The translations under genes were made by a program, and so were the position numbers. Under the pieces are notes generated by a model. That model worked only from the letters and a program-made list of their open reading frames with translations. It was not told the DNA's origin and made no database searches. Shown here one piece after another: positions 1-64,000 of a stretch of 64,000 bases of DNA. The stretch comes from an uncultured Clostridia bacterium. GTDB lineage: Bacteria > Bacillota > Clostridia > Christensenellales > CAG-314. Within the stretch, counting starts at the first letter, position 1, and the number at the start of each line of letters is the position of its first letter. The stretch lies in contig CAKQEP010000002.1 in the NCBI GenBank assembly GCA_934230325.1, forward strand, positions 3,797 through 67,796, given 5' to 3'.

Positions 1-3000
1 AGTATGGCCAAAAGCGTACGCCCCTATCTCCTGCACATTGGGAGAAAGTTCTACTTCTTTTAATGCGTAACAATTGTAAAAAGAATAATTCGCCAACGAC
101 AGTTTCGGAGAAGTCGCATTACCTTCAAAGGTCAGCGACGTCATTCTGTAACAGTTGTAAAATGCGTACGGCTCAATCACTTCCAACCACTCGGGAATCG
201 TCACGGACGTAACGTCGTAATATCCGGCAAATACCCTTTCCCCTATAGTTTTTATGCCGATAGGAATCTTAACGTCCTTGCTCGTGCCTTGCGGTATCCA
301 AACAAGACGCGTTCCTCTGTCGGAGCAAACCATGTTGTCTTTTGCCATGTACTCTCCGCTATCGTCGGCAAAGGTTACTTCGCTGATGTAGTAACACGAC
401 GTTATTCTGGTGTAATCAAAATCCGTAAGACGCGACGGCAACACCAACTTTGTCAATTCGGGAATATAATGTATTCCTTTTTCTTCTATTACGAGATTTT
501 CTGCCGTTTCGCCTGCTTTTGCGTCAAGAAATTCTATCTTTGTGATGTTGTAGTTGAAACAAATACTGTATGTGGTTATCGTCGTCACGGTGGACGGTAT
601 AAACAGTTCGTTAAGTTTCACCATGAAAAAGCCTCTGCGACCTATCGAAGTAACTTTCCACGTTGCTTTTTGAACTGCGCTTTCCTCTTCCCCTATCTTG
701 ACGTCAAATGTGGACGGAATTGTGTAAGTAAAAGCCTCGCGAGCAGGTGTGTATCCTTTGAGTTCCGCATACACCGTTTCTCCGTCGGTGGACTGCCCTT
801 TTTTGTGATACAATACGCCGTCGCAAGAAGCGTACATTCTCTCGTGATTGCCTATGGCATAATAAACGTTTATATCCGTCAAATTTGTGCAGGAATAAAA
901 TGCGCTGCCTGCATTATTGATGCCGTTGATTCCCGTTTCTATGTACTGTACCGTGTCGGGTATGTTAACGACTTTCATAGTGGTAACATTGCTAAACGCA
1001 CCGCCTTCTATTATCTCGACAAGTTTGCCGTCGTACATCGACGGTACGGTCACTTCCGACAAATATTTTATGCCGTCGTAATGCCCCGTAATAGAGTAGT
1101 TTCCGTTTGCAAGTTTGTAAAACTCAAATACGTCTACCCATTTTGCCAACAAAGTAGTTTCTTTTGGCGTTGTCCAGTTGTCAATTCCTTTGCCGGTGTA
1201 GTCGGTCAAAAGTTTGCCGTCGACGTCCATCCAACCGGCAAACGCCATTACGTTGTTTTTGTCTTTGGGTACTGGGAAAGCAAAGTTGCTGTCGTAGGTG
1301 ACTTCAACTATATTTTCACCGTCCATAACGCCGCCTTCAAAACTCAAAGTGACGTTGTATTTGTTTGCCGTCCACTGCGCGTAAAGTTTGAGGTCTTGCG
1401 CCGTTTCCAACGTGGTACTGCTATACTCGGTGCCGCCCGTAGTGTCCGACCAGTGACGGAACGTGTAGCCCAACCTTGTTACGTCGGCGGGAAACGCTAT
1501 CTTGTCGCCTACCGCCGCATACGCTTTGGTGTATACTGCGTTAGGTTCGAAGTTGGTGTACATAACTATTTCGTATGCTTTTACCGTTATCTTTTCCGAA
1601 CCCATCTTTGTGGCTTTGTTGTAGTAAACGACTTCGATTTCGTTTTCCTTTTGGGTGAGCGTTATCTCTTTGCTTATACCGTTGATTTTGCCCATAGATT
1701 TGCCGTTGAGTATAACTTCGTACTCCGTCGCGCCAAATACTATAGCCCACCTTACCGTGTTGTTGCTGTACGTTACTTTGTCTTTTAAAGAGGGTGAGAA
1801 AGTAATAACGTCGCTGTACAACGAGTCGTTTGCGGTGTTGGAAGATACTGCTTTTATGCTGACTTCTACGGCGTCGCCCGTCAATGTAACTTGAGAGAAA
1901 GGTAACGAGTTGGTAGACGTTTCGTATTCCTTATCCCCTATCTTGACTATGTACTTTGTCGCGCCTTCTATTTTTTCCCAAGTCAATGCGTCGCCTTTTA
2001 CTTCAAAGGTTGAGTTTTTGGGAGTCGCTATCTTGGTTTTGGTGTAGACAAACTCTTCCGATTCCGAAGGATTGTAGCCTTTTGCGGTGGCTCTTATTTT
2101 TATCTTGATTTCGCCTGCGGGATATTCCTTTAAAGAACCGATATTACTCAAATCTACGTAATCTCCGCCGTTTATGCTAACGGCGTATGCCTTTGCATGC
2201 TCTACTTTTTCAATAGATATTTCTTCTTTATCGTTTACCGACAACTTGCTAACGGCGTCCAACCTTCTGTTTAAGTTAAACTTTGCAGAAGCAGAAGTAA
2301 GGTATCCTCTCGCCGCCGCTTTGACGGTGAAGTTTATGCCGCTTTCTCTCATCTCGCAATCGCTGAAGTCAAAGTAGGTACGATAACCTATCTCTTGGTC
2401 GGTATATTGAGCAATGTGCTCGTGCGTTTCGTTGCCGCACTCTACCGTGACTATGTAAGTTTCAGCATTACGAACAGGCTCGAACTCAAGCATAAAGTCG
2501 TTTTCTGTGTTTATTTTGAATATGCTTACTCTGTCAAGCGCTTTATTTCTATAATAAGCCGTGCCTTTGGCATTGTTGCTTACTACCACTTCTACTCTGT
2601 ACTCTCCCGCAGGTTTATCTGCAAGATTGTGTCTTGTTTCGTACACTCCGGTAAAAGTGTTGTCCAAAAGTTTATTGTTGTTAGAATCGTAAATAGTTAC
2701 TTTATAACTTACCGAAAGACCTTTGTTTTCCCAACGTACCGTTTCGGAATCGATAGATACTGCGGGCGTTGAGTCCTTAAATACCGCAAACAAGGTAAGG
2801 TTTTGTCCTATTGCTTGGTCGGTATACTGACATGTCAGTTTGGTTGCGTCTTCGTAATCGCTCATCCACCAACCTAAAAACTCTTTGCCGTCTTGAACTG
2901 CTGTGGGTAAATTCTCTATTATTCCCGCTTTGTTGGTAGTCTGCGGCTTTATGGGATTTTTGCTACCTTCAAACGATACGGTGTAAGTAGCAAGTGCGGG

Positions 3001-3543
3001 GTCTACAAACTTGGCGTATATAGTTACGTCGCCTTTGACCGCCACTCCGAATTTGTAAGGAACTTTAAATCCGCCGTCTGCGTACCAGCCCGTGAATATC
3101 TGTCCCGCTTTGGTGGGTTGCGGCGGCTCGGTAAGTACGGCGTTTTCCGCTATGTACTTTGACGGTACGCCCGTTGTTCCTTCCGCTTTGTACGTTACCT
3201 TGTATATCTTTCCTTTTTTACAAACGTAAGTGTTTCCGTCCGCTTTTAAGGTAATAACGCCTTCTGCGTACGTTCCCGTCATTTCCTTACCTTCCAGCGT
3301 AAACGTAAACTCTCCGTTTTTCTTGTTGAAAGTATACGTGCCTGTCTTGTCCCCGCTTATCTCTTTAAGCGTGAACCCTTCCTGCGTCAGTATAAACCCT
3401 TTGGTCATACCGCCGTCTTCGTAGTAGTATTCCGTATACGCTTCGTCGGGTATCTTATACTTTTTGCAACCGACAAATGCCATTACCGACGCTAATACTA
3501 TAAGTACTAACAATACTACCGTCATAAGCCTTTTCTGTTTCAT
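1..3543 (-). CDS. Large cell-surface lipoprotein, partial (C-terminus lies beyond window start)
   Basis: Manual minus-strand translation. ATG at 3543 with GGAGG 8 nt upstream. N-terminus MKQKRLMTVVLLVLIVLASVMAFVGC is a signal peptide plus lipobox Cys. Frame spot-checked open at 3420-3543, 1960-2040, 1320-1520 and 1-100, and in phase with base 1. Listeria-Bacteroides-type repeats (GYTFRHWSD...DLKLYAQW). Fn3-like modules (TWEKIEGATKY). C-terminal BspA-type LRRs (FYNCYALKEVELSPNVQEIGAYAF). Absent from the ORF track because no stop lies in the window. Confidence 0.85.
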   Translation of the reverse strand, partial: MKQKRLMTVVLLVLIVLASVMAFVGCKKYKIPDEAYTEYYYEDGGMTKGFILTQEGFTLKEISGDKTGTYTFNKKNGEFTFTLEGKEMTGTYAEGVITLKADGNTYVCKKGKIYKVTYKAEGTTGVPSKYIAENAVLTEPPQPTKAGQIFTGWYADGGFKVPYKFGVAVKGDVTIYAKFVDPALATYTVSFEGSKNPIKPQTTNKAGIIENLPTAVQDGKEFLGWWMSDYEDATKLTCQYTDQAIGQNLTLFAVFKDSTPAVSIDSETVRWENKGLSVSYKVTIYDSNNNKLLDNTFTGVYETRHNLADKPAGEYRVEVVVSNNAKGTAYYRNKALDRVSIFKINTENDFMLEFEPVRNAETYIVTVECGNETHEHIAQYTDQEIGYRTYFDFSDCEMRESGINFTVKAAARGYLTSASAKFNLNRRLDAVSKLSVNDKEEISIEKVEHAKAYAVSINGGDYVDLSNIGSLKEYPAGEIKIKIRATAKGYNPSESEEFVYTKTKIATPKNSTFEVKGDALTWEKIEGATKYIVKIGDKEYETSTNSLPFSQVTLTGDAVEVSIKAVSSNTANDSLYSDVITFSPSLKDKVTYSNNTVRWAIVFGATEYEVILNGKSMGKINGISKEITLTQKENEIEVVYYNKATKMGSEKITVKAYEIVMYTNFEPNAVYTKAYAAVGDKIAFPADVTRLGYTFRHWSDTTGGTEYSSTTLETAQDLKLYAQWTANKYNVTLSFEGGVMDGENIVEVTYDSNFAFPVPKDKNNVMAFAGWMDVDGKLLTDYTGKGIDNWTTPKETTLLAKWVDVFEFYKLANGNYSITGHYDGIKYLSEVTVPSMYDGKLVEIIEGGAFSNVTTMKVVNIPDTVQYIETGINGINNAGSAFYSCTNLTDINVYYAIGNHERMYASCDGVLYHKKGQSTDGETVYAELKGYTPAREAFTYTIPSTFDVKIGEEESAVQKATWKVTSIGRRGFFMVKLNELFIPSTVTTITTYSICFNYNITKIEFLDAKAGETAENLVIEEKGIHYIPELTKLVLPSRLTDFDYTRITSCYYISEVTFADDSGEYMAKDNMVCSDRGTRLVWIPQGTSKDVKIPIGIKTIGERVFAGYYDVTSVTIPEWLEVIEPYAFYNCYRMTSLTFEGNATSPKLSLANYSFYNCYALKEVELSPNVQEIGAYAFGHT

Positions 3544-3577
3544 CCGATTTACCTCCTTTTGGTAATTCTTTATTTAT

Positions 3578-3649
3578 TACTTTTGCGCTTGTAAATACTT
3601 TTAAACATCTACCAACTTTGTCTATTTGGTATCTACTTTTACGCTTGTA
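3578..3649 (-). promoter_or_regulatory. Pair of 16-nt direct repeats (TACAAGCG[C/T]AAAAGTA on minus strand) upstream of the lipoprotein gene
   Basis: 3578-3593 and 3634-3649 differ at one base, 56 bp apart. The proximal copy overlaps a TTTACA -35-like hexamer. Confidence 0.3.
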
Positions 3650-3685
3650 ACCGTTGTTTTTTTGTTGTTTTTTGCGTACTTTATT

Positions 3686-3988
3686 TTATTCCGAAGTATA
3701 CAAAAAAACCCGCAACAAAAACGATACCACTACCGTTTGTTGCGGATACTTTTTACCTTCAAATCCTCTATGATGTCTTTCCCTATGCTGCGTTTCTTTC
3801 AGGCTTTGCGTCCTACTTAAACCGTAGTATCTTTTTTCACTTTTCCGTTTGCGCCTTTGCTTATCCTTTGACTTTTTACTGCCGTCAAATTTTCCGTATT
3901 TGCATAGGCGCTGTCTTTCGTTTTGTTTTCTCTCCTTTCTTTTTTGATATCTGCCGCGCTGTTCGGTTTTTAAGAGTTTTTGTTTCAC
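3686..3988 (-). CDS. Hypothetical very basic small protein (about 100 aa); may instead be a non-coding transcript
   Basis: Part of track ORF 3686..4021. GTG at 3988 lies 7 nt after a G-run that could act as a Shine-Dalgarno sequence. Extremely K/R/Q/E-rich with no recognisable family. The last ~20 codons are encoded by the terminator hairpin, which argues against real coding. Confidence 0.3.
   Translation of the reverse strand: MKQKLLKTEQRGRYQKRKERKQNERQRLCKYGKFDGSKKSKDKQRRKRKSEKRYYGLSRTQSLKETQHRERHHRGFEGKKYPQQTVVVSFLLRVFLYTSE
3702..3745 (-). terminator. Rho-independent terminator
   Basis: Stem CCGCAACAAA / TTTGTTGCGG (3710-3719 / 3736-3745), followed on the minus strand by a T7 run (3702-3708). 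Confidence 0.7.
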
Positions 3989-3995
3989 CTGATTA

Positions 3996-4004
3996 CCCCC
4001 CCCC
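3996..4004. repeat. C9 (G9 on minus strand) homopolymer
   Basis: Nine consecutive C at 3996-4004, between the 4026-4055 promoter and the GTG at 3988. Confidence 0.95.
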
Positions 4005-4025
4005 GCACAACATTTGTTCACATCA

Positions 4026-4055
4026 ATACTAACATACCGACTTGTTTAATGTCAA
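4026..4055 (-). promoter_or_regulatory. Sigma-70-type promoter TTGACA-18-TAGTAT
   Basis: Minus-strand TTGACA at 4055-4050 and TAGTAT at 4031-4026. Confidence 0.5.
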
Positions 4056-4381
4056 GTGTTTTTTTATTTTTTGTTTTATTACTTATTTTACTCTATTTTG
4101 AAAAATAAATAACATATTTTATGTTTTTTTTGATATTTTAATTACACATAACGCGTTTTTGCGTTATTGCGTTTTTTGCGCCAAAAATTGCTTTTTTGCC
4201 CTTTTCCGCACGGTAATTATGCTACAATTTTTTTATATTTGATGTTTTTTTGCATTTTTTTATTAAATTGCCATTTTTCTTTTGCTATAATAATCTACAA
4301 TTGTATATAATTTTATCGATACGTCAAACAAATACAACTATCCAAAAAACGGGTTTGCTACAATTTTCGGAGGAGTCAAAA

Positions 4382-5179
4382 ATGGACGGAATTACAAAAA
4401 AAGTTGCTATCGTAACGGGCGCGACTGCGGGCATAGGCTTGGCAACGGCAAAAATATTGACAAAAAAAGGTTGGACGGTTTACGGAACGGGGCGCAGAAA
4501 TTTTGACTCGGACGATTTTAGATACGTTTGTCTTGACGTAAACGATAGCGACGGAATGAAAAATTTTTTGCAGACCGTTTTTAACGAGCATGGAAGAATA
4601 GACCTTGTAGTGAATAATGCGGGTTTTGGCATTGCCGGCGCGATAGAAGACGCTACGGTTGAAAACATTAAAGCCATTACGGACACAAACCTTGTGGCGG
4701 TGGCGGTGACTTGCAAACACGCTATCCCGTTTTTAAAGCACACAAAGGGCAAAATAATTAACGTATCGAGTATCGGCGGATTGATTCCTCTCCCTTATCA
4801 GGCTATGTATTCCGCAACCAAAAGCGCGGTTGAAGTTTTTTCTCGCGCGCTCGCAACGGAAGTCAAACCTTTTGGAATGACCGTCACGGCGGTACTTCCC
4901 GGTGACACAAAGACGGATTTTGGCAAAGCAAGGGTGACGGATAGCGACCCCGACAGCGGAAATCAACAAAAAATGCAACGGTTTGTCGGCAAAATGGAGC
5001 GTGACGAAAACAACGGCGTATCCCCCGACGTCGTAGCAAAGGCAATATGCAAGGCGGCAGAAAAAAAGCGCAGTCCTTTGCGCGTCTGTATCGGCTTTGG
5101 AGGAAAAACGATAGCGTTTTTGACGCGGTTTCTTTCCGTCAAAACGATAAACTCCACAGTAAACAAAATTTACAAGTAG
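4382..5179 (+). CDS. Classical short-chain dehydrogenase/reductase (SDR)
   Basis: ATG 4382 with GGAGG 8 nt upstream; the track ORF 4250.. is an upstream extension. Motifs TGATAGIG, NNAG and YSATK (YxxxK). Confidence 0.9.
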   Translation: MDGITKKVAIVTGATAGIGLATAKILTKKGWTVYGTGRRNFDSDDFRYVCLDVNDSDGMKNFLQTVFNEHGRIDLVVNNAGFGIAGAIEDATVENIKAITDTNLVAVAVTCKHAIPFLKHTKGKIINVSSIGGLIPLPYQAMYSATKSAVEVFSRALATEVKPFGMTVTAVLPGDTKTDFGKARVTDSDPDSGNQQKMQRFVGKMERDENNGVSPDVVAKAICKAAEKKRSPLRVCIGFGGKTIAFLTRFLSVKTINSTVNKIYK

Positions 5180-5208
5180 TTTTGCTTTTGTCGATAGTCA
5201 AAACATTT

Positions 5209-5217
5209 CCCCCCCCC
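5209..5217. repeat. C9 homopolymer in the SDR / oxoamine-synthase intergenic region
   Basis: Nine consecutive C at 5209-5217, ending 32 nt upstream of ATG 5249. Confidence 0.95.
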
Positions 5218-5248
5218 ATTATCTACGCAACCTAATCAGGAGATTTAA

Positions 5249-6433
5249 ATGGATATTTTTGCAAAAACGGAAAAACAACAGGTATACGACTTGCTCAAAC
5301 AAAACGATTGCTATCCGTATTTTCACAGTTTAAACAGCAGACAAGACACGGTAGTTGACATGGAGGGCGAACGCACTCTTATGATAGGCTCCAACAATTA
5401 TCTCGGATTGACTAGCCACCCCGACGTCGTTTCTGCAGGCGTGAAAGCCTTAAAAGAGTACGGCAGCGGTTGCTCAGGCTCTCGATTTTTAAACGGAACG
5501 CTCAGGCTTCATTTGCAGTTGGAGCAAGATTTGGCGGATTTTTTGGAAAAACAAGCCGCTATGACTTTTAGCACGGGGTTTCAAAGCAATCTCGGCATAA
5601 TAAGCGCGCTTGTAGGGCGCAACGATTACGTTTTGTGCGATAAGGAAAATCACGCAAGCATTTACGACGCGTGCAGATTGAGTTTTGGAAAAATGCTCAG
5701 ATACAATCACGGAGATATGGAGCATCTGGAAAACCTACTCAAAACCATACCCGACACGTGCGGCTGTCTTATCGTCACCGACGGCGTGTTTAGTATGAGC
5801 GGAGAAATTTGTAAACTTCCGCAGATAGTAGACCTTGCAAAAAAGTACGGCGCGCGCGTAATGGTGGACGACGCTCACGGGTTGGGCGTTTTGGGCGAGC
5901 GCGGCAAAGGTACTGCGGAATACTTTGGACTCACGGAAGAAGTCGACGTCATTATGGGAACTTTCAGCAAATCGCTGGCAAGCTTGGGCGGATATATGGC
6001 AAGTACATCAAGGGCGGTGGAATACGTAAAACATAATTCTCGCCCGTACATTTTTTCCGCAAGTATGACGCCTGCTTCCGCCGCTTGCGCGCTTAAAGCG
6101 CTCGAAATATTAAAAAACGAACCGCAAAGAGTAAAAAACCTTTTTGACGTCGCAAACTATATGCGCAACGCCCTTAAAAAACGCGGCATTGCCATTATCG
6201 ACAGCGCAACGCCTATCATACCCATATATGTGTACGACGACCTAAAAGCCTTTGAAGCGTGCAAACTCTTGTTGCAAAAGGGCGTGTACGTAAATCCCGT
6301 CGTGTCCCCCGCCACACCGCCTAATATGGCGTTGCTCCGCACGAGTTATACCGCAACTCATACTTTTGAACAAATGGAAGACGCGGCGGAAAAAATCAAC
6401 GACGTTTTGTCCGTTTTGGGCGTAAAAAAATAA
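5249..6433 (+). CDS. Alpha-oxoamine synthase family PLP enzyme, serine-palmitoyltransferase-like
   Basis: AGGAG RBS. Motifs GSNNYLGL, GSGCSGSRFLNGT, HASIYD, GTFSKS (PLP Lys), RPYIFSAS and YVNPVVSPATP resemble bacterial SPT more than KBL (GTLGKA) or BioF. Confidence 0.85.
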   Translation: MDIFAKTEKQQVYDLLKQNDCYPYFHSLNSRQDTVVDMEGERTLMIGSNNYLGLTSHPDVVSAGVKALKEYGSGCSGSRFLNGTLRLHLQLEQDLADFLEKQAAMTFSTGFQSNLGIISALVGRNDYVLCDKENHASIYDACRLSFGKMLRYNHGDMEHLENLLKTIPDTCGCLIVTDGVFSMSGEICKLPQIVDLAKKYGARVMVDDAHGLGVLGERGKGTAEYFGLTEEVDVIMGTFSKSLASLGGYMASTSRAVEYVKHNSRPYIFSASMTPASAACALKALEILKNEPQRVKNLFDVANYMRNALKKRGIAIIDSATPIIPIYVYDDLKAFEACKLLLQKGVYVNPVVSPATPPNMALLRTSYTATHTFEQMEDAAEKINDVLSVLGVKK

Positions 6434-6455
6434 AAGCATTTGTTAGCCACAACAA

Positions 6456-6484
6456 TTGACACGCCGTCAAAATAGTTGTAGAAT
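6456..6484 (+). promoter_or_regulatory. Promoter TTGACA-17-TAGAAT
   Basis: TTGACA 6456-6461 and TAGAAT 6479-6484, upstream of the PRT gene. Confidence 0.6.
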
Positions 6485-6520
6485 ACTGTACGGATAAATA
6501 TTACCTCACGGAGGACAAAA

Positions 6521-7063
6521 ATGAACGATAAAGTTTTAAATCTGGACATTAAAGGCTACGAGGCACAACTGCCGATACTTCCGCTACCGAGCGGCGTCAA
6601 TATCGCCTTTTTTAATTTGCACGGCAACACATTGCTCACAAAGCACTGCGCAAAACAACTTGCAAAACTTATGGACGGGTGCGAAGTTCTGCTCACTGCC
6701 GAGTCCAAAGGACTTCAGCTCACTCACTGCATTGCCGACGAGATGAACATGCCCTATTACGCCGTTGCACGCAAGTCCAAAAAACTTTACATGCAAGACG
6801 GCGTAGACGTGCCTATAGACTCCTCCATCACCACCGGTAAAGAACAACACATGTATCTCTCCCGACACGACGCAGAATTGCTTAAAGGCAAAAAAGTCGG
6901 TATTATCGATGACGTGGTAAGTACCGGCGCAAGTCTTAAAGGGTTGGAAGAACTTGTCAAACTTGCAGGCGGAATAATTTATAAAAAAGGTTTTGTCCTT
7001 GCAGAAGGCGCTGCCGCCGACAGAAAAGATATACTTTATCTTGCGGCTATCCCTCTCCTTTAA
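6521..7063 (+). CDS. Type I phosphoribosyltransferase (Apt/Xpt-like)
   Basis: PRPP-binding motif VGIIDDVVSTGAS. GGAGG RBS. Confidence 0.8.
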   Translation: MNDKVLNLDIKGYEAQLPILPLPSGVNIAFFNLHGNTLLTKHCAKQLAKLMDGCEVLLTAESKGLQLTHCIADEMNMPYYAVARKSKKLYMQDGVDVPIDSSITTGKEQHMYLSRHDAELLKGKKVGIIDDVVSTGASLKGLEELVKLAGGIIYKKGFVLAEGAAADRKDILYLAAIPLL

Positions 7064-7081
7064 TACAAAACGACGTCAAAA

Positions 7082-7109
7082 GCGTTGCGATAATCGCAAC
7101 GCTTTTTTT
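7082..7109 (+). terminator. Rho-independent terminator
   Basis: GCGTTGCG-ATAAT-CGCAACGC followed by T7. Confidence 0.8.
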
Positions 7110-7163
7110 ATCAGGTTTTTTGTTTGGTTCAGTCGTTTTTTTAGTTAAAATTTTTCCGCTAAA

Positions 7164-7204
7164 ATACGACAAGCGACGCTTTTGTTTTGCATCGCTTGTC
7201 GTAT
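7164..7204 (-). terminator. Hairpin downstream of pyrP (12-bp stem)
   Basis: ATACGACAAGCG / CGCTTGTCGTAT. Short T-run on the minus side and a longer one on the plus side. Confidence 0.45.
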
Positions 7205-7234
7205 TTTTGTTGATACGTATTGTTTTTTTATTGA

Positions 7235-8683
7235 TTATTGTTTGTTTTCCGTATCGGTGACGGTGATTTCCTCCGTCGGTTGCTCAACGGTTTTTGCTTG
7301 TTTTTGAGCGTCCTTTTTAAATCCGCCGAGAATAAGGTTTGCAAGAATACCGAGTATGAGAGCCGCCGCAATAGAAGTAATTTGAACTTTGCCAAAAGTG
7401 AATATAAGTCCGCCGATACCGCTTACCAAAATCACGCTTACGACAAACAAGTTGCGGTTGTCGTTGAGGTCGACTTGTTGCAACATTTTAAGACCGGACA
7501 CTGCGATAAAGCCGTACAACGCGATGCACGCGCCGCCCATAACGCACTTGGGAATACCTTCGATAATTACCGTCACGGGAGTAAAGAAAGCCAAAACTAT
7601 ACAGCCTATCGACGCGCCGATTATCGTCCAACTCGATGCGTTGCCCGTGATTGCAACGCAACCTACAGACTCGCCGTAAGTGGTGTTTGCACAACCGCCA
7701 AACACTGCGCCGACGATAGAACCTACGCCGTCGCCCAACAACGTGCGAGTGAGTCCGGGATCGGTAATAAGGTCTTTGTTTATGATAGAAGAAAGGTTTT
7801 TGTGGTCTGCGATATGTTCTGCAAAGACAACCAAAGCAACGGGCGCAAACATAAGAGCGATAGAGCCGATTGCCGCGCCGTCAAGATTCCAACCTTGTTT
7901 GATTGCTTCTATTATAGAAAGCGCGGGAAGGTCTACAAACCATTTGTAACTAATGCTTTGTCCGTAAACGCTTGTAAACACGCTTATGTCAAGCACTTTG
8001 AGATAGTCGCATTTTGCAAGGTAACCGATAGCGGTAAAGATACCCGCCAAAACGTATCCGCCGAGTATACCGATAATAAACGGTATCAATCTCATAGTTT
8101 TGTTACCTTTGGTGCTGCACAAAATAATTATAGCGAAAGTAAATACGGCGCAAACGATAGAGATAAGGTTGTAGTTTGCCGCTACTGCGTCGCCGCCGTT
8201 GTACATTGCCCAACTCGTTGCCGTGCCGCTGAGCGACAAACCGATAAGAGCGACCGTTGCGCCGATAATTGCGGGTTGCATAAGTTTGTTTACCCACGCC
8301 GTACCCGTGAAGTGAATTATCGTTGCTATTATCACGTATACAAGACCTGCAAACACGACGCCTATGATAAGTCCCCAAAATCCGTAACCTTCACCTGCCG
8401 CCGCGCTCATTGCGCCCAAAAACGCAAAGGAACTGCCCAAAAATACGGGACTTTTACGTTTTACAAACAATTGATAAACGATAGTACCCATACCTGCTCC
8501 GAGCAACGCCGCCGCCGGTGACATCACAAGGTCCTGACCTGCTTTTGCCGCCGCGCCGGTGACGATAAGCGGAACGAGAATGGTTGCAGCCATAATGGCG
8601 AGTATTTGTTGAAAACAACACGCTATGTAGTGTCCCCAACCCATGTCCTTCGGTGTGGCGTTTATGCCGTATTTGATTTCCAT
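7235..8683 (-). CDS. pyrP: NCS2-family uracil permease
   Basis: 482 aa polytopic membrane protein of the nucleobase:cation symporter-2 type, immediately downstream of pyrR. AGGAGG RBS. Confidence 0.85.
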   Translation of the reverse strand: MEIKYGINATPKDMGWGHYIACCFQQILAIMAATILVPLIVTGAAAKAGQDLVMSPAAALLGAGMGTIVYQLFVKRKSPVFLGSSFAFLGAMSAAAGEGYGFWGLIIGVVFAGLVYVIIATIIHFTGTAWVNKLMQPAIIGATVALIGLSLSGTATSWAMYNGGDAVAANYNLISIVCAVFTFAIIILCSTKGNKTMRLIPFIIGILGGYVLAGIFTAIGYLAKCDYLKVLDISVFTSVYGQSISYKWFVDLPALSIIEAIKQGWNLDGAAIGSIALMFAPVALVVFAEHIADHKNLSSIINKDLITDPGLTRTLLGDGVGSIVGAVFGGCANTTYGESVGCVAITGNASSWTIIGASIGCIVLAFFTPVTVIIEGIPKCVMGGACIALYGFIAVSGLKMLQQVDLNDNRNLFVVSVILVSGIGGLIFTFGKVQITSIAAALILGILANLILGGFKKDAQKQAKTVEQPTEEITVTDTENKQ

Positions 8684-8763
8684 AGTAATAACCTCCTGTT
8701 ATGGAAAATTTTCTTTAGATTAGTCGCTTTTGGCGTAAGCAGCCGCGCAAAAAATTGCCGCGT

Positions 8764-9300
8764 TTATCTATCCCAAAGGGTTACGCTGTCCTCGTCGTCC
8801 GTTTCCGTAAGGGAAACCTTGACTACTTCCTGCAAGGAAGTCGGAACGTTTTTGCCTACAAAAGTCGGTCGTATGGGCAACTCGGCGTGTCCCCTGTCAA
8901 TCAGCGTTGCAAGAAATATTCTGCCCGCTCTGCCCACGTCTTTAAGCGCGTCCAACGCCGCGCTTGCCGTGCGGCACGTAAATATAACGTCGTCCACTAA
9001 AATTACGGTTTTGTCCGTGATGTCAAAATTTATTTTTTCGCCGTTTAAAACGGGGTCGGGGTTTTTGTGGGTAAGGTCGTCGCGGTAAAGCGTTATGTCG
9101 ATACTGCCGACGGGTACGACCTTGCCTTCTATGGTTTTGATTTTTTTGGCAAGTCTTTCCGCCAACGGCGCGCCGCGCGTGAGAATACCGACCAGACACA
9201 AATCGTCTGCTCCGTGTGATTTTTCTACTATTTGATGCGCAACTCTCGTCAACGCTCTGTCGATATCGTCGGCAGTCATAAGCGTCGCTTTTTTTGTCAT
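8764..9300 (-). CDS. pyrR: Bifunctional pyr mRNA-binding attenuation protein / uracil phosphoribosyltransferase
   Basis: MTKKATLMTADDIDRALTRVAHQIVEK aligns with the B. subtilis PyrR N-terminus. Also has ITLYRDDL, VILVDDV.FTCRT and DRGHAELPIRP. ATG 9300 chosen (9306 is possible); the track start 9330 lies inside the terminator hairpin. Confidence 0.9.
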   Translation of the reverse strand: MTKKATLMTADDIDRALTRVAHQIVEKSHGADDLCLVGILTRGAPLAERLAKKIKTIEGKVVPVGSIDITLYRDDLTHKNPDPVLNGEKINFDITDKTVILVDDVIFTCRTASAALDALKDVGRAGRIFLATLIDRGHAELPIRPTFVGKNVPTSLQEVVKVSLTETDDEDSVTLWDR

Positions 9301-9305
9301 AACCA

Positions 9306-9396
9306 TAAAAAAAACCTGCTTGCAATGCAAACAGGCGTATCTTTATCCCAAAAACGAAATATAAACACAATCTTGTCGGCATCGCTGTACCGTTTT
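9306..9396 (-). promoter_or_regulatory. PyrR-binding attenuator (binding stem-loop plus terminator) in the pyrR leader
   Basis: Minus strand carries AAUCUU-UAAAA-CGGUA-CAGCGA-UGCCG-AC-AAGAUU (9366-9396 region), resembling the PyrR CAGAGA loop. Terminator CCUGUUUGCA/UGCAAGCAGG (9315-9335) plus U8 (9307-9314). Confidence 0.7.
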
Positions 9397-9418
9397 AAAG
9401 ATTTATTTTGTTAAACGC

Positions 9419-9447
9419 AGTATAACATCAATTGACTTTTTAAGCAA
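9419..9447 (-). promoter_or_regulatory. Promoter TTGCTT-17-TATACT for pyrR-pyrP
   Basis: Minus-strand TTGCTT at 9447-9442 and TATACT at 9424-9419, just downstream of the pyrB stop. Confidence 0.55.
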
Positions 9448-9476
9448 GCGTTTTGACGTAATTTGTCGTTTTTTTG

Positions 9477-10565
9477 TCATTTTTTGTTTTTTTGTGCATG
9501 TGCGTCGCAATAAGCGCAACAAACCGCGCCGTCTTTATCGACGTAAAATTTGTTTTCTATTTCCTGCTCGACCGTCAATATGCAATGCGGATTGTCGCAA
9601 ACAAAATTTTTGTCTTCAAAAAATACGCGGCGGTCTTTTTGGTGCGGCTGATCTTTTTGCGCAAGAAGTTTTAATATCAACGCCATACGCATAAGTTTGC
9701 CGTAACGGGTTTGCTCAAAGTATTTTGCGCGGGAATCAAAGTCCACTTTGACGGATATTTCGTTTACGCGCGGCAACGGGTGCATCACTATCATGTCTTT
9801 TTTTGCCAACCGCATTTTTTCTTCCGTCAGCACGTAACTGTCTTTGAGCCGCTCGTACTCGTCTTTATCGGCAAATCTTTCCTTTTGTATGCGCGTCATA
9901 TACAGTACGTCAAGTTGCGGAAGACTTTTTTCCAACGATTTGCTTTCTTTGTACTCGACGTTTTCGCCGTCTAAAAACTCCTTTTTGATAAATTCGGGCA
10001 AACGCAACTCGTCGGGAGAAATCAGCACGAATTTGTTTCCGCTGTAGCGGGACATTGCGCCGACAAGAGAATGTACCGTTCTGCCGTACTTCAAATCGCC
10101 GCACAATCCTATCGTAAGATTGTCAAAACGTCCTTTTTCCTTGTGAATCGTGAGCAAATCGGCAAGCGTTTGAGTCGGGTGAAAATGCCCGCCGTCACCC
10201 GCATTGACGAGAGGTACGGCGCAGTGACGCAAAGCGACGTAAGGCGCGCCTTCTTTAGGGTGGCGCATTGCAATTATGTCCACGTACCCCGAAACAACCG
10301 CGACGGTATCGGCTACGCTCTCGCCCTTTGCGGCAGAACTCGACGCCGCGTTGGAAAAACCTACGACGTTGCCGCCCAAAGACAGCATAGCAGACTCAAA
10401 ACTCAATCTCGTGCGTGTAGAAGGCTCAAAAAACAACGTTGCAAGCGTTTTGTGTCGGCAAGCCTCCTCGTATTTTTTAGGGTTTGCCTCGATATCTTCC
10501 GCAACCGCCACGAGTTGCGATATTTCTTCCGTAGACAAATCGAGAATATTCAAAAGATGTTTCAT
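9477..10565 (-). CDS. pyrB: Aspartate carbamoyltransferase catalytic chain with a C-terminal PyrI-type zinc domain
   Basis: STRTR, HPTQ and HPLPR motifs. The last ~51 aa (9480-9632) read FVCDNPHCI...CCAYCD, the CxNxxCI...CxYC signature of the PyrI zinc domain. Confidence 0.9.
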
Positions 10566-10624
10566 AAAACCCCCTTTTTTGTGGTATTAACGGCTTTTTT
10601 AGTTTTGTTTTTTGATTGACCATA

Positions 10625-11266
10625 TCAACCTTTTATCCAACTTTCGTCCGAAGGATTATCCCTAAAAGCGATAAGTCTTTTTACGTCGTCTTTTTGTATG
10701 TAATTTTCTTCCGCCGCTATTTTGGCAACGGTGTCAAAGTCGGTAAGACTGACGTTTTTTACCCCTGCGTCAAAAAGCCTTTGTACGCCTTTTGACATAC
10801 CGTATGTAAAAATACTGACAATTCCCAGCACTTCCGCGCCCGCCGCGCGAATAACGTCAACTACTTCCAGCACGCTGCCGCCGGTGGATATCAAATCTTC
10901 TACCACTACGACTTTTTGACCTTTGGAGAGTTTACCCTCTATCTGATTTTGCCTGCCGTGATCCTTTGCGCCGGAACGCACGTATCCCATCGGCAAACCG
11001 AGTATCTGCGCCGCTATAGCCGCATGCGCTATCCCCGCCGTCGCCGTACCCATAAGCGCTTCCGCTTGCGGGTACTCCGTCTTTATCACCTGCGCTATGC
11101 CGTTTTCTACACGCGTTCTGACGGCAGGAGCGGTGAGAATCAAGCGATTGTCGCAATATACGGGACTTTTTATCCCGCTTGCCCAAACAAACGGCTCTTG
11201 CGGTCTAAAAAACACTGCGCCGATGCTCAACAAATCTTTTGCTATACTTTCCTTTAAACTTTGCAT
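10625..11266 (-). CDS. pyrE: Orotate phosphoribosyltransferase
   Basis: 213 aa with PRPP motif VVVVEDLISTGGS. Pyr operon context. Confidence 0.9.
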   Translation of the reverse strand: MQSLKESIAKDLLSIGAVFFRPQEPFVWASGIKSPVYCDNRLILTAPAVRTRVENGIAQVIKTEYPQAEALMGTATAGIAHAAIAAQILGLPMGYVRSGAKDHGRQNQIEGKLSKGQKVVVVEDLISTGGSVLEVVDVIRAAGAEVLGIVSIFTYGMSKGVQRLFDAGVKNVSLTDFDTVAKIAAEENYIQKDDVKRLIAFRDNPSDESWIKG

Positions 11267-11398
11267 ATCCTTTTCTCCACAAAATAAATTTTTGCTTTTT
11301 GGGTTGATTTTTTACTGAAAAATTAGATTTTAACGCGGCATTTTGCCTTTTTTTATTAAAATCGCTCGGTTTGCGTCAAATCTATTCCCGCAACGCTA

Positions 11399-12097
11399 CT
11401 AATCGATAAAATCCTTTACGCATCTCATATAAGCGTCTACGGGGTCGGTCGCCGCCGTAATCGGACGGCCTACGACAATGTAATCCGAGCCGAGCGCCTT
11501 TGCTTCCGACGGAGTTGTAACTCGTTTTTGGTCGCCGACGTCACCGCCCGCAAACCTGACGCCGGGTGTAACTGTCAAAAAGTCATTTCCGCATTCTGCG
11601 TGAACTTTACCCGCTTCCTTAGGGGAACACACGACGCCGTCAAGCCCCGCTCGTCTTGCGTTTGCGGCGTAACTCAAAACCGTTTCTTCCATAGGCGTAT
11701 CTATCAAAAGTTGCTGTTTTAGCGTTTGTTGGTCGGTACTTGTGAGTTGCGTCACGGCAATAAGCAAAGGTCTGCTGCCGTCCTCTCTCGTCAATCCTTC
11801 CTTTGCCGCCCGCATCATTTCTATTGCGCCTGCGGCATGAAGATTGCACATATCTATATCTAATCCCGACAGTACGCGCATAGCCTTTTTTACCGTTGTG
11901 GGAATATCGTGCAGTTTTAAGTCCAAAAAAATCTTGTGACCTCTCTTTTTGATTTCTCTCACGACTGACGGTCCTTCTGCGTAAAACAACTCCATACCTA
12001 TTTTTACAAAAGGTTTTACGTCTTTAAATTTATCCAAAAAATCAATCGTTTGTTTTGCGTCGGCAAAATCCAACGCCACTATTACGTCCTTACCCAT
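11399..12097 (-). CDS. pyrF: Orotidine-5'-phosphate decarboxylase
   Basis: VALDF...FVKIGMELF...FLDLKLHDIPTTV motifs. Confidence 0.9.
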   Translation of the reverse strand: MGKDVIVALDFADAKQTIDFLDKFKDVKPFVKIGMELFYAEGPSVVREIKKRGHKIFLDLKLHDIPTTVKKAMRVLSGLDIDMCNLHAAGAIEMMRAAKEGLTREDGSRPLLIAVTQLTSTDQQTLKQQLLIDTPMEETVLSYAANARRAGLDGVVCSPKEAGKVHAECGNDFLTVTPGVRFAGGDVGDQKRVTTPSEAKALGSDYIVVGRPITAATDPVDAYMRCVKDFID

Positions 12098-13007
12098 TGT
12101 GCGCTTCTCCTATGATTTGTCGTAAATTCATTATACCGTATCGTTGCATTACCGACGGAAGGTCGTCTATTATGTTTTTGCAAACGTAAGGATTGACAAG
12201 GTTTGCCGCGCCGACTTCTACCGCCGTCGCGCCCGCCAACATCATTTCTATCACGTCCTCCGCAGTACAAACTCCGCCCATACCGATGACGGGTATTTTT
12301 ACTGCTTCGTACACCTGATACACCATTCTCAACGCAATGGGAAAAATCCCTTTGCCGGAATATCCGCCTATTTTGTTTGCAAGAATCGGCTTTTTTGTTT
12401 TTAAATCTATCCGCATACCCGTCAACGTGTTGATTAGGCATACGCCGTCCGCGCCGCCGTCTTCGCACGCTTTTGCCAAACAAACTATGTCTGTGACGTT
12501 TGGAGATAATTTTACGTATACGGGCTTTGTCGTCACCGCTTTTGCCGCTTTTGTAATTTGATAAACGCTTTGCGGAGATGTTCCGTGCGCCATACCGCCC
12601 GCCTTTACGTTGGGGCAACTCAGGTTTACTTCCAAAATTCCTACTTGCGGTTGTTCGCCTAATCGGCGGCACAACTCAACGTATTCTTCTATATTTTCTC
12701 CGCTGACGTTTGCGATGACTTTTTTGTTGAAAAAAGTTTTTATTTGCGGCAATTCATGGTTTATCACGTAGTCAAGCCCTTGATTTTGTAGTCCGACCGA
12801 GTTTAACATGCCTGCCTCGCACTCCGCAATACGCGGCGTCGGATTGCCGAATCGCGGCTGTACCGTCGTTCCTTTAAAACTGAACGTTCCCAAAACGTTG
12901 ATATCGTACAACTCGGCAAACTCTTTGCCGTACCCGAAGGTTCCGCTTGCGGGTATGACGGGATTATCTAATTCCCAACCCGACAAAACAACCTTTGTGT
13001 CTACCAT
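12090..13007 (-). CDS. pyrD: Dihydroorotate dehydrogenase 1B, catalytic subunit
   Basis: Start MVDTKVVLSGWELDNPVIPASGTFGYG at ATG 13007, overlapping the pyrK stop (ATGGTAG). The track start 13106 is an extension into pyrK. Confidence 0.9.
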   Translation of the reverse strand: MVDTKVVLSGWELDNPVIPASGTFGYGKEFAELYDINVLGTFSFKGTTVQPRFGNPTPRIAECEAGMLNSVGLQNQGLDYVINHELPQIKTFFNKKVIANVSGENIEEYVELCRRLGEQPQVGILEVNLSCPNVKAGGMAHGTSPQSVYQITKAAKAVTTKPVYVKLSPNVTDIVCLAKACEDGGADGVCLINTLTGMRIDLKTKKPILANKIGGYSGKGIFPIALRMVYQVYEAVKIPVIGMGGVCTAEDVIEMMLAGATAVEVGAANLVNPYVCKNIIDDLPSVMQRYGIMNLRQIIGEAHNG

Positions 13008-13732
13008 ATTACTTCCTCCCGTTTGAGTACCGGTCCGTCTTTGCATATGCGTTTTGCGCCGTATTTGGTTTTGCAACTGCACCCCATACACGCGCCGAAA
13101 CCGCACCCCATACGTTCTTCAAAACTGTACTCGCCGCTCGTCTTTACTATTTTTTCCAAAGCGTAAAACATAGGCATAGGACCGCAAGCGTAAAAATAAT
13201 CGTAATCGAGATTTTTTGCTACGTCGGTGACAAAACCTTTTGCGCCGACGCTTCCGTCTGCCGTCGCGATATAAACTTCCGCTCCTGTTTCGACAAATTT
13301 TTGACGATAAAAAACTTCCTCCGCCGTGTTAAACCCCAAAACGACAATGGGCTTTGCTCCTTTGTCCTTCAGTTGTCTGCACAAGTAATACAATGGCGGA
13401 ACCCCGACGCCCCCGCCGACAAGCAAAGGTTGTTTGCCGCTTGCGTTTACGTCAAATCCGTTGCCCAATCCCGTCAACGCGTCGATGATTTTACCTTTTT
13501 GGTACTCACTCAAAATTTTTGTGCCTTTGCCTACTACCTTGTAAACGAGAGTAAGCGTATCCCCGTCTTTGTCGCAAACCGATATAGGGCGGCGAAGATA
13601 ACAATCGTCTACTTTGATATTTACAAACTGTCCGGCGGCTGCAATTCCCGACAAATCGCCTTTAAGCCGCATTTCGTAAACGTTTTTTGCTATTTTTACG
13701 TTGCTTTCCGTAGTCAAAAAAACCTGTTTCAT
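13001..13732 (-). CDS. pyrK: Dihydroorotate dehydrogenase electron-transfer subunit
   Basis: MKQVFLTTE start at 13732. C-terminal 2Fe-2S motif CGFGACMGCSC. Confidence 0.85.
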   Translation of the reverse strand: MKQVFLTTESNVKIAKNVYEMRLKGDLSGIAAAGQFVNIKVDDCYLRRPISVCDKDGDTLTLVYKVVGKGTKILSEYQKGKIIDALTGLGNGFDVNASGKQPLLVGGGVGVPPLYYLCRQLKDKGAKPIVVLGFNTAEEVFYRQKFVETGAEVYIATADGSVGAKGFVTDVAKNLDYDYFYACGPMPMFYALEKIVKTSGEYSFEERMGCGFGACMGCSCKTKYGAKRICKDGPVLKREEVIW

Positions 13733-13740
13733 ACCCTCAC

Positions 13741-16700
13741 CTACGCGTCTATGGTAGAAACGCAAATAGTCGTTTCTTCCAAAACGTCAAGCAAAACTTT
13801 TACCGTGTCCAGCGACGTGAACGTGGTTATGTTGTTTTCCGTCGCCATGCGCCGTATCATATAACCGTCGGCGTTTGTTCCGTTGGTCACGACGTCGCTC
13901 GTGTTGATTACGTACGCGACGTGACCTTGCCGCAAAGTGTTTAAAATGTCTTTGGAGCCGTCGCTTATCTTGCCTAATATTCGCGTCTTTATCCCTTTGC
14001 TCTTTAAGTAGTCCGCCGTGCCTTTGGTCGCTTCGATATTAAAACCGAGATTGTAAAAACGCCTTACCAAAGGCAACGCTTCCGCTTTGTCCTTGTCGCA
14101 TACGGTGACAAAAACCGTGCCGTAATTTTGTAGTTTTAAACCCGCCGCTTGCAACGCTTTGTACAACGCGCGGTTAAGTTTGTCGTCATAACCTATCGCC
14201 TCGCCGGTAGACTTCATTTCCGGTGAAAGGTATGCGTCCAAACCGCTCAATTTGTTGAAAGAAAAAACGGGCGCTTTGACGTAACGACGCTTTTTTTCTT
14301 CGGGATAAATGCGGAAAATGCCTTGCTCGTTTAGCGTTTTGCCCAAAATGACTTCCGTTGCGATGTCCGCAAGACTGTATCCCGTCGCTTTTGACAAAAA
14401 CGGTACCGTGCGCGAAGAACGCGGGTTGACTTCTATAATGTACACCTTGTCGTCCTTGTCCACGATAAACTGAATGTTGAACAATCCGACGATGCCTATC
14501 GCAAGTCCTAATTTTTTGGTGTATTGCAAAATCGTTCCTTTCACCTTGTCGCTTATGCTGAAAGCGGGGTATACGCTTATGCTGTCGCCGCTGTGAACGC
14601 CCGTGCGCTCCACCAACTCCATAATTCCGGATACAAAAACGTCTTTGCCGTCGCAAACGGCGTCTACTTCTACTTCTCTGCCGACGACGTACTTATCTAC
14701 CAAAACGGGTTTTTCGTCGCTCATATCGACTGCCGTTTGCAAGTATTTGCGTAAACCGTCCTCGTTTGCCACTATCTGCATGGCTCTGCCGCCAAGCACG
14801 AAAGAAGGACGTACCAACACGGGATATCCTATCTTTTTTGCAACTTTAACGCCGTCGTAAACGTTGGTGACGGCTTTGCCCTTTGGCTTTGGAATATTGA
14901 GGTCGTCAAGAAGTTTTTCAAACAAATCCCTATCTTCGGCTTTGTCTATTGCGGCGCAATCCGTGCCGATTATCGTCACGCCCTTGTCAAAAAGCGGTTT
15001 GGCAAGATTTATCGCCGTTTGACCGCCCAAAGAAGCAATTACGCCCAACGGTTTTTCGAGTTCTATTATGTTAAACACGTCTTCGGGCGTGAGCGGCTCA
15101 AAGTACAGTTTGTCCGAAGTAGTGTAATCGGTAGAAACCGTTTCCGGATTGTTGTTTATTATTATCGCTTCATACCCCGCCTTTTTGATGGTCTGAACGG
15201 CGTGAACGGTAGAATAATCAAACTCTACCCCCTGCCCGATACGTATCGGCCCTGCTCCCAAAACTATTATTTTTTCCTTCGTTCCGTCGGTGCGCGACTC
15301 GTTTTCTTCCCCGTTGTATGTCGAGTAAAAATAGGGTACGTATGCGTCAAACTCCGACGCGCAGGTGTCTATCGCCTTGTAAACGGGGGTAATACCGTTT
15401 TTGACTCGCATATCGTAAATTTCCTTTTCCGTCGCGCGCCAGAGTTTTGCTATCGCTCTGTCGCAAAAACCGTATTTTTTGCACTTTTCGAGAGTTTTTA
15501 CGTCAAACGGATTTGTTGCCGCCTCCCACTCCAACTTGACTATATTGTTGATTTTATCGATAAAAAACATATCGATTTGAGTTGCGGAAGCAATTTTTTC
15601 CGCCGTTACTCCGCGCCGCAACAACTCCGCAATCATATAAATGCGGTCGTCTGTGGCTTTTTTGATATAGTTGAGCAATTCGCTTTTTGTCATTTGCTCG
15701 GCTTTTTTCAAAAACAAATGGTACGTACCCGTTTCCAGCGAGCGAACGGCTTTGAGAAGACTTTCTTCAAAATTTCTGCCTATACTCATTACTTCTCCCG
15801 TCGCTTTCATTTGCGTGGACAATACGTTGCTCGCTCCCGCAAATTTATCAAAGGGGAAACGCGGCATTTTGGTGACTATATAGTCCAACGTCGGCTCGAA
15901 ACTCGCCAAAGTGTTTGCAAGCATTATCTCGTCCAAAGTCAACCCGACCGCGATTTTTGCGGATACTCTCGCAATGGGGAATCCGCTTGCCTTGCTTGCA
16001 AGCGCAGAAGAACGAGATACGCGCGGATTGACTTCTATTACGTAATAATCAAACGATTTAGGATCGAGCGCAAACTGAATGTTGCAACCTCCTTCTATCT
16101 TTAACGCGCGAATAATTTTCAACGCGCTGTTGCGCAACATCTGATACTCTTTGTTGGACAGCGTTTGGCTCGGACATACCACTATGGAGTCCCCCGTATG
16201 CACGCCGACGGGATCGAGATTTTCCATATTGCAAACCACTATCGCAGTGTCGCAAGCGTCGCGCATTACTTCGTACTCGATTTCTTTAAAGCCTTTTACG
16301 CTTTTTTCTACAAGCACTTCTCCGACGGGAGAAATATCCAAAGCGTTTTGCATTAGTTCCGCAAAATCGTTTTCGCTCTCCGCAAATCCGCCGCCCGTGC
16401 CGCCGAGAGTGAACGCAGGACGCAACACAACGGGAAAACCGATGCGCTTTGCCGCCGCAAGACCTTCTTCTACGGTGCGAGCAATTTCCGACGGGCAAAC
16501 GGGTTCGCCGATTTCCTCGCATAGTTTTTTAAACAAATCCCTGTCTTCCGCTTTTTCTATGCTGTCGCTTTTAGTACCCAAAAGTTGTACGCGACACTCG
16601 CGAAGTACTCCCTTTTTTTCCAGTTGCATTGCAAGGTTTAATCCCGTCTGTCCGCCTATACTCGGAATTATCGCGTCGGGCCGCTCGTAACGTATTATCT

Positions 16701-16926
16701 TTGCTACGTATTCCAACGTGAGCGGCTCCATATAAACTTTGTCCGCTATGCTCGTATCCGTCATTATCGTCGCAGGGTTGGAATTGCAAAGCACGACTTG
16801 ATAACCTTCTTCTTTAAGGGCAAGACATGCCTGCGTACCCGCATAGTCAAACTCCGCCGCCTGTCCGATGACGATAGGACCGCTTCCTATGACCATTATT
16901 TTTTTTATGTTTTTCTTTTTTGGCAT
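13741..16926 (-). CDS. carB: Carbamoyl-phosphate synthase large subunit
   Basis: 1061 aa with duplicated ATP-grasp halves. N-terminus [24 protein letters not shown]. Confidence 0.95.
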
Positions 16927-16931
16927 AACCG

Positions 16932-18020
16932 TTACCTCCTCATGTTTTGCAAAAATATATCAAACAGATACCCGCTGTCTTCCGGACCTGCAGCGCTTTC
17001 GGGGTGATACTGAACGGAAAAAACGTTGTCCTCTTTGCTCGCCAAACCTTCTACCGTGCCGTCAAGCAAATTGAGATGTGTGACGGATAATCCCGTGCCG
17101 CTCAACGACTTTAAGTCTACGGCATAACTGTGGTTTTGAGAAGTGATTTCTACCTTGCCCGTCGCGAGATTTTTGACGGGGTGATTGCCTCCCCTGTGAC
17201 CGAATTTGAGTTTGTACGTTTTTGCGCCGTACGCCAAAGCAATGGTTTGATGCCCTAAACATATACCGAATATCGGCAATTTTCCGCGTAGGCTTTTTAT
17301 TAAATCCACCACCGTCGTAACGTCTTGCGGATTGCCCGGTCCGTTGGACAAAAACAATCCGTCGGGATTTGTCGCTAACACGTCGGCGGCAGTGGCGTCG
17401 TAGGGCAAAAGCGTTACGTCGCAACCGCGCGCGTTTAAACAACGTATTATATTTAGTTTAATTCCGCAATCTATCGCCGCAACTTTAAACTCCGCCGTCG
17501 TCGTTGTAGACGGAAAAAATTTGGCGGTTTTTACGCTTACCTGCGAAACCAAATCGCGGGGTACAGGGTTTGCTTTTATCTTTGCCAAAGCGTCTTTTTT
17601 TGCGGTGTGTACGGAAGTGATTATGCCTTCTCTGCTACCGAAACTGCGTATGCTTCTCGCAAGTTTTCTCGTGTCTATGCCTTCTATGGCGGGTATGCCG
17701 TACTCTTTCAGTTTGTCGGAAAGATTTTTGCCGCTCCTAAAATTTGACGGACGAGGATTGTATTCCCCTACGATAAGACCGCCTATCGACGGAGTGTCCG
17801 TTTCGTCGTCAAAATCGTTTATCCCGTAATTTCCTATCAACGGATAGGTCATGACTACCGCTTGCCCCGTATAAGACGGGTCGGAAACAATTTCCTGATA
17901 TCCGACCATACTCGTATTAAATACTACCTCGCATACGCGCTCGACGTCCGCGCCGAAACCATAACCTACATACTCGCTACCGTCTTCTAAAACAAGTTTT
18001 TTGTCTGCAAGTCTTGCCAT
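16932..18020 (-). CDS. carA: Carbamoyl-phosphate synthase small (glutaminase) subunit
   Basis: 362 aa. GICLGHQ glutamine amidotransferase active site. Confidence 0.95.
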
Positions 18021-19210
18021 ACTTTTTTACCTCCGTATACCGTCAAAATACATTTTCCGTAAAGTTCCTCGCCGTCAAAGGGCGTGCTTTTGCCTTTGGA
18101 TACAAATTCGCTTGCGTCGACTTTAAACGGAGCGCCGACGTCCCATACGCAAAAATCTTGCTTTGACAACGGTATATCAAAACGCTGTCGCGGATTGCGG
18201 CTCATCAACTCAACCAAACGATTGAGCGACAAAAATCCCGAGCGCACAAGTTTTGTGTACAATGCCGCAAAAGACGTTTCCAACCCGACGATACCAAACG
18301 CGCTGTCTTTTAAACCGCGCGATTTTTCCTCTTGAGAGTGCGGTGCGTGGTCGGTTGCAATCATATCTATTGTTCCGTCGGCAACTCCTTCGCGCAATGC
18401 CGTCATATCTTCTCGAGAACGCAACGGCGGATTCATTTTAAACCGACCGTCCTCTTTTATGTCCTCGTCGCAAAACACAAGGTAATGCGGAGCAGTTTCG
18501 CAAGTAACGTCGACGCCTTCCCTTTTTGCCTGCCTTATCAAATCGACGCTTTCCTTTGTCGAAACGTGGCAAACGTGGTATTTTGCGCCCGTTTCCCGCA
18601 CCAAAGCAAGGTCGCGCGCAACGGCTTTGTACTCGCTCGCGCTGCAAATTCCTTTGTGGCCGTGCGATTTTGCGTATTTGCCGTCATGAATAAATCCGCC
18701 GTCAATCAGGGAATCGTCTTCGCAGTGCGCCGCAACGATTTTGTTTAACGATTTTGCTTTTTTTAGCGCGGCGCGCATAGTTTCTTGGTCGTTAACGCCT
18801 TTGCCGTCATCGGAAAACGCGCATACGTATCTGCTTATTGCGTCCATATCCGACAATTCGCGCCCGTTTTGACCTTTGGTAATCGCTCCGTACGGAACGA
18901 CTTTTATCAATGCGTCTTTGCTTATCGCGTCAAGTTGAATTTTTAGATTTTCAAAACTGTCGGGAACGGGGTTGACGTTGGGCATCGAACATATTGCGGT
19001 AAAACCTCCCCGCGCGGCGGCTCGACTCCCCGACGCAATGCTTTCCTTATAAACAAAACCCGGCTCTCTCAAATGAACGTGAACGTCACAAAGGCCGGGT
19101 GTAATAATAAAATTTTTGTATACGACGGGCAATACGCCTCCGTTGCGTTCAAAATGCGCCGCCAAAGTGTGCAAAAAACCGTATTCGGAAGTGCTTTTAT
19201 CAAACTGCAT
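17987..19210 (-). CDS. pyrC: Dihydroorotase
   Basis: ATG 19210 with AAGGAGG 5 nt upstream. DVHVHLREPG motif. The track start 19321 would run through the PyrR leader. Confidence 0.9.
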   Translation of the reverse strand: MQFDKSTSEYGFLHTLAAHFERNGGVLPVVYKNFIITPGLCDVHVHLREPGFVYKESIASGSRAAARGGFTAICSMPNVNPVPDSFENLKIQLDAISKDALIKVVPYGAITKGQNGRELSDMDAISRYVCAFSDDGKGVNDQETMRAALKKAKSLNKIVAAHCEDDSLIDGGFIHDGKYAKSHGHKGICSASEYKAVARDLALVRETGAKYHVCHVSTKESVDLIRQAKREGVDVTCETAPHYLVFCDEDIKEDGRFKMNPPLRSREDMTALREGVADGTIDMIATDHAPHSQEEKSRGLKDSAFGIVGLETSFAALYTKLVRSGFLSLNRLVELMSRNPRQRFDIPLSKQDFCVWDVGAPFKVDASEFVSKGKSTPFDGEELYGKCILTVYGGKKVWQDLQTKNLF

Positions 19211-19345
19211 GGATTGCCTCCTTAAACAAAAAAATCTTGCCGAAACCGACAAGATTGTAGCAAAAGCAATCACAAAATAATTTGCTAAAAAATGCTTATT
19301 CCGTTGCAATCTTGACGGCATCTCTGTACCGACTTAAAAATCGTA
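19211..19345 (-). promoter_or_regulatory. PyrR-binding attenuator in the pyrC operon leader
   Basis: Minus strand carries CGGUA-CAGAGA-UGCCG followed by UCAAGAUUG. CAAGAUUG can pair with CAAUCUUG, the 5' arm of terminator AUCUUGUC..GGCAAGAU (19233-19254) plus U7, giving an antiterminator/terminator alternative. Confidence 0.75.
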
Positions 19346-19350
19346 ACTAT

Positions 19351-19379
19351 ATTTTAGCACGCCCGAGTGTTTCTGTCAA
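19351..19379 (-). promoter_or_regulatory. Promoter TTGACA-17-TAAAAT for the pyr operon
   Basis: Minus-strand TTGACA at 19379-19374 and TAAAAT at 19356-19351. Confidence 0.65.
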
Positions 19380-19520
19380 CGGTTTTGACAAGATAAAAAT
19401 ATTCAATCGCAACAATCGTCGCAAATATGCGGCTTTTTAAAAAAATCAATAAACAATCTAAAAAAACAGCCTTAAAACGATTGATTTTTTTTTGATTATA
19501 GTATATGATATTACGGCTGA

Positions 19521-19596
19521 CGAGGCGTAGCGCAGATGGTAGCGCGCATGGTTCGGGACCATGAGGTCGTGGGTTCAAATCCCGTCGCCTCGACCA
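19521..19596 (+). tRNA. tRNA-Pro (anticodon CGG), CCA encoded
   Basis: Manual cloverleaf fold. Acceptor CGAGGCG/CGCCUCG (C1:G72, as typical for bacterial tRNA-Pro). D arm GCGC-AGAUGGUA-GCGC. Anticodon arm CAUGG-UUCGGGA-CCAUG. T arm GUGGG-UUCAAAU-CCCGU. 76 nt. Confidence 0.9.
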
Positions 19597-19629
19597 CAGC
19601 CGACTTCACTATTGGTCGGTACACAAAAA

Positions 19630-19656
19630 GACTTGCTCAATCGCAAGTCCTTTTTT
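19630..19656 (+). terminator. Terminator downstream of tRNA-Pro
   Basis: GACTTGC-TCAATC-GCAAGTC followed by a T6 run, flanked by an A-run (bidirectional). Identical copies at 19919-19945 and 20310-20336. Confidence 0.75.
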
Positions 19657-19758
19657 GTATACCTTCCCTTTTGCTCGTCGGCTTTCACCTTTATCGGCGT
19701 GATTAAAACGCTTTTGTGACGCTCGCTTTGCTCGCTATTCCGTCGCTTGCGCTCCTTA

Positions 19759-19779
19759 CAAATCCCGTCGCCTCGACCA
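19759..19779 (+). other. 21-nt copy of the tRNA-Pro 3' end (CAAATCCCGTCGCCTCGACCA), att-core-like
   Basis: Identical to 19576-19596. Confidence 0.9.
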
Positions 19780-20149
19780 GCGTCGCGGCAAAGCGATTTT
19801 TGCAAAAGACTGTCTTTCAGACGGTCTTTTTGCTTTTACGCTTGCCGCTCCTTTTCCCAAAAAGTTTTACAACTTTTTGGGGTCCCCTTTTTTATCGCTA
19901 TTGGTCGGTACACAAAAAGACTTGCTCAATCGCAAGTCCTTTTTTGTATACCTTCCCTTTTGCTCGTCGACTTGTATAATAATCTAATGTATTCCTAATT
20001 AAAACCGTTAAAATGCTTGCATTTTGACGGAGAGGAGCAGCCCGCTGTAGGGCGTAGGCGGCATATGAATATATGCCGACAAGCCTTTGGGCGGTGATGC
20101 GACGATGTGACGCTCGCTTTGCTCACTATTCCGTCGCTTGCGCTTCTTA

Positions 20150-20170
20150 CAAATCCCGTCGCCTCGACCA
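20150..20170 (+). other. 21-nt copy of the tRNA-Pro 3' end, att-core-like
   Basis: Identical to 19576-19596. Confidence 0.9.
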
Positions 20171-20385
20171 GCGTCGCAGCAAAGCGATTTTTGCAAAAGA
20201 CTGTCTTTCAGACGGTCTTTTTGCTTTTACGCTTGCCGCTCCTTTTCCCAAAAAGTTTTACAACTTTTTGGGTTCCCCTTTTTTATCGCTATTGGTCGGT
20301 ACACAAAAAGACTTGCTCAATCGCAAGTCCTTTTTTGTATACCTTCCCCTTTGCTCGTCGGCTTGTATAATAATCTAATGTATTT

Positions 20386-20421
20386 CTAATTAAAACCGTC
20401 AAAATGCTTGCATTTTGACGG
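20386..20421 (-). terminator. Terminator for the fused ABC transporter gene (inside repeat copy 2)
   Basis: Palindrome CCGTCAAAATGC/GCATTTTGACGG (20396-20421), followed on the minus strand by TTTTAATTA. Copy 1 has the same hairpin with one wobble pair. Confidence 0.6.
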
Positions 20422-20536
20422 AGAGGAGCAGCCCGCTGTAGGGCGTAGGCGGCATATGAATATATGTCGACAAGCCTTTGGGCGGTGCTGCGACGATGTG
20501 ACGCGTTTGCGGGCGGTCAACACAATGCTAACCGTA

Positions 20537-23374
20537 TTATCTATTTTTGATTGCGTCGATGGGTTTTTTGCGGGCTATTCTCAACACGGGGATAAAACTT
20601 GCGAAAAGCGCGGTTGCTACGCACCCCAAAAGAATAATGCCGATTTGTCTAACGCTATAACTCAACAAGGTTATCGGCAATCCGTACGACGCTCTTAATG
20701 CGGAATTAGTTACGGCAACCGCAACGCCGCTCCCTATCGTCGCAAGCGCAAAAACGATAAGCGCGATAACGAGCGCTTCGTTAAAGAATATGCCGAAAAC
20801 GTCGCCCGAACGCGCGCCGACGGCTCTCAAAATACCTATTTCGCGTTTTTTGTACGTCACCGAAGCCGAGATATAGGTCATAAACAATATGACCGCAAAC
20901 ACAAATACGCCCATACCGACGTACAACAAAATTTTTGCGATGGTTTTGATAAGCGAACCTATCATGCTTTCTGCCGATACGACGTAGTTTACAAGCGAAT
21001 ACTTAACGCCGTTTTCGCTTTTTGTCGAGAACTCGACGATTTTTTCAAGGTCGGGTTTAGAAAGTTTTTCGCCCGATATTGCCATTGCGTATTTGCCGAC
21101 GGGCGCGGCGGCTATTGCGGTTGCGAGTTGCTCCGACACGCCGATAAAACTTTTGTTTACGTCGTCGTTTTCAAAGAAAAATCCTTTTATCAAAACGGTT
21201 TTTTCAAGGTAAGGAGTTATGCTCCCGCCGCACGACATTTTTATTTTTGCGTCTTTGACGAGCGGTTTTATCGTGTTTTTAATTTCGTCCGCGTTTGCGA
21301 CGTCAACGGTCAGATTATCAAGCTTTTCGACAATGGTTTCATCGTTGTAATATACGTTTTTTAACGCATTTATAAGCGTTTTGATACCAAGAACTATTTC
21401 GTCGTCCGCAAGCGTCGTTTTGCCGTCGTCAAAATACACTGCGTCGGAATAATCTTTTGACGTAAAATAGTAATTGTAGTTGCTGCCGAAAAACATTCCG
21501 ATGGATTTGCCGTTTATTTCTTTACATTCCAAACTCGCCCTATCGCTAATTTCCCCGCCTACGCCTTTGTAGGAAAGGTATTCGTCGATAAAATTTTTGC
21601 CCGCAAAAAGCATTCCCGAAAACGCGCTGTTGTGTTCGCTCGCAAACTGCTCTTGCAACATATAGTAGTCGAGCGCGTCGTCGCTGTTTATGGTTTTGTC
21701 AAGAATAGCGTATCTCGAGTAATTATAACCCGTTTTTACTACGCCGACGATTTTGAATACGCCGTTAATCGCGCTTCCTTCGATTTTGACGTTTGGCTCT
21801 TTTGCGATAAAATCTTTGACGGACTTTATGTCGGACGCTTCTATATTTTTGCTTTCGTCGGGGGTACCCGCCAAATCAACGTGGCTATATCCTGCTTTTT
21901 TAAAACAATCGAACGCATAGTCGCTTATCGCGATTTCGTTGTTTGCGGAAGGCAACCGCCCCGCTTCTAACGTAAGGTTGTGTTTGTTTAGCGCGTCGTT
22001 GTCCAACTCGACGATACCGACGACGTTTCCGTTGTAAATATTGCTTTTTGCGTCTTTTAAAAAACTTGCGGAAATGCTTGCGCCGCTACCTAAATATCCG
22101 CCGTTTTTTTCTGCAAGCACGGGCAAAAAGTCAAGCCCCGTTTTGTTTTTTAATTGTTGAATATCGTCGTCGGAAAATCTTTTTTCTATAAAATAATCCT
22201 CGTCGTAACCGCCGAATACTACCATTTTTTTAAAGTTGACGTACTTTATGCCGCTGTCGTACATTGAGTTTACAATTGCGGTTTTGCTGTCGTATGCGGC
22301 AAAACTATCGACGATACCAAACATCGCAAAGCATGCAAAACATAAAAATATCGTTACGACAAGCCTGAACGGCTTTGTTTTCATACCGCTTACGCCGATT
22401 TTGAAACTTTCCTTTACCGGTAGGCGCGATTTGATAAGTTTAAACGGTTTTTTGTCCGATACCGTTATCGCGCTTTCGTCGGTGGGAGAAAACAACTCCA
22501 TCTTGCCGTCTTTGTCGATATGCGACGCGGATTTTACGTCGGAATTAACTTTTTTGTCAAGAGATAAAAACGCCTCGTCCTTTTGTAGATAGGCGTTGAT
22601 ACGCTTTACGTCGTCGGCGGTCAACTTGTACCCCACAGGAAAACGCAAAAGTTTACCGTTGTAGTTTTGCGCGCCGCCGCTTTCGACTTCGGCGTCGATG
22701 CGATGCTTTTCTATGTCGGAAATAACCGCGCCGTCCTTAAACTCTATTACCCTGTCGCCGTATTCTTCGGCAAACTCGCGGTCGTGCGATACCACTATGA
22801 CAAGTTTGTCCTTTGACAGTTTTTTGAGCGTGTCAAAAACCTGTATTCCCGTTTTGCTGTCAAGTGCGCCGGTCGGCTCGTCCGCCATAATTATTTCGGG
22901 GTTTTTTACGAGCGCCCTTGCTATTGCGACGCGCTGTTTTTGTCCGCCCGACAATTCGTTGGGTTTTCTTTTGCCGTAGCCCGATAGCCCTACTTCGTCC
23001 AAAATTGCGTTGATTTTTTGGTCGGTTGCCTTTTCTCCCTGAAGTTTAAGCGCAAGCGCGATATTTGCGCCGACGTTGAAGTCTTCTAAAATGTTGTATT
23101 CCTGAAAAATAAATCCGAGATACGTGTTGCGATAACTGTCAAAATCCCCAGCGGAAAAATCTTTTGACGATTTGCCTTTTATTATTATTTCGCCGCTGTC
23201 CGCATTGTCCAAACCGCCCATAACGTTTAAAAGCGTGGACTTTCCGCTACCCGATTTTCCGAGAACAAACACCAGCCCACTTTCCGGAAACTTTAAACTT
23301 ACGTTGTCGAGAGCCTTTACTACGCCGCCTTTTTTGGGGCGGTAAGTTTTAACGATGTTTTTAATCTCAATCAT
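20537..23374 (-). CDS. Fused ABC transporter: ATP-binding domain plus MacB/FtsX-type permease
   Basis: ATG 23374 with GGAG RBS. Walker A GKSGSGKST, signature LSGGQKQR. Long extracytoplasmic domain and C-terminal FtsX-like TM bundle. Confidence 0.9.
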   Translation of the reverse strand: MIEIKNIVKTYRPKKGGVVKALDNVSLKFPESGLVFVLGKSGSGKSTLLNVMGGLDNADSGEIIIKGKSSKDFSAGDFDSYRNTYLGFIFQEYNILEDFNVGANIALALKLQGEKATDQKINAILDEVGLSGYGKRKPNELSGGQKQRVAIARALVKNPEIIMADEPTGALDSKTGIQVFDTLKKLSKDKLVIVVSHDREFAEEYGDRVIEFKDGAVISDIEKHRIDAEVESGGAQNYNGKLLRFPVGYKLTADDVKRINAYLQKDEAFLSLDKKVNSDVKSASHIDKDGKMELFSPTDESAITVSDKKPFKLIKSRLPVKESFKIGVSGMKTKPFRLVVTIFLCFACFAMFGIVDSFAAYDSKTAIVNSMYDSGIKYVNFKKMVVFGGYDEDYFIEKRFSDDDIQQLKNKTGLDFLPVLAEKNGGYLGSGASISASFLKDAKSNIYNGNVVGIVELDNDALNKHNLTLEAGRLPSANNEIAISDYAFDCFKKAGYSHVDLAGTPDESKNIEASDIKSVKDFIAKEPNVKIEGSAINGVFKIVGVVKTGYNYSRYAILDKTINSDDALDYYMLQEQFASEHNSAFSGMLFAGKNFIDEYLSYKGVGGEISDRASLECKEINGKSIGMFFGSNYNYYFTSKDYSDAVYFDDGKTTLADDEIVLGIKTLINALKNVYYNDETIVEKLDNLTVDVANADEIKNTIKPLVKDAKIKMSCGGSITPYLEKTVLIKGFFFENDDVNKSFIGVSEQLATAIAAAPVGKYAMAISGEKLSKPDLEKIVEFSTKSENGVKYSLVNYVVSAESMIGSLIKTIAKILLYVGMGVFVFAVILFMTYISASVTYKKREIGILRAVGARSGDVFGIFFNEALVIALIVFALATIGSGVAVAVTNSALRASYGLPITLLSYSVRQIGIILLGCVATALFASFIPVLRIARKKPIDAIKNR

Positions 23375-23441
23375 AACCACTCCTGTCTGCTGTCCTAAAT
23401 TACGATAAAACCGTTTGAACAGTCATAAAATTATTGTTTTT

Positions 23442-25340
23442 TTAAGCATATTCAAGCCATTTTTCCATCAATGCGTTCAACTCCGCGTCGGCTTTGTCGG
23501 CAAGGCTTTTTATTTCCGCATATTTTTTGTAATCGACAAGTACGTCGGGAGCAAGCATTTGATTGTTTAAGTCCTCTATCTCCCGTTCCTTTGCGGCAAT
23601 TTCCTTTTCCAAATTGTTTTTTGTCGCTTTGTCCGCTCGCGCCTGCTTTTTGTTGACGTTTTGCTTGACGGATTGCGAACGTTGCCGTTCTCCGTCGTCG
23701 GACGGTTTGTTTGCCGCTTTTTCCTTTTCTTTCGCTTTTAAGTAGTCGTCGTAATTGCCTTCGTAAACAAAAATTCCGCCGTCGCGTATCTCGGCAATTC
23801 TGTTTGGCACTTTTTTTAACAAGTACCTGTCGTGCGTGACCAAAAGCAGCGTTCCTTTAAAATCGGACAGCGCGTTGTCAAGCCCTTCCAAACCTTTAAA
23901 ATCGAGATGATTTGTCGGCTCGTCCAAGACAAGCACGTTGGCGCGTTGCCGCATAAGCAAAGCAAACTGAACTTTGCTGCGGGTTGCGCCGGACAACTCG
24001 CCTATCTTTTTAAACACGCCGTCGTCGGTCAACTGAACTCTCGCCAAAAGGCTACGCACGTCGTATTGCGACGCGAGCGGCATTTTGTCACAAACTTCGT
24101 CGTAAACGGTGCGATTAAGGTTTAAGTTTTGATTTTCCTGCGCAAAATACGCCGTTTTTACTCCGCCGCCCCAGTTTACGCTACCAAAAAAAGGAATTTC
24201 TCGCAAAATCGCGCGCAAAAAACTCGTTTTGCCTGCGCCGTTAAGTCCGACAAAAGCAACTTTGTCACCGCGCGTCACGCTAAAAGAAACGTTGTCAAAA
24301 AGTTGTTTGTCACCGAGTTTAAGGGAAAATTTTTTGACCGTCAAAACGTCTTTGACGGGTTCTTGGTCAAAATCGAAGTTTACGACAAAATCTTTTGGCG
24401 GCGGCGCGACTTTTTTGATGCGCTCCATTTTTTCCAACGCTTTGACTCTACTGCCAACGCTGTTTGTACTTGCCGAAGCCGCAAGATTTTTGCGGACAAA
24501 CTCCTCCATTTTGGATATTTCTTCCTGCTGTTTTTCGTATTGCTTTCGCTGTAAATCCAACTCGGATTGTCGCAAAACGAGAAATTTTTTGTACCCGCCG
24601 TTGTAACTATGCAATTCGCCGTTTCGTACTTCTGTGATTTTATTAGTAATTTTATCCAAAAAGTATCTGTCGTGCGATACCACGACTATCGCGCCTTTAA
24701 AATCGGCAAGATATTTTTCCAGCCAGTCGCGCGTAACAAAGTCGAGGTGGTTTGTCGGCTCGTCCAACAACAATACGTCGGGGTTTAGGCACAACAATTT
24801 TGCCAGCGCAAACCGAGTTTTTTCTCCGCCGCTGAGTTTGTCTACGCCGCAGGAAAGGTCTTTGTCGGCAAATCCCATACCGTACAAAACTTTTTTTATG
24901 TTTGTTTCTACGTTGTAGCCGTCAATGCTTTCGTAATACGCCGTTTGCTTGTTCAACTCTGCCGCAATACTCTTGTATTGCGACGAGTTTTCCTCCAAAC
25001 TCAAAATTTTTTGCTGAAAATCTCGTATACGTATTGCAGTTTCGTCGACATTTTTAAAGCTACTGCGAATTTCCTCGTACAAACTCAAACTGCCGTCAAG
25101 CCGCTCGACCTGCCGCAAATATCCTATTTTGATATCCTTTTTTACGTATCTCGCGCTTTCTCCGTTTTTGGGATCGACGTCAAAATCGCCGCCGTACAAA
25201 ATATCCAACAAAGTCGTTTTGCCCGCGCCGTTTACTCCGACTACGCCGATACGATCCCCTTCCTCTACCGAAAAATCCGCATGCGACAAAACTACGTTGT
25301 CCTTAAAAGATTTAGTTACGTTTTTTAATCCGAGCAACAT
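23442..25340 (-). CDS. ABC-F family ATPase (two ABC domains, no TM, K/E-rich coiled-coil tail)
   Basis: GVNGAGKTT and GLNGAGKTS Walker A motifs. LSGGEKTR and LSGATRSK signatures. Confidence 0.9.
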   Translation of the reverse strand: MLLGLKNVTKSFKDNVVLSHADFSVEEGDRIGVVGVNGAGKTTLLDILYGGDFDVDPKNGESARYVKKDIKIGYLRQVERLDGSLSLYEEIRSSFKNVDETAIRIRDFQQKILSLEENSSQYKSIAAELNKQTAYYESIDGYNVETNIKKVLYGMGFADKDLSCGVDKLSGGEKTRFALAKLLCLNPDVLLLDEPTNHLDFVTRDWLEKYLADFKGAIVVVSHDRYFLDKITNKITEVRNGELHSYNGGYKKFLVLRQSELDLQRKQYEKQQEEISKMEEFVRKNLAASASTNSVGSRVKALEKMERIKKVAPPPKDFVVNFDFDQEPVKDVLTVKKFSLKLGDKQLFDNVSFSVTRGDKVAFVGLNGAGKTSFLRAILREIPFFGSVNWGGGVKTAYFAQENQNLNLNRTVYDEVCDKMPLASQYDVRSLLARVQLTDDGVFKKIGELSGATRSKVQFALLMRQRANVLVLDEPTNHLDFKGLEGLDNALSDFKGTLLLVTHDRYLLKKVPNRIAEIRDGGIFVYEGNYDDYLKAKEKEKAANKPSDDGERQRSQSVKQNVNKKQARADKATKNNLEKEIAAKEREIEDLNNQMLAPDVLVDYKKYAEIKSLADKADAELNALMEKWLEYA

Positions 25341-25347
25341 ATATCAT

Positions 25348-25376
25348 ATATTACTACAAACCGTTTTTAAGGTCAA
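25348..25376 (-). promoter_or_regulatory. Promoter TTGACC-17-TAATAT ending 7 nt before the ABC-F ATG
   Basis: Minus-strand TTGACC at 25376-25371 and TAATAT at 25353-25348. No Shine-Dalgarno sequence before ATG 25340. Confidence 0.55.
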
Positions 25377-25444
25377 TTGTTTTTTCCTTATCCAAAAAAA
25401 CGACGCAAAAAAACCGTATGACAAAGCCATACTGCTTGCGCCGT

Positions 25445-25470
25445 ATAAAAAAACGCCGTTTAAGGCGTTT
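25445..25470 (-). terminator. Terminator downstream of hup (bidirectional shape)
   Basis: AACGCC-GTTTAA-GGCGTT flanked by A6/T6 runs. Confidence 0.65.
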
Positions 25471-25480
25471 TTTCGGTTGA

Positions 25481-25756
25481 TTATTTATTAAATTGTGATT
25501 TGAATGCAGCGCCTGCTTTAAATACGGGAACTTTGGACTCGGGAATAGAAACTTTTTCCTTTGTTCTGGGGTTGATACCTTCTCTTGCGGGTTTTGTTTT
25601 AAGTTCAAATCCGCCAAAGCCTACCAACTGTATTTTTTCTTCTTTAGACAATGCTTCCTCTACGGTAGCAACGAATGCAGCATAAAAAGCATCAGCCTGT
25701 TTGTCGGTCGTTCCCGTTTTTTGCGCTATGGATTTAATAAATTCACCCTTGTTCAT
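25481..25756 (-). CDS. hup: HU family DNA-binding protein
   Basis: MNKGEFIKSIAQKTG...GFGGFELKTKPAREGINPRTKEKV. ATG 25756 with AAGGAG RBS. Confidence 0.95.
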   Translation of the reverse strand: MNKGEFIKSIAQKTGTTDKQADAFYAAFVATVEEALSKEEKIQLVGFGGFELKTKPAREGINPRTKEKVSIPESKVPVFKAGAAFKSQFNK

Positions 25757-25830
25757 AATTGTACTCCTTTTGTAAATAGTATCGTTATAATACCATACAT
25801 TATCGCGCTCTGTCAATAAAATCTCGCAAA

Positions 25831-27111
25831 TTATTTTATTTTAATGCTGTCGGGAGCGTCGGACTCTAATTTAACTTGGTAAAATGCCTTTAAGCCTTTT
25901 GTAAGATTGTCTATATCTTGACTGCCCATACACTCGCAAAAAGAGTGCATCGCAAGTTGCGCCAAACCTATATCCACAGTACGCACGGAAAGTTGTCTGT
26001 TGCTTATCGTGCCGAGAGTACTGCCGCCGCGACTGTCGCTTCTGTTAAAAAAGTCCTGATGCGGCACTCCCGCATTGTCAAGTATTTGTTTAAACACTGC
26101 CGACGATAAACAATCGGTAAGATAACTTTGGTTTGCGTGATGTTTTATCACTATGCCCTTGTTGACAAAACATTTGTTTGTGGCGTCGTATTTTTCCGCG
26201 TGGTTGGGGTGTACTGCGTGCGCGTTGTCCATGCTCGCCATAAAACTGTTTAAAACGGCTTTTTTAAAGGCTATTTTGTCGCGACCTATACTCTCGTACA
26301 GCGTTTTTAAAACGTCTTTTAAAAACGTGCCGCCTGCGCCTTGTTTTGTGCCGCTGCCTACTTCTTCGTTGTCAAAACAAGCGCATACCGCCAAAGAAAC
26401 GGGGTTGCAGTTTATCAAAGAAGTTATCCCGCCAAAAACGCCGGTAAGGTCGTCAAGTCTTGGCGCGGCAAAAAACTCGCCGTTTACACCGTAGCGATAC
26501 GCTTGCGTTGCGGAAACGACGTAAAGGTCAAAATCAACGACTTGCTTGCCGCCCGATACGGCAGAAACTATATCTACCGGCTGGTTTGCATTGCCGAGTC
26601 CGATGACGGGCATCATATCTATTTGCGGATTTAAAGTCAATCCGTCGTTGGCGTTGCGGTTTTGGTGTATCGCAACGCTGGGTATCGTCACATAAAAATC
26701 GCTGACCACCGATACGCACTTTAATACGTCGCCTTCTTTGACGACTACTCTGCCCGCAATTTTTAACGGGCGGTCAAGCATAGAATACAACAACCCGCCG
26801 CCGTACGTTTCGACGTTGAGTTTTGCATATCCGTCGCCGTATACGACGCAGTTGTTTTTGAGTTTTAAGCACGGGCTGTCGGTATGGCAAGCGACGATGT
26901 TGAAAGCGTCGCCGATTTCCTTCCCCGTCTTAAAAGCGATTATACTGCTTCCGTCACGCACGACGTAATATCCGCTGTTTGGAGCGATTTGCCATTTTTC
27001 TCCCTCTCGCAGACCGATAAAACCGTTGTCGTCGAGAATAGCTTTTACGTTGTCGACAGCCTGATACGCCGTATAACTTTCGTTTACAAAATCTCCGAAT
27101 TTTTTAAGCAT
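25831..27111 (-). CDS. M18 family aminopeptidase
   Basis: ACHTDSPCLKLK motif, ~426 aa. ATG 27111 with AGAGG RBS. Confidence 0.8.
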   Translation of the reverse strand: MLKKFGDFVNESYTAYQAVDNVKAILDDNGFIGLREGEKWQIAPNSGYYVVRDGSSIIAFKTGKEIGDAFNIVACHTDSPCLKLKNNCVVYGDGYAKLNVETYGGGLLYSMLDRPLKIAGRVVVKEGDVLKCVSVVSDFYVTIPSVAIHQNRNANDGLTLNPQIDMMPVIGLGNANQPVDIVSAVSGGKQVVDFDLYVVSATQAYRYGVNGEFFAAPRLDDLTGVFGGITSLINCNPVSLAVCACFDNEEVGSGTKQGAGGTFLKDVLKTLYESIGRDKIAFKKAVLNSFMASMDNAHAVHPNHAEKYDATNKCFVNKGIVIKHHANQSYLTDCLSSAVFKQILDNAGVPHQDFFNRSDSRGGSTLGTISNRQLSVRTVDIGLAQLAMHSFCECMGSQDIDNLTKGLKAFYQVKLESDAPDSIKIK

Positions 27112-27282
27112 AATTAAACCTCTTTTTATATAATACAATACATTTGAAAATTAGTAAAACAAAAAAATGCATTTTGCCGCATTTTTTGCGATACAAATAT
27201 CGGTTTTTATACTTAACATTACCTCAAAAATGTGTTAAAATACTTTAAGTTGAGTTTTATCGACAATTTTACGGAGAAAAAC

Positions 27283-27978
27283 ATGGACGGATTAAACGTA
27301 AAAAACCTTGTCAAAATTTACGGCAAAGACAACAACAAAGTGACGGCTTTAAACGACGTGTCCTTTTGCATACCCAACGGAGAATTTGTAGTGTTTTTAG
27401 GTCCGTCGGGAAGCGGAAAAAGCACGTTGCTAAATATTCTCGGCGGTATGGATACGGCTACGTCGGGGCAGGTATTTGTTGACGGCAAAGAGATTACAAA
27501 CCAAAAGGACAAAAAGTTGGTAAACTATCGCCGTTTTGATATAGGGTTTGTTTTTCAGTTTTACAATCTTATGGGCAACCTCACCGCGTCGGAAAACGTT
27601 TCTCTCGCCGCCACGCCAAACGGAATGTCGGCGGAAGAAGCCCTTAAACTCGTCGGTTTGGAGGAACGCAAAAACAATTTTCCCGCGCAGTTGTCGGGCG
27701 GAGAACAACAACGCGTCGCAATAGCGCGGGCAATCGTCAAAAATCCAAAAATTCTACTCTGCGACGAGCCTACGGGCGCTTTGGACAGCAAGACGGGCAA
27801 AAACATAATAAAACTTTTGATGCAGTTGACGAGAGATAACAACCGCACGACGGTTATGGTTACTCACAACGCAAAACTTGCGGAAATTGCCGACAGAGTT
27901 ATTCGTCTTTCCGACGGCAAAATAGTGTCCGACGAGATAAACGCCGACAAAAAACGAGTGGAGGAGATAGAATGGTAA
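27283..27978 (+). CDS. ABC transporter ATP-binding protein (MacB/LolD-like)
   Basis: [26 protein letters not shown] 27283 with GGAGA RBS. Confidence 0.9.
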
Positions 27979-29159
27979 AGCGCAACGACGTTTTTGCAAA
28001 ACTAAACGCGCGAGAACTGCGCCGCAACTGGTTTCAATACCTGTCGATGATAGCCATTATCACCCTTGCGGTAACTTTGTTTTGCGGATTTGTGTCAAAT
28101 ACAAAAGTATTAAAAAACAGGGTGGATAAACTCATACAAGAAACTAATCTGTGCGATTTGTGCGTGCAGACGAGCGGACTCGACGCGGCGGACAGGTCGC
28201 GCTTTTCTACCGACAAAAACACAGAATACCGCTTGTATACGGAAGGTTCTTTGGTGGGTAGGACGGCAAAAATTTATGTCGGAAACAACGACATCAGCCG
28301 CCCCGTCATACTTAAAGGCGAGGAAGGAGTTTTGCTCGACAAAATGACCGCAGGCACGATAAACGTTGGCGTTGGTGACGTCATAACATTAAAAATCCCC
28401 TCCCTCAACGTCGATAAGCACTTTACCGTCACGGGGCTTATGCGTTTTGCGGAAATCGCAAACACTTACTCCACCTATCCCGTTGTTTTGACGACGCAAG
28501 CATTTAAAGACGCTTTCGGCTTTTCTCCCGAACCGCTTTACAATCAAATTTTAATAAAAACCGACGACGCAACCGCTTTAAAAAAGGAAATTACCGACTA
28601 TTTTGCGGCAAAAACCGTCGACAACCTTCTTTACGTTTTTGACCGTAGCACGATAGAATCCGTCGTAATGCTGGACAACGAAGTATCCCAAAGTTTGAGT
28701 ATGATATCGGTTTTCCCCGTCATATTTTTGTGCGTCGCAGTGCTGGTAATAATGACGACGATAAGTCAGTTGATTTTGCGAGAACGCACTAATATAGGCA
28801 CGCTCAAAGCGTTGGGGTTTTCTGACGGGAAAATTATGTTTCATTATTCGCTGTTTGGAATTGCCGTCTGCTTTATCGGAACGTTGCTCGGAATTTTTTT
28901 GGGACCTGCGATTGTTCCGAGCGTAATGAATATCAAATACGACCTCGTTTACAACTTGCCAAAAACGGAGATATACCTGATAGACCCGCTGTGGAGTCTG
29001 TTTGCAGTCCTTTCCGTTTGCTTGCTGTCGGCGGCGATTTCTTTGTGGGTGCTTAAAGACGTGATAAGACAAAAACCTGCGGAGTGTATGCGTCCCGCTA
29101 CGGGCGGCGTTATGTTCGGCTTTAAAAAGGATAAAAAAAATGAAAAAGAATCAGTCTAA
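27972..29159 (+). CDS. FtsX-type ABC permease, first half
   Basis: Start overlaps the ATPase stop (ATGGTAA). One TM, an extracytoplasmic domain, then three TM helices. Confidence 0.8.
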   Translation: MVKRNDVFAKLNARELRRNWFQYLSMIAIITLAVTLFCGFVSNTKVLKNRVDKLIQETNLCDLCVQTSGLDAADRSRFSTDKNTEYRLYTEGSLVGRTAKIYVGNNDISRPVILKGEEGVLLDKMTAGTINVGVGDVITLKIPSLNVDKHFTVTGLMRFAEIANTYSTYPVVLTTQAFKDAFGFSPEPLYNQILIKTDDATALKKEITDYFAAKTVDNLLYVFDRSTIESVVMLDNEVSQSLSMISVFPVIFLCVAVLVIMTTISQLILRERTNIGTLKALGFSDGKIMFHYSLFGIAVCFIGTLLGIFLGPAIVPSVMNIKYDLVYNLPKTEIYLIDPLWSLFAVLSVCLLSAAISLWVLKDVIRQKPAECMRPATGGVMFGFKKDKKNEKESV

Positions 29160-30222
29160 CGCTTTGATTGCGCTAAAACTCGCAATAAGAAATATTCTGC
29201 TTAAACCGATGCGCGCCCTTATGACGGTCATAGGCGTCACCGGTTGCGTTGCCCTTCTCGTTTGCGCTTTTGGTATCGGAGATACGATAAATCACTGTTT
29301 CGATTACGAATTTGAAAAACAATTCCGTTACGATTACAACACCGCCGTAAACGAATCCTATATCCCGAGATTAAACGCATATCTCGACGACATAAACGCC
29401 GAGTACGAGCCGTACAAAACTTTTTATATGACGGCGGCGGCAACAAAAAGCAAAGATATAAAGGTTTTTGTTTATCAACCCGCATCACGCTTTACTTCTA
29501 TCGACACAAGCGACGGAAAAGTTTATATTTCTACTTCTACGGCAAAACAGTTGGGCGCAAAACAAGGCGATACCGTCACTCTTGCGGCAGGAAACAACAA
29601 ATACGCCGCAAAAATCGATTTTGTCATCGATACCGCCGTAACGCAAGGTATGTTTTTGTATACTACGGATTTTGACGCGGAATACCACTCCCTAAACTAC
29701 TGGATTAACGTCGCGTCGCCGTCGAGCGATATTCTCAAAGGTATAAACGACAACAACGGAACGCAAAACGCTTATGACACGCAAAGCATGTACGATAAAG
29801 TCGCAAACGCAATATCTTCCATCGACACAATAAAAACAACCTTGATGATTTTCGCTACGCTACTGTCGGTAATAGTTCTTTTTAATATTGCTTTGCTAAA
29901 CACAAAAGAAAGGGTTAGAGATATATCGACGTTGAAGGTACTCGGTTTTAGCAATCGGGATATAAGTTTGAGCCTGACGGTAGAAATAATGATACTCGTG
30001 CTAATAGCAACGGCTATAGGATTGTTGCTCGGATATCCCGTTCTCGTCTTGGTTATGTCCAACAACAGCGTTGAAGCAATGGCGTTTATTTACTATATCA
30101 AACCGATTTCCTACGTGTTTTCCGCCGCGATTAGTATAGTAACCGCTCTCATTATCAATTTGTTGTTTGGTCTTAAAATCAAAAAAATAAATATGCTCGA
30201 CGCTCTCAAAAGCGTTGAATAA
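29140..30222 (+). CDS. FtsX-type ABC permease, second half
   Basis: Same architecture (ALKLAIRNILLKPMRAL...). Overlaps the previous ORF by 20 nt, starting at the end of an A8 run. Confidence 0.8.
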   Translation: MKKNQSNALIALKLAIRNILLKPMRALMTVIGVTGCVALLVCAFGIGDTINHCFDYEFEKQFRYDYNTAVNESYIPRLNAYLDDINAEYEPYKTFYMTAAATKSKDIKVFVYQPASRFTSIDTSDGKVYISTSTAKQLGAKQGDTVTLAAGNNKYAAKIDFVIDTAVTQGMFLYTTDFDAEYHSLNYWINVASPSSDILKGINDNNGTQNAYDTQSMYDKVANAISSIDTIKTTLMIFATLLSVIVLFNIALLNTKERVRDISTLKVLGFSNRDISLSLTVEIMILVLIATAIGLLLGYPVLVLVMSNNSVEAMAFIYYIKPISYVFSAAISIVTALIINLLFGLKIKKINMLDALKSVE

Positions 30223-30265
30223 ATCACATACGAATATAAAAAAACGCAAATACGCTATAAAACAA

Positions 30266-30288
30266 AAACCGCTAATCTGCGGTTTTTT
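30266..30288. terminator. Bidirectional terminator
   Basis: AACCGC-TAATCT-GCGGTT with flanking A/T runs, between convergent genes. Confidence 0.7.
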
Positions 30289-30300
30289 AAATGCGGTTTT

Positions 30301-30780
30301 TTAAGAGTTTAAGTAGTCGTACAGAGCGGAAAGAGTTGCGGCGTGAACTTGTTCATCGGCTAAAATTCTCTCCAAAAGACAAGCGACGCTTTTGTCGGAT
30401 ATATTTTTTATCGCGCGGCGGTAGTTTTCTATCGCGCGTTGCTCGCTCAAAATATCTTCGTACAACATTTTTTTGACGCTTTGCGAGTAGTTTACGTATC
30501 CGCCGTTCCAAAAACTTCCCCTTGCGCCTATCATCGGATTGCCGCCGCTCAATAAAATCAATCTTGACAATATCCCGCAATGGTTCATTTCCGTAATGGC
30601 TATATTCTTTAAAACATAAGCAATATCATCGTTGCTATTTGCCGTGATTTGGCTTTGGTACAGGTAGTCAAACACTGTCGTTATCTCGCTTTTGGGCGAC
30701 GCATAAAGACTTTGCAATATGTAGGCGTCTTTAAAGTTTTTCTGGGTAATTTCCGTTTTGGGATATTCCCCATCTGCCAC
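30301..30780 (-). CDS. Ferritin-like / manganese-catalase family protein, CotJC-like
   Basis: ITEMNH and MLYEDILSEQRAIENY...DEQVH parallel the di-metal motifs of CotJC. GTG start. Confidence 0.65.
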   Translation of the reverse strand: MADGEYPKTEITQKNFKDAYILQSLYASPKSEITTVFDYLYQSQITANSNDDIAYVLKNIAITEMNHCGILSRLILLSGGNPMIGARGSFWNGGYVNYSQSVKKMLYEDILSEQRAIENYRRAIKNISDKSVACLLERILADEQVHAATLSALYDYLNS

Positions 30781-30853
30781 TGTTTTTAATTCTCTGATAT
30801 TCGTACCGCTTTGCCCCCTGCCTTATTGTATTAAAAATCGGGCGGAAACGACA

Positions 30854-31639
30854 CTAAATCAACAGTTTGTAAATTTCGTTTTTGGAAACGCCTCTGTCCT
30901 TTGCCGTTTGCTTTATGGCGTCCATTTTGCTCATTCCCTTGTCGATATAAAACTCGACGTGTTGCTCGGGCGACAAAGTATTGAGCGCGTTTTGAGCGTC
31001 GGCTTTTTGTACGACTATGACGTACTCGCCCTTCGCGTCTTCTATCCGAGCAGTAGACAAATCAAAAAACTCCGCTTTTTCGTGCATTTTGGTCAATTCC
31101 TTTATTACGGCAACTTTTCTGTCCCCCAAAGCGGCGTAAAGATATTTAAGGTCGTCGTTAAGGTCGTGCGGCGCACTGTAAAAAATAAGAGTCGCGTTGC
31201 CTAATCCGTCGATTAGTTTGTCTTTGTCGGCGGTTTTTGAAGGTAAAAATCCTACAAAAGTAAAAGGCGGTAAAAACCCGCTCATGGCAAAAGCGGTGAC
31301 TGCGGCGCATGCGCCCGTGACGACGGAATATTTTTCTCCCGCCGCTTTGCATGCGTTGACAAGCACCGTTCCCGGATCGGATATGCAAGGCATACCTGCG
31401 TCGCTTATCACGCTGACGGTTTTTCCTTCTCGGCTAAGCGACAAAATATAGTCGCAACGGCTTTGCTCGTTGAATTTGTGATAACTTTTTAGCGGAACGG
31501 TTATCCCGTAATGCGACAGCAAAACGGAACTATGCCGCGTGTCTTCGCAAAAAATCACGTCGCTTTCTTTAAGTATGCGCAACGCTCGTTGCGAAATATC
31601 TTCGAGATTGCCTATAGGCGTGGCAACAAAATAAATCAT
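30854..31639 (-). CDS. rsmI: 16S rRNA (cytidine1402-2'-O)-methyltransferase
   Basis: MIYFVATPIGNLEDIS..., CEDTR, ISDAGMP motifs. Confidence 0.9.
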   Translation of the reverse strand: MIYFVATPIGNLEDISQRALRILKESDVIFCEDTRHSSVLLSHYGITVPLKSYHKFNEQSRCDYILSLSREGKTVSVISDAGMPCISDPGTVLVNACKAAGEKYSVVTGACAAVTAFAMSGFLPPFTFVGFLPSKTADKDKLIDGLGNATLIFYSAPHDLNDDLKYLYAALGDRKVAVIKELTKMHEKAEFFDLSTARIEDAKGEYVIVVQKADAQNALNTLSPEQHVEFYIDKGMSKMDAIKQTAKDRGVSKNEIYKLLI

Positions 31640-31651
31640 TTGCTCTCCTTA

Positions 31652-32392
31652 TCAGTCAAAACTTTCCCCGTAAAGTTTTTTTATCGTAGGCGTATAGTTT
31701 CCGTCATTGTCAAACACCGTCACGGGCGGCAACCATTTTAGCCCGTCTTTGCCGCCAAACGTAAACTTTGCCAAAAACAAATTGGGCGTAGCGCCCGCAC
31801 GCGGATATACGAGAGAAACTTCCTTTGCTTTAAGTCCGTGTTTGTCCGCCGTAGCGCAAGCGGAAGCAAACCGCTCCGCCTGATGCACCAAAAACAAATT
31901 TCCGCCAAATTTGAGCAATTTTGACGACTCTAAAAACACGTCGTCCAACGTCAACTTGATTTCGTGCCGACACACGGCTATATCGTCGTCGGCTTGCCTT
32001 TCTCCGCTACCCGCTTTGCGATACGGCGGATTTACGATGACGGCGTCAAACCCGCCGCCCAAAGTTTTGTGTATGCCTCGCGCGTCTGCGCAAACCACCT
32101 TAATAACGTCGCAAAGACCGTTAATTTCAATGCTTCGAGCCGCCATATCCGCCATTTTGGGCAAAATTTCTATGCCGACGACGCTTGCAGGGTGCTGTTT
32201 TGCGGCAACGAGCGTGGCAATAACGCCGCTACCCAAACCGATTTCCACAATTCTTTTGTTTTTTACGCCGCGCACAAAGTTTGCAAGCAACACGGCGTCG
32301 GTAGTAAATCGATACCCGTCGGCGGACTGAATTATTTTTAATCCTTTGTACTGCAAATCTTCTATCTGCTCGCCTTGTTTCAACTGTGTCAT
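31652..32392 (-). CDS. N6-adenine methyltransferase, TrmN6/YfiC (B. subtilis YabB)-like
   Basis: GLGSGVI SAM motif and NPPY motif (VNPPYRKAG). Conserved position upstream of rsmI. Confidence 0.8.
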   Translation of the reverse strand: MTQLKQGEQIEDLQYKGLKIIQSADGYRFTTDAVLLANFVRGVKNKRIVEIGLGSGVIATLVAAKQHPASVVGIEILPKMADMAARSIEINGLCDVIKVVCADARGIHKTLGGGFDAVIVNPPYRKAGSGERQADDDIAVCRHEIKLTLDDVFLESSKLLKFGGNLFLVHQAERFASACATADKHGLKAKEVSLVYPRAGATPNLFLAKFTFGGKDGLKWLPPVTVFDNDGNYTPTIKKLYGESFD

Positions 32393-32398
32393 AATCTG

Positions 32399-32427
32399 AT
32401 TTTAACACATCGCCGTCGGTATTGCAA
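32399..32427 (-). promoter_or_regulatory. Promoter TTGCAA-17-(TGt)TAAAAT ending 6 nt before ATG 32392
   Basis: Minus-strand TTGCAA at 32427-32422 and an extended -10 TGTTAAAAT ending at 32399. No Shine-Dalgarno sequence. Confidence 0.55.
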
Positions 32428-32467
32428 GCCGCCGCTTTAAACTTGCGCGATACAATACGAAAAACGG

Positions 32468-32496
32468 TTGCTTAAACCCGCCAAATTTGCTAAAAT
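32468..32496 (+). promoter_or_regulatory. Promoter TTGCTT-17-TAAAAT ending 6 nt before ATG 32503
   Basis: TTGCTT 32468-32473 and TAAAAT 32491-32496. No Shine-Dalgarno sequence. Confidence 0.55.
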
Positions 32497-32502
32497 TTAA
32501 TT

Positions 32503-33006
32503 ATGACGGATTTCGATTTTGATTTTTATAAAAATTTGTACGCAAAAAATACACGCCTAAACAATCTCGGACGAAGAAAACTTATCTGCCCGCCCGTTCT
32601 TGCCGACCGCCTGCACGAAGTCGCCCTAAACCTGACCGTGCCGGAAGTGAGTATTCTTGCAACGTTGGAAAACAAGTTGGGAATCGACAACCTTAAAAGT
32701 ACGCCGCTATGTATGAAACAGTTTGCGGAGTTGCTCGGTTTTTGCAAAGCAACAATTTCCGTTGCGGTAGGCAGATTAGTAAAAAAACAACTCGTAGAAA
32801 AATATTACTTAAACAACAACCGCAAAACGACTTATTTAAGACTGACGGAAACGGGCAAACAGTTGGGAGAAAACGAGGATAACATACACGCCGCATTTTT
32901 GCAGAGCCAACTTACTAAACACTTTGACGCAGAAGAAATTAAAGCCTTTAACGACGCTTACGACACTCTCATCGGCGTAATAAAAAAATTTGACGATACG
33001 ATATAA
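32503..33006 (+). CDS. MarR-like winged-helix transcriptional regulator
   Basis: LGFCKATISVAVGRLVKKQLVEKY...RKTTYLRLTETG is a wHTH plus wing pattern. Confidence 0.7.
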   Translation: MTDFDFDFYKNLYAKNTRLNNLGRRKLICPPVLADRLHEVALNLTVPEVSILATLENKLGIDNLKSTPLCMKQFAELLGFCKATISVAVGRLVKKQLVEKYYLNNNRKTTYLRLTETGKQLGENEDNIHAAFLQSQLTKHFDAEEIKAFNDAYDTLIGVIKKFDDTI

Positions 33007-33064
33007 AAAGGTCAAAAAACAAAAAATCGGTTTTTAAACTCACTGACAAACAAAGTTGCCGCAT

Positions 33065-33096
33065 TAAAAAACACCGCGTTTTGCGGTGTTTTTTGT
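33065..33096. terminator. Bidirectional terminator between the MarR and ferredoxin genes
   Basis: ACACCGC-GTTTT-GCGGTGT flanked by A6 and T6. Confidence 0.75.
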
Positions 33097-33107
33097 TTTT
33101 GTTGTTT

Positions 33108-33278
33108 TTAGCCTTCGCTGATTGCGTTTACGGGGCAACCGGCAGCGCAAGCGCCGCAATCGATGCAAGCAGAAGCGTCGATTTGATATTTGTCGTCGCC
33201 TTCGCTGATTGCGCCTACGGGGCAGGTAGCGGCGCAAGCGCCGCATTTGATGCATTCATTACTTATTTTGTGTGCCAT
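33108..33278 (-). CDS. Clostridial-type 2x[4Fe-4S] ferredoxin (56 aa)
   Basis: Manual translation: MAHKISNECIKCGACAATCPVGAISEGDDKYQIDASACIDCGACAAGCPVNAISEG. AGGAG RBS. Below the ORF-track size cut-off. Confidence 0.9.
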   Translation of the reverse strand: MAHKISNECIKCGACAATCPVGAISEGDDKYQIDASACIDCGACAAGCPVNAISEG

Positions 33279-33310
33279 AAATCTATCTCCTTTGTCTTTA
33301 AGACAATAAT

Positions 33311-33339
33311 ATTTTAATACATACGCAAATATTTGTCAA
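33311..33339 (-). promoter_or_regulatory. Promoter TTGACA-17-TAAAAT for the ferredoxin gene
   Basis: Minus-strand TTGACA at 33339-33334 and TAAAAT at 33316-33311. Confidence 0.6.
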
Positions 33340-33354
33340 CGGTTATCGACAAAA

Positions 33355-34248
33355 TCAATCCAACAATTCGCTCAAATCCGCAGGAATATCCGTATCGAGG
33401 TCGTTGTCGGCGTTTTTTTCCTGTTCTGCGGCGGTTGGCTTGCCAAATTTGACGTCCTCCAAAGGATAAACGTCTACTTCTGCAATTCCGTCAACGTCGG
33501 AAAGTTTTGTCTTTATCGTGCGCTTTAACAAGTCGACGCTTTCTACCGTCGCTTTGCCCTTTGGCGTGGTAACGATACTGCCCACTTTGGGCATAAGTTT
33601 GAGCGTTTCGGCATAGTGGGCGTTTTCGTACTTTAAACAACACATAAGTCTGCCGCAAAGTCCGCTGATTTTTGCGGGATTAAGCGACAATCCTTGATTT
33701 TTTGCCATCTTTATCGATACGCGCTCAAAATCGTTTAAAAATGCGTTGCAACAACAAGGTCTGCCGCAACTACCCAAGCCGCCGAGCATCTTTGTTTCGT
33801 CGCGTATGCCGATTTGACGCAACTCTATGCGTGCGTGAAACATTGCCGCAAGGTCCTTTACCAAATCGCGAAAATCAACTCTGCCTTCCGCAGTAAAATA
33901 AAAAACTATTTTGCTGTTGTCAAAAGTCAAGTCGATATCTTTAAGGTGCATATCGAGTTTGTGATCGTCGATTTTTTGCTTTGCTCTTTGCATTATCGAG
34001 GCTTTCTGCTCGAGATTTTTGCGGTAATGCTCCGTATCCTTTTCCGTCGCTTTGCGTTTGACGGGTTTGAGTTCTCCAACGATATTTTTGCGCGATACTT
34101 CCTTGTTGGCAATAGAAATAATACCGTACTCTACGCCGCGCGCCGTTTCTACTATCACGCCGTCGCCTACGCAAAAATCTATTTTGGTCGGGTCAAAAAA
34201 ATATGATTTGCCCGTAGATTTAAATTTTACACCAACTATTGTCGGCAT
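33355..34248 (-). CDS. ricT: PSP1-domain protein (YaaT/RicT)
   Basis: GVKFKSTGKSYFFDP..., Cys cluster CGRPCCC / CGRLMCC. Conserved position after holB. Confidence 0.85.
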   Translation of the reverse strand: MPTIVGVKFKSTGKSYFFDPTKIDFCVGDGVIVETARGVEYGIISIANKEVSRKNIVGELKPVKRKATEKDTEHYRKNLEQKASIMQRAKQKIDDHKLDMHLKDIDLTFDNSKIVFYFTAEGRVDFRDLVKDLAAMFHARIELRQIGIRDETKMLGGLGSCGRPCCCNAFLNDFERVSIKMAKNQGLSLNPAKISGLCGRLMCCLKYENAHYAETLKLMPKVGSIVTTPKGKATVESVDLLKRTIKTKLSDVDGIAEVDVYPLEDVKFGKPTAAEQEKNADNDLDTDIPADLSELLD

Positions 34249-35201
34249 CTGTACTTTACCTCCAGTATATTAAGCAGTAAATTGTCGGTCACCGTATTAA
34301 ATCCGACGTAATTGTCAAGCATCGTTTTTGCCCGTTCCGTAAGCGATATTATTTTGGTCACGGCGGCGGGAGTGTACGACGCTGCAATTTGTATTATATC
34401 ATCTTTTTTTGATAAATTCAATATTTCGCAACCTTTTGCGTCAAGCAAAACGGCGTCAAATAGCAGATTTTGGATTATTTCCAGCATATCCGCATATTTT
34501 TCCTTGTATTTTGCCATAATCGGCAACCACAAAACTATGTCTTTTGAAGTTTTTAGCCCGACAAGCATTTTGCTCATGTCGTCTATGCACCCCAAGTAAA
34601 ACGGCGTGTCGGCAATATATGTCGCTTTGCCCGCGCTACCGCCTGCAAGCCTTGCTACGACGGCGGCTTTTTCCTTCGGAGCGCCGCGCTTGTTTAAAAA
34701 ATCCGCTATCGTTTCCGCGTCAAAACACCCGATATTAGTCACCTGACAACGACTTTTGACCGTCATCAACAATTCTTCCGCATTTATGCAGGCAATCGCG
34801 ATTATTACGTTTTTGGGCGGTTCTTCCAAAATTTTGAGAAGTTTGTTTTGCCAGTCTTCTCTGACGCCGCCGCTTGCGTCGATACAAAATATTTTCTTTT
34901 TTTCCGACAACGGAGAAGTCGCGCTTTGCCGTATCAAAACTTCTATATCCGCAACGGCAATTTTTTGTCTGCCGTCCGACGGAAAAAAGTATACGTCGGG
35001 ACATACTTTTTTTGTTATTTTGTCATAAAGTTCGCCGCCTATATCGCCGTTTAATGCGTAAGTCGCAAAAAAACCAAACATTCCGTCGTAAAGAATACTG
35101 TCTTTGCATTGCAAAATAAAGGCGTGGTTGTCGTTGCCGTCTTTAAACCGCTCCTTTAAAAAATTTAGTCCGTTGTCCTTTTTTAACAGTTCTTGATACA
35201 T
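34236..35201 (-). CDS. holB: DNA polymerase III delta' subunit
   Basis: LLKILEEPP and KSRCQ motifs. Confidence 0.85.
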   Translation of the reverse strand: MYQELLKKDNGLNFLKERFKDGNDNHAFILQCKDSILYDGMFGFFATYALNGDIGGELYDKITKKVCPDVYFFPSDGRQKIAVADIEVLIRQSATSPLSEKKKIFCIDASGGVREDWQNKLLKILEEPPKNVIIAIACINAEELLMTVKSRCQVTNIGCFDAETIADFLNKRGAPKEKAAVVARLAGGSAGKATYIADTPFYLGCIDDMSKMLVGLKTSKDIVLWLPIMAKYKEKYADMLEIIQNLLFDAVLLDAKGCEILNLSKKDDIIQIAASYTPAAVTKIISLTERAKTMLDNYVGFNTVTDNLLLNILEVKYRCRQ

Positions 35202-35222
35202 ACCGTTTGTTTAAAAACTCTT

Positions 35223-35846
35223 TTAAGCAAATATTCCCCTTGCCTTTAATGCGGCAATGATTTTGCCAAAAGTTTCGTCCTTTGCGCCACTTGCGTCGAT
35301 AACGACGTATCTGTCTTTGTCACGCGCCGCCAACATCTTGTAGGCGTCGTAAACCTTTTGATGAAATTCTATATCCAACTGCTCCAGCCTGTCCTTTTTG
35401 TCCGCGCCGCCTTTACGCGCAAACGCCTGCTTTGGCGGAAGGTCTAAAAACAACGTGTACTGCGGCATATATTCTCCCACCGCCAACGCGTTAAGACGCT
35501 CGATTTTTTCAAGCCCCAACCCTCTCGCTATACCTTGATAAGCGTAGGAAGAATCGACAAAACGGTCGCAAAACACCGTTTTGCCCTCGTTAAGCGCAGG
35601 GATTACTATTTCCTGAAGGTGCTGAACTCGACTCGCCGCATACAAAAACGCTTCGCAATCGTCGGTAATATCCTTGTTGTCCGCGTCGAGAATAATTTCC
35701 CTTATTTTTTCCGCAACGCGACTGCCGCCCGGTTCTCTCGTAAACAAAACGTTAAAACCGTTGTCGGCGCAATACTGCTTTAATCTTTTGGTGTGGTAAG
35801 TTTTGCCTACCCCTTCGCAACCTTCTATCGTAATAAAATTTTTCAT
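35223..35846 (-). CDS. tmk: dTMP kinase
   Basis: MKNFITIEGCEGVGKT P-loop. ATG 35846. Confidence 0.9.
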   Translation of the reverse strand: MKNFITIEGCEGVGKTYHTKRLKQYCADNGFNVLFTREPGGSRVAEKIREIILDADNKDITDDCEAFLYAASRVQHLQEIVIPALNEGKTVFCDRFVDSSYAYQGIARGLGLEKIERLNALAVGEYMPQYTLFLDLPPKQAFARKGGADKKDRLEQLDIEFHQKVYDAYKMLAARDKDRYVVIDASGAKDETFGKIIAALKARGIFA

Positions 35847-36937
35847 ATTTCTCCGTAACAAAACGGTCCGTCGCAAGCCGTTTTGTCATCCTCGTCAAAA
35901 GTTTTTTTCGCCATAACGTTTAGCGTTTTGAGTAGCCTTAAAATATCTTTTTTTGCGTCGAAATAACTTAAATAACACAACACTTTGCTACCCGAAAACA
36001 TCTCGCAAAAAACGTTTCTGTCCGCCAAATATTGCCAAGCCGTTTTGCCGCTGATTTTCAATCCGCAAAAATCCAAAGTGAGTTTTGTAAAATCGTCGTA
36101 GTACAAAGCGGATATTTTTTTGTCGAGATTTTTTATCAGATATTCAACGTCGTCGTACAGCCTGTCCAAATTTTTTTGCGCGATTTTTGCCGCAAGGTTT
36201 CTTGCCGCGTCGATACTTGCCATCAGCGGATAAGACGGACTCGTCGTGCTTAAAAGATTGATATTTTGTTTTAATCGCTTAAACAGCGCGTCGTCGTTTG
36301 ACATCACGACAGCCGTTTGAGTCATTGCCCCCAGCGTTTTGTGCGTGCTTACGACGCAAGCGTCGCAAAAACCTACTGCGGAAGGCGGCAATTTTTTGCT
36401 CAAGCCAAAGTGCGCTCCGTGCGCGGCGTCGACAAACAGAGTTCCGCCTACGTCCTTTACCGCCTTAAAAACGGCGGGCAAATCGCATACCTTGCCAAAG
36501 TAGTCGGGATACACCGCCAAGACGGTTTTTATGCCGTCGGACTGATAGGCTTTTTTAATTTGTTGCGGGGTAAGATTGTCGCAAAGGAATACTTCACTTC
36601 CAAACAATTTTGCGCCGCGCTCGACGGAAATATGGTAGTCGTCGGTCAAAATTTTTCCGCCGCTCAAGCTCAAAAAAGCCATCACGCCCTGACTGCTTCC
36701 GTTTGTGGTAAACACGGCGTTTTTTGCGCCAAACAGGTCGGCAAATTTTTGTTGCGCCGCTTTTATCACGCCTTGCGGATTGTCGAGATTGTCGTCAAAA
36801 CCCAACTCCGTAATATCAAAATCGGTACAAAAATCAAAATCGAGCCTGCCTTTGTGCGCCGGCATATGCAGTCGCAAAGGTTTTTTTGCGGCGTACTTTT
36901 TTAAACAATCGTACAGCGGAGCGTCGTCAAAAATCAA
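35843..36937 (-). CDS. Orn/Lys/Arg decarboxylase family PLP enzyme (YaaO-like), short form
   Basis: HMPAHKG and STHKTLGAMTQ motifs. Proposed TTG start at 36937 with GGAGG 5 nt upstream. The track start 37168 lies inside the glycerate kinase gene. Confidence 0.75.
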   Translation of the reverse strand: MIFDDAPLYDCLKKYAAKKPLRLHMPAHKGRLDFDFCTDFDITELGFDDNLDNPQGVIKAAQQKFADLFGAKNAVFTTNGSSQGVMAFLSLSGGKILTDDYHISVERGAKLFGSEVFLCDNLTPQQIKKAYQSDGIKTVLAVYPDYFGKVCDLPAVFKAVKDVGGTLFVDAAHGAHFGLSKKLPPSAVGFCDACVVSTHKTLGAMTQTAVVMSNDDALFKRLKQNINLLSTTSPSYPLMASIDAARNLAAKIAQKNLDRLYDDVEYLIKNLDKKISALYYDDFTKLTLDFCGLKISGKTAWQYLADRNVFCEMFSGSKVLCYLSYFDAKKDILRLLKTLNVMAKKTFDEDDKTACDGPFCYGEI

Positions 36938-38079
36938 AACAAACCTCCGTTTGCTCTTGCGTGTTTTATTTGCCAAAAACCTATTAGTTCGTCCATAAAC
37001 GCAGCAAGCGCAAGGCTTGTACTTTCGTGCGGGTTTTTGACGGAAATATCGTTGTTTAACGCAAATATAGCAGCAACGCCGTCGGCGGCAAGTCGAGCCC
37101 TGTCGACGTTGCCTATTTTGCCCACTATATCCACGACGGGAACGTTTTGACGTCTTGCGTAACGGCAAACGGCGTTTAATACGTTGCCGTAAACGCTGTT
37201 GACGTCCAAACTTCCTTCTCCCGTAAAAATAACGTCGGCGTCCTTGATAAGCCCACCGAAGTTAACTATATCCAACACCGTATCTATGCCGCGACTTATC
37301 GTTGCGTCAAAAAAGGTCATTGCGCCGAGTCCCAAGCCGAAAGACGCGCCCGTACCGGCGTATTCGCGGTAGTCCCTGCCAAAATTACGCTTTAAAAAAT
37401 CGCAAAAGGCGTTAAGACTGTTTTCCGCCGCTTGAACGTCTTCCGATTGCAAAATGTTTTTGTCGAGCAAGCGAGCGACAAGTCCGTTTTCTCCCGATAC
37501 GGGATAATTTTCTCCCGTCAACGCCACGACGTTTGTCATACTCAAATTTTTGCGCATCTGCGACAAATCTATCGTTACGACGTTGCCAAGTCGCAAAAAA
37601 TCAGGTACAAACTCTTTGTACGACGCGTCAAAAAACTTTGCGCCCAGTGCCGCCGCCATTCCGCAACCGCAATCGGCAAGTACGTTTTGTCCCAAACACA
37701 AAATAATTCTCGATACGTTAAAACGTAAAGCCTGCATGACGAGTTGCCCCACGCCGTAACTGCTTGCGCCGTATTTGCCCCGCGTACCGCAGTAAACCGA
37801 CATCAACTGACTCGTTTCTATCACTGCGGTGTTTTCGTACACCATAAAATAGCACTTTGTCATCTGCATATCGGCGTTTAATGCGTTTACAAAAATCTTT
37901 TTGCCTTCCTTACAACACAAAAAAGCGTCGATACTGCCCGCGCCGCCGTCGGCAACGGGTACTTTGACTATTTCGCAAAAAGGGTAGTATTTGTTTATGC
38001 GATACGCCATTATATCGCATACTTCCTTTGCGCTCAACACTCCTTTAAAGGAGTCGGGTGCTAATACCGCTTTTTGCAT
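36934..38079 (-). CDS. glxK: Glycerate kinase
   Basis: MQKAVLAPDSFKGVLSA...PVADGGAGS motifs. ATG 38079 with AGGAGA RBS. Confidence 0.85.
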   Translation of the reverse strand: MQKAVLAPDSFKGVLSAKEVCDIMAYRINKYYPFCEIVKVPVADGGAGSIDAFLCCKEGKKIFVNALNADMQMTKCYFMVYENTAVIETSQLMSVYCGTRGKYGASSYGVGQLVMQALRFNVSRIILCLGQNVLADCGCGMAAALGAKFFDASYKEFVPDFLRLGNVVTIDLSQMRKNLSMTNVVALTGENYPVSGENGLVARLLDKNILQSEDVQAAENSLNAFCDFLKRNFGRDYREYAGTGASFGLGLGAMTFFDATISRGIDTVLDIVNFGGLIKDADVIFTGEGSLDVNSVYGNVLNAVCRYARRQNVPVVDIVGKIGNVDRARLAADGVAAIFALNNDISVKNPHESTSLALAAFMDELIGFWQIKHARANGGLF

Positions 38080-38099
38080 ATTTTCTCCTTTTTTTGCCG

Positions 38100-39131
38100 T
38101 CATACCGTGACGGTAACTTTTTTTAATCCTCTCGGGTTGTCGGGGTTTATCCCTTTGAGTTGGCTCAATTTGCAAGCAAACAATTGCCCCGCTACCACGC
38201 CCGCAAACGGAGCGTAAACCTCTTCCGTTTTGGGCAACAAAACAAAATCGTCGGCGTTTGCGGCAAAAACGGCGTCGTCTGCAAAAACTACGAGTTTGCT
38301 GCCCGTATCCTTTATTTTTTGTATCATTTCAAGGTAGCCGTCTTTGTTGGCGCCGCTGTCCGCAAAAAGAATAACGGTACAAGTTTTGTCCAACACCGCC
38401 AGCGGTCCGTGCTGAAACTCGCTCATAGGGTAAACGGAAGCGTTTACGTAACACGTTTCCTTCAACTTTAAACCGATTTCCGCCGCCGTGACAAATCCGA
38501 TTCCGCGTGACAGCACAAACACCTTAGAGTCCGTATCTACGTATTTTGCCGCTAACGCGTCTATATGTTTTTGAGTTTTTAACGCGGCGTTTATCAGTTG
38601 CGGCAAACTCGTTTCTTCCTTGAGTACGCCTTTGTCAAACGCCTCGACAAACATACTAAAAAAGGTCATTTGAGCGATAAACGTTTTGGTCGCCGCAACG
38701 GATTTTTCTTCGCCGGCATTAAGATAAAAATGCTCAAAATCCCTTGCCAAAGGACTTTTTGGCGTGTTTGTGACGGAAAAAGTTTTTGCGCCGCTTTCCT
38801 TTGCGCGCGTCATAAGGTCGTATATGTCCTGTGCCTTTCCGCTTTGAGAAACGGCAAATACCGCATAATTTTTTAGGTTGATTTTTGCGCCGTATTTGGA
38901 TACGACAGACGGATTTAAAAAGGTTACGGGGATACCGAGCCTAATTTCCGACAAGTACTTAAAGTATTGACACGCGTTTAAACTGCTACCGCGCGCCGCA
39001 ACGGCAAACCCCGCTATTTTTTCCTTTTTTAAACTCGCCGCAACCTTTTCCGTTTTGGATTTTAATGCGTCGTAAGCGGATTTGACTGCCTGCGGCTCAA
39101 AATATACGTCCCGTGACATCAACGTTTGCAT
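38100..39131 (-). CDS. Double-SIS-domain sugar-phosphate isomerase/deglycase-like protein (GlmS C-terminal / AgaS / FrlB type)
   Basis: 343 aa. SQSGKAQD SIS motif. AGGAGGG RBS. Confidence 0.75.
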   Translation of the reverse strand: MQTLMSRDVYFEPQAVKSAYDALKSKTEKVAASLKKEKIAGFAVAARGSSLNACQYFKYLSEIRLGIPVTFLNPSVVSKYGAKINLKNYAVFAVSQSGKAQDIYDLMTRAKESGAKTFSVTNTPKSPLARDFEHFYLNAGEEKSVAATKTFIAQMTFFSMFVEAFDKGVLKEETSLPQLINAALKTQKHIDALAAKYVDTDSKVFVLSRGIGFVTAAEIGLKLKETCYVNASVYPMSEFQHGPLAVLDKTCTVILFADSGANKDGYLEMIQKIKDTGSKLVVFADDAVFAANADDFVLLPKTEEVYAPFAGVVAGQLFACKLSQLKGINPDNPRGLKKVTVTV

Positions 39132-39184
39132 AAATATTACCCTCCTGTTTTGGATAATATATTATGCAAAAAAACGCCTATTGT

Positions 39185-39868
39185 TTACTCGGACAATTCT
39201 TTAAAAAACAACTCGAATACTTTCCCGCAATTTGCCGCCGCTTTTGCCAAGTTGTCCCTAAAAACGGTCAACCCTCTTTTTGCGGGCGTATCCGTCACCG
39301 TGCGAAAAGCAATAAAAGGCTTGTCGTTTAGCGCGCACGCCTGCGCCGCCGCCGCCGTTTCCATATCCACAGACAGCGGGTTTAGTTTTTGTTTGATTTG
39401 CTCGCGGTTGTCGTCCTCGATAAAAGCCTCTCCGGTGACGTTCAATCCGTAAAAAACTTTAAAATCAAGGTTTTTTAAGGCTTTTTGCGCCGTTTTAAGC
39501 AATTTGTCGTCCGCTTTAAACACTGCGGAAGGGTAATAAGGATTGTTTTTTGTCAACATTTCTTCTTCTACGTCGTGGTGACAAACCGACGAGCATACGA
39601 CTGCGTCCCCTATATCGAGAGCGTCGGAGATTGCTCCGCATACGCCAAACAACGTCACTGCGTCGGGATTAAATCTGTCGATAAGCATTTGCGCGGCGCA
39701 TGCGGCGTTGACTTTGCAAATACCGCACACGACGGCTACGATTTCCTTATCGTCAAAACGACACTCGAACCACTCGAGATGATTGTATGTGTAATTTTTT
39801 ATGTCGCTCGTATACTTAAGCAAAGGAGAAAGTTCTTCCAAAGAAGGAGATATAAGACCTATTTTCAT
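39185..39868 (-). CDS. mtnN: 5'-methylthioadenosine/S-adenosylhomocysteine nucleosidase
   Basis: GICKVNAA, VDMETAA, FRTVTD motifs (PNP_UDP_1 fold). Confidence 0.8.
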   Translation of the reverse strand: MKIGLISPSLEELSPLLKYTSDIKNYTYNHLEWFECRFDDKEIVAVVCGICKVNAACAAQMLIDRFNPDAVTLFGVCGAISDALDIGDAVVCSSVCHHDVEEEMLTKNNPYYPSAVFKADDKLLKTAQKALKNLDFKVFYGLNVTGEAFIEDDNREQIKQKLNPLSVDMETAAAAQACALNDKPFIAFRTVTDTPAKRGLTVFRDNLAKAAANCGKVFELFFKELSE

Positions 39869-40032
39869 TTTTGTAGTTCCGTTAAGGTTGTATTATTTTA
39901 TTATTATACCGCTTTAAACCCGTTTTGTCAATCCGTCGTAAAAATAAAACCGTATTCGACGGCGTTGTCGTCCGCAAAAGTTTGATGCTTTTTTAAAGAC
40001 GTTTTACCGACGGATACGGTTTTTAAATTTTT

Positions 40033-41427
40033 TTACTTGATTTTGTTTGCGATATACTCGGCTATTCCCTTTGCCGCAATTTTTCCTGCGTCCATCGCAA
40101 GAATAACCGTCGCAGGTCCCGTTACCGCGTCGCCGCCTGCAAATACGCCTACTCTCGAAGTCATTCCGTTTTTGTCGATAATAAGGTTGCCCTTTCTATC
40201 GGTTTGCAAGCCGTAAGTAGAACCCGTCACGACGTTGCTTGCGGACGTGCCTATCGACATTATCACGCAATCCACGTCCAACAAAAAGTTGCTGTCGGGC
40301 TTTACGACGGGGCTTCTGCGGCCGCTTTCGTCCGGCTCGCCCAAAGTCATTTCTACACATTCGATGGCTTTGACAAAAAAGTTGCCGTCGTCAAGTATCT
40401 TGACGGGGTTTGTGAGAAGTTTAAACTCTATGCCTTCTTCTTCTGCGTGTATTACTTCTTCGTAGCGGGAAGGCAATTCCGCCATACTTCTGCGGTAAAT
40501 TATGTACACTTTTTCCGCGCCGAACCTTACCGCGCACCGCGCCGCGTCCATAGCGACGTTGCCGCCGCCTACAACGGCGTATCTTTTTGCGTGAAGAACG
40601 GGCGTGTCGCAGTTTTCGTCAAAAGCGTTCATAAGGTTTACTCTCATCAAAAACTCGTTTGCAGAGTATACGCCGTTGAGATTTTCCCCTTCGATACCCA
40701 TAAAACGAGGTTGCGCAGAACCGTTGGCTACAAACACAGCCTCAAACCCGTCGGCAAACAAATCGTCTATCGTGACCGTTTTGCCTATTACGGCGTTGGT
40801 CACTATCTTTACGCCCAAATCGTTAAGTCGTTTGATTTCGTGTTGTACGACGTCGATAGGCAAAATAAACTCCGGTATTCCGTAAGACAATATGCCGCCC
40901 GCTTTGTGCAACGCTTCAAATATAGTAACTTCAAACCCTTGCTTGGCAAGATCGCCCGCGCAAGTCAATCCCGCAGGACCGCTACCCGCAACGGCAACTT
41001 TGTGACCGTTGCTTTGCGGCTTTTTGACAGGCTCGTCGTAATGCTCTCTGTAATAGTCCGCAACAAACCTTTCCAACCTGCCGATGCTGACAGGCTCTCC
41101 TTTAATCCCTCTGACGCAATGCATTTCGCATTGTTTTTCCTGCGGGCATACCCTGCCGCAAATAGCGGGAAGATTTGTCGTGCGACTCAAAATCTCGTAC
41201 GCTTTGGGTATGTTGCCCAACCTTATCTGCTCGATAAAAGCAGGTATGTCGTTGTGAACGGGACAGCCGAGTATGGCGCACGGCTTATTTTTGCAATTAA
41301 GACAACGATTTGCTTCCTTTTGCGCCGTTTCGAGGTCAAAACCAAAATCGACTTCTTTAAAGTTTTTTACTCTTTCTTGAGGGGGTTGACATGGCGCGGG
41401 GTACTTTTTTAAAGATAAATCAGCCAT
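40033..41427 (-). CDS. nfnB: GltD-like NADPH-dependent FAD/FeS oxidoreductase, NfnB/SudA type
   Basis: ATG 41427 with AGGAGG RBS. CLNCKNKPC...GCPV FeS motifs. Two Rossmann GxGxxG motifs (VAGSGPAG, VVGGGNVAMD). Confidence 0.75.
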   Translation of the reverse strand: MADLSLKKYPAPCQPPQERVKNFKEVDFGFDLETAQKEANRCLNCKNKPCAILGCPVHNDIPAFIEQIRLGNIPKAYEILSRTTNLPAICGRVCPQEKQCEMHCVRGIKGEPVSIGRLERFVADYYREHYDEPVKKPQSNGHKVAVAGSGPAGLTCAGDLAKQGFEVTIFEALHKAGGILSYGIPEFILPIDVVQHEIKRLNDLGVKIVTNAVIGKTVTIDDLFADGFEAVFVANGSAQPRFMGIEGENLNGVYSANEFLMRVNLMNAFDENCDTPVLHAKRYAVVGGGNVAMDAARCAVRFGAEKVYIIYRRSMAELPSRYEEVIHAEEEGIEFKLLTNPVKILDDGNFFVKAIECVEMTLGEPDESGRRSPVVKPDSNFLLDVDCVIMSIGTSASNVVTGSTYGLQTDRKGNLIIDKNGMTSRVGVFAGGDAVTGPATVILAMDAGKIAAKGIAEYIANKIK

Positions 41428-42268
41428 TTTGCGCCTCCTTTTTAAACAAATTGCAGGCTTTTTGATATGCTTTACGTTCCTGCTCGGCATAAATCTTGTT
41501 GCGCTGTATCGCTTCCTCAAAGTCAACGGTAAATCCGTCAAAATCAGGACCGTCAATACACGCAAACTTTACTTGACCGTTAACCGTCAATCTGCAACCG
41601 CCGCACATTCCCGTACCGTCAAGCATAATGGGAGCCATACTCACTATCGTCTTTATGCCGTACTTTTTGGTGAGGTCGCAAACGTTTTTCATCATAACTA
41701 TATGACCGAAATCTATTACTTGGTCGTATACGTTGCCGTCGTCAATAAATTTTTGCAATGCGTCGGTCACAACGCCTTTTTGCCCCGCGCTACCATCGTC
41801 GGTAAGCAAAACAAAATTGTCGCTGACGGCTTTAAACTGCTCCGCCAAAATCACGTCTTCGGCAGTTTTGAATCCTATCGCAGTATCCACTACGCAACCC
41901 GCATTGTGAAGTTCTTTTGCAAAAATGTAAGCTGACGCGCAACCGTTGTCGCCGCCTATGACGGCAACCTTTTTTAAACCGTCAATGGGTATCGAGCGCC
42001 CCAACGGACCCACTACGTCCATGAGTTTGTCGCCCTTGACGAGCCTGTCCAAACGCATCGTGCCTGCGCCCACCGTCTTGTAAATTATCGTCACCGTCTG
42101 CTTTTGGCGGTCAAAATCCGTAATGGTAAAGGGCAATCTCTCACCCTCTTTGTCTGCGCGCAAAATGACGAATTGCCCCGCCGTCGCTTTTTTGGATATC
42201 CACGGAGCGTAAATTTCCAGCAAAGCCGTTTTTTTGTTTAACTGACGCTTGTCTACTATGTTAAACAT
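41420..42268 (-). CDS. nfnA: PyrK-like FAD / 2Fe-2S subunit, NfnA/SudB type
   Basis: 282 aa. C-terminal CGGC...C cluster. Overlaps the nfnB start. Confidence 0.75.
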   Translation of the reverse strand: MFNIVDKRQLNKKTALLEIYAPWISKKATAGQFVILRADKEGERLPFTITDFDRQKQTVTIIYKTVGAGTMRLDRLVKGDKLMDVVGPLGRSIPIDGLKKVAVIGGDNGCASAYIFAKELHNAGCVVDTAIGFKTAEDVILAEQFKAVSDNFVLLTDDGSAGQKGVVTDALQKFIDDGNVYDQVIDFGHIVMMKNVCDLTKKYGIKTIVSMAPIMLDGTGMCGGCRLTVNGQVKFACIDGPDFDGFTVDFEEAIQRNKIYAEQERKAYQKACNLFKKEAQNG

Positions 42269-42401
42269 GTTTCCTCCAAAGTTTGATTTTTTTGTTTTGA
42301 TTTTTTATATTTTTTGCTCGCTGACCGTCGATTTGCCCGACAGCGAGTCGTTTACCCTTTTAGTTTGTTTTTTTAAGGTCTTTTAGGTTTGTTTTATATC
42401 T

Positions 42402-42848
42402 TTACACGTCGTACCAAATAGTCGTAGGTCCGTCGTTGTCCTGACTTATTAACATGTCCGCGCCAAATATTCCGCGTTTGACCGCAACGCCGAAACTGCC
42501 AAGTTTGTCGCAAAAACTCGCATACGTATCTTTCGCTTTTGTCTGTTCCATAGCCATAGTAAAACCCGGTCGGTTGCCGTGCGACACGTCGCCGCACAAC
42601 GTGAATTGCGACACAGACAAAATTTGTCCCTTTACGTCAATGACGGACAGATTCATTTTGCCGTCGGCGTCTTCAAAAATACGAAGATTTGCTATCTTTT
42701 TGGCAAGATAATCGATTTTTTTGTCTACGTCGTCGATATCTTTTTGCTCGGCGCAAAAAAAGACTACCAAACCGTACCCTATACTGCTGACATTTTTGCC
42801 GTCAACGGACAAATCGGCTCTTTTTACTCTTTGAACTACCGCTTTCAT
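42402..42848 (-). CDS. dtd: D-aminoacyl-tRNA deacylase
   Basis: MKAVVQRV...SQFTL...GNRPGF motifs. Confidence 0.9.
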   Translation of the reverse strand: MKAVVQRVKRADLSVDGKNVSSIGYGLVVFFCAEQKDIDDVDKKIDYLAKKIANLRIFEDADGKMNLSVIDVKGQILSVSQFTLCGDVSHGNRPGFTMAMEQTKAKDTYASFCDKLGSFGVAVKRGIFGADMLISQDNDGPTTIWYDV

Positions 42849-42856
42849 ACCCAACT

Positions 42857-42885
42857 ATGTTACCACAAAAAATAATTAAAGACAA
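42857..42885 (-). promoter_or_regulatory. Candidate promoter TTGTCT-17-(TGg)TAACAT, 8 nt before the dtd ATG
   Basis: Minus-strand TTGTCT at 42885-42880 and TAACAT at 42862-42857. Only a weak GGG between it and the ATG. Confidence 0.4.
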
Positions 42886-43009
42886 CCTTTTTTATGCAAA
42901 TACTAAAACACGCTCCAAAAGCCGTGACCTTTGGGGCGCGTTTGCAACGTTTTTAACGTTTGTTGCGTTTGTTTTTGATATGTACGTATAGCGTTTGTCG
43001 TATCTTTGT

Positions 43010-43903
43010 TTAGATTTCTTTGATAAAATCCGCGATTATTTTAAGCGCTTCTTCCTTGCCCGTATCGTTTAGAATTTCGTGTCGGTTGTCGGGCAACAAA
43101 TGCATTTTTACCTTTTTTAAACCGAGTTGCTCGTACATTTTGCAAAGACGCTTTACGCCTCTGCCGTAATCGCCGACGGGGTCCTTGTCGCCGCTTATTA
43201 TCAACAAAGGCAAATCGGCGTTTACTTTGCTCAAATTTTCCTTTTTGTAAAGTTGTTTGAGTCCGTTGAAAAATCCTTTGTAAAAATTGTTGCTACACAC
43301 AAAATCACAGTATTTGTCGGCTGAATATCTCTCGCACTCGGCAACGATACTCGATACAAAAGTACCTTCCTTGCACTTTTTGTTGTAGGCGTCAAAACTC
43401 ATTTTTTTGATAAACTCCGCAGGCTTGTCGGGCTTTCCGTTTTTGGCAAAAATTCGCCCCGCCATGACGGGCAATCCGTCCATTTTGGAACTTCCGCACA
43501 AGATAACGCCGTCAAAAAGACGTTGATTTAGTCCGTCGTTGAGTTGGACGTATCTCTGCGCCAAAAAACTGCCGTAACTATGCGCAAAAATGACGTATTT
43601 TTTGTCTTGATACCGACCGCGATAAGTTTTGTTGATAAGCAACAAATCCTTTAACGTATCTCCCCATATATCGCCGTCGCAATATCCCAAAGTTTCTTCG
43701 TCCGTTCTGCCGTGCGCGCGGTGGTCGTCGGCAACAACCATAAATCCGAGCGAATTGAGATATTTTGCAAAAGCGTCGTATCTGCCGCAATGCTCCGCCA
43801 TCCCGTGAAAAATCTGCACGACTCCGACGGGATCGTCCACCGTCCACTCTCTGACAAAAATTTTTTTCCCGTCAAAAGACGGCATAAAATATTCGTTTAC
43901 CAT
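43010..43903 (-). CDS. Alpha/beta hydrolase (lysophospholipase / monoglyceride lipase-like)
   Basis: HGMAEH and AHSYGS nucleophile elbow. Confidence 0.8.
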   Translation of the reverse strand: MVNEYFMPSFDGKKIFVREWTVDDPVGVVQIFHGMAEHCGRYDAFAKYLNSLGFMVVADDHRAHGRTDEETLGYCDGDIWGDTLKDLLLINKTYRGRYQDKKYVIFAHSYGSFLAQRYVQLNDGLNQRLFDGVILCGSSKMDGLPVMAGRIFAKNGKPDKPAEFIKKMSFDAYNKKCKEGTFVSSIVAECERYSADKYCDFVCSNNFYKGFFNGLKQLYKKENLSKVNADLPLLIISGDKDPVGDYGRGVKRLCKMYEQLGLKKVKMHLLPDNRHEILNDTGKEEALKIIADFIKEI

Positions 43904-43971
43904 AGCCGTATCTCCTTGTATGGATTATACACCTTAACCGCCCAAAAAGCAATAACATAGTTTGATTTTTT

Positions 43972-44000
43972 GCAAAAGTCCGCTACAAAACGTAGCGGAC
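43972..44000 (-). terminator. Terminator downstream of the DivIVA-like gene
   Basis: GTCCGCTAC / GTAGCGGAC 9-bp stem followed by TTTTGC on the minus strand. Confidence 0.6.
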
Positions 44001-44058
44001 CAAAAAACTAAAAACCGCAAAAAATCTATTGCGATATTGTTTTGTTTAAAAAAGTTTT

Positions 44059-44529
44059 TTACTTCATCAAGCCCATTTCCTTACAAAGTTCCTCCAACGT
44101 GCTGTCTGTTGAATATACTTCGTCAAGGTCTATGAGCGGTTTTGACGCAACATCTTCTTCCGACGCGTCGTCTGCTTTTTGCGCTTCCGTTTCCGTCGGC
44201 AAATCCTCCGTTTTGGCGGTTTGTAACAAAGTTTCGTTTTGCTCAAAGTCTTGTTGTTTTTTGTCGTTACCCAGCAAAACTTGCGCTTCTTCTATCAAAA
44301 CAAGCGCTTTTTTGTCGTCGCGACTCTCTGCTTCAAACTCCGTTTTGAGCGCGTCAAGCATTTGTTTAAGCGCGGTTACTTTTTTTTCCAGCGCGTCGTA
44401 TTGCGCCGCCCTTTCCTTTGCGACGGAGAGTTCTTCTCTGTATTTTTTGAGTTGCGCGTCGGTTTTTTCTACGTACGCCGTCACTTCCGACGGGTCGAAC
44501 CCTTTAAAAACTTTTTTAAATTCCGCCAT
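44059..44529 (-). CDS. DivIVA-domain coiled-coil protein
   Basis: N-terminal FKGFDPSEVTAYV motif followed by coiled coil. Confidence 0.7.
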   Translation of the reverse strand: MAEFKKVFKGFDPSEVTAYVEKTDAQLKKYREELSVAKERAAQYDALEKKVTALKQMLDALKTEFEAESRDDKKALVLIEEAQVLLGNDKKQQDFEQNETLLQTAKTEDLPTETEAQKADDASEEDVASKPLIDLDEVYSTDSTLEELCKEMGLMK

Positions 44530-44547
44530 AAAAAAATCCCCCGAATA

Positions 44548-45987
44548 TTATTTGTGCGCTTTGCCCTGCTCGGTAAGCATTTTTTGTTTGAGTTGGTAAA
44601 GTTTGTCTGATAAATCCACTTTGTAAACTTGCGGCTTTTCTATGCGCTTGTATTCTTCCCAAAACTCGTCCAAACTTTCCTGTGTTTTTTTGCAAATATC
44701 TTTGAGAGGCGGACATTTGTAAACGAGTTTTCCTTTTGAAATAATCTCCTTGTAAAGCGGTTTTACCGTAAAGTTTTTTACTTCTTTGGTTTTCCAACGG
44801 TCTACGGGGTGCACGAGCGTAAACGGCTTGCTTTCGTCAATTTTTTCTCCCGCCAAACAAATAACGTCCGCCAAAGCCTTGCCCGTCGCATTGTTTATCA
44901 ATCGATAAATGCGTTTTTCTCCGGGATTTGTTATTTTTTCCGGATTGTCGCTTATTTTGATTTTTGGGTAAACTTTGCCATTGTCTATCATACAAGCAAG
45001 TTTGTACACGCCGCCTAAACTCGGATTTGTGAAACTCGTGATTAGTTTTGTCCCTATACCGTACAAATCAATCTTTGCGCCCTGCAAATTGAGAGAAGTG
45101 ACGGTGTACTCGTCAAGGTCGCCGCCCGCAAAAACTTTGGCGTCGGGAAAACCGGCTTCGTCCAACATTTCTCTCGCTTTTTTGCTCAAATATGCAAGGT
45201 CGCCGCTATCAAGCCTTATCCCGACGGGTTTAAGCCCCTTTTGGCGCATCTCTTTAAATACGGTTATGGCGTTGGGCAAGCCCGACTTGAGCGTGTCGTA
45301 AGTGTCTACGAGCAACAAACAACTTTTGGGATACATTTCTGCATACGCGCGGAAAGCGTCCAACTCGGAGTCGAAAGACATTATCCAACTGTGAGCGTGC
45401 GTCCCTTTGGGTACGGCGTCAAACATCTGCGCGGCAAGCACGTTGCTCGTACTTGCGCAACCGCCTATTATCGCCGCTCTCGCTCCGTAAATTGCCGCGT
45501 CGGGGGCTTGGGCGCGACGTAAACCGAATTCTATGACCTGACTCGGCGCGGCGGCGCGGGTTATTCTTGCGGCTTTTGTAGCGATAAGCGTCTGAAAATT
45601 TATTATGTTTAGCAACGCCGACTCCACCAACTGCGCCTCCATAATGGGCGCTTTGACGATAAGTAGCGGTTCGTAAGGAAACACTACCGTGCCTTCTTCC
45701 ACTGCGTAAATATCGCCCGTAAACCGAAAGTTTTTGAGATATTGCAAAAATTCTTCGCAAAAATCGCCAGTAGTACGGAGATAGTTTATCTCCTCGTCGC
45801 CAAAATGTAGGTTTTGTATGTATTCTATCGCCTGTTGAAGACCTGCGGCTATGCAGTAATTGCTCTCCGCATTAGCGCGAAAAAACAAATCGAATACGGC
45901 TATTTTGTTTGTCATTCCTTTACGAAAATAACCGTTCATCATCGTGAGTTCGTAGTAATCGGTCAACAAAGTAAGATTTCTTTCCAT
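44548..45987 (-). CDS. pncB: Nicotinate phosphoribosyltransferase
   Basis: LLTDYYELTM, GTHAHSW motifs. 479 aa. Confidence 0.9.
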   Translation of the reverse strand: MERNLTLLTDYYELTMMNGYFRKGMTNKIAVFDLFFRANAESNYCIAAGLQQAIEYIQNLHFGDEEINYLRTTGDFCEEFLQYLKNFRFTGDIYAVEEGTVVFPYEPLLIVKAPIMEAQLVESALLNIINFQTLIATKAARITRAAAPSQVIEFGLRRAQAPDAAIYGARAAIIGGCASTSNVLAAQMFDAVPKGTHAHSWIMSFDSELDAFRAYAEMYPKSCLLLVDTYDTLKSGLPNAITVFKEMRQKGLKPVGIRLDSGDLAYLSKKAREMLDEAGFPDAKVFAGGDLDEYTVTSLNLQGAKIDLYGIGTKLITSFTNPSLGGVYKLACMIDNGKVYPKIKISDNPEKITNPGEKRIYRLINNATGKALADVICLAGEKIDESKPFTLVHPVDRWKTKEVKNFTVKPLYKEIISKGKLVYKCPPLKDICKKTQESLDEFWEEYKRIEKPQVYKVDLSDKLYQLKQKMLTEQGKAHK

Positions 45988-46005
45988 TTTTTTTGCTCCG
46001 TTAAG

Positions 46006-47148
46006 TTATTGTTGTATGTTTTCGCCGTCAACCTTTGTAGCCTTATTTTTTGGAGGGTTGTCGACGTTTATGCCTTGTTTTGCCATGTCCTGCAAAAATT
46101 CGTCGTATCTCTGCCTGACGTCCTTTGCGTACTCGACGGCATAATCGGCTTTGCGTTTTGCCGTTTTGTAAATATTTTCCTGCAAGGGTTTTTCCAGTTG
46201 TTCGTATATGGATTTAGCGTCCGCAGAAAGCCTGTCCGCTCGCTTTTGCGCCCTCTCGACTTTTGCAAGAGCGCGGGCGGCGTAATTTGTCTTTCTGTAT
46301 AAAAAGCCTTCAAAAGGTCTGTTCCATTTTGTGTAGATAAGAATAAACCTTATCGCGCCCAACACGATGGCAACGACGGAAACAAACTGACTGATTTTTA
46401 TGCCGGTGTTGTAGGCTGTGCCGTTCCACCTTATCCAAAGATACAAACTGTCGGTACGCAACGACTCGATAATAAGTCTGACGACGCCGTAAAACACGCC
46501 GTAAAAAGCAAGGTTGAAACCGCGCTTAAACCGTTTGTATTTGGTTATCAACAAAAGCGTGACGATAAACCCGATGAGAGTACACATCGACTCGTAAAAA
46601 AAGGTAGCCTGATAGTATTCCGAACCTATTTTGACGGCGTAAGGAAACCATTGTAAAGACGGATTTGTCACCAAGTTGCCGTACGCTTCGCCGTTGATAA
46701 AGTTTCCCCAACGACCTATACATTGCGCAAGAAACAAACCGGGTACAATGCAGTCCGCTACTCTGCCGAAATTTTGCATTTTGTACCGAGAAACGGCGTA
46801 AATGACGAGATATCCGACGATAACTCCGCCGTAAATGCCCAGTCCCCCGTCTCTAAAATCCCAAAAGGTTGACCAGTCGGACAGTTGCCCTTCGTACGGG
46901 AACAAAAAGAAATACAATCTCGTACCCAACACTGCCAACGGCAATGTAACTATCGCATAGTCCAGACTGTCGTCGGGATTAAGACCTTGCTTTTTGAGCA
47001 AGCGAGAAAAAATCACTATCGCCAGCACCATGCCCGTGACGATAAGCAATGCGTAATACGTTATTCCCAGCCCGAAAATCTCTACTGCGGGGCTGCTGCC
47101 TACATGACCTTTAAAATTAAGAATAGGAACGTTTAAAAAACTTATCAT
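46006..47148 (-). CDS. lgt: Prolipoprotein diacylglyceryl transferase with a ~100-aa C-terminal helical extension
   Basis: GRWGNFINGEAYG motif. The body is ~280 aa and the tail is K/E/A/R-rich. Confidence 0.9.
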   Translation of the reverse strand: MISFLNVPILNFKGHVGSSPAVEIFGLGITYYALLIVTGMVLAIVIFSRLLKKQGLNPDDSLDYAIVTLPLAVLGTRLYFFLFPYEGQLSDWSTFWDFRDGGLGIYGGVIVGYLVIYAVSRYKMQNFGRVADCIVPGLFLAQCIGRWGNFINGEAYGNLVTNPSLQWFPYAVKIGSEYYQATFFYESMCTLIGFIVTLLLITKYKRFKRGFNLAFYGVFYGVVRLIIESLRTDSLYLWIRWNGTAYNTGIKISQFVSVVAIVLGAIRFILIYTKWNRPFEGFLYRKTNYAARALAKVERAQKRADRLSADAKSIYEQLEKPLQENIYKTAKRKADYAVEYAKDVRQRYDEFLQDMAKQGINVDNPPKNKATKVDGENIQQ

Positions 47149-47171
47149 TGATATTCTCCGACTATTTGCTT

Positions 47172-47200
47172 ATTATACTCTCAAACAATCGTTTAGTCAA
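47172..47200 (-). promoter_or_regulatory. Promoter TTGACT-17-TATAAT for lgt
   Basis: Minus-strand TTGACT at 47200-47195 and TATAAT at 47177-47172. Confidence 0.6.
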
Positions 47201-47316
47201 GACAAAAAAGGTTTTTGCTCGGTTTAAAGAAACAAAAGCGTACAAATATCGCTGTATTTGTCGATTTTTTTTATGACTTTTTTGGTTTTTTGGTTTGTAA
47301 AACACCGTTTTAAAAA

Positions 47317-47817
47317 TTAAATCCGTTGTTTGAATCTTCGCAAAACGAGTACCGCGCATATGCCGACGATTACTCCGCTCACCGCGCCGAGCAAGGCAAG
47401 GTAAGGCAGATACAAAAAGGCTTCCGTCGTGTTTGTAATTACTACGTATATTACGTTTTGCGTCACATTGTGCGCGACAGCGCCCGCAACGCTGACTGCG
47501 GTAAGACTCAATCTGTCCTTTAAACAAACGTACAAAACGACCATAACGGTAAGGCTCGTCGCCCCCGCCGTAAGGCTGTATATGAGAGTGCTGAGATTTC
47601 CGACGATAAAACTACCCAAAGTACATTTGACGAGCATAACTACGTAGGCTTGCCACTCTCCCATAGTGACCAAAGCCAACAAAACGAATACGTTGGACAA
47701 GCCCGTTTTTGCGCCCGGTACCAAAAACGACGGAAACAGATTTTCTATGACGAAAGCAATCAAAGACAAGGCGGAATACATGGATAATGCGACTATTTTT
47801 TTGCTTTTTTGCTCCAT
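47317..47817 (-). CDS. Gx transporter family membrane protein (heptaprenyl diphosphate synthase component I-like)
   Basis: ATG 47817 overlaps the upstream stop (TGATG). 166 aa with five TM segments. Confidence 0.7.
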   Translation of the reverse strand: MEQKSKKIVALSMYSALSLIAFVIENLFPSFLVPGAKTGLSNVFVLLALVTMGEWQAYVVMLVKCTLGSFIVGNLSTLIYSLTAGATSLTVMVVLYVCLKDRLSLTAVSVAGAVAHNVTQNVIYVVITNTTEAFLYLPYLALLGAVSGVIVGICAVLVLRRFKQRI

Positions 47818-49526
47818 CACGACACCTCTTGATTGCCTTTGCCGACGCCGACCACTTTGAGTTTGTGAGGGATACAAAGCGTTGCGTCGCCCGCTTTGGA
47901 TACTTGCCAACGCTTTTTTGCGCAATCTTTTCCTATGCAGTTTGCGTCGATTATTTTTGCGTTTTGTCCAAAAAACTCTATTACGTTGTAATCTTTTTGC
48001 GTTTCGTCAACGTAAATCGTTATCTTGGTAACCCCGTCGGTTTTTGTTTGAGTTATCCTATCGGCAAACGCAGAATTTTTTATCGCGCCGACAGAAGTTT
48101 TGCAATCGTAACGGTAAACTAATTTGCCGTCGACGTAAACGTCGATATTTTCCGTTTGACCTTTTTTGGGTATCAACGTAGCGCAAAACAAAGCGGAAAT
48201 GCAAACCGCCAACAATACGTAAACGACTATATCGCCCTTTTTAAAAAGTTTTGTTTGAGAAAAATCTTGCGTGTTCTCCTCTTTTTTGCGAGCGTTTTTT
48301 TTGCTTAAAATCACTATCGCCGCTATCGCTCCGACGCACAAACCTATCCCGCACCACAGCCACACGTTATCGTTTTTTGCGTAAAAAGTTACATCGCCGT
48401 CATAGACGTCAAAGTTGGTCAAAACTACGCTATGATTGTTGATTTTTAATTTTTTATCCGAAACGACGTTGAGTTTTTTGCCGTCGTCTTCCGTCACCAA
48501 AAAGGTTTTGCAACCGAGCCGCTCAAACTCTTTGCCGCCGCAAAACAACGCCGCTTTGGTTTTTCCCATTACCATAAGCGCGGTAGTCACTGCGTCGCAC
48601 ACCGCCGCGCTGTCGGCTATTACAAAAGCGTTGCAAAGTCCGCTCATAGTCGGCGCGCCCGTGTTTGCGTCGATTATATGACAGTATCTTTTGCCGTCGT
48701 AATCAAAGTATCGTTGATAATCGCCGCTGACGGATACGCTTGAATTTTGAGCGTTTTTGACGGTTGCGAGTCCGTCGCCGTATTTTTCGCGGCGTGGTGA
48801 CTCTACGTCAACGTCGACGTTTTTGCCGTTAATTCCGTTTAAAAAGGTGATACTGCTCGAGCCGACGTTAACGTACCCGCCTTTAATGTCGTACTCCGCC
48901 GCCGTCCGTTTTAACAAATCACACGCATACCCTTTGCCTACCCCGCCAAAATCCATCTGCGCGGTATACGTTTTGCCTTCCGCCGTCACTTCCGTTGCGG
49001 GTTTTGTCAAAGTCAAAGTCGCTTGCTGCAAACTTATCTCGTCAAAACAAAGGAGCGGTTTTAAGGCTTGTACAAGTTTTGCGTCGGGCGGAGTTGCCGT
49101 TGCCAAATCGCTTTGCCGCCGCGCGCTAAACCCCCACAAATCCACGAGCGGATACACCGTCGGATTGTATGCTCCGTCGGTTGCTCGGTAAACTTTTTGC
49201 GCTATTTTAAAGCAATCCGCAGTATATTTGCTAACGACTACGCTTTCTCCCACTTTTGCATCGTTGAATCTCGACAAATCGCTGTCGGGTTTGCTCAACG
49301 ACAACGCTTTGTCTACGTCGGCAAGAACTTTACGCATTTTTTTCAGCGCGGCGTCGGCGTTGTTTTTTGCTTGCGCCGTATTTGCGCAGTACAATCTCAC
49401 GGATATTTCCGTACCGAAATACTCAAAAGTATCAAAACCGCGCGATACTTCGCCGTTTTTGCCGCAACCGCATACCATCGCGACGATAAAACACAATATA
49501 ACGATAATTATCAGCGGTTTTTTCAT
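47817..49526 (-). CDS. apbE: FAD:protein FMN transferase (ApbE) lipoprotein fused through two TM helices to a NusG_II-like domain
   Basis: Signal peptide with lipobox (VAMVCGC). ApbE motifs (DGAYNPTVYPLVDLWGF). TM pair near residues 390-450. C-terminal beta domain with C..GKDC...C.PHK. Confidence 0.8.
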   Translation of the reverse strand: MKKPLIIIVILCFIVAMVCGCGKNGEVSRGFDTFEYFGTEISVRLYCANTAQAKNNADAALKKMRKVLADVDKALSLSKPDSDLSRFNDAKVGESVVVSKYTADCFKIAQKVYRATDGAYNPTVYPLVDLWGFSARRQSDLATATPPDAKLVQALKPLLCFDEISLQQATLTLTKPATEVTAEGKTYTAQMDFGGVGKGYACDLLKRTAAEYDIKGGYVNVGSSSITFLNGINGKNVDVDVESPRREKYGDGLATVKNAQNSSVSVSGDYQRYFDYDGKRYCHIIDANTGAPTMSGLCNAFVIADSAAVCDAVTTALMVMGKTKAALFCGGKEFERLGCKTFLVTEDDGKKLNVVSDKKLKINNHSVVLTNFDVYDGDVTFYAKNDNVWLWCGIGLCVGAIAAIVILSKKNARKKEENTQDFSQTKLFKKGDIVVYVLLAVCISALFCATLIPKKGQTENIDVYVDGKLVYRYDCKTSVGAIKNSAFADRITQTKTDGVTKITIYVDETQKDYNVIEFFGQNAKIIDANCIGKDCAKKRWQVSKAGDATLCIPHKLKVVGVGKGNQEVS

Positions 49527-49532
49527 ACGTCG

Positions 49533-49561
49533 ATTATAACAAAATCCGTCGTTAAAGTCAA
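49533..49561 (-). promoter_or_regulatory. Consensus promoter TTGACT-17-TATAAT ending 6 nt before the apbE ATG
   Basis: Minus-strand TTGACT at 49561-49556 and TATAAT at 49538-49533, then CGACGT, then ATG 49526. No Shine-Dalgarno sequence. Confidence 0.65.
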
Positions 49562-49591
49562 CGGCATATTTTTGTATGCGGCGTTAATATT

Positions 49592-50488
49592 TTAATCTTT
49601 TGCGGCAAACAACGGCGTGGACAAGTATTTTTCGCCCCTGTCCGGCAAAATAACTACAAAAACGCCCTTTTCCGTTTCTGCGACTTTTTGCGCCGCAAGC
49701 ATAGCCGCGCCGCTACTCATACCTACAAAAATACCTTCCTTTTTTACTATGTCTCTTGCGGTTTTAAAGGCTTCTTCCGTGTCTATCATAATGTGGCGGT
49801 CAATCAAATCGGGATTGTAGAGTTGCGGAACGATAGCCTCTTGCAAGTTTTTTAATCCTTGTATATAATGCCCCTTGACAGGTTGCGCTTCTATGACCTT
49901 AATTTTGGGGTTGTGCTCCTTTAAACCGACTCCTACGCCCATTATCGTGCCGCTCGTACCTACCGCGCTTATCAGATGCGTGACTGCGCCGTCGGTCTGT
50001 TGCCAAATTTCTTCCGCCGTCGTTTTGTAATGTGCGAGTTTGTTGTATTTGTTGCTGAACTGCTGTGTGCAAAAATATTTGTCGGGTTGCTCGGCGCACA
50101 TTTCCCGCACCTTTTTAATCGCGCCGTCAGTCCCGAGCGACGCGTCGGTAAGTACGACTTCTGCGCCGTATGCCTCTATCATTTTTCTGCGTTCTACGCT
50201 CACCGCCGCGCTCATAATTATGCATACCTTAAAACCTTTTATCGCCCCTATCATTGCAAGCGAGATACCCGTGTTGCCGCTCGTCGCTTCTATGACGGTT
50301 TTGCCCGCCGTCAAAAAACCGCCGCTTGTCGCTTGCTCAATCATTTTGAGAGCGATTCTGTCTTTGATACTGCCGGTGGGATTAAAACCTTCCGCTTTTC
50401 CGTACACCTCTACGCCCTCTTTTTTTATCATGTTGTTAATTTTTATCAGAGGGGTGTTGCCTATGGTTTGCAAAATACTCGTATACAT
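49592..50488 (-). CDS. cysK: Cysteine synthase A (O-acetylserine sulfhydrylase)
   Basis: GNTPLI, PTGSIKDR, SGNTG motifs. AAGGAGA RBS. Confidence 0.9.
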   Translation of the reverse strand: MYTSILQTIGNTPLIKINNMIKKEGVEVYGKAEGFNPTGSIKDRIALKMIEQATSGGFLTAGKTVIEATSGNTGISLAMIGAIKGFKVCIIMSAAVSVERRKMIEAYGAEVVLTDASLGTDGAIKKVREMCAEQPDKYFCTQQFSNKYNKLAHYKTTAEEIWQQTDGAVTHLISAVGTSGTIMGVGVGLKEHNPKIKVIEAQPVKGHYIQGLKNLQEAIVPQLYNPDLIDRHIMIDTEEAFKTARDIVKKEGIFVGMSSGAAMLAAQKVAETEKGVFVVILPDRGEKYLSTPLFAAKD

Positions 50489-50525
50489 TATCCTTTCTCC
50501 TTGTACCGATTTTTAAAATTTATAT

Positions 50526-50567
50526 AAAAAAAAGAATTAGTTTATTACCTAAAAAAACTAATCCTTT
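50526..50567 (-). terminator. AU-rich intrinsic terminator inside the cysK leader
   Basis: Minus-strand AAAGGAUUAGUUU / AAACUAAUUCUUU (13 bp, including one G-U pair), followed by U5. Confidence 0.5.
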
Positions 50568-50603
50568 AAAGACCGACGCATATTTACTTGATTTTATGCG
50601 CGG

Positions 50604-50651
50604 TCAGATATTACAACAACAATTGACGATAGCAAACGTCGAATTTTTCAT
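50604..50651 (-). CDS. Leader peptide ORF MKNSTFAIVNCCCNI (15 codons, three consecutive Cys codons)
   Basis: Manual translation of the minus strand: ATG AAA AAT TCG ACG TTT GCT ATC GTC AAT TGT TGT TGT AAT ATC TGA. The ATG lies 7 nt after a -10 box. Confidence 0.5.
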   Translation of the reverse strand: MKNSTFAIVNCCCNI

Positions 50652-50658
50652 CGACGTA

Positions 50659-50687
50659 ATACTAACACACCCAAACTACCTTGTCAA
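50659..50687 (-). promoter_or_regulatory. Promoter TTGACA-17-TAGTAT for the cysK leader
   Basis: Minus-strand TTGACA at 50687-50682 and TAGTAT at 50664-50659. Confidence 0.55.
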
Positions 50688-50891
50688 GCCTTTGACGGCA
50701 AAAGATTTTTTGATATATCGCCGTATTTTGCGCATACTTTTTTTTGCGAAATTTTGGTATGATTTTTAAAAAAATCGTTGCGTTTTGCCGACCGCGCCGC
50801 CGCAACGACGTTGCCGTTTGGTTTTGCGTTCATTATAATATCACACTATATAACATATTACAAACAACAGAACGATGTATAATACTGCATT

Positions 50892-52325
50892 ATGACAAAA
50901 AATACAAAAGAAACAAAAACCGAGCAAACGGTAGAAAATCAAACGCAATCGCTCAATTCCGACAAATTGCGTAATATGCCCGTAGGCAAACTTCTTTTCG
51001 GAATGGCTTTGCCCGCAATAATATCTATGTTAATCGAGTCGCTTTACAACATCGTGGACAGCGTGTTTGTCGCGCAATACGACAACGCCGCTCTCGACGC
51101 TATAGGTATCGCGCGCCCCATCATTATGATAATAATATCCACAGCCATAGGTATCGGCGTGGGCGCAAACGCTTATGTTGCGCGGCAACTGGGGTTTGGC
51201 GACAGAGAAAAAGCAAATCAAGTCGCAAAAACCGCTATGATTCTTGCCGCAGTCGCCGGATTGTTGTTTTTTGCTTTGTCTTGGTTTATTGCGACGCCTT
51301 TTGCAAAACTGTTTACTTCCGACGCAAAAGTAATCGGGTTTGTAGCGGAATATTTGCCTTTGTATATGGCTTTTAGCATTTTTTCGATGTTGAGCATCAC
51401 GGGTAGCAAAATTTTGCAAGCGACGGGAAATATGCGCGTTCCTATGATAAGTCAAATTTTGGGGTGCGTCACAAATATCGTACTCGACCCGCTGTTTATT
51501 TTTGAAGAGTTTTGGGGCGTGCAAGGTCTTGGGTTGGGAATGAAAGGCGCGATACTCGCCACCGCAATAGGACAATTCGTTTCCTGCGTTTACGTTTTGG
51601 GCGCGTTTGTTTTCCGCAAACAAGACGTCGATATTTTACCGAGAAATTTAAAGTTTTCCTTTAAAAACGTGGGAGAAATTTGCAATATCGGACTGCCTAC
51701 CTTTATCCTCAACGCGATAGGTAGTTTTACCACTATGATTCTCAACGGAATACTCAAAAATTACGAAAACGGCATAACGATTTTGTCGGTTTATTTTACC
51801 TGCCAGTCCTTTGTCTTTATGCCGACTTTCGGTTTGACGCAAGGCACTTTGCCCGTTTTGAGTTACAACTTCGGAGCAAATCTGCGACAGCGTTTTAATA
51901 GGTGCTTTAAGTTGTCGGTACTCACCGCTCTTTGCTTTTTGGGCGTAGGCTTTATTATTTTTCAGGCTTGCCCGCAAATCGTCGCGCCGCTGTTTAACTT
52001 GACGGGCGACGCATTGACTTCTACCGTTAAAGCATTCAGAACGATAAGCATATCCTTTATCCCCGCCGCTTTCAGTATACTGACGATAACTTTGTTGCAA
52101 TCGCTCAATGCGGGAATGTACTCTATGTTTATGTCCCTTTTGCGCCAACTCGGTTTGCTTGTTCCGCTTGCGTTTTTGTTTAACGCGTTGTGGGGCATAA
52201 AAGGCGTGTTTTTCTGTTATCCTGCCGCCGAATTTATCACTCTCGCCATATTTGCGCCTATCGCTTACAACAAATACAAAAAAACTTTTGCGCAAAGAGA
52301 GTTGCAAGACGCCGAACTAAACTGA
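50892..52325 (+). CDS. MATE family efflux transporter
   Basis: 477 aa, 12 TM helices. N-terminal ..LLFGMALPAIISML.. is typical of MATE. Confidence 0.85.
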   Translation: MTKNTKETKTEQTVENQTQSLNSDKLRNMPVGKLLFGMALPAIISMLIESLYNIVDSVFVAQYDNAALDAIGIARPIIMIIISTAIGIGVGANAYVARQLGFGDREKANQVAKTAMILAAVAGLLFFALSWFIATPFAKLFTSDAKVIGFVAEYLPLYMAFSIFSMLSITGSKILQATGNMRVPMISQILGCVTNIVLDPLFIFEEFWGVQGLGLGMKGAILATAIGQFVSCVYVLGAFVFRKQDVDILPRNLKFSFKNVGEICNIGLPTFILNAIGSFTTMILNGILKNYENGITILSVYFTCQSFVFMPTFGLTQGTLPVLSYNFGANLRQRFNRCFKLSVLTALCFLGVGFIIFQACPQIVAPLFNLTGDALTSTVKAFRTISISFIPAAFSILTITLLQSLNAGMYSMFMSLLRQLGLLVPLAFLFNALWGIKGVFFCYPAAEFITLAIFAPIAYNKYKKTFAQRELQDAELN

Positions 52326-52386
52326 CAAAATATACCGTCAATACCGTCGACAAAATCGCTGTCGGCGGTTTTTTTGTTTAAAAGTA

Positions 52387-52415
52387 TTGAATTTTTGCGA
52401 CAAAAGTTGTATAAT
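52387..52415 (+). promoter_or_regulatory. Promoter TTGAAT-17-TATAAT
   Basis: TTGAAT 52387-52392 and TATAAT 52410-52415. Confidence 0.6.
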
Positions 52416-52437
52416 AGAAAAAAACGGAGATTTAAAT

Positions 52438-53238
52438 ATGCTAAATTTTATTTTCGGGCTTAATACTCTCGACAGTTGTCTTGCGATTGCAAACGCCCTT
52501 GCGGTGCTACTTTGCCTTTGCGTCGCAATAAAAGGCAAAAACAAACTGTTTTACGTAGGTCTGATTGTGTTTGCGGCGGCAACGGTATTAAACGTTTTGT
52601 ATATCGTTTTTAAATCTAAACTTACCGTAAACCAAACCTTTATCGACGCCATTCTCGCCGTCGTAGCCGCAGCGGATATTGCGGCGGCAATATTGTTTGT
52701 ATGTTCAAAACCTAAACTTCGCAAATCCGTTTGGATTGTATTTGTAATACTCAATCTCGTTTTGGCGTTGGCGGCAAGTATGTCGAGATTTGCCGTACTG
52801 TTTGACAAAACCAACGGCTCGACTTCTGCAATTTACGCAATTTCGGAATACGCGCAATACGCAAAACCCGCCGTCGTAGCGGTGATGCTCGTCATTTTGT
52901 TGGTTTTGCGTGCTAACGCTTTGCCCAAACAACCTAAACCGCAGGAAGTCAAACAAAACGAGCAACCCGACGACGAAAAATCCGACGAGACCGCTCAAAA
53001 GGATATCAAACCCGATTGCGCAGCCGAAACCGCTCAAAAACCCGACGCGGAAACGCAACCCGCTCCGACGCCGCAACTCAAACATATGTACTGCAAAAGT
53101 TGCGGATACAAAGCGCAAACCGACGCTACCGTATGCCCCAAATGTTACAACCGCCTTACTCCGCTTAACGAATGTCCCGTGTGTCACAACCTTTCTGCGG
53201 GAAGATACTGCGGAAAATGCGGAACTAAACTGTTTTGA
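52438..53238 (+). CDS. Membrane protein with acidic/Pro-rich linker and C-terminal double zinc ribbon
   Basis: ATG 52438 with GGAGA RBS. About 5 TM helices. CKSCGY...CPKC and CPVC...CGKCG. Confidence 0.6.
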   Translation: MLNFIFGLNTLDSCLAIANALAVLLCLCVAIKGKNKLFYVGLIVFAAATVLNVLYIVFKSKLTVNQTFIDAILAVVAAADIAAAILFVCSKPKLRKSVWIVFVILNLVLALAASMSRFAVLFDKTNGSTSAIYAISEYAQYAKPAVVAVMLVILLVLRANALPKQPKPQEVKQNEQPDDEKSDETAQKDIKPDCAAETAQKPDAETQPAPTPQLKHMYCKSCGYKAQTDATVCPKCYNRLTPLNECPVCHNLSAGRYCGKCGTKLF

Positions 53239-53315
53239 CCGTTTTAAACGCCTTTGTTTTGCGTGACGCATACGGCAAAAACAATATTTGATTTACAATA
53301 ATCGACGATATACGA

Positions 53316-53343
53316 GTAGGCGGCAAATTTTGCCGCCTACTTT
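53316..53343. terminator. Hairpin between convergent genes
   Basis: GTAGGCGGCAA / TTGCCGCCTAC 11-bp stem. Only a short T3 run on the plus side. Confidence 0.5.
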
Positions 53344-53416
53344 AAAAAGTTTATTTAGTTTTTAATAATAATTTTTTGTTTTGCTAAAAATAGTTTTTTC
53401 GGTTTTGCGTTTTAGG

Positions 53417-53950
53417 TCACTCTACGTAAGGTTGAAGCAATCCCACTCTGCCGTCGTGACGACGATATACAACTTCTACGTTTTTGGTCGCCTCGTTGAC
53501 AAACACGTAAAAATCGTGGTCCAACATTTCTAATTGAGCGATTGCCTCCTTGATGTCTTCGGACTTGATGGCAAATTTTTTGACCTTTGCAATTTCCGGC
53601 TGTTCTTCTTCCACACCCGCAACGTAAACGTATTCGTTGTCCTTGACGTCGGGCATTTTGCCTGATTTGTCGGCAAGTTTTTCTTTGTGTCTGATTATCT
53701 GACGTTCGAGTTTGGGCAGTGCCGCGTCTATGTTGTAATACATTGTGGCGCCCGTCACTTCGCTGCGGAATTGATGCCCGTTGTAAATTAAGGACAATTC
53801 CAAACGACACTGTTTTCCGTTGCCCGACATTATAACTTTGATGGTAGGTTCTTCCCCAAAGTACTTGTCGAGTTTTTGCAACTTTTTCTCCAGAATCGAG
53901 GTGAGATTTCCTCTTACCGTGTAGTTTTTAGCAATGATGTCCAGTTTCAT
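53417..53950 (-). CDS. hpf: Ribosome hibernation-promoting factor, long form
   Basis: ATG 53950 with GGAGG RBS. S30AE N-domain plus C-terminal dimerisation domain (FYVFVNEATKNVEVVYRRHDG). Confidence 0.9.
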   Translation of the reverse strand: MKLDIIAKNYTVRGNLTSILEKKLQKLDKYFGEEPTIKVIMSGNGKQCRLELSLIYNGHQFRSEVTGATMYYNIDAALPKLERQIIRHKEKLADKSGKMPDVKDNEYVYVAGVEEEQPEIAKVKKFAIKSEDIKEAIAQLEMLDHDFYVFVNEATKNVEVVYRRHDGRVGLLQPYVE

Positions 53951-54029
53951 ATCAAATGCCTCCGTATATATATATTTTAAAGCCGTCAACCGACTTTAAT
54001 GTCTTGTTTTTGTCGTTGCTTTTTTTACT

Positions 54030-56399
54030 TTACTTTTTAAACAAAATTTTGCCGTTGAACGCGTCAATCGTTATTCTGTCGCCTTTTTTGATTTTGCCGG
54101 CAAGCAACGCTTCCGACAGTTTGTCTTCCAAATTGCGTTGAATTACTCTTTTGAGAGGGCGCGCGCCGTACTCTGCGCTATAACCCTGCGTCGCAAGCAA
54201 ATCTATGCATGCGGGGGTAACTTCTACCTTCAATCCGTTTACGCCGAGCCTTTTGCACAGTTTGTCGGTGAACAACCGCGCGATGCGTCTTGTCGCTTGC
54301 ATATCCAACGGATGAAACACTATTATGTCGTCGACGCGGTTTAAAAACTCGGGTTTAAATGTCTGTTTTAACGCCGTCAAAAATTTTTCCTTAATTCTGT
54401 CGTAATCTTCCGTCGCGCCGTTTTCAAAGGCTATGGACGCGCCGACGTTGCTCGTCATAATGATTATCGTGTTTTTAAAATCCACTACTCTGCCGCGATT
54501 GTCCGTCAATCTGCCTTCGTCAAGTATCTGCAAAAACACGTTGAATACGTCGGGGTGTGCCTTTTCTATTTCGTCAAACAAAACGATAGAATACGGACGA
54601 CGACGAACTTTTTCCGTCAGTTGACCGCTTTCTTCGTACCCTACAAATCCCGGGGGCGCGCCGATAAGTTTGCTTATGCTGTTGGCTTCGCCGTACTCGC
54701 TCATATCTACGGTGATTATGTCCGTTTCTTCACCAAACATCGTGCGAGCCAAAGCCTTGCACAACTCGGTTTTGCCTACTCCCGTGCTTCCGACAAATAT
54801 AAAACTGCCTATCGGACGCTTGGGATCTTTTAATCCCGCTCTCGCGCGCCTTATCGCCGTCGATACGGCGTGAACCGCTTCTGACTGCCCGATAACGCTC
54901 TCGGATAAAATAGTTTCCAAAGCAAGCAATTTTTCGCTTTCCGTTTGGCTTATTCTCGATACGGGTATCCCCGTCCAACGAGAAACGGTTTCCGCAACCG
55001 CTTCGCCCGTGACGACGGGTTTTTGACGCACGTTAAACTCCGCTTTCAACCGACCGAGTTTGATATTTTCCTCCGCAATAAGATTTTTTAGCCTTTCCGC
55101 TTCCAAAAAATCGTCTATCGCTTTGGCTCTGTTTTTTTCCGCCGTCAACCGAGATATTTCCGCTTCCGTTTGCAACACGGCGGAAGGCATAACTTTGTCG
55201 GTAAGCCTTACCCTGCTGGCGGCTTCGTCTATCAAATCTACCGCTTTGTCGGGAAGAAATCTGTCGGTAATGTATCTGTCCGATAATTGAGCGGCGGCTA
55301 AAAGCGCATCGTCGTCTATGGTTACGCCGTGATGTTGCTCGTATTTGTCGCGCAATCCCCTTAATATTTCTACCGTTTGCGCAACGGTGGGTTGCTCTAC
55401 GTTGACGACTTGAAAACGCCTTTCCAACGCAGGGTCTTTTGCTATATATCTCCTGTACTCGTCAACGGTAGTCGCTCCTATCGTCTGCAATTCGCCGCGC
55501 GCAAGCATCGGTTTGAGTATCTCTGCGGCGTCCATTTTGCTGTCGCCCGTGCTGCCCGCTCCGACGAGATTGTGTATTTCGTCAATAAACAAAATTATGT
55601 TTTTGTTTTCTACGATAAAATTAACCGCGTCGCGCAGTTTCTGCTCAAACTCCCCGCGAAATTTTGTTCCCGCAAGAAGTCCCGCTATGTCCATACTAAA
55701 AATTATTTTGTTTTTGAGCGCGTCCGGCACTTTGTTTTGAACGATAAGTTGACTCAATCCCTCGACTACCGCCGATTTGCCTACACCCGCTTCTCCCGTC
55801 AGTACTGGATTGTTTTTGGTGCGGCGGCAAAGTATCTGAACAAGCCTTTCCGTTTCCTCATCTCTACCGATGACGGGATCGAGTTTGCCTTCCCTTGCCC
55901 TTCCCGTCAGGCTGTAACCAAACTGCTCCAAAGGTCCTATATCTTCCGTAGTTGCGTCCACGCAACCCAACGACGACAGTTTGTCCCTTAGATTGAGTTT
56001 TGTCGCAAGCGACGTTATCATTCCGTTGACGTCGATGCCCAAATTAACAAATTCTGTCTTTGCGAGAGTGTCGCCGCACAAAATGGCAAGCAAAAGATGC
56101 TCCGTGTTTATCGAGTCGCTACCCGCGTATCCCGCAAAATCGCAAGCGCATTTAAAAACGCTTTCCGTTTCTGCCGCGTACGTTATCACGTTGCTGTCGG
56201 GTTGCCCCATTGCAAGACTGAAATTGTTTTCCGTAAGTCCAAACTTTTTGAGCGTATTGTTTGCTTCGCACTCGGTATTAAGCAAGCCCAACACAAGATG
56301 AGTAGTGTTTAAGATGCTGCTGCCATACGTCGCAACCGCCTTGCTCGCTACGTTTATTACTTTGTTGAGATTTGTGGTAAACCTTTGGGAATTTAACAT
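54030..56399 (-). CDS. clpC: Clp/Hsp100 ATPase, ClpC-like (Clp_N repeats plus two AAA+ modules)
   Basis: GEAGVGKS and GSTGVGKT Walker A motifs. Confidence 0.85.
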   Translation of the reverse strand: MLNSQRFTTNLNKVINVASKAVATYGSSILNTTHLVLGLLNTECEANNTLKKFGLTENNFSLAMGQPDSNVITYAAETESVFKCACDFAGYAGSDSINTEHLLLAILCGDTLAKTEFVNLGIDVNGMITSLATKLNLRDKLSSLGCVDATTEDIGPLEQFGYSLTGRAREGKLDPVIGRDEETERLVQILCRRTKNNPVLTGEAGVGKSAVVEGLSQLIVQNKVPDALKNKIIFSMDIAGLLAGTKFRGEFEQKLRDAVNFIVENKNIILFIDEIHNLVGAGSTGDSKMDAAEILKPMLARGELQTIGATTVDEYRRYIAKDPALERRFQVVNVEQPTVAQTVEILRGLRDKYEQHHGVTIDDDALLAAAQLSDRYITDRFLPDKAVDLIDEAASRVRLTDKVMPSAVLQTEAEISRLTAEKNRAKAIDDFLEAERLKNLIAEENIKLGRLKAEFNVRQKPVVTGEAVAETVSRWTGIPVSRISQTESEKLLALETILSESVIGQSEAVHAVSTAIRRARAGLKDPKRPIGSFIFVGSTGVGKTELCKALARTMFGEETDIITVDMSEYGEANSISKLIGAPPGFVGYEESGQLTEKVRRRPYSIVLFDEIEKAHPDVFNVFLQILDEGRLTDNRGRVVDFKNTIIIMTSNVGASIAFENGATEDYDRIKEKFLTALKQTFKPEFLNRVDDIIVFHPLDMQATRRIARLFTDKLCKRLGVNGLKVEVTPACIDLLATQGYSAEYGARPLKRVIQRNLEDKLSEALLAGKIKKGDRITIDAFNGKILFKK

Positions 56400-56438
56400 A
56401 GATATCCTTAAAAACTACGACTCTTTTTGTTCGATACC

Positions 56439-56467
56439 ATTGTAACATATAAAAAAACTTTTTTCAA
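56439..56467 (-). promoter_or_regulatory. Promoter TTGAAA-17-TACAAT for clpC
   Basis: Minus-strand TTGAAA at 56467-56462 and TACAAT at 56444-56439. Confidence 0.55.
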
Positions 56468-56590
56468 TAGGGTTTTTAATATTTGACGGTACTTTTTTTC
56501 GGAAAACTCGACGAAGGTTGCCGCAACGACGGCGTCGGTTTGTTTTTTTATAATTAAATTTTTATCGATTTGCCTATTTTCGTTTTTTTG

Positions 56591-56619
56591 TTGCATAAAA
56601 AACCGTTTTGCTTTATACT
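56591..56619 (+). promoter_or_regulatory. Promoter TTGCAT-17-TATACT for pfk
   Basis: TTGCAT 56591-56596 and TATACT 56614-56619. Confidence 0.55.
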
Positions 56620-56672
56620 GTTTTTATACGATTATATAATATTCCTAACAAAAAGTAAGGAGGATTTGTTTA

Positions 56673-57914
56673 ATGAAACAATTACACGGCGCACTTTGCT
56701 TTGCGCAATCCGGCGGCCCTACCGCAGTTATCAACGCAAGCGCCTGCGGCGTTTTTATGACGGCGCTAAAAAGCAAAAACGTAACTAAAGTGCTTGGCGC
56801 TCATCACGGCATCAAAGGCATACTAAACGACGATTTGTACGACATTTCGCAGGAAGCCCCCGAAGAATTGTTGTTGCTAAAAAATACTCCGTCGTCGGTA
56901 CTCGGAAGCGTGCGTTACAAACTTAAAGACGCAGAAACGGACGATACCGATTACAAACGCTTGCTGGAAGTATTTAAAAAACACAATATTCGTTTCTTTT
57001 TGTACAACGGCGGCAACGACAGTATGGATACCTGCAACAAAATAAGCAAGTACCTTGCTCAACAAAAATACGATTGCAGCGTCGTCGGCGTGCCCAAAAC
57101 TATAGACAACGACCTTGACGCAACCGACCACTGCCCCGGATATGGCAGCGCGGCTAAATACATCGTCACGAGTTGTATGGAACTTGCTTTGGACTCCCGC
57201 GTGTACGACAAGGGAAGTATTCTCGTTTTGGAAATGATGGGACGCAACGCAGGTTGGTTGACGGCGGCAAGTCGCGTCGCTTCGGAATACGGTTTGGGGC
57301 CCGATCTTATTTACGTACCCGAGCGTGATTTTGACATCGACAAGTTTGTTGCCGACGTAAAAGATATTTATGCAAAAAAAGGCAACTGCATAGTCGCGGT
57401 AAGCGAAGGTATTCACGATAAAGACGGCAAACTTATCAGCGAGTACGCCGGCGGAAACCTTACCAAAGATATGTTCAATCACGTTCAATTGGGCGGCGTG
57501 TGCAATTACCTTGCGGGAATATTAAAAGACGCTACGGGCGCAAAAACCCGCGCGATAGAATTCAGCCTGTTGCAAAGATGCGCCTCTCACTGCGCGTCGT
57601 TGACCGACGTTTCAGAAGCGTTTTTGGCGGGTAAACAAGCGGCGTTGGCGGCGTTGGCAGGCAAAACGGGAGTTATGGTAATGTTTTTGCGCGGCGAGGA
57701 CGAAAACGCTTACGATTGCAAATGCACCCTTATCCCCCTTTCGCAAGTCGCAAATACGGAAAAGAAACTGCCCGACGAGTATATCAATGAGGAAGGCAAC
57801 AATATCAATCGCAACTTTTTAAAATACGTCCTGCCGCTAATAGAAGGCGAGGCAAGACCTCCCTTTAAAGACGGCGTACCCGTTTTTGCAAATCTCAAAA
57901 AAATCAAAGCGTAA
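56673..57914 (+). CDS. pfk: 6-phosphofructokinase family, long (~410 aa) clade; phosphoryl donor not assignable from sequence
   Basis: QSGGPTAVINA, PKTIDND, MGR motifs. The donor-specificity site reads GGNDS. Confidence 0.85.
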   Translation: MKQLHGALCFAQSGGPTAVINASACGVFMTALKSKNVTKVLGAHHGIKGILNDDLYDISQEAPEELLLLKNTPSSVLGSVRYKLKDAETDDTDYKRLLEVFKKHNIRFFLYNGGNDSMDTCNKISKYLAQQKYDCSVVGVPKTIDNDLDATDHCPGYGSAAKYIVTSCMELALDSRVYDKGSILVLEMMGRNAGWLTAASRVASEYGLGPDLIYVPERDFDIDKFVADVKDIYAKKGNCIVAVSEGIHDKDGKLISEYAGGNLTKDMFNHVQLGGVCNYLAGILKDATGAKTRAIEFSLLQRCASHCASLTDVSEAFLAGKQAALAALAGKTGVMVMFLRGEDENAYDCKCTLIPLSQVANTEKKLPDEYINEEGNNINRNFLKYVLPLIEGEARPPFKDGVPVFANLKKIKA

Positions 57915-57990
57915 AATAAACACCGCTTAAGAGGCGATACCGATACAAAAAGACAACTTAAACACAACTTTTTGGTTTTATTAAAAAATT

Positions 57991-58019
57991 GCGTCCCGAA
58001 AGTATGACTTTCGGGACGC
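57991..58019. terminator. Bidirectional terminator between pfk and spoIIID
   Basis: GCGTCCCGAAAG-TATGA-CTTTCGGGACGC, a 12-bp stem with A/T runs on both sides. Confidence 0.8.
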
Positions 58020-58036
58020 TCGTCGTTTTGAGGATT

Positions 58037-58291
58037 TTAACATCTTTTGCTTTTGTACTTGTTTCTCGTGGCTATACCGCCTCTCAAATGTCGTTCGCTC
58101 AAGTTTATATCGGTTTTTTCCCGTACTTTAAAATATCTTTCTCTGTCAAGTTCTTTAAGTCTAAGGCTTACGTCTTTGTGCGCCGTGCTTTTGGATACGG
58201 CAAATATTTTGGCGGCAAACCGCAAAGTACAACCCGTATCGATTATGTAATCGGCTATGTTTATCACTCTGTCCTCTATGTATCGTTTCAT
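58037..58291 (-). CDS. spoIIID: Sporulation transcriptional regulator SpoIIID
   Basis: VSKSTAHKDV and RHLRGGIATRNKYK match the B. subtilis SpoIIID HTH and basic region. Confidence 0.9.
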   Translation of the reverse strand: MKRYIEDRVINIADYIIDTGCTLRFAAKIFAVSKSTAHKDVSLRLKELDRERYFKVREKTDINLSERHLRGGIATRNKYKSKRC

Positions 58292-58412
58292 TTTAAACCC
58301 GTCCTTAAATTAAGCGTGTATATATACTATTGACGCAACTTACAAAAAATGCCTTTTTTTGCAGGTATAAGCCAAAAAAATACGGACACAATAATCGTGG
58401 AGGAAATTATTC

Positions 58413-58997
58413 ATGAAACTATCTCAAAGCAACACTTTAAAAAATCTTGCCAACGCTTTTGCTACGGAATGCCAAGACGGCGCAAAATATCAATTTATTC
58501 GTCAAAAAGCCCAAGCGGAAGGCTATGAAAACATCGGCAAAATTTGTCAGCAGCACGCGACAAACGAAATGACGCACGCAAAAGTCTACTTTGATTTTAT
58601 CACCAACGACTGCAAAGATTGCGTAGAAAACGTCGATATATCCGCAGGGTACCCCTTTAAAGCGGGGACGCTTCAGCAAATGTTGAAAATGACGGCGGCA
58701 GACGAGTTGACGCAAGCGACGGTTATTTATCCCAACTTTGCGCAGGTCGCGCGCGACGAAGGTTTTTTGGATATTGCCAAAAAATTTGAACTCATTGCGG
58801 AAGTAGAACGCACGCACTACCTCGTTTTGGAGCAGATTTGCTCACAAATGCAAAAAGATTGCCTTTATTCCGCAGAAAAAGCAACAAAATGGGTTTGCCA
58901 AAAATGCGGTCACGAAGATACTAAAAAAAGCGCGTGGCAAGTATGCCCCGTCTGCGGTTCGCAACAAGGCAACGTAGAACTTCATTTGCAATCTTAA
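58413..58997 (+). CDS. rbr: Rubrerythrin
   Basis: Ferritin-like E..H motifs plus a C-terminal rubredoxin CQKCGH...CPVCG. Confidence 0.9.
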   Translation: MKLSQSNTLKNLANAFATECQDGAKYQFIRQKAQAEGYENIGKICQQHATNEMTHAKVYFDFITNDCKDCVENVDISAGYPFKAGTLQQMLKMTAADELTQATVIYPNFAQVARDEGFLDIAKKFELIAEVERTHYLVLEQICSQMQKDCLYSAEKATKWVCQKCGHEDTKKSAWQVCPVCGSQQGNVELHLQS

Positions 58998-59073
58998 CGG
59001 TCGTTTAGTAAGCAAAAAACTGATTTTTTAAGCAACGTTATAAATTTTTATTAAACTATAACGATTGCAAAAA

Positions 59074-59104
59074 GCGGAGAAAAGTATTTTTCTTCGCTTT
59101 TTTT
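59074..59104 (+). terminator. Rho-independent terminator after rbr
   Basis: GCGGAGAAAA / TTTTCTTCGC stem followed by T7. Confidence 0.75.
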
Positions 59105-59124
59105 AGGTAAAATCCGCGTTGCGA

Positions 59125-59153
59125 TTGACTTTTTTGCCGCCATGCAATATAAT
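59125..59153 (+). promoter_or_regulatory. Consensus promoter TTGACT-17-TATAAT for glyQS
   Basis: TTGACT 59125-59130 and TATAAT 59148-59153. Confidence 0.65.
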
Positions 59154-59174
59154 TTTTAAAAATGGAGTTTTTTT

Positions 59175-60569
59175 ATGGAAAATAAAGTTACTATGGACAA
59201 AATAGTCAACCTGTGCAAAGGCAGAGGTTTTATTTTTGCGGGCAGCGAAATTTACGGCGGTCTTGCAAATACGTGGGATTTTGGACCTTTGGGCGCAGAA
59301 CTCAAAAACAATATCAAAAAAGCGTGGTGGAAAAAATTTGTCACCGAGCCGACGACAAATATCGGTCTTGACAGCGCGATTTTGATGAATCCGAGTACGT
59401 GGAGAGCGACGGGACATATCGGCGGCAAGTTTGACGATCCGCTTATGGATTGCAAAAGTTGCAAGAGCCGTCACCGCGCCGACAATCTCATAGAAGACTA
59501 TTGCAAAAAGAAAAAAATTACCGACCTCAACGTTGCGTCTATGACCAACAAGCAAATGGAAGAGTACATAGCCGAGCATAAAATTGTCTGCCCCGTCTGC
59601 GGAAACAGCGATTTTACGCCGATAAGACAGTTTAATTTGCTTTTTAAAACCTTTCAAGGCGTTACCGAAGACTCGACAAACACCATTTATTTGCGCCCCG
59701 AAACGGCGCAAGGCATTTTTGTAAACTTCAACAATATCGTGCGGTCGTGCCGCAAGCGCGTGCCTTTTGGCGTGGGACAGATAGGAAAATCTTTCCGAAA
59801 CGAAATTACGCCCGGTAATTTTATTTTTAGGGTTCGCGAGTTTGAACAGATGGAAATGGAGTTTTTCTGCAAGCCCGACACCGATTTGGAGTGGTTTGAG
59901 TACTGGAAAAATTACTGCAAACAATTCTTGCTCGATTTGGGCATAAAACAACAAAATCTGCGGTTGAGAGATCACAAAAAGGAAGAACTTTGTTTCTACT
60001 CCAAAGCCACCACAGACTTTGAGTTTGCTTTCCCCTTTGGTTGGGGTGAGTTGTGGGGTATTGCGGACAGAACGGATTACGACCTCGAGTGTCACGCAAA
60101 AGCAAGCGGTCAAAGTATGGAATATACCGACCCCGTCACGCAGGAAAAATACGTTCCTTACGTCGTCGAGCCGAGTTTGGGCGTAGAAAGAGTTTTGCTT
60201 GCGTTTTTGTGCAACGCTTACGATGAGGAAACGTTGGAAAACGGCGAAACGCGCGTCGTGTTGCGGCTTCATCCCGCCCTTGCACCCTTTAAAGTCGCAG
60301 TGTTGCCGCTACAAAAAAAGTTGAGCGAAAAAGCAACGGAAGTTTACGCCCAACTGTCCAAAGAGTTCAGCGTCGATTACGACGAAACGGGCAGTATAGG
60401 CAAACGCTATCGCAGACAAGACGAAATAGGCACTCCCCTTTGCGTCACTGTCGACTTCGACACGATGGAAAACGACGTCGTGACGGTGAGAAACCGCGAC
60501 ACAATGCAACAAATTACGCTTAAAATTAGCGAATTAAATCAATACGTAAACGACTTTATCAAATTTTAA
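59175..60569 (+). CDS. glyQS: Glycine--tRNA ligase (alpha2 type)
   Basis: 464 aa. FRNEI.PG..IFR.REF.QME class II motifs. Confidence 0.95.
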
Positions 60570-60581
60570 GGAGGAAAAACA

Positions 60582-61814
60582 ATGCTCACACAAAAACAGT
60601 TGTCGGATTTTGCCGACCTTGCGGTAAAAATAGGCGTAAATATTCAGCCTAAACAAAAAGTCGCAATCAACAGCCCCGTAGAATGCGCGTTTTTTGCGCG
60701 CCTAATTGCTCAAAAAGCCTACGACGCAGGCGCGGGATTTGTAGAAATAATTTGGAACGACGATTTTCTCAGCCGCCTCGTAATGGAAAAAACCGACGTC
60801 GACGTGCTGGAAAATATCCCCGAGTGGAAAGTTGCGAGATACAACCACCTCGTAGAAGGCGATTATGCCGTCATTAGCATCAAAGCCTCCGACCCCGCTT
60901 TGTACAGCGGTATCGATATGGAAAAAATCACAAAAGTGTCGAAAGCGAGTTCCGTCGCGACGGTCAACTTCCGCAAAGCGACGATGAGCGGCAAGTTGCG
61001 TTGGCTCATTATATCCGTACCGACGACGCAGTGGGCAACGACGGTATTTAAAGATTGCGACCCCAAAACCGCCGTCGATAAGTTGTGGGACGCCATAGCG
61101 GTCACTATGCGTCTAAATACCCCCGACCCCGTAAAAGCGTGGCGCGAACATTGCGAAAAAACGGAAAACCGTGCAAACTATCTCAATCAAAAGCAGTTTG
61201 ACCACGTTATTCTGACCAACGCAAAAGGCACAAATCTCAAAGTCGGTCTGCCCAAAAATCACGTTTGGACGGGCGCGGGCGAACCAGCGCAAGACGGCGT
61301 AATGTTTGTCGCAAATATGCCGACGGAAGAAATTTTTACCGCGCCGCATCGTTTAAAGACTGAAGGAAAAGTTTTCAACGCATTGCCCTTGTGTCACAAC
61401 GGCACGATTATCGACGATTTTTGGCTTGAATTTAAACAAGGCAGAGTGGTGGATTACGACGCAAAACAAGGCAAAGACGCTTTGAAATCCATCATAGAAA
61501 CCGACGACGGCAGTCACTATCTCGGAGAAGTCGCGTTACTTGGCAAAAACTCCCCCATCGCTAAACTCGGCATACTTTTTTACAACACTTTGTTTGACGA
61601 AAACGCAAGTTGTCACATTGCGTTGGGCAAGGGCTATCCGTCAACCGTCAAAGGAGGCGAAAAAATGTCCGTAGAGCAACTTTTGCAATGCGGCGTAAAC
61701 GACAGTATGGAGCATTGCGATTTTATGATAGGCACTCCAGATTTGTCCGTCATAGGCGTGAGCGAAAACGGCGAAAAAACCACTCTGTTTGTTGACGGAG
61801 AATGGGTGATTTAA
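60582..61814 (+). CDS. M29 family aminopeptidase (AmpS/PepS-like)
   Basis: 410 aa with DENASCHIALG motif. AGGAGG RBS. Confidence 0.85.
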   Translation: MLTQKQLSDFADLAVKIGVNIQPKQKVAINSPVECAFFARLIAQKAYDAGAGFVEIIWNDDFLSRLVMEKTDVDVLENIPEWKVARYNHLVEGDYAVISIKASDPALYSGIDMEKITKVSKASSVATVNFRKATMSGKLRWLIISVPTTQWATTVFKDCDPKTAVDKLWDAIAVTMRLNTPDPVKAWREHCEKTENRANYLNQKQFDHVILTNAKGTNLKVGLPKNHVWTGAGEPAQDGVMFVANMPTEEIFTAPHRLKTEGKVFNALPLCHNGTIIDDFWLEFKQGRVVDYDAKQGKDALKSIIETDDGSHYLGEVALLGKNSPIAKLGILFYNTLFDENASCHIALGKGYPSTVKGGEKMSVEQLLQCGVNDSMEHCDFMIGTPDLSVIGVSENGEKTTLFVDGEWVI

Positions 61815-61878
61815 CGGCGTTTTGTCACAAAAACAATCATACGTATACAAAAAATTAAATCATACACATTAACAAAAA

Positions 61879-61908
61879 GCGAAAAACTGTTGCAGTTTTT
61901 CGCTTTTT
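61879..61908. terminator. Bidirectional terminator
   Basis: GCGAAAAACTG / CAGTTTTTCGC stem with flanking A5/T5 runs. Confidence 0.7.
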
Positions 61909-61924
61909 GTTTTGTAAAAAAATA

Positions 61925-62149
61925 TCAGTCGATTTCTTCCATAATAGCGTTTGGTTCTACGCGCTTTGCTATGTTTAGCATTACCGCTTTAAGTTGCGGA
62001 TATTTTTCTTCCGCAACGTCGAGTTTCATTATTTTTGCGTCAAAATCGATGTCTACGCTTTTTACGCCGTCAAGTTGCGCTATGGCGGCTTGTATTTTTG
62101 CGGAACACTTTGGACATTTGAGATTGCGTATGCGAATATTCTTTGTCAT
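61925..62149 (-). CDS. Heavy-metal-associated (HMA) domain protein
   Basis: 74 aa. CPKC metal-binding motif in a beta-alpha-beta-beta-alpha-beta-like pattern. AGGAGG RBS. Confidence 0.6.
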   Translation of the reverse strand: MTKNIRIRNLKCPKCSAKIQAAIAQLDGVKSVDIDFDAKIMKLDVAEEKYPQLKAVMLNIAKRVEPNAIMEEID

Positions 62150-62298
62150 GACGATTTTTACCTCCTGTTTATCGTTTTTTTGGTATAGTATTGACGTATA
62201 TCGCTTTTTTTTAATATAATTATATCATCCGAACAAAACAAAGTCAACGATGAAGCCCGTTTTTTAAGGCTTATTTTAACATTTTTTTTCAAAAACTA

Positions 62299-62327
62299 TT
62301 GAAACTACCCTAATCTCGTGGTATAAT
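62299..62327 (+). promoter_or_regulatory. Promoter TTGAAA-17-(TGg)TATAAT for nfeD-SPFH
   Basis: TTGAAA 62299-62304 and extended -10 TGGTATAAT 62319-62327. Confidence 0.65.
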
Positions 62328-62347
62328 GTTTTATAAGGAGGTAAAAA

Positions 62348-62803
62348 ATGAGTATTACTTTTTGGGTGTGGTTGGCAATCTGCGTTGCCGCCCTCATCGG
62401 AGAACTTTCTACTATGGACCTGCTTTCGATTTGGTTTGTCGGCGGCGGGTTGGTCGCTTTGATTCTCAGTTGCTTCAAAAACGTCGCTTGGTACTGGCAA
62501 GCGTTGGCTTTTGCTTTGGTGTCCCTTCTTTTGCTGTTTGCAGTCCGCCCCATAGCAAAAAAAGTTATGACCAAAGACAGCGAAGGCAATACCAACGTCG
62601 ACTCCTTTATCGGCAAAAAAATTCGTATGATTACCGTTGCGGATTTTGATAATCTCGGCAGCGCAAAAATCAACGACGTTGTTTGGAGCGTAAAATCTTT
62701 TGACGGCACGCCTCTTTGCGAAGAAGAAGTCGTAGAAATCGTCGGCATCGAAGGCAACAAACTCGTCGCAAAAAAAGTGGACGATAAGGAAGAAAAACAA
62801 TAG
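62348..62803 (+). CDS. NfeD family membrane protein
   Basis: Three TM helices plus a C-terminal OB-like domain. Directly upstream of the SPFH partner. Confidence 0.8.
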   Translation: MSITFWVWLAICVAALIGELSTMDLLSIWFVGGGLVALILSCFKNVAWYWQALAFALVSLLLLFAVRPIAKKVMTKDSEGNTNVDSFIGKKIRMITVADFDNLGSAKINDVVWSVKSFDGTPLCEEEVVEIVGIEGNKLVAKKVDDKEEKQ

Positions 62804-62921
62804 CAAACTCAAACTTGCGACAAAAACTACAATCTTAACAAACGCAAAACAAATCGTATCAAATCAAAACAAAACAACAAAAACAAAAACAAAAAATAAT
62901 TTTTATCGGAGGTAAACAATT

Positions 62922-63872
62922 ATGCCGAGTTGGGCAATCATTCTCATCGTTGTAGCGGCGCTCGCTATTATCTATTTGTTTTCTTGCATCAAGATAGTCA
63001 GACAATCGACGGCTGTGGTCGTGGAGCGGTTTGGAAAATATCACAAAACTCTCGGGACGGGGTTTCATTTAATTGCGGCAATATTTGACCGTTGCACCCC
63101 CGCAATCAGCCTTAAAGAACAAGTTTATGATTTTCGTCCGCAACCCGTCATCACAAAAGATAACGTGACGATGCAGATAGACACTGTAGTTTACAGTCAA
63201 ATCACCGATCCAAAACTTTATACTTATGGCGTGGAGCGCCCTATCGCCGCTATAGAAAATCTTACCGCCACCACCTTGCGTAACATCGTAGGCGAGTTGG
63301 AGTTGGACGAAACGCTCACCAGCCGCGACACGGTAAACAGCAAAATGCGTCTTATTTTGGACGAAGCGACCGACCCGTGGGGCATAAAAATCAACCGCGT
63401 AGAACTCAAAAACATTTTGCCGCCGCGCGATATTCAAGACGCGATGGAAAAGCAAATGAGAGCGGAGCGCGAGCGCAGAGAACAAATTTTGAAGGCGGAA
63501 GGCGAAAAAAAATCCAACATTTTGGTTGCGGAAGGCGAGAAAGAAGCCAAAATCTTGCGCGCGGAAGCGACTAAACAAGCCCGCATTTTGGAGGCTGACG
63601 CAGAAAGAGCCGCTATCATAGAAGTTGCGGAAGGTAAGGCAAAGGCAATCGAACTTATCAATAGCGCAAACCCAAGCGCCGCATACGTCACTTTGCAAGG
63701 TTTTGCCGCGCTTATCGAGTTGTCTAAAGGTCAAAGCACAAAGATAATCGTGCCGAGCGAACTTCAAAACGTTTCCGCGCTGCTCACTTCTATGGCGGAA
63801 ACAATCAAAGAACCCGTTCAAACCAAAAAACCCGCAAAAACAAAACATTCGGACGCAACCGAAGCCAACTGA
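62922..63872 (+). CDS. SPFH/Band-7 (stomatin/slipin-like) protein
   Basis: N-terminal TM followed by an SPFH core (VVERFGKYH...TKDNV...DTVVY) and a coiled coil. Confidence 0.9.
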   Translation: MPSWAIILIVVAALAIIYLFSCIKIVRQSTAVVVERFGKYHKTLGTGFHLIAAIFDRCTPAISLKEQVYDFRPQPVITKDNVTMQIDTVVYSQITDPKLYTYGVERPIAAIENLTATTLRNIVGELELDETLTSRDTVNSKMRLILDEATDPWGIKINRVELKNILPPRDIQDAMEKQMRAERERREQILKAEGEKKSNILVAEGEKEAKILRAEATKQARILEADAERAAIIEVAEGKAKAIELINSANPSAAYVTLQGFAALIELSKGQSTKIIVPSELQNVSALLTSMAETIKEPVQTKKPAKTKHSDATEAN

Positions 63873-63886
63873 CGATTTTTACAAAA

Positions 63887-63916
63887 GGCTCTGTTTTTTG
63901 CAAAACAGAGCCTTTT
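63887..63916 (+). terminator. Rho-independent terminator
   Basis: GGCTCTGTTTT / AAAACAGAGCC stem followed by a T4 run. Confidence 0.75.
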
Positions 63917-64000
63917 GTCCTTTGTTTTAGAATTAAAAGTCAATAAGTACGCGGCATTTTGCGGCAAATTGCCGACAAGTTTTTATGCAAAAAATCAACT

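Follow-up and report, generated by a model that had tools for sequence, protein, structure and literature searches.

Gene-less tandem modules carrying the 3' end of the adjacent tRNA in an uncultured gut Clostridia bacterium

How exact copies of a tRNA 3' end come to lie in repeated, gene-less DNA directly behind the tRNA gene, and what such DNA does at present, is the question raised by a tRNA-Pro locus of an uncultured gut Clostridia bacterium (CAG-314). The whole stretch of DNA that was read, 64 kb, is referred to as the window. The repeated region has the PyrR-binding leader (19224-19344, minus strand) as its left neighbour and the ABC-FtsX gene (20537-23374, minus strand) as its right boundary, both lying outside the repeat (Table 1), and the tRNA-Pro gene is preceded by a promoter-like TTGATT-17-TATGAT at 19481-19509 (consensus promoter scan). 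An Rfam scan by E-value over 17000-24000 returned tRNA, PyrR and one chance miRNA match only. An ARAGORN "tRNA-Pyl(cta)" at 21936-22021 was set aside as a false call; it falls within the ABC ORF, reads from the other strand, and drew no Rfam tRNA match.

Anatomy and strain variation of the array

One array was found by TRF at 19715-20504, with a period of 391, 2.0 copies, 97% matches and 0% indels, and direct comparison of 19715-20105 with 20106-20496 gave exactly 10 substitutions and no indel, in agreement with the original prediction of a 391-nt unit repeat with about ten substitutions and no indels. The repeat structure starts 1 nt past the CCA of tRNA-Pro, on the same strand. The presence of the tRNA-Pro end in each unit, also predicted, is borne out by three exact copies of CAAATCCCGTCGCCTCGACCA at 19576 (the end of tRNA-Pro), 19759 and 20150; both free 21-mers match the tRNA end at 21/21 nt without mismatch, and when up to 3 mismatches were allowed there was no fourth match within the 64 kb and no match in 100 shuffles. 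Every unit is flanked by these 21-nt direct repeats, as remnants of att sites would be.

The array unit is a gene-less mosaic of the 21-mer (A), a "115" segment, a B block, a spacer that is either 30 nt long or the structured "132" segment, and C, which is constant. A1 together with the short first module makes up a 183-nt unit in which the "115" hairpin is reduced to 9 nt. The three B blocks (19606, 19895, 20286) are 97% identical; the terminator block had been predicted to occur three times with a length of 76 nt, of which the copy number stands while the length is 79 nt. C always abuts a free 21-mer, and its third copy is truncated to 8 nt (20497-20504). Inside "115" are the terminator T1 (19804-19830) and the palindrome CCCAAAAAGTTTTACAACTTTTTGGG (19855-19882), and "132" reads in order TATAAT (19975-19980), hairpin 1 (20005-20030), GAGAGGAGCAGC (20030-20041), hairpin 2 (20060-20077) and GCGACGA. 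The expected second TATAAT is present at 20366, and the units carry the 3-codon ATG ORF as anticipated. The units were rejected as coding sequence, again as foreseen: the ORFs cross terminators and their frame is not kept between relatives. A repeat search, with inspection of the left (GCGTCGGCT...) and right (...CGCTCCTTA) ends, found no terminal inverted repeats at the module ends, and a search of the window unit for the inverted complement of the 21-mer gave only GCGACG, which is unchanged whichever tRNA is concerned.

Table 1. Features of the tRNA-Pro locus, in window coordinates
Feature	Position	Strand	Basis or remark
PyrR-binding leader of the pyrC-carA-carB operon	19224-19344	-	Rfam PyrR 52.3 bits, just below the gathering score of 54; Pfam on downstream genes
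tRNA-Pro(CGG), intact	19521-19596	+	ARAGORN; Rfam tRNA 66.3 bits
A1, last 21 nt of tRNA-Pro(CGG), T-loop C56 to CCA	19576-19596	+	first copy of the repeated 21-mer
Short first module: 9 nt + B0 + 30-nt spacer + C	19597-19758	+	A1-to-A2 spacing of 183
B0, 79-nt block with intrinsic terminator (stem 19630-19649 + T run)	19606-19684	+	repeat comparison, terminator scan
391-nt tandem, 2.02 copies, 97.4% identical	19715-20504	+	TRF and direct unit comparison
C, constant 44-nt segment ending CGCTCCTTA	19715-19758; second copy 20106-20149	+	sequence and repeats
A2, free copy of the tRNA-Pro last 21 nt	19759-19779	+	repeat comparison
"115" segment, long hairpin	19780-19894; second copy 20171-20285	+	sequence, repeats, terminator scan
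B1 and B2, further copies of the B block	19895-19973 and 20286-20364	+	repeat comparison
"132" segment	19974-20105; second copy 20365-20496	+	sequence, fold, terminator scan
A3, free copy of the tRNA-Pro last 21 nt	20150-20170	+	repeat comparison
ABC ATPase-FtsX permease fusion gene, 945 aa, convergent	20537-23374	-	Pfam ABC_tran + FtsX; start choice checked

Terminator-like sites are abundant in this spacer. A consensus scan gave seven on the plus strand and one on the minus strand (shuffles 2.3 +/- 2.0); six of the seven lie between tRNA-Pro and the ABC gene, the seventh (19418-19433) being upstream of the tRNA. The minus-strand site is hairpin 1 of the second "132" copy (20396-20421), which reads as a terminator for the convergent ABC gene.

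The array is no assembly artefact and it varies between strains: it recurs in independent metagenome contigs and has an allele 289 bp shorter in one strain. A Hadza contig (L002) is 100% identical over 20700-19805, another (L004) is 99.7% identical over 20001-19100, and the shorter allele (L001/L003) has B0 and B1 merged; the suggestion that copy number be compared between metagenomes thus yielded an actual length variant. That the true locus has a single unit is hardly credible. Several short-read contigs do stop at the repeat (L002, L004, L005, L006 and L165/L166, the last two breaking off 113 nt beyond the ABC stop, as an assembly would be expected to at a repeat). However, 10 positions distinguish the two units, the contigs L002 and L004 come from different samples and show the unit-specific bases across their overlapping parts, and the k=141 contigs are longer than the 79-nt and 21-nt repeats.

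Related modules behind other tRNA genes and in other genera

Use of a spurious 101-aa ORF across the unit as a probe led to contigs with the same modules behind tRNA-Val(CAC) (L126/L127), tRNA-Val(TAC) (L170) and tRNA-Leu(CAG) (L171/L172), where C, "115", B and "132" recur at 80-97% identity; e.g. "115" is 96.8% identical to the segment behind tRNA-Val(TAC), and a homologous 9-B-30-C module lies behind tRNA-Val(CAC) in L126. The same C precedes the 21-mers of tRNA-Leu (L171/L172), tRNA-Val(CAC) (L126) and tRNA-Val(TAC) (L170), and at the Leu and Val loci the place of the Pro 21-mer is taken by the final 21 nt of the local tRNA (C56 to CCA). At all four loci with a free copy (4/4), no more and no less than the last 21 nt of the tRNA recur downstream; there the free copy is preceded by CGCTCCTTA and followed by GCGTCGC.GC.AAGCGA, and inside the tRNA the 21-mer is preceded by GGTT. 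At the loci compared the repeat is always 21 nt and always from the local tRNA, which would agree equally well with duplication of a target and with a matched core that was there beforehand. Since at each tRNA the 21-mer switches to that tRNA's own last 21 nt, it appears to come from the local tRNA and not from the module. The outcome is four different cores between near-identical arms, not the one core per family that att remnants would have.

Presence and absence of a module are seen in alleles of the tRNA-Val(CAC) locus, where L126 has a module of ~160 nt with a spare 21-mer and L127 lacks both. L127 joins the tRNA-Val array to C and a tRNA-Leu end, a joint that reflects either recombination between loci or a chimeric contig. 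The last unit of each array is itself module-like, and a clean insert with a native flank was nowhere seen. One "115" segment stands without any tRNA copy, after a restriction-modification operon (L173). Shared cohorts suggest that the window and the contigs with the Leu and Val loci come from a single species or genome, in which case the units would be a dispersed family with members immediately following several tRNA genes in this gut Clostridia bacterium.

Among MAGs of related genera, free copies of the same 21-mer were present at 42 of 119 tRNA-Pro loci; neither pyrC nor the window ABC gene was found at any of these (0/119), and the ABC homologues fetched (77-78%) have a ClpB neighbourhood with no tRNA-Pro nearby, so that this comparison gave no empty site. 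Some of the free 21-mers adjoin tyrosine integrases or the edges of defence-gene islands: in L013 a free 21-mer has a PF00589 integrase 25 nt away, L094 encodes integrase homologues immediately after the tRNA, L072 has one more, and free copies are found at the edge of VWA/kinase/PP2C genes (L026) and at a type I restriction gene (L099). Most of them sit in gene-less modules of fixed size, in classes of ~200 and ~250 nt. Class 1 modules have a predicted five-helix fold and GNRA-capped hairpins with strong covariation at 11 pairs changed on both sides, the observed values being reached in 0/500 shuffles and slid controls having <=3 such pairs, and the 5' segment of such a module is the complement of its own tRNA or tmRNA end. 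The second class is homologous to the window "132"; its hairpins in other genera differ in sequence while keeping the same layout and the pairing, AGAGGAGC is invariant, and a promoter-like TTGCGY-17-TAAWWW is found in the relatives. In another genus (L038) a partial copy of tRNA-Pro has a C-like insert where the T-loop would lie.

Searches for a mobile relative were negative within the collections covered. No match to 19597-20536 was found in phages and plasmids (blastn), and viral contigs gave no match to the 21-mer or to the class 1 scaffold motif and chance matches only to a 15-nt C motif; one JGI metagenome scan with a 20-nt "115" motif returned 13 chance matches and no module. An autonomous element with the same arms, such as att remnants would be expected to have, was not found in phages, plasmids or viral contigs. 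No integrase was detected among the window ORFs by phmmer, a weak test with a single tyrosine integrase from a related locus as the query. The proposal to look elsewhere for the 21-mer and the unit was accordingly productive in part, i.e. it led to modules behind other tRNAs and to 21-mers near integrases in relatives, but to none in phages or plasmids.

Origin and present role of the units

The explanation favoured here, with moderate confidence and from sequence comparison, is that the units belong to a gene-less module family that would insert at tRNA 3' ends, would later have undergone unequal recombination, and would now serve at least as a terminator stack. A module would enter at the T-loop/3' end of a tRNA gene by a site-specific process that either duplicates a 21-bp target or needs an identical 21-bp core, so that the tRNA would be kept intact and a spare end left behind the insert. 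The array would then grow and shrink by unequal homologous recombination between the A, B and C repeats, giving both the 391-nt duplication, now 2.6% diverged, and the 289-bp strain polymorphism. At present the array may provide several successive hairpins resembling intrinsic terminators where the transcription units of tRNA-Pro and the ABC gene converge. Against this reading, no movement, excision junction, circular form or empty tRNA-Pro site was seen, the modules lack terminal inverted repeats, the last unit of every array is itself module-like, and L127 links a tRNA-Val array to a tRNA-Leu end.

A more far-reaching version, which must be judged unlikely, would make the modules a new kind of gene-less mobile DNA that reads the universal T-arm of tRNA genes (GGTT before C56), inserts behind any of these genes and copies exactly 21 bp, C56 to CCA, thereby keeping the tRNA whole. 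Insertion would proceed by a staggered cut, by a casposon/CRISPR-like reaction or under nucleic-acid guidance, with the enzyme encoded elsewhere, and the E. coli tRNA-linked repeats and the class 1 modules would follow the same principle. Repeated entry of integrase islands at tRNA-Pro, each leaving a 21-nt end and then internally deleted to two arms in a CIME-like accretion, would make the free copies classical att scars. tRNA-Pro(CGG) is a real integration hotspot in the clade (the integrases of L013, L094 and L072), other free copies lie at the edges of the L026 and L099 genes, and partial-tRNA arrays from successive integrations are documented (bioRxiv 10.1101/2020.12.28.424599; PMC9897764). 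This origin is nevertheless decidedly unlikely: the same arms (C, "115") occur with four local cores, and a single crossover in or beside the core cannot match both ends at a new tRNA. In addition, the integrase-linked copies begin at T54 instead of C56, and their flanks are unrelated; the gene-less modules seen are all short and of fixed size, none being placed around a large element; and the searches of phages, plasmids and viral contigs gave no relative of the unit. Of the two possibilities joined in the original prediction, att-bearing scars or a miniature non-autonomous element, the miniature element thus fits best, given four tRNA genes and presence/absence alleles, and integrase scars fit poorly.

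Plain local tandem duplication of an ordinary tRNA/ABC spacer by unequal crossover or slippage, devoid of mobile or functional meaning, would be expected to give a 391-nt tandem and a 289-bp allele through recombination between 79-nt B blocks, and a left end within the T-loop would give a joint like that of C to the 21-mer. Yet the same joint at C56 is found at three other tRNAs with their own 21-mers and also in another genus (L038), and independent events would not share both breakpoints. Because the joint recurs at other tRNAs, duplication is contradicted as the sole explanation, is very improbable in that capacity, and survives only as the mechanism of copy number; unequal-crossover amplification, as originally proposed, explains the 289-bp allele and the 391-nt duplication but not the origin of the junction. 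More weight is due to the possibility, still not a likely one, that the units are mainly small-RNA genes of the type seen among E. coli tRNA-linked repeats, with a "132"-C-21-mer transcript ending at T1 and the tRNA-like 3' end as a processing or stability signal, a role compatible with a mobile origin. The conservation of "132" across genera with its pairing, motif and promoter-like element points in this direction, as do the fold of 19974-20225 (z-score -4.1), the strongly covarying, GNRA-capped class 1 sister module and the precedent of E. coli RrA/B/F (PMC8144298). Against it, a consensus scan found no sigma-70 -35/-10 pair inside the window units, their TATAAT having no -35 partner, and each unit is preceded by terminators; no Rfam family matches the window units or the relatives' modules. 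A folded single DNA strand would fit the covariation equally well, and the need for the tail to match the local tRNA is left unexplained by an RNA role. Entry of gene-less modules at tRNA 3' ends, followed by unequal recombination, is retained as the preferred reading.

Comparison with known tRNA-linked systems

Casposons insert at a tRNA-Pro 3' end, where the T-loop region is recognised as "leader", and duplicate 15 bp (PMC5137440). Casposon and CRISPR spacer integration, in which repeated insertion gives arrays, resemble the present case in the tRNA-Pro 3'-end target and, should the 21-nt repeat be a duplicated target, in its fixed length. Casposons, however, are bounded by terminal inverted repeats and encode a polymerase besides the Cas1 integrase, and their duplication overlaps the tRNA by 5 bp only; the modules here lack the inverted ends of a transposon, and the 21-bp repeat is wholly inside the tRNA. 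CIMEs and accreted elements at tRNA/tmRNA genes are known from Streptococcus (PMC5704250), the Dehalococcoides ssrA islands (PMC3146451) and the Prochlorococcus tycheposons (bioRxiv 10.1101/2020.12.28.424599), and share with the array tRNA 3'-end direct repeats that bound integrase-less DNA, tandem arrays at one tRNA and differences between strains. They have one core per family, carry genes and have identifiable integrase-bearing relatives, unlike the modules described here, whose arms are constant while the core varies with the tRNA, which measure 160-390 bp without genes, and for which no autonomous relative was found.

The closest system in print is that of the E. coli tRNA-linked repeats (TLR), of which the array is the clostridial counterpart, an analogue and not a homologue because the Rfam scan gave no match to the E. 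coli repeat RNA family; this precedent does not figure in the original prediction. To our knowledge, TLRs have been known since 1978 with their origin, and for most of them any function, unexplained. In the TLR literature (Egan & Landy 1978; Rudd 1999; Stenum et al. 2021, PMC8144298) 22 TLRs are described at 10 E. coli loci, with 1-5 per locus, and the last 18-19 bp of each are the 3' end of the upstream tRNA or rRNA (PMC8144298). Three of the 22 are processed sRNAs, transcribed together with the RNA upstream and matured in the same way; the RrA/B/F TLRs are transcribed and cut just past the repeated end, and in vitro they are bound by both Hfq and CsrA (PMC8144298). A re-check of E. coli tyrT-tyrV, with rttR/tpr, gave the 19-mer 6 times and a 178-bp unit repeated 3.1 (3.14) times.

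Apart from the lack of sequence similarity, the two systems differ in that the copy here is 21 nt from C56, against 18-19 nt from ~A58 in E. coli, and in that the clostridial unit, at 183-391 nt the longer of the two, is a mosaic built from terminator cassettes, which are also found apart from tRNAs (L173). The E. coli unit and the class 1 modules contain an inverted complement of their repeated end (GGGGAAGGAT in E. coli), which the window unit lacks, and TLR hosts are Enterobacteria, the host here being an uncultured gut Clostridia bacterium. Such arrays also have a practical side, since they break short-read assemblies beside tRNA genes and yield spurious ORFs and partial-tRNA calls. The shared features are gene-less units directly behind a tRNA gene and often in tandem, a unit that ends in an exact copy of the last ~20 nt of the upstream tRNA, and several loci each matching its own upstream gene, here probably within one genome. 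The TLR grammar thus recurs in a gut Clostridia lineage unrelated to the TLR hosts, where it is easier to reason about, with constant flanks, a 21-mer that changes with the tRNA, a breakpoint always at C56 and both presence/absence and copy-number alleles, so that the origin of tRNA-linked repeats becomes answerable by complete genomes, simple PCR or RNA mapping.

Array anatomy and strain variation

The 391-nt repeat behind tRNA-Pro(CGG) forms a genuine clostridial tRNA-linked repeat array, polymorphic between strains, and is one member of a family of dispersed modules that lack genes and are associated with tRNA 3' ends. The original prediction of a 391-bp tandem with about ten substitutions and no indels agrees with Tandem Repeats Finder (a single array, 19715-20504, period 391, 2.0 copies, 97% matches, no indels) and with a position by position comparison of the two units (10 substitutions, 0 indels). 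The tRNA-Pro 21-mer said to lie in each unit is also there; CAAATCCCGTCGCCTCGACCA, the terminal 21 nt of the tRNA, recurs exactly at 19759 and 20150, with no further match in 64 kb allowing three mismatches and none in shuffles. The terminator block occurs three times as claimed, at a length of 79 rather than 76 nt. With A denoting the 21-mer, B the 79-nt block, C the 44 nt 5' of each free A (a copy outside the tRNA gene), "115" the hairpin-rich segment 3' of each free A and "132" the segment from B to C, the order is tRNA..A-9-B-30-C-A-115-B-132-C-A-115-B-132-C(8 nt). A tRNA-Pyl(cta) called by ARAGORN at 21936-22021 (+), and at the same place in the same-species contig L001, is a false positive that lies inside an opposite-strand 945-aa ABC ORF and has no Rfam tRNA match.

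Same-species contigs from other samples (metagenomes), found by exact-protein look-up of neighbouring genes, bear on the question of copy number or artefact that the original prediction had raised. The array is reproduced in L002 (Hadza), with 100% identity across 20700-19805, and in L004, which covers 20001-19100 at 99.7% identity; in L001 and L003, 289 bp are missing, the first two B copies (B0 and B1) being fused so that one A-115 stretch is absent. Assembly did not create the array, and strains differ in it. Recombination among its repeated parts (B, A or C) would be expected to give the 289-bp shorter allele as well as the duplication of 391 nt. Short-read assemblies tend to stop at repeats, as do contigs L165 and L166, which end 113 nt beyond the ABC stop. 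L005 and L006, Logan contigs from this species, both end within the tRNA-Pro gene at window position 19556, 20 nt 5' of the 21-mer, and because they stop there they hint that a longer tRNA part is repeated elsewhere in those genomes.

Related modules at tRNA 3' ends

The unit has no match in phage and plasmid collections, nor the 21-mer in viral contigs, and a spurious 101-aa ORF placed across the unit by gene callers was therefore used as a probe, recovering contigs from the same cohorts. In these, constant parts with 80-97% identity to those of the window lie behind tRNA-Val and tRNA-Leu genes, and A at each locus is the terminal 21 nt of the local tRNA, not the proline 21-mer. The longest tRNA suffix repeated downstream, by automatic search, is exactly 21 nt in the window, L001, L126, L170, L171 and L172, and directly 5' of the 21-mer there is always CGCTCCTTA at free copies and always GGTT in the tRNA itself. 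Since these features are constant across loci, the module boundary is always T-loop position C56, with the 21-mer supplied locally; to our knowledge every tRNA has 21 nt from C56 to A76. Two contigs with one and the same tRNA differ in that a module of ~160 nt plus a spare 21-mer is present in L126 and absent from L127. At L127 389-787 the tRNA-Val(CAC) array continues into C and then a tRNA-Leu(CAG) 21-mer; either the arrays of two tRNA loci have recombined here, or the short-read contig is chimeric. A "115"-B' cassette without a tRNA-end copy lies at L173 4080-4260, directly 3' of an HTH / C5-methylase / NgoFVII-type restriction-modification operon, and 115-B is therefore a generic dispersed terminator cassette.

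Scanning species-representative genomes with the 21-mer yielded 119 loci, every one from uncultured Clostridia MAGs, including Ca. Scatosoma, Ca. Gallimonas and Pumilibacteraceae. At 42 of these there are 21-mer copies that ARAGORN does not put at a tRNA end, a few of which, at the extreme start of the locus, are probably truncated tRNAs. In these related MAGs the tRNA-Pro(CGG) end also serves true integrative elements; in the integrase and island-edge classes the sequence in common begins at T54, and its flanks bear no relation to those of the window.

Other loci carry gene-less modules of two classes. Class 1 is a structured module of ~150 nt between tRNA-Pro and a free 21-mer, ~200 nt from the tRNA, with no Rfam family and no conserved protein neighbour. 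Its five-helix fold is 95.5% paired, with 11 pairs altered on both sides; the observed values were reached in 0 of 500 shuffles, and slid controls gave at most three such double-changed pairs. One hairpin has a GNRA loop. The 5' strand of the module, CGACGGGATTTG, is complementary to nucleotides 1-12 of the 21-mer. In a homologue (L043) behind a candidate tmRNA, which was identified by its ends (5' GGGGCTG, 3' GCAGCTCCACCA) and has no ARAGORN call, both the 3' copy and the 5' complement have switched to the tmRNA end: the module ends in the last 21 nt of the candidate, and its 5' segment, CTGC-ata-GGGGACTTG, complements that end. Next, 3' of this module, come a hairpin homologous to the window's "115" and then an inverted C-like segment.

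Class 2 lies ~250 nt from the preceding 21-mer, whether the tRNA's own or a free copy, and consists in order of a promoter-like TTGCGY-17-TAAWWW, a hairpin whose sequence is different in every genus, AAGAGGAGC, GCGACG, tRNA-Pro positions 30-76 and a terminator. AAGAGGAGC is invariant and ribosome-binding-site-like, and no conserved ORF was found 3' of it. The window's "132" is a derivative of this module; L038 has a C-like 45-nt insert at the T-loop of its partial tRNA, and the species of the window has lost whatever of the partial tRNA lay 5' of C.

Features of the window and of the comparison loci (T1, terminator hairpin inside "115")
Locus	Feature	Position	Remark
Window	tRNA-Pro(CGG), intact	19521-19596	ARAGORN and Rfam
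Window	Block with intrinsic terminator	19606, 19895, 20286	
Window	pyrC-carAB operon with PyrR leader		left neighbour of array
Window	ABC-FtsX gene		convergent, right neighbour of array
L126	tRNA-Val(CAC)		tRNA..A-9-B-30-C-A-115-B'
L127	tRNA-Val(CAC), same as L126		directly then 115-B-spacer-C
L170	tRNA-Val(TAC), last gene of four-tRNA operon		tRNA..A-115-B'-30-C-A-115-B'-132
L171/L172	tRNA-Leu(CAG)		tRNA..A-9-B-132-C-A-T1
L038	Class 1 module	2720-2888	
L047, L055, L074, L081, L090 (twice), L096, L104, L106, L110, L114	Class 1 module		
L043	Candidate tmRNA and module	~2950-3604 in reverse complement of stored locus	minus strand there
L016, L033, L062, L091, L110, L038	Class 2 module	~250 nt 5' of free copies	
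L013	Tyrosine integrase (PF00589)	5767-6618	25 nt from free 21-mer
L094	Integrase homologue	442-1863	directly behind tRNA
L072	Integrase homologue	1-618	
L026	VWA, protein kinase and PP2C genes		beside 21-mer copy; Pfam
L035	ORFs matching L026		by size and order
L099	Type I restriction R subunit gene		adjoins 21-mer copy

Predicted terminators and spread of the modules

Seven plus-strand and one minus-strand terminator-like hairpins were found in the region, versus 2.3 expected. Six of the seven fall between the tRNA and the ABC gene, and the sole such site behind the ABC gene is the first hairpin of "132" in the last unit. At a minimum, we infer, the array is a bidirectional stack of predicted terminators separating convergent genes. 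The units may also have an RNA role, as is suggested by the unusually stable fold of 19974-20225 (z = -4.1) and by the structure that the "132"-type module keeps across genera, although a canonical promoter is not present in the window's units, within which no sigma-70 promoter pair was found.

As to how the modules reached their sites, a single site-specific crossover in or beside the core, with fixed arms, cannot give matched tRNA ends on both sides at a new tRNA because one end would be foreign. The identical arms and matched 21-mers at four tRNAs thus point to one of two processes: the target would be copied as a duplication of constant length, 21 bp counted from the T-arm, or the family would be one whose cores have been re-tailored repeatedly. 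No empty tRNA-Pro site, circle or enzyme was seen, and the modules have no inverted ends.

Comparison with known systems

Integrase-less att-flanked remnants and accreted islands have direct repeats in common with the window's array, but each of their families has a single core and an autonomous relative that can be identified; here the core changes with the tRNA, and no autonomous relative was found in phage, plasmid or viral collections. Casposons share with it a tRNA-Pro/T-loop target, and their fixed duplication may have a counterpart in the 21-nt repeat (PMC5137440); unlike the window's modules, they have inverted ends and an on-board enzyme. [quoted passage not shown] In E. coli K-12 (NC_000913) the tRNA-Tyr 19-mer occurs six times, twice in tRNA genes and four times as a free copy, and behind tyrV lie 3.1 copies of a 178-bp unit. 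Each unit behind tyrT and tyrV (L174, NC_000913 1285500-1288500) holds GGGGAAGGAT, the inverted complement of that 19-mer, so that these repeats and clostridial class 1 both carry inverted-plus-direct copies of the tRNA end. As a kind, tRNA-linked repeats are already known but unexplained, and the value of the clostridial modules lies in clean comparative evidence for local supply of the tRNA-derived part.

Follow-up and report, generated by a model that had tools for sequence, protein, structure and literature searches.

Cysteine genes in Bacillota are usually controlled by T-box leaders, S-box leaders or CymR. In the window, which is the whole 64-kb stretch of DNA analysed here, a gene for a cysteine synthase of the CysK/CysM family (49592–50488, minus strand; 298 aa) is preceded by a leader in which a very short ORF with three consecutive Cys codons is followed by two hairpins and a U-run. 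From the letters of the DNA alone, an earlier interpretation (hereafter, the sequence-only reading) had proposed this leader as a candidate cysteine-sensing leader-peptide attenuator. Does a translating ribosome indeed report the supply of cysteinyl-tRNA to the cysteine synthase gene and, if so, how would the position of that ribosome alter the fate of the transcript?

Anatomy of the leader

The leader is read on the minus strand, and its promoter, 15-codon ORF, GC-rich hairpin, AU-rich stem and cysK/M Shine-Dalgarno (SD) sequence and ATG are all found at the positions that the sequence-only reading had given them. The promoter consists of a −35 hexamer, TTGACA (50682–50687), and an extended −10 element, TGT TAGTAT (50659–50667), in which TAGTAT covers 50664–50659 and the upstream TG lies at 50667–50666. 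The spacer to TTGACA is 17 nt, and a promoter scan gave the promoter a score of 10/12 with the TG. The ATG of the leader ORF (50604–50651) follows 7 nt past the −10 element. Its codons are ATG AAA AAT TCG ACG TTT GCT ATC GTC AAT TGT TGT TGT AAT ATC TGA, encoding MKNSTFAIVNCCCNI and a stop; codons 11–13, the TGT TGT TGT at 50613–50621, are the proposed sensing site. No SD sequence stands ahead of the ATG (50651) in the window. The ORF would be leaderless if the transcript begins at its A, and the distance from the −10 element corresponds to canonical start-site spacing.

Two hairpins come after the Cys codons. Hairpin 1 (50571–50605) is GC-cored, its arms GACCGCGCAUA/UAUGCG(U)CGGUC pairing over 11 bp around a single bulged U (−15.0 kcal/mol). 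Its first two letters are the GA of the stop codon, 7 nt past the last TGT. Hairpin 2 (50526–50567), the presumed intrinsic terminator or attenuator, is separated from hairpin 1 by 3–5 nt. Its AU-rich stem, AAAGGAUUAGUUU/AAACUAAUUCUUU, extends over 13 bp (50567–50531, −10.7 kcal/mol) and is set within a stretch of 8 U that ends at 50526, with 5 of them past the stem, so that the leader measures approximately 125 nt up to the U-run. The SD sequence of cysK/M, GGAG (50497–50500), is placed 8 nt ahead of the ATG at 50488, and the 298-aa product passes the NCBIfam model TIGR01136 cysKM with 367 bits against a cut-off of 344.

Several checks indicate that these features are not a product of chance. 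In the window, hairpins 1 and 2 together fold at −25.7 kcal/mol (z = −5.2), and none of 200 shuffles was as good; the leader structures of L088, the contig of a relative introduced below, have z = −4.1 against shuffles. On both strands of the 64-kb window, no ORF of up to 40 codons other than the leader ORF has three Cys codons in a row. The pattern TGYTGYTGY as such is not enriched in the window (8 observed vs 4.3 expected), and TGT is the minor Cys codon in its long ORFs (93 TGT vs 223 TGC). A scan of genome contigs with a CysK alignment was saturated on universal motifs and gave, among the matches listed, only distant cysK genes (L001–L080), which served purely as a background. In the 350 nt upstream of approximately 88 unrelated cysK genes, there was no short ORF with Cys-Cys-Cys. 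Cys-rich short ORFs upstream of two cysM-like genes (L042 and L059) lie within the upstream coding sequence and were set aside as chance.

As a terminator, hairpin 2 would be weak. A simple terminator scan did not call it in the window, its stem having fewer than 3 G-C pairs. The putative terminator stems reach only −10.7 kcal/mol over 13 bp in the window and −6.6 kcal/mol over 10 bp in L088, and the consensus scan calls neither. The U-run is 38 nt from the cysK ATG in the window and 22 nt in L088, and in neither does the promoter scan find a usable promoter within this interval. The only promoter-like match past the window terminator would initiate within cysK, and L088 has none. Because no promoter fits past the U-run, transcription of cysK must pass through hairpin 2, and expression of the gene depends on read-through.

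Known regulators of cysteine genes

The sequence-only reading had seen no T-box, S-box or CymR motif in the leader, and the searches agree with it. At the gathering threshold, Rfam models applied to the whole window gave nothing relevant in the leader, and at permissive settings there was no relevant match at E ≤10 in the window leader or at E ≤1 in the L088 leader. In particular, neither the T-box nor the SAM (S-box) riboswitch matched, even at permissive thresholds. Both of these elements likewise use a terminator within the 5′ leader, and the pathway that they target is the one to which the present gene belongs, but the window leader, measuring approximately 125 nt up to the U-run, could accommodate neither. 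The operator of CymR in B. subtilis and S. aureus has the consensus TAAWNCN2ANTWNAN3ATMGGAATTW; with up to 3 mismatches allowed, the whole window contains 0 matches to this consensus, from which the clostridial motif may diverge. Elsewhere in the window, Rfam matches comprise one tRNA and one PyrR site.

Conservation between strains and in a distant relative

Among three strains of the window species (the window, L081 and L221), the 212 nt from the −35 hexamer to the cysK ATG contain 0 substitutions. The same strains show 4 substitutions in the adjoining 191 nt of upstream intergenic DNA and 19 in cysK, and their flanks differ by 1–2%. At the local rate, the leader should have acquired approximately 4.5 substitutions, where 0 are observed.

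The next relative of the enzyme, P0003, is 75% identical and a mutual best match. It is encoded in L088 and, near-identically, in L109, which is of the same species, so that the comparison of leaders is one of two independent sequences, the window species and L088/L109. Downstream, L088/L109 has the same ApbE-NusG_II/Hpre_diP_synt_I genes, with an ApbE fusion that is 42% identical. Its promoter has the same TTGACA hexamer, 17-nt spacing and TAGTAT with TG, including an identical 10-mer, GTGTTAGTAT, at the extended −10 element. By contrast, its ORF is preceded by a 5′ UTR of 29 nt with an SD sequence, GAAGGA, at a proper distance before the ATG. Leaderless initiation, which the sequence-only reading had taken to be needed for this ORF, is thus consistent with the window, where the ATG follows the −10 element by 7 nt and lacks an SD sequence, but it does not extend to the relative: it would be a peculiarity of the window species and not of the element.

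The leader ORF of L088 has 13 codons, ATG GAC AAA ATC ACA TCA ATT ATT AAT TGT TGT TGT AAA TAA, and encodes MDKITSIINCCCK. Between the two ORFs, the change in length (3 nt, one codon) is in frame, and the substitutions are synonymous (ACG/ACA, ATC/ATT) or conservative. A 14-nt block, AATTGTTGTTGTAA, is identical in both; it corresponds to AAT TGT TGT TGT AA and reads N-C-C-C in frame with the ATG and the stop codon in either species. This N-C-C-C is the only strongly conserved part of the peptide. The sequence-only reading had made its proposal depend on the conservation of the ORF and of its Cys codons in relatives; where a homologous leader exists, in L088/L109, AAT TGT TGT TGT is kept, and this outcome favours the proposal.

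Hairpin 1 of L088, ACGCGUUU/AAACGCGU (−11.6 kcal/mol), is wholly unlike that of the window in sequence. Its position is another matter: in both leaders, hairpin 1 starts exactly 7 nt past the third TGT, and the stop codon stands inside or immediately before its 5′ arm. In L088, a heptamer, CUUUAAA, stands between the two hairpins, and hairpin 2, AAAUUAGUUU/AAACUAAUUU, is followed by U9 and lies 22 nt ahead of the cysK ATG. The window and L088 leaders are letter-identical at both promoter hexamers, over the 14-mer AATTGTTGTTGTAA, at CTTTAAA and in the two arms of the terminator (ATTAGTTTTT, AATAAACTAATT). Taken together, the comparative evidence favours a real cis-regulatory leader. In addition, a terminator stem that is identical at the nucleotide level in two diverged species exceeds the conservation that termination alone would require, a hint of a further function.

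Distribution of the leader

The sequence-only reading had suggested a search of the regions upstream of cysteine genes in related genomes. Such a search recovers the Cys leader in L088/L109, but all six other sampled CysK relatives, at 70–74% identity (L082, L089, L091, L093, L217 and L219), are without it. The upstream regions of the close CysK relatives P0004, P0006, P0015, P0016, P0029 and P0042 contain no Cys leader, and several of these genes are simply operonic. P0002, considered as a closer homologue, turned out to be a chimeric duplicated gene call, and a homologue search seeded with P0003 gave no intermediate relatives. A scan of metagenomes for the pattern TGTTGTTGT-N-TTAGTTT-N-AAACTAA produced, among the matches listed, only one that is real, L109, the rest being chance. 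In more distant genomes found through the ApbE-NusG_II fusion (L214–L216), the MatE/ApbE synteny is kept, with the MatE gene divergent, and cysK and the leader are both absent from between them. From this distribution, cysK and its leader look like one unit, present in two sampled lineages that are both uncultured.

Search for an antiterminator

In attenuators of the trpL/hisL type, the helix ahead of the stalled ribosome is an antiterminator, and one of its strands is also used by the terminator. The sequence-only reading had appealed to this type, while noting that a clean alternative could not be drawn by eye. The cysK leader has no such 2:3/3:4 alternative, since hairpin 1 and the terminator have no strand in common. 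No antiterminator that overlaps the terminator was found in either species by masked folds, truncated transcripts (cut before the 3′ arm of the terminator), duplex searches (RNAduplex, with all upstream segments tried on both arms of the terminator) or pair probabilities; the defining element of classical attenuation is missing, not merely hard to see. Folding with the ribosome position masked, as the sequence-only reading had advised, leads to the same result. With ribosome positions modelled as constrained minimum-energy folds under footprint masks, the terminator forms at every position modelled, its central pair having P ≥0.99 (at least 0.99) in both species whether the ribosome is absent or is placed on Cys1, Cys2, Cys3 or the stop codon. 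The best competitor for the 5′ arm of the terminator is a small U-rich hairpin of approximately 2 kcal/mol or less.

Further alternatives were checked by hand. An extension of hairpin 1 (AUCU:GGAU), a loop-arm kissing interaction, a pairing between the Cys block and the terminator and a pairing of the 5′ purine tract with the U-rich arm all failed to give a conserved alternative structure. Frameshifting at hungry UGU codons was discarded, as a ribosome in either shifted frame would meet a stop codon inside hairpin 1 or ahead of it. A second mini-ORF (50581–50558) could take a ribosome into the terminator in the window; L088 has no AUG there, and this is not a mechanism of the family.

Proposed mode of action

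On balance, and judging from sequence comparison, we consider it fairly probable that the leader is a cysteinyl-tRNA-sensing, ribosome-read leader-peptide attenuator of the cysteine synthase gene. A cysteine sensor read by the ribosome is the best explanation because the mini-ORF with its N-C-C-C is conserved and translatable, because hairpin 1 is locked in position to the Cys codons, because the conserved hairpin and U-run leave no separate promoter for cysK, and because the product of the regulated gene makes cysteine.

According to this proposal, transcription would begin at the TTGACA-17-TGnTAGTAT promoter, and the 15-codon ORF would be translated, leaderless in the window species and with the help of an SD sequence in the relative. 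When Cys-tRNA(Cys) is ample, the ribosome would reach the stop codon, where its leading edge would engulf the entire 5′ arm of hairpin 1, and the AU-rich hairpin with its U-run would terminate the transcript ahead of cysK. When Cys-tRNA(Cys) is scarce, the ribosome would instead wait when any of the three UGU codons is in its A site. A ribosome waiting at Cys1, Cys2 or Cys3 would have its front edge just short of hairpin 1; the hairpin would stay folded, and more polymerases would continue into cysK. Ribosomes hold roughly 11–13 nt of mRNA ahead of the P site, and with this value the geometry fits, hairpin 1 being flush against a ribosome at Cys3.

The switch itself is possibly non-classical, and confidence in any specific mechanism is low. 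For instance, a stalled ribosome and hairpin 1 might hinder closure of the weak AU-rich stem, either sterically or through the length of the tether between them. Hairpin 1 might also be a pause hairpin that sets the timing, or an additional partner might take part, which would account for a terminator stem conserved as sequence. The tether-length version can be spelled out. With the ribosome at UGU, a folded hairpin 1 would hold the 5′ arm of the terminator approximately 3–10 nt from the mRNA entrance, so that closure of the terminator would need a collision of ribosome and polymerase, and read-through would follow. With the ribosome at the stop codon, hairpin 1 would be unfolded, approximately 25 nt of single strand would be released, and the terminator would close. 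Such proximity could explain why the 7-nt offset is kept to the nucleotide. Still, an antiterminator-free attenuator of exactly this design, with hairpin 1 as a tether-length device and sensing by steric or kinetic proximity instead of alternative pairing, seems to us rather unlikely.

Other explanations for the leader

A stalling sensor at the same Cys codons might act on translation. Here, the Cys tract or the U-run would pair with the ribosome binding site (RBS) of cysK, a stalled ribosome would free it, and termination at hairpin 2 would be no more than partial. In the full-length minimum-energy fold of the window leader, UUGUUGUUGUA does pair with UACAAGGAGAA, the cysK SD included, and sequestration of an RBS is how the mycobacterial polycysteine sORFs work (bioRxiv 10.1101/834739). 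However, the pairing consists of 9 of 11 weak A-U/G-U pairs, and two G-G mismatches interrupt it; it is absent from the fold of L088, where the context of the SD differs; and a conserved hairpin with U8–U9 directly ahead of the gene is a signature of transcription termination. A translational output thus appears distinctly unlikely. At the opposite extreme, the Cys-rich ORF and the hairpins might have no regulatory bearing on cysK and form an independent small gene, for a Cys-rich micropeptide or an sRNA of approximately 125 nt, with cysK transcribed through constitutive leakage. Promoter, ORF and terminator do make up a complete transcription unit, and terminators as weak as these could leak. 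Outside (I/V)NCCC, though, the peptide shows little conservation and is not of constant length, no other gene is close enough to use the unit, and the unit is always joined to cysK, with which it has apparently moved, L214–L216 lacking both. It would be surprising if this explanation, the least probable of those considered, were correct.

The cysK leader might also be a true attenuator or operator in which the ORF is incidental. In such a case, hairpin 1 could be bound by an RNA-binding protein, a DNA-binding regulator could recognise the inverted repeat AATTAGTTT...AAACTAATT, which is perfectly conserved, or some other ligand could act on the leader. The lack of an antiterminator tied to the position of a ribosome would then be no puzzle, nor would the lack of an SD sequence ahead of the window ORF, and a terminator stem that stays identical while hairpin 1 is rewritten suggests recognition of a specific sequence. 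An incidental ORF would nevertheless not be expected to keep N-C-C-C in frame with its ATG and stop codon in both species, to have an SD sequence in L088 and to change its length in frame. In addition, hairpin 1 keeps its distance from the Cys codons with single-nucleotide precision, cysteine is what the product of the regulated gene makes, and neither a CymR box of the B. subtilis type nor any Rfam family is matched. An incidental ORF is therefore improbable in our judgement, if less so than the two explanations above, and a ribosome that reads the Cys codons is preferred.

Relationship to known leader peptides

Leader peptides are regarded as rare in Firmicutes (PMC2965389). [quoted passage not shown] A ribosome that terminates at their stop codon would likewise lie over the 5′ arm of the next hairpin, and a hairpin with a U-run likewise precedes the biosynthetic gene. 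In contrast to them, the cysK leader would sense cysteine, its ORF in the window is apparently leaderless, and it shows neither sequence homology to them nor a match in Rfam.

A parallel in the codons is found in mycobacteria, where leaderless polycysteine sORFs (Ms5788A, the "Cys ribulon") have been shown experimentally to respond to cysteine and to unmask a downstream RBS (bioRxiv 10.1101/834739). These too are very short 5′ ORFs with 2–3 or more consecutive Cys codons ahead of genes of cysteine metabolism; they are leaderless, as the window ORF probably is, and the read-out proposed for them is likewise pausing of the ribosome for Cys-tRNA. Cys-rich leader peptides without terminators had been predicted earlier in Actinobacteria (PMC1262725). 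The mycobacterial sORFs have no intrinsic terminator, whereas the cysK leader has a conserved hairpin with U8–U9; neither the RBS-masking pairing nor the leaderless state is conserved in L088, and the two systems belong to different phyla and show no homology. A terminator is predicted in the uORFC-8-2 motif of cysS in Rhodobacterales, a predicted attenuator with a Cys-Cys uORF (PMC8632094). It shares tandem Cys codons, two stems and a terminal U-run with the cysK leader. In that motif, however, the first stem itself contains the Cys codons and the gene encodes cysteinyl-tRNA synthetase, while in the cysK leader they lie 7 nt upstream of the stem and the gene encodes cysteine synthase; the lineages are unrelated.

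In full-text searches of the literature, cysteine leader peptides were found described neither for Bacillota nor for the region ahead of cysK, which is not proof of absence. Experimental evidence for leaders with Cys codons has so far come from mycobacteria alone, and there the effect is on translation; for cysS of Rhodobacterales, such leaders are a prediction. The leader described here is, as far as its sequence tells, most likely of the leader-peptide attenuator kind and new both for the phylum and for the cysK gene. If this is true, one type of leader would operate both with and without an SD sequence. Neither species allows an antiterminator to be drawn, and the leader, compact at approximately 125 nt, would for that reason also be a test case for a stalled ribosome that suppresses an intrinsic terminator by means other than alternative pairing. 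Ribosome-based cysteine sensing would, if the proposal is right, extend to gut Clostridia-like bacteria; a population with a CysK that is 98–100% identical is present in human-gut metagenomes.

Gene neighbourhood of cysK

In the region 47817-50891, cysK with its leader lies between a divergent MatE transporter gene and a gene for an ApbE-NusG_II fusion protein, which is followed by Hpre_diP_synt_I. The fusion gene (47817-49526, minus strand) encodes 569 aa, in which an ApbE FAD:protein FMN transferase domain is joined to a NusG_II domain, and the protein has only about 16 full-length relatives (at least 31% identity) in the protein collection that was searched. In the more distant relatives found through this protein (L214-L216), MatE and ApbE are still adjacent, with no cysK in between. 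Therefore, cysK and its leader look like an inserted unit. In L088, the locus of another lineage that carries a homologous leader, an extra LUD-domain gene is placed between cysK and ApbE.

Among the CysK homologues, P0002 (447 aa; on a JGI contig of 1996 nt) was rejected as a close homologue: it is an internally duplicated chimeric gene call with an artefactually high bit score.

Additional elements within the leader

A second mini-ORF, AUG CGU CGG UCU UUA AAG GAU UAG, is found at 50558-50581 on the minus strand; it extends from the hairpin 1 3′ arm, where its AUG lies, to the 5′ arm of the terminator and contains a U UUA AAG heptamer. This mini-ORF is probably fortuitous, because it has no SD and the L088 leader has no AUG at the position matching its start.

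In addition, CGGUCUUUAAA (50565-50575) and UUUAAAAAUCG (50507-50517), both on the minus strand, are complementary at 10 of 11 positions. The former runs from the last part of the 3′ arm of hairpin 1 through the spacer into the terminator base, and the latter lies just upstream of the cysK SD, such that a long-range helix between them would enclose the whole terminator in the read-through mRNA. A weaker counterpart of this helix is the CGUA...UACG that flanks the L088 terminator.

Upstream intergenic region and other RNA elements

In the intergenic region between cysK and the divergent MatE gene, an inverted repeat with perfectly matching 8-bp arms, TCGTTGCG and CGCAACGA, 18 nt apart, precedes a T7 run on the minus strand (50768-50808); the leader promoter lies about 80 nt further downstream. 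This element looks like another terminator; it is absent from L088. A promoter-like TTGTAA-17-TATTAT is located just upstream of the repeat (50863-50835, minus strand), and a sub-threshold Rfam match to the 'Histone3' stem-loop lies at 50734-50781.

At the gathering threshold, Rfam gave no matches in the whole window beyond two: a PyrR binding-site RNA (9305-9405, minus strand), whose score of 54.8 bits narrowly exceeds the gathering cut-off of 54, and a tRNA gene (19521-19593, plus strand).
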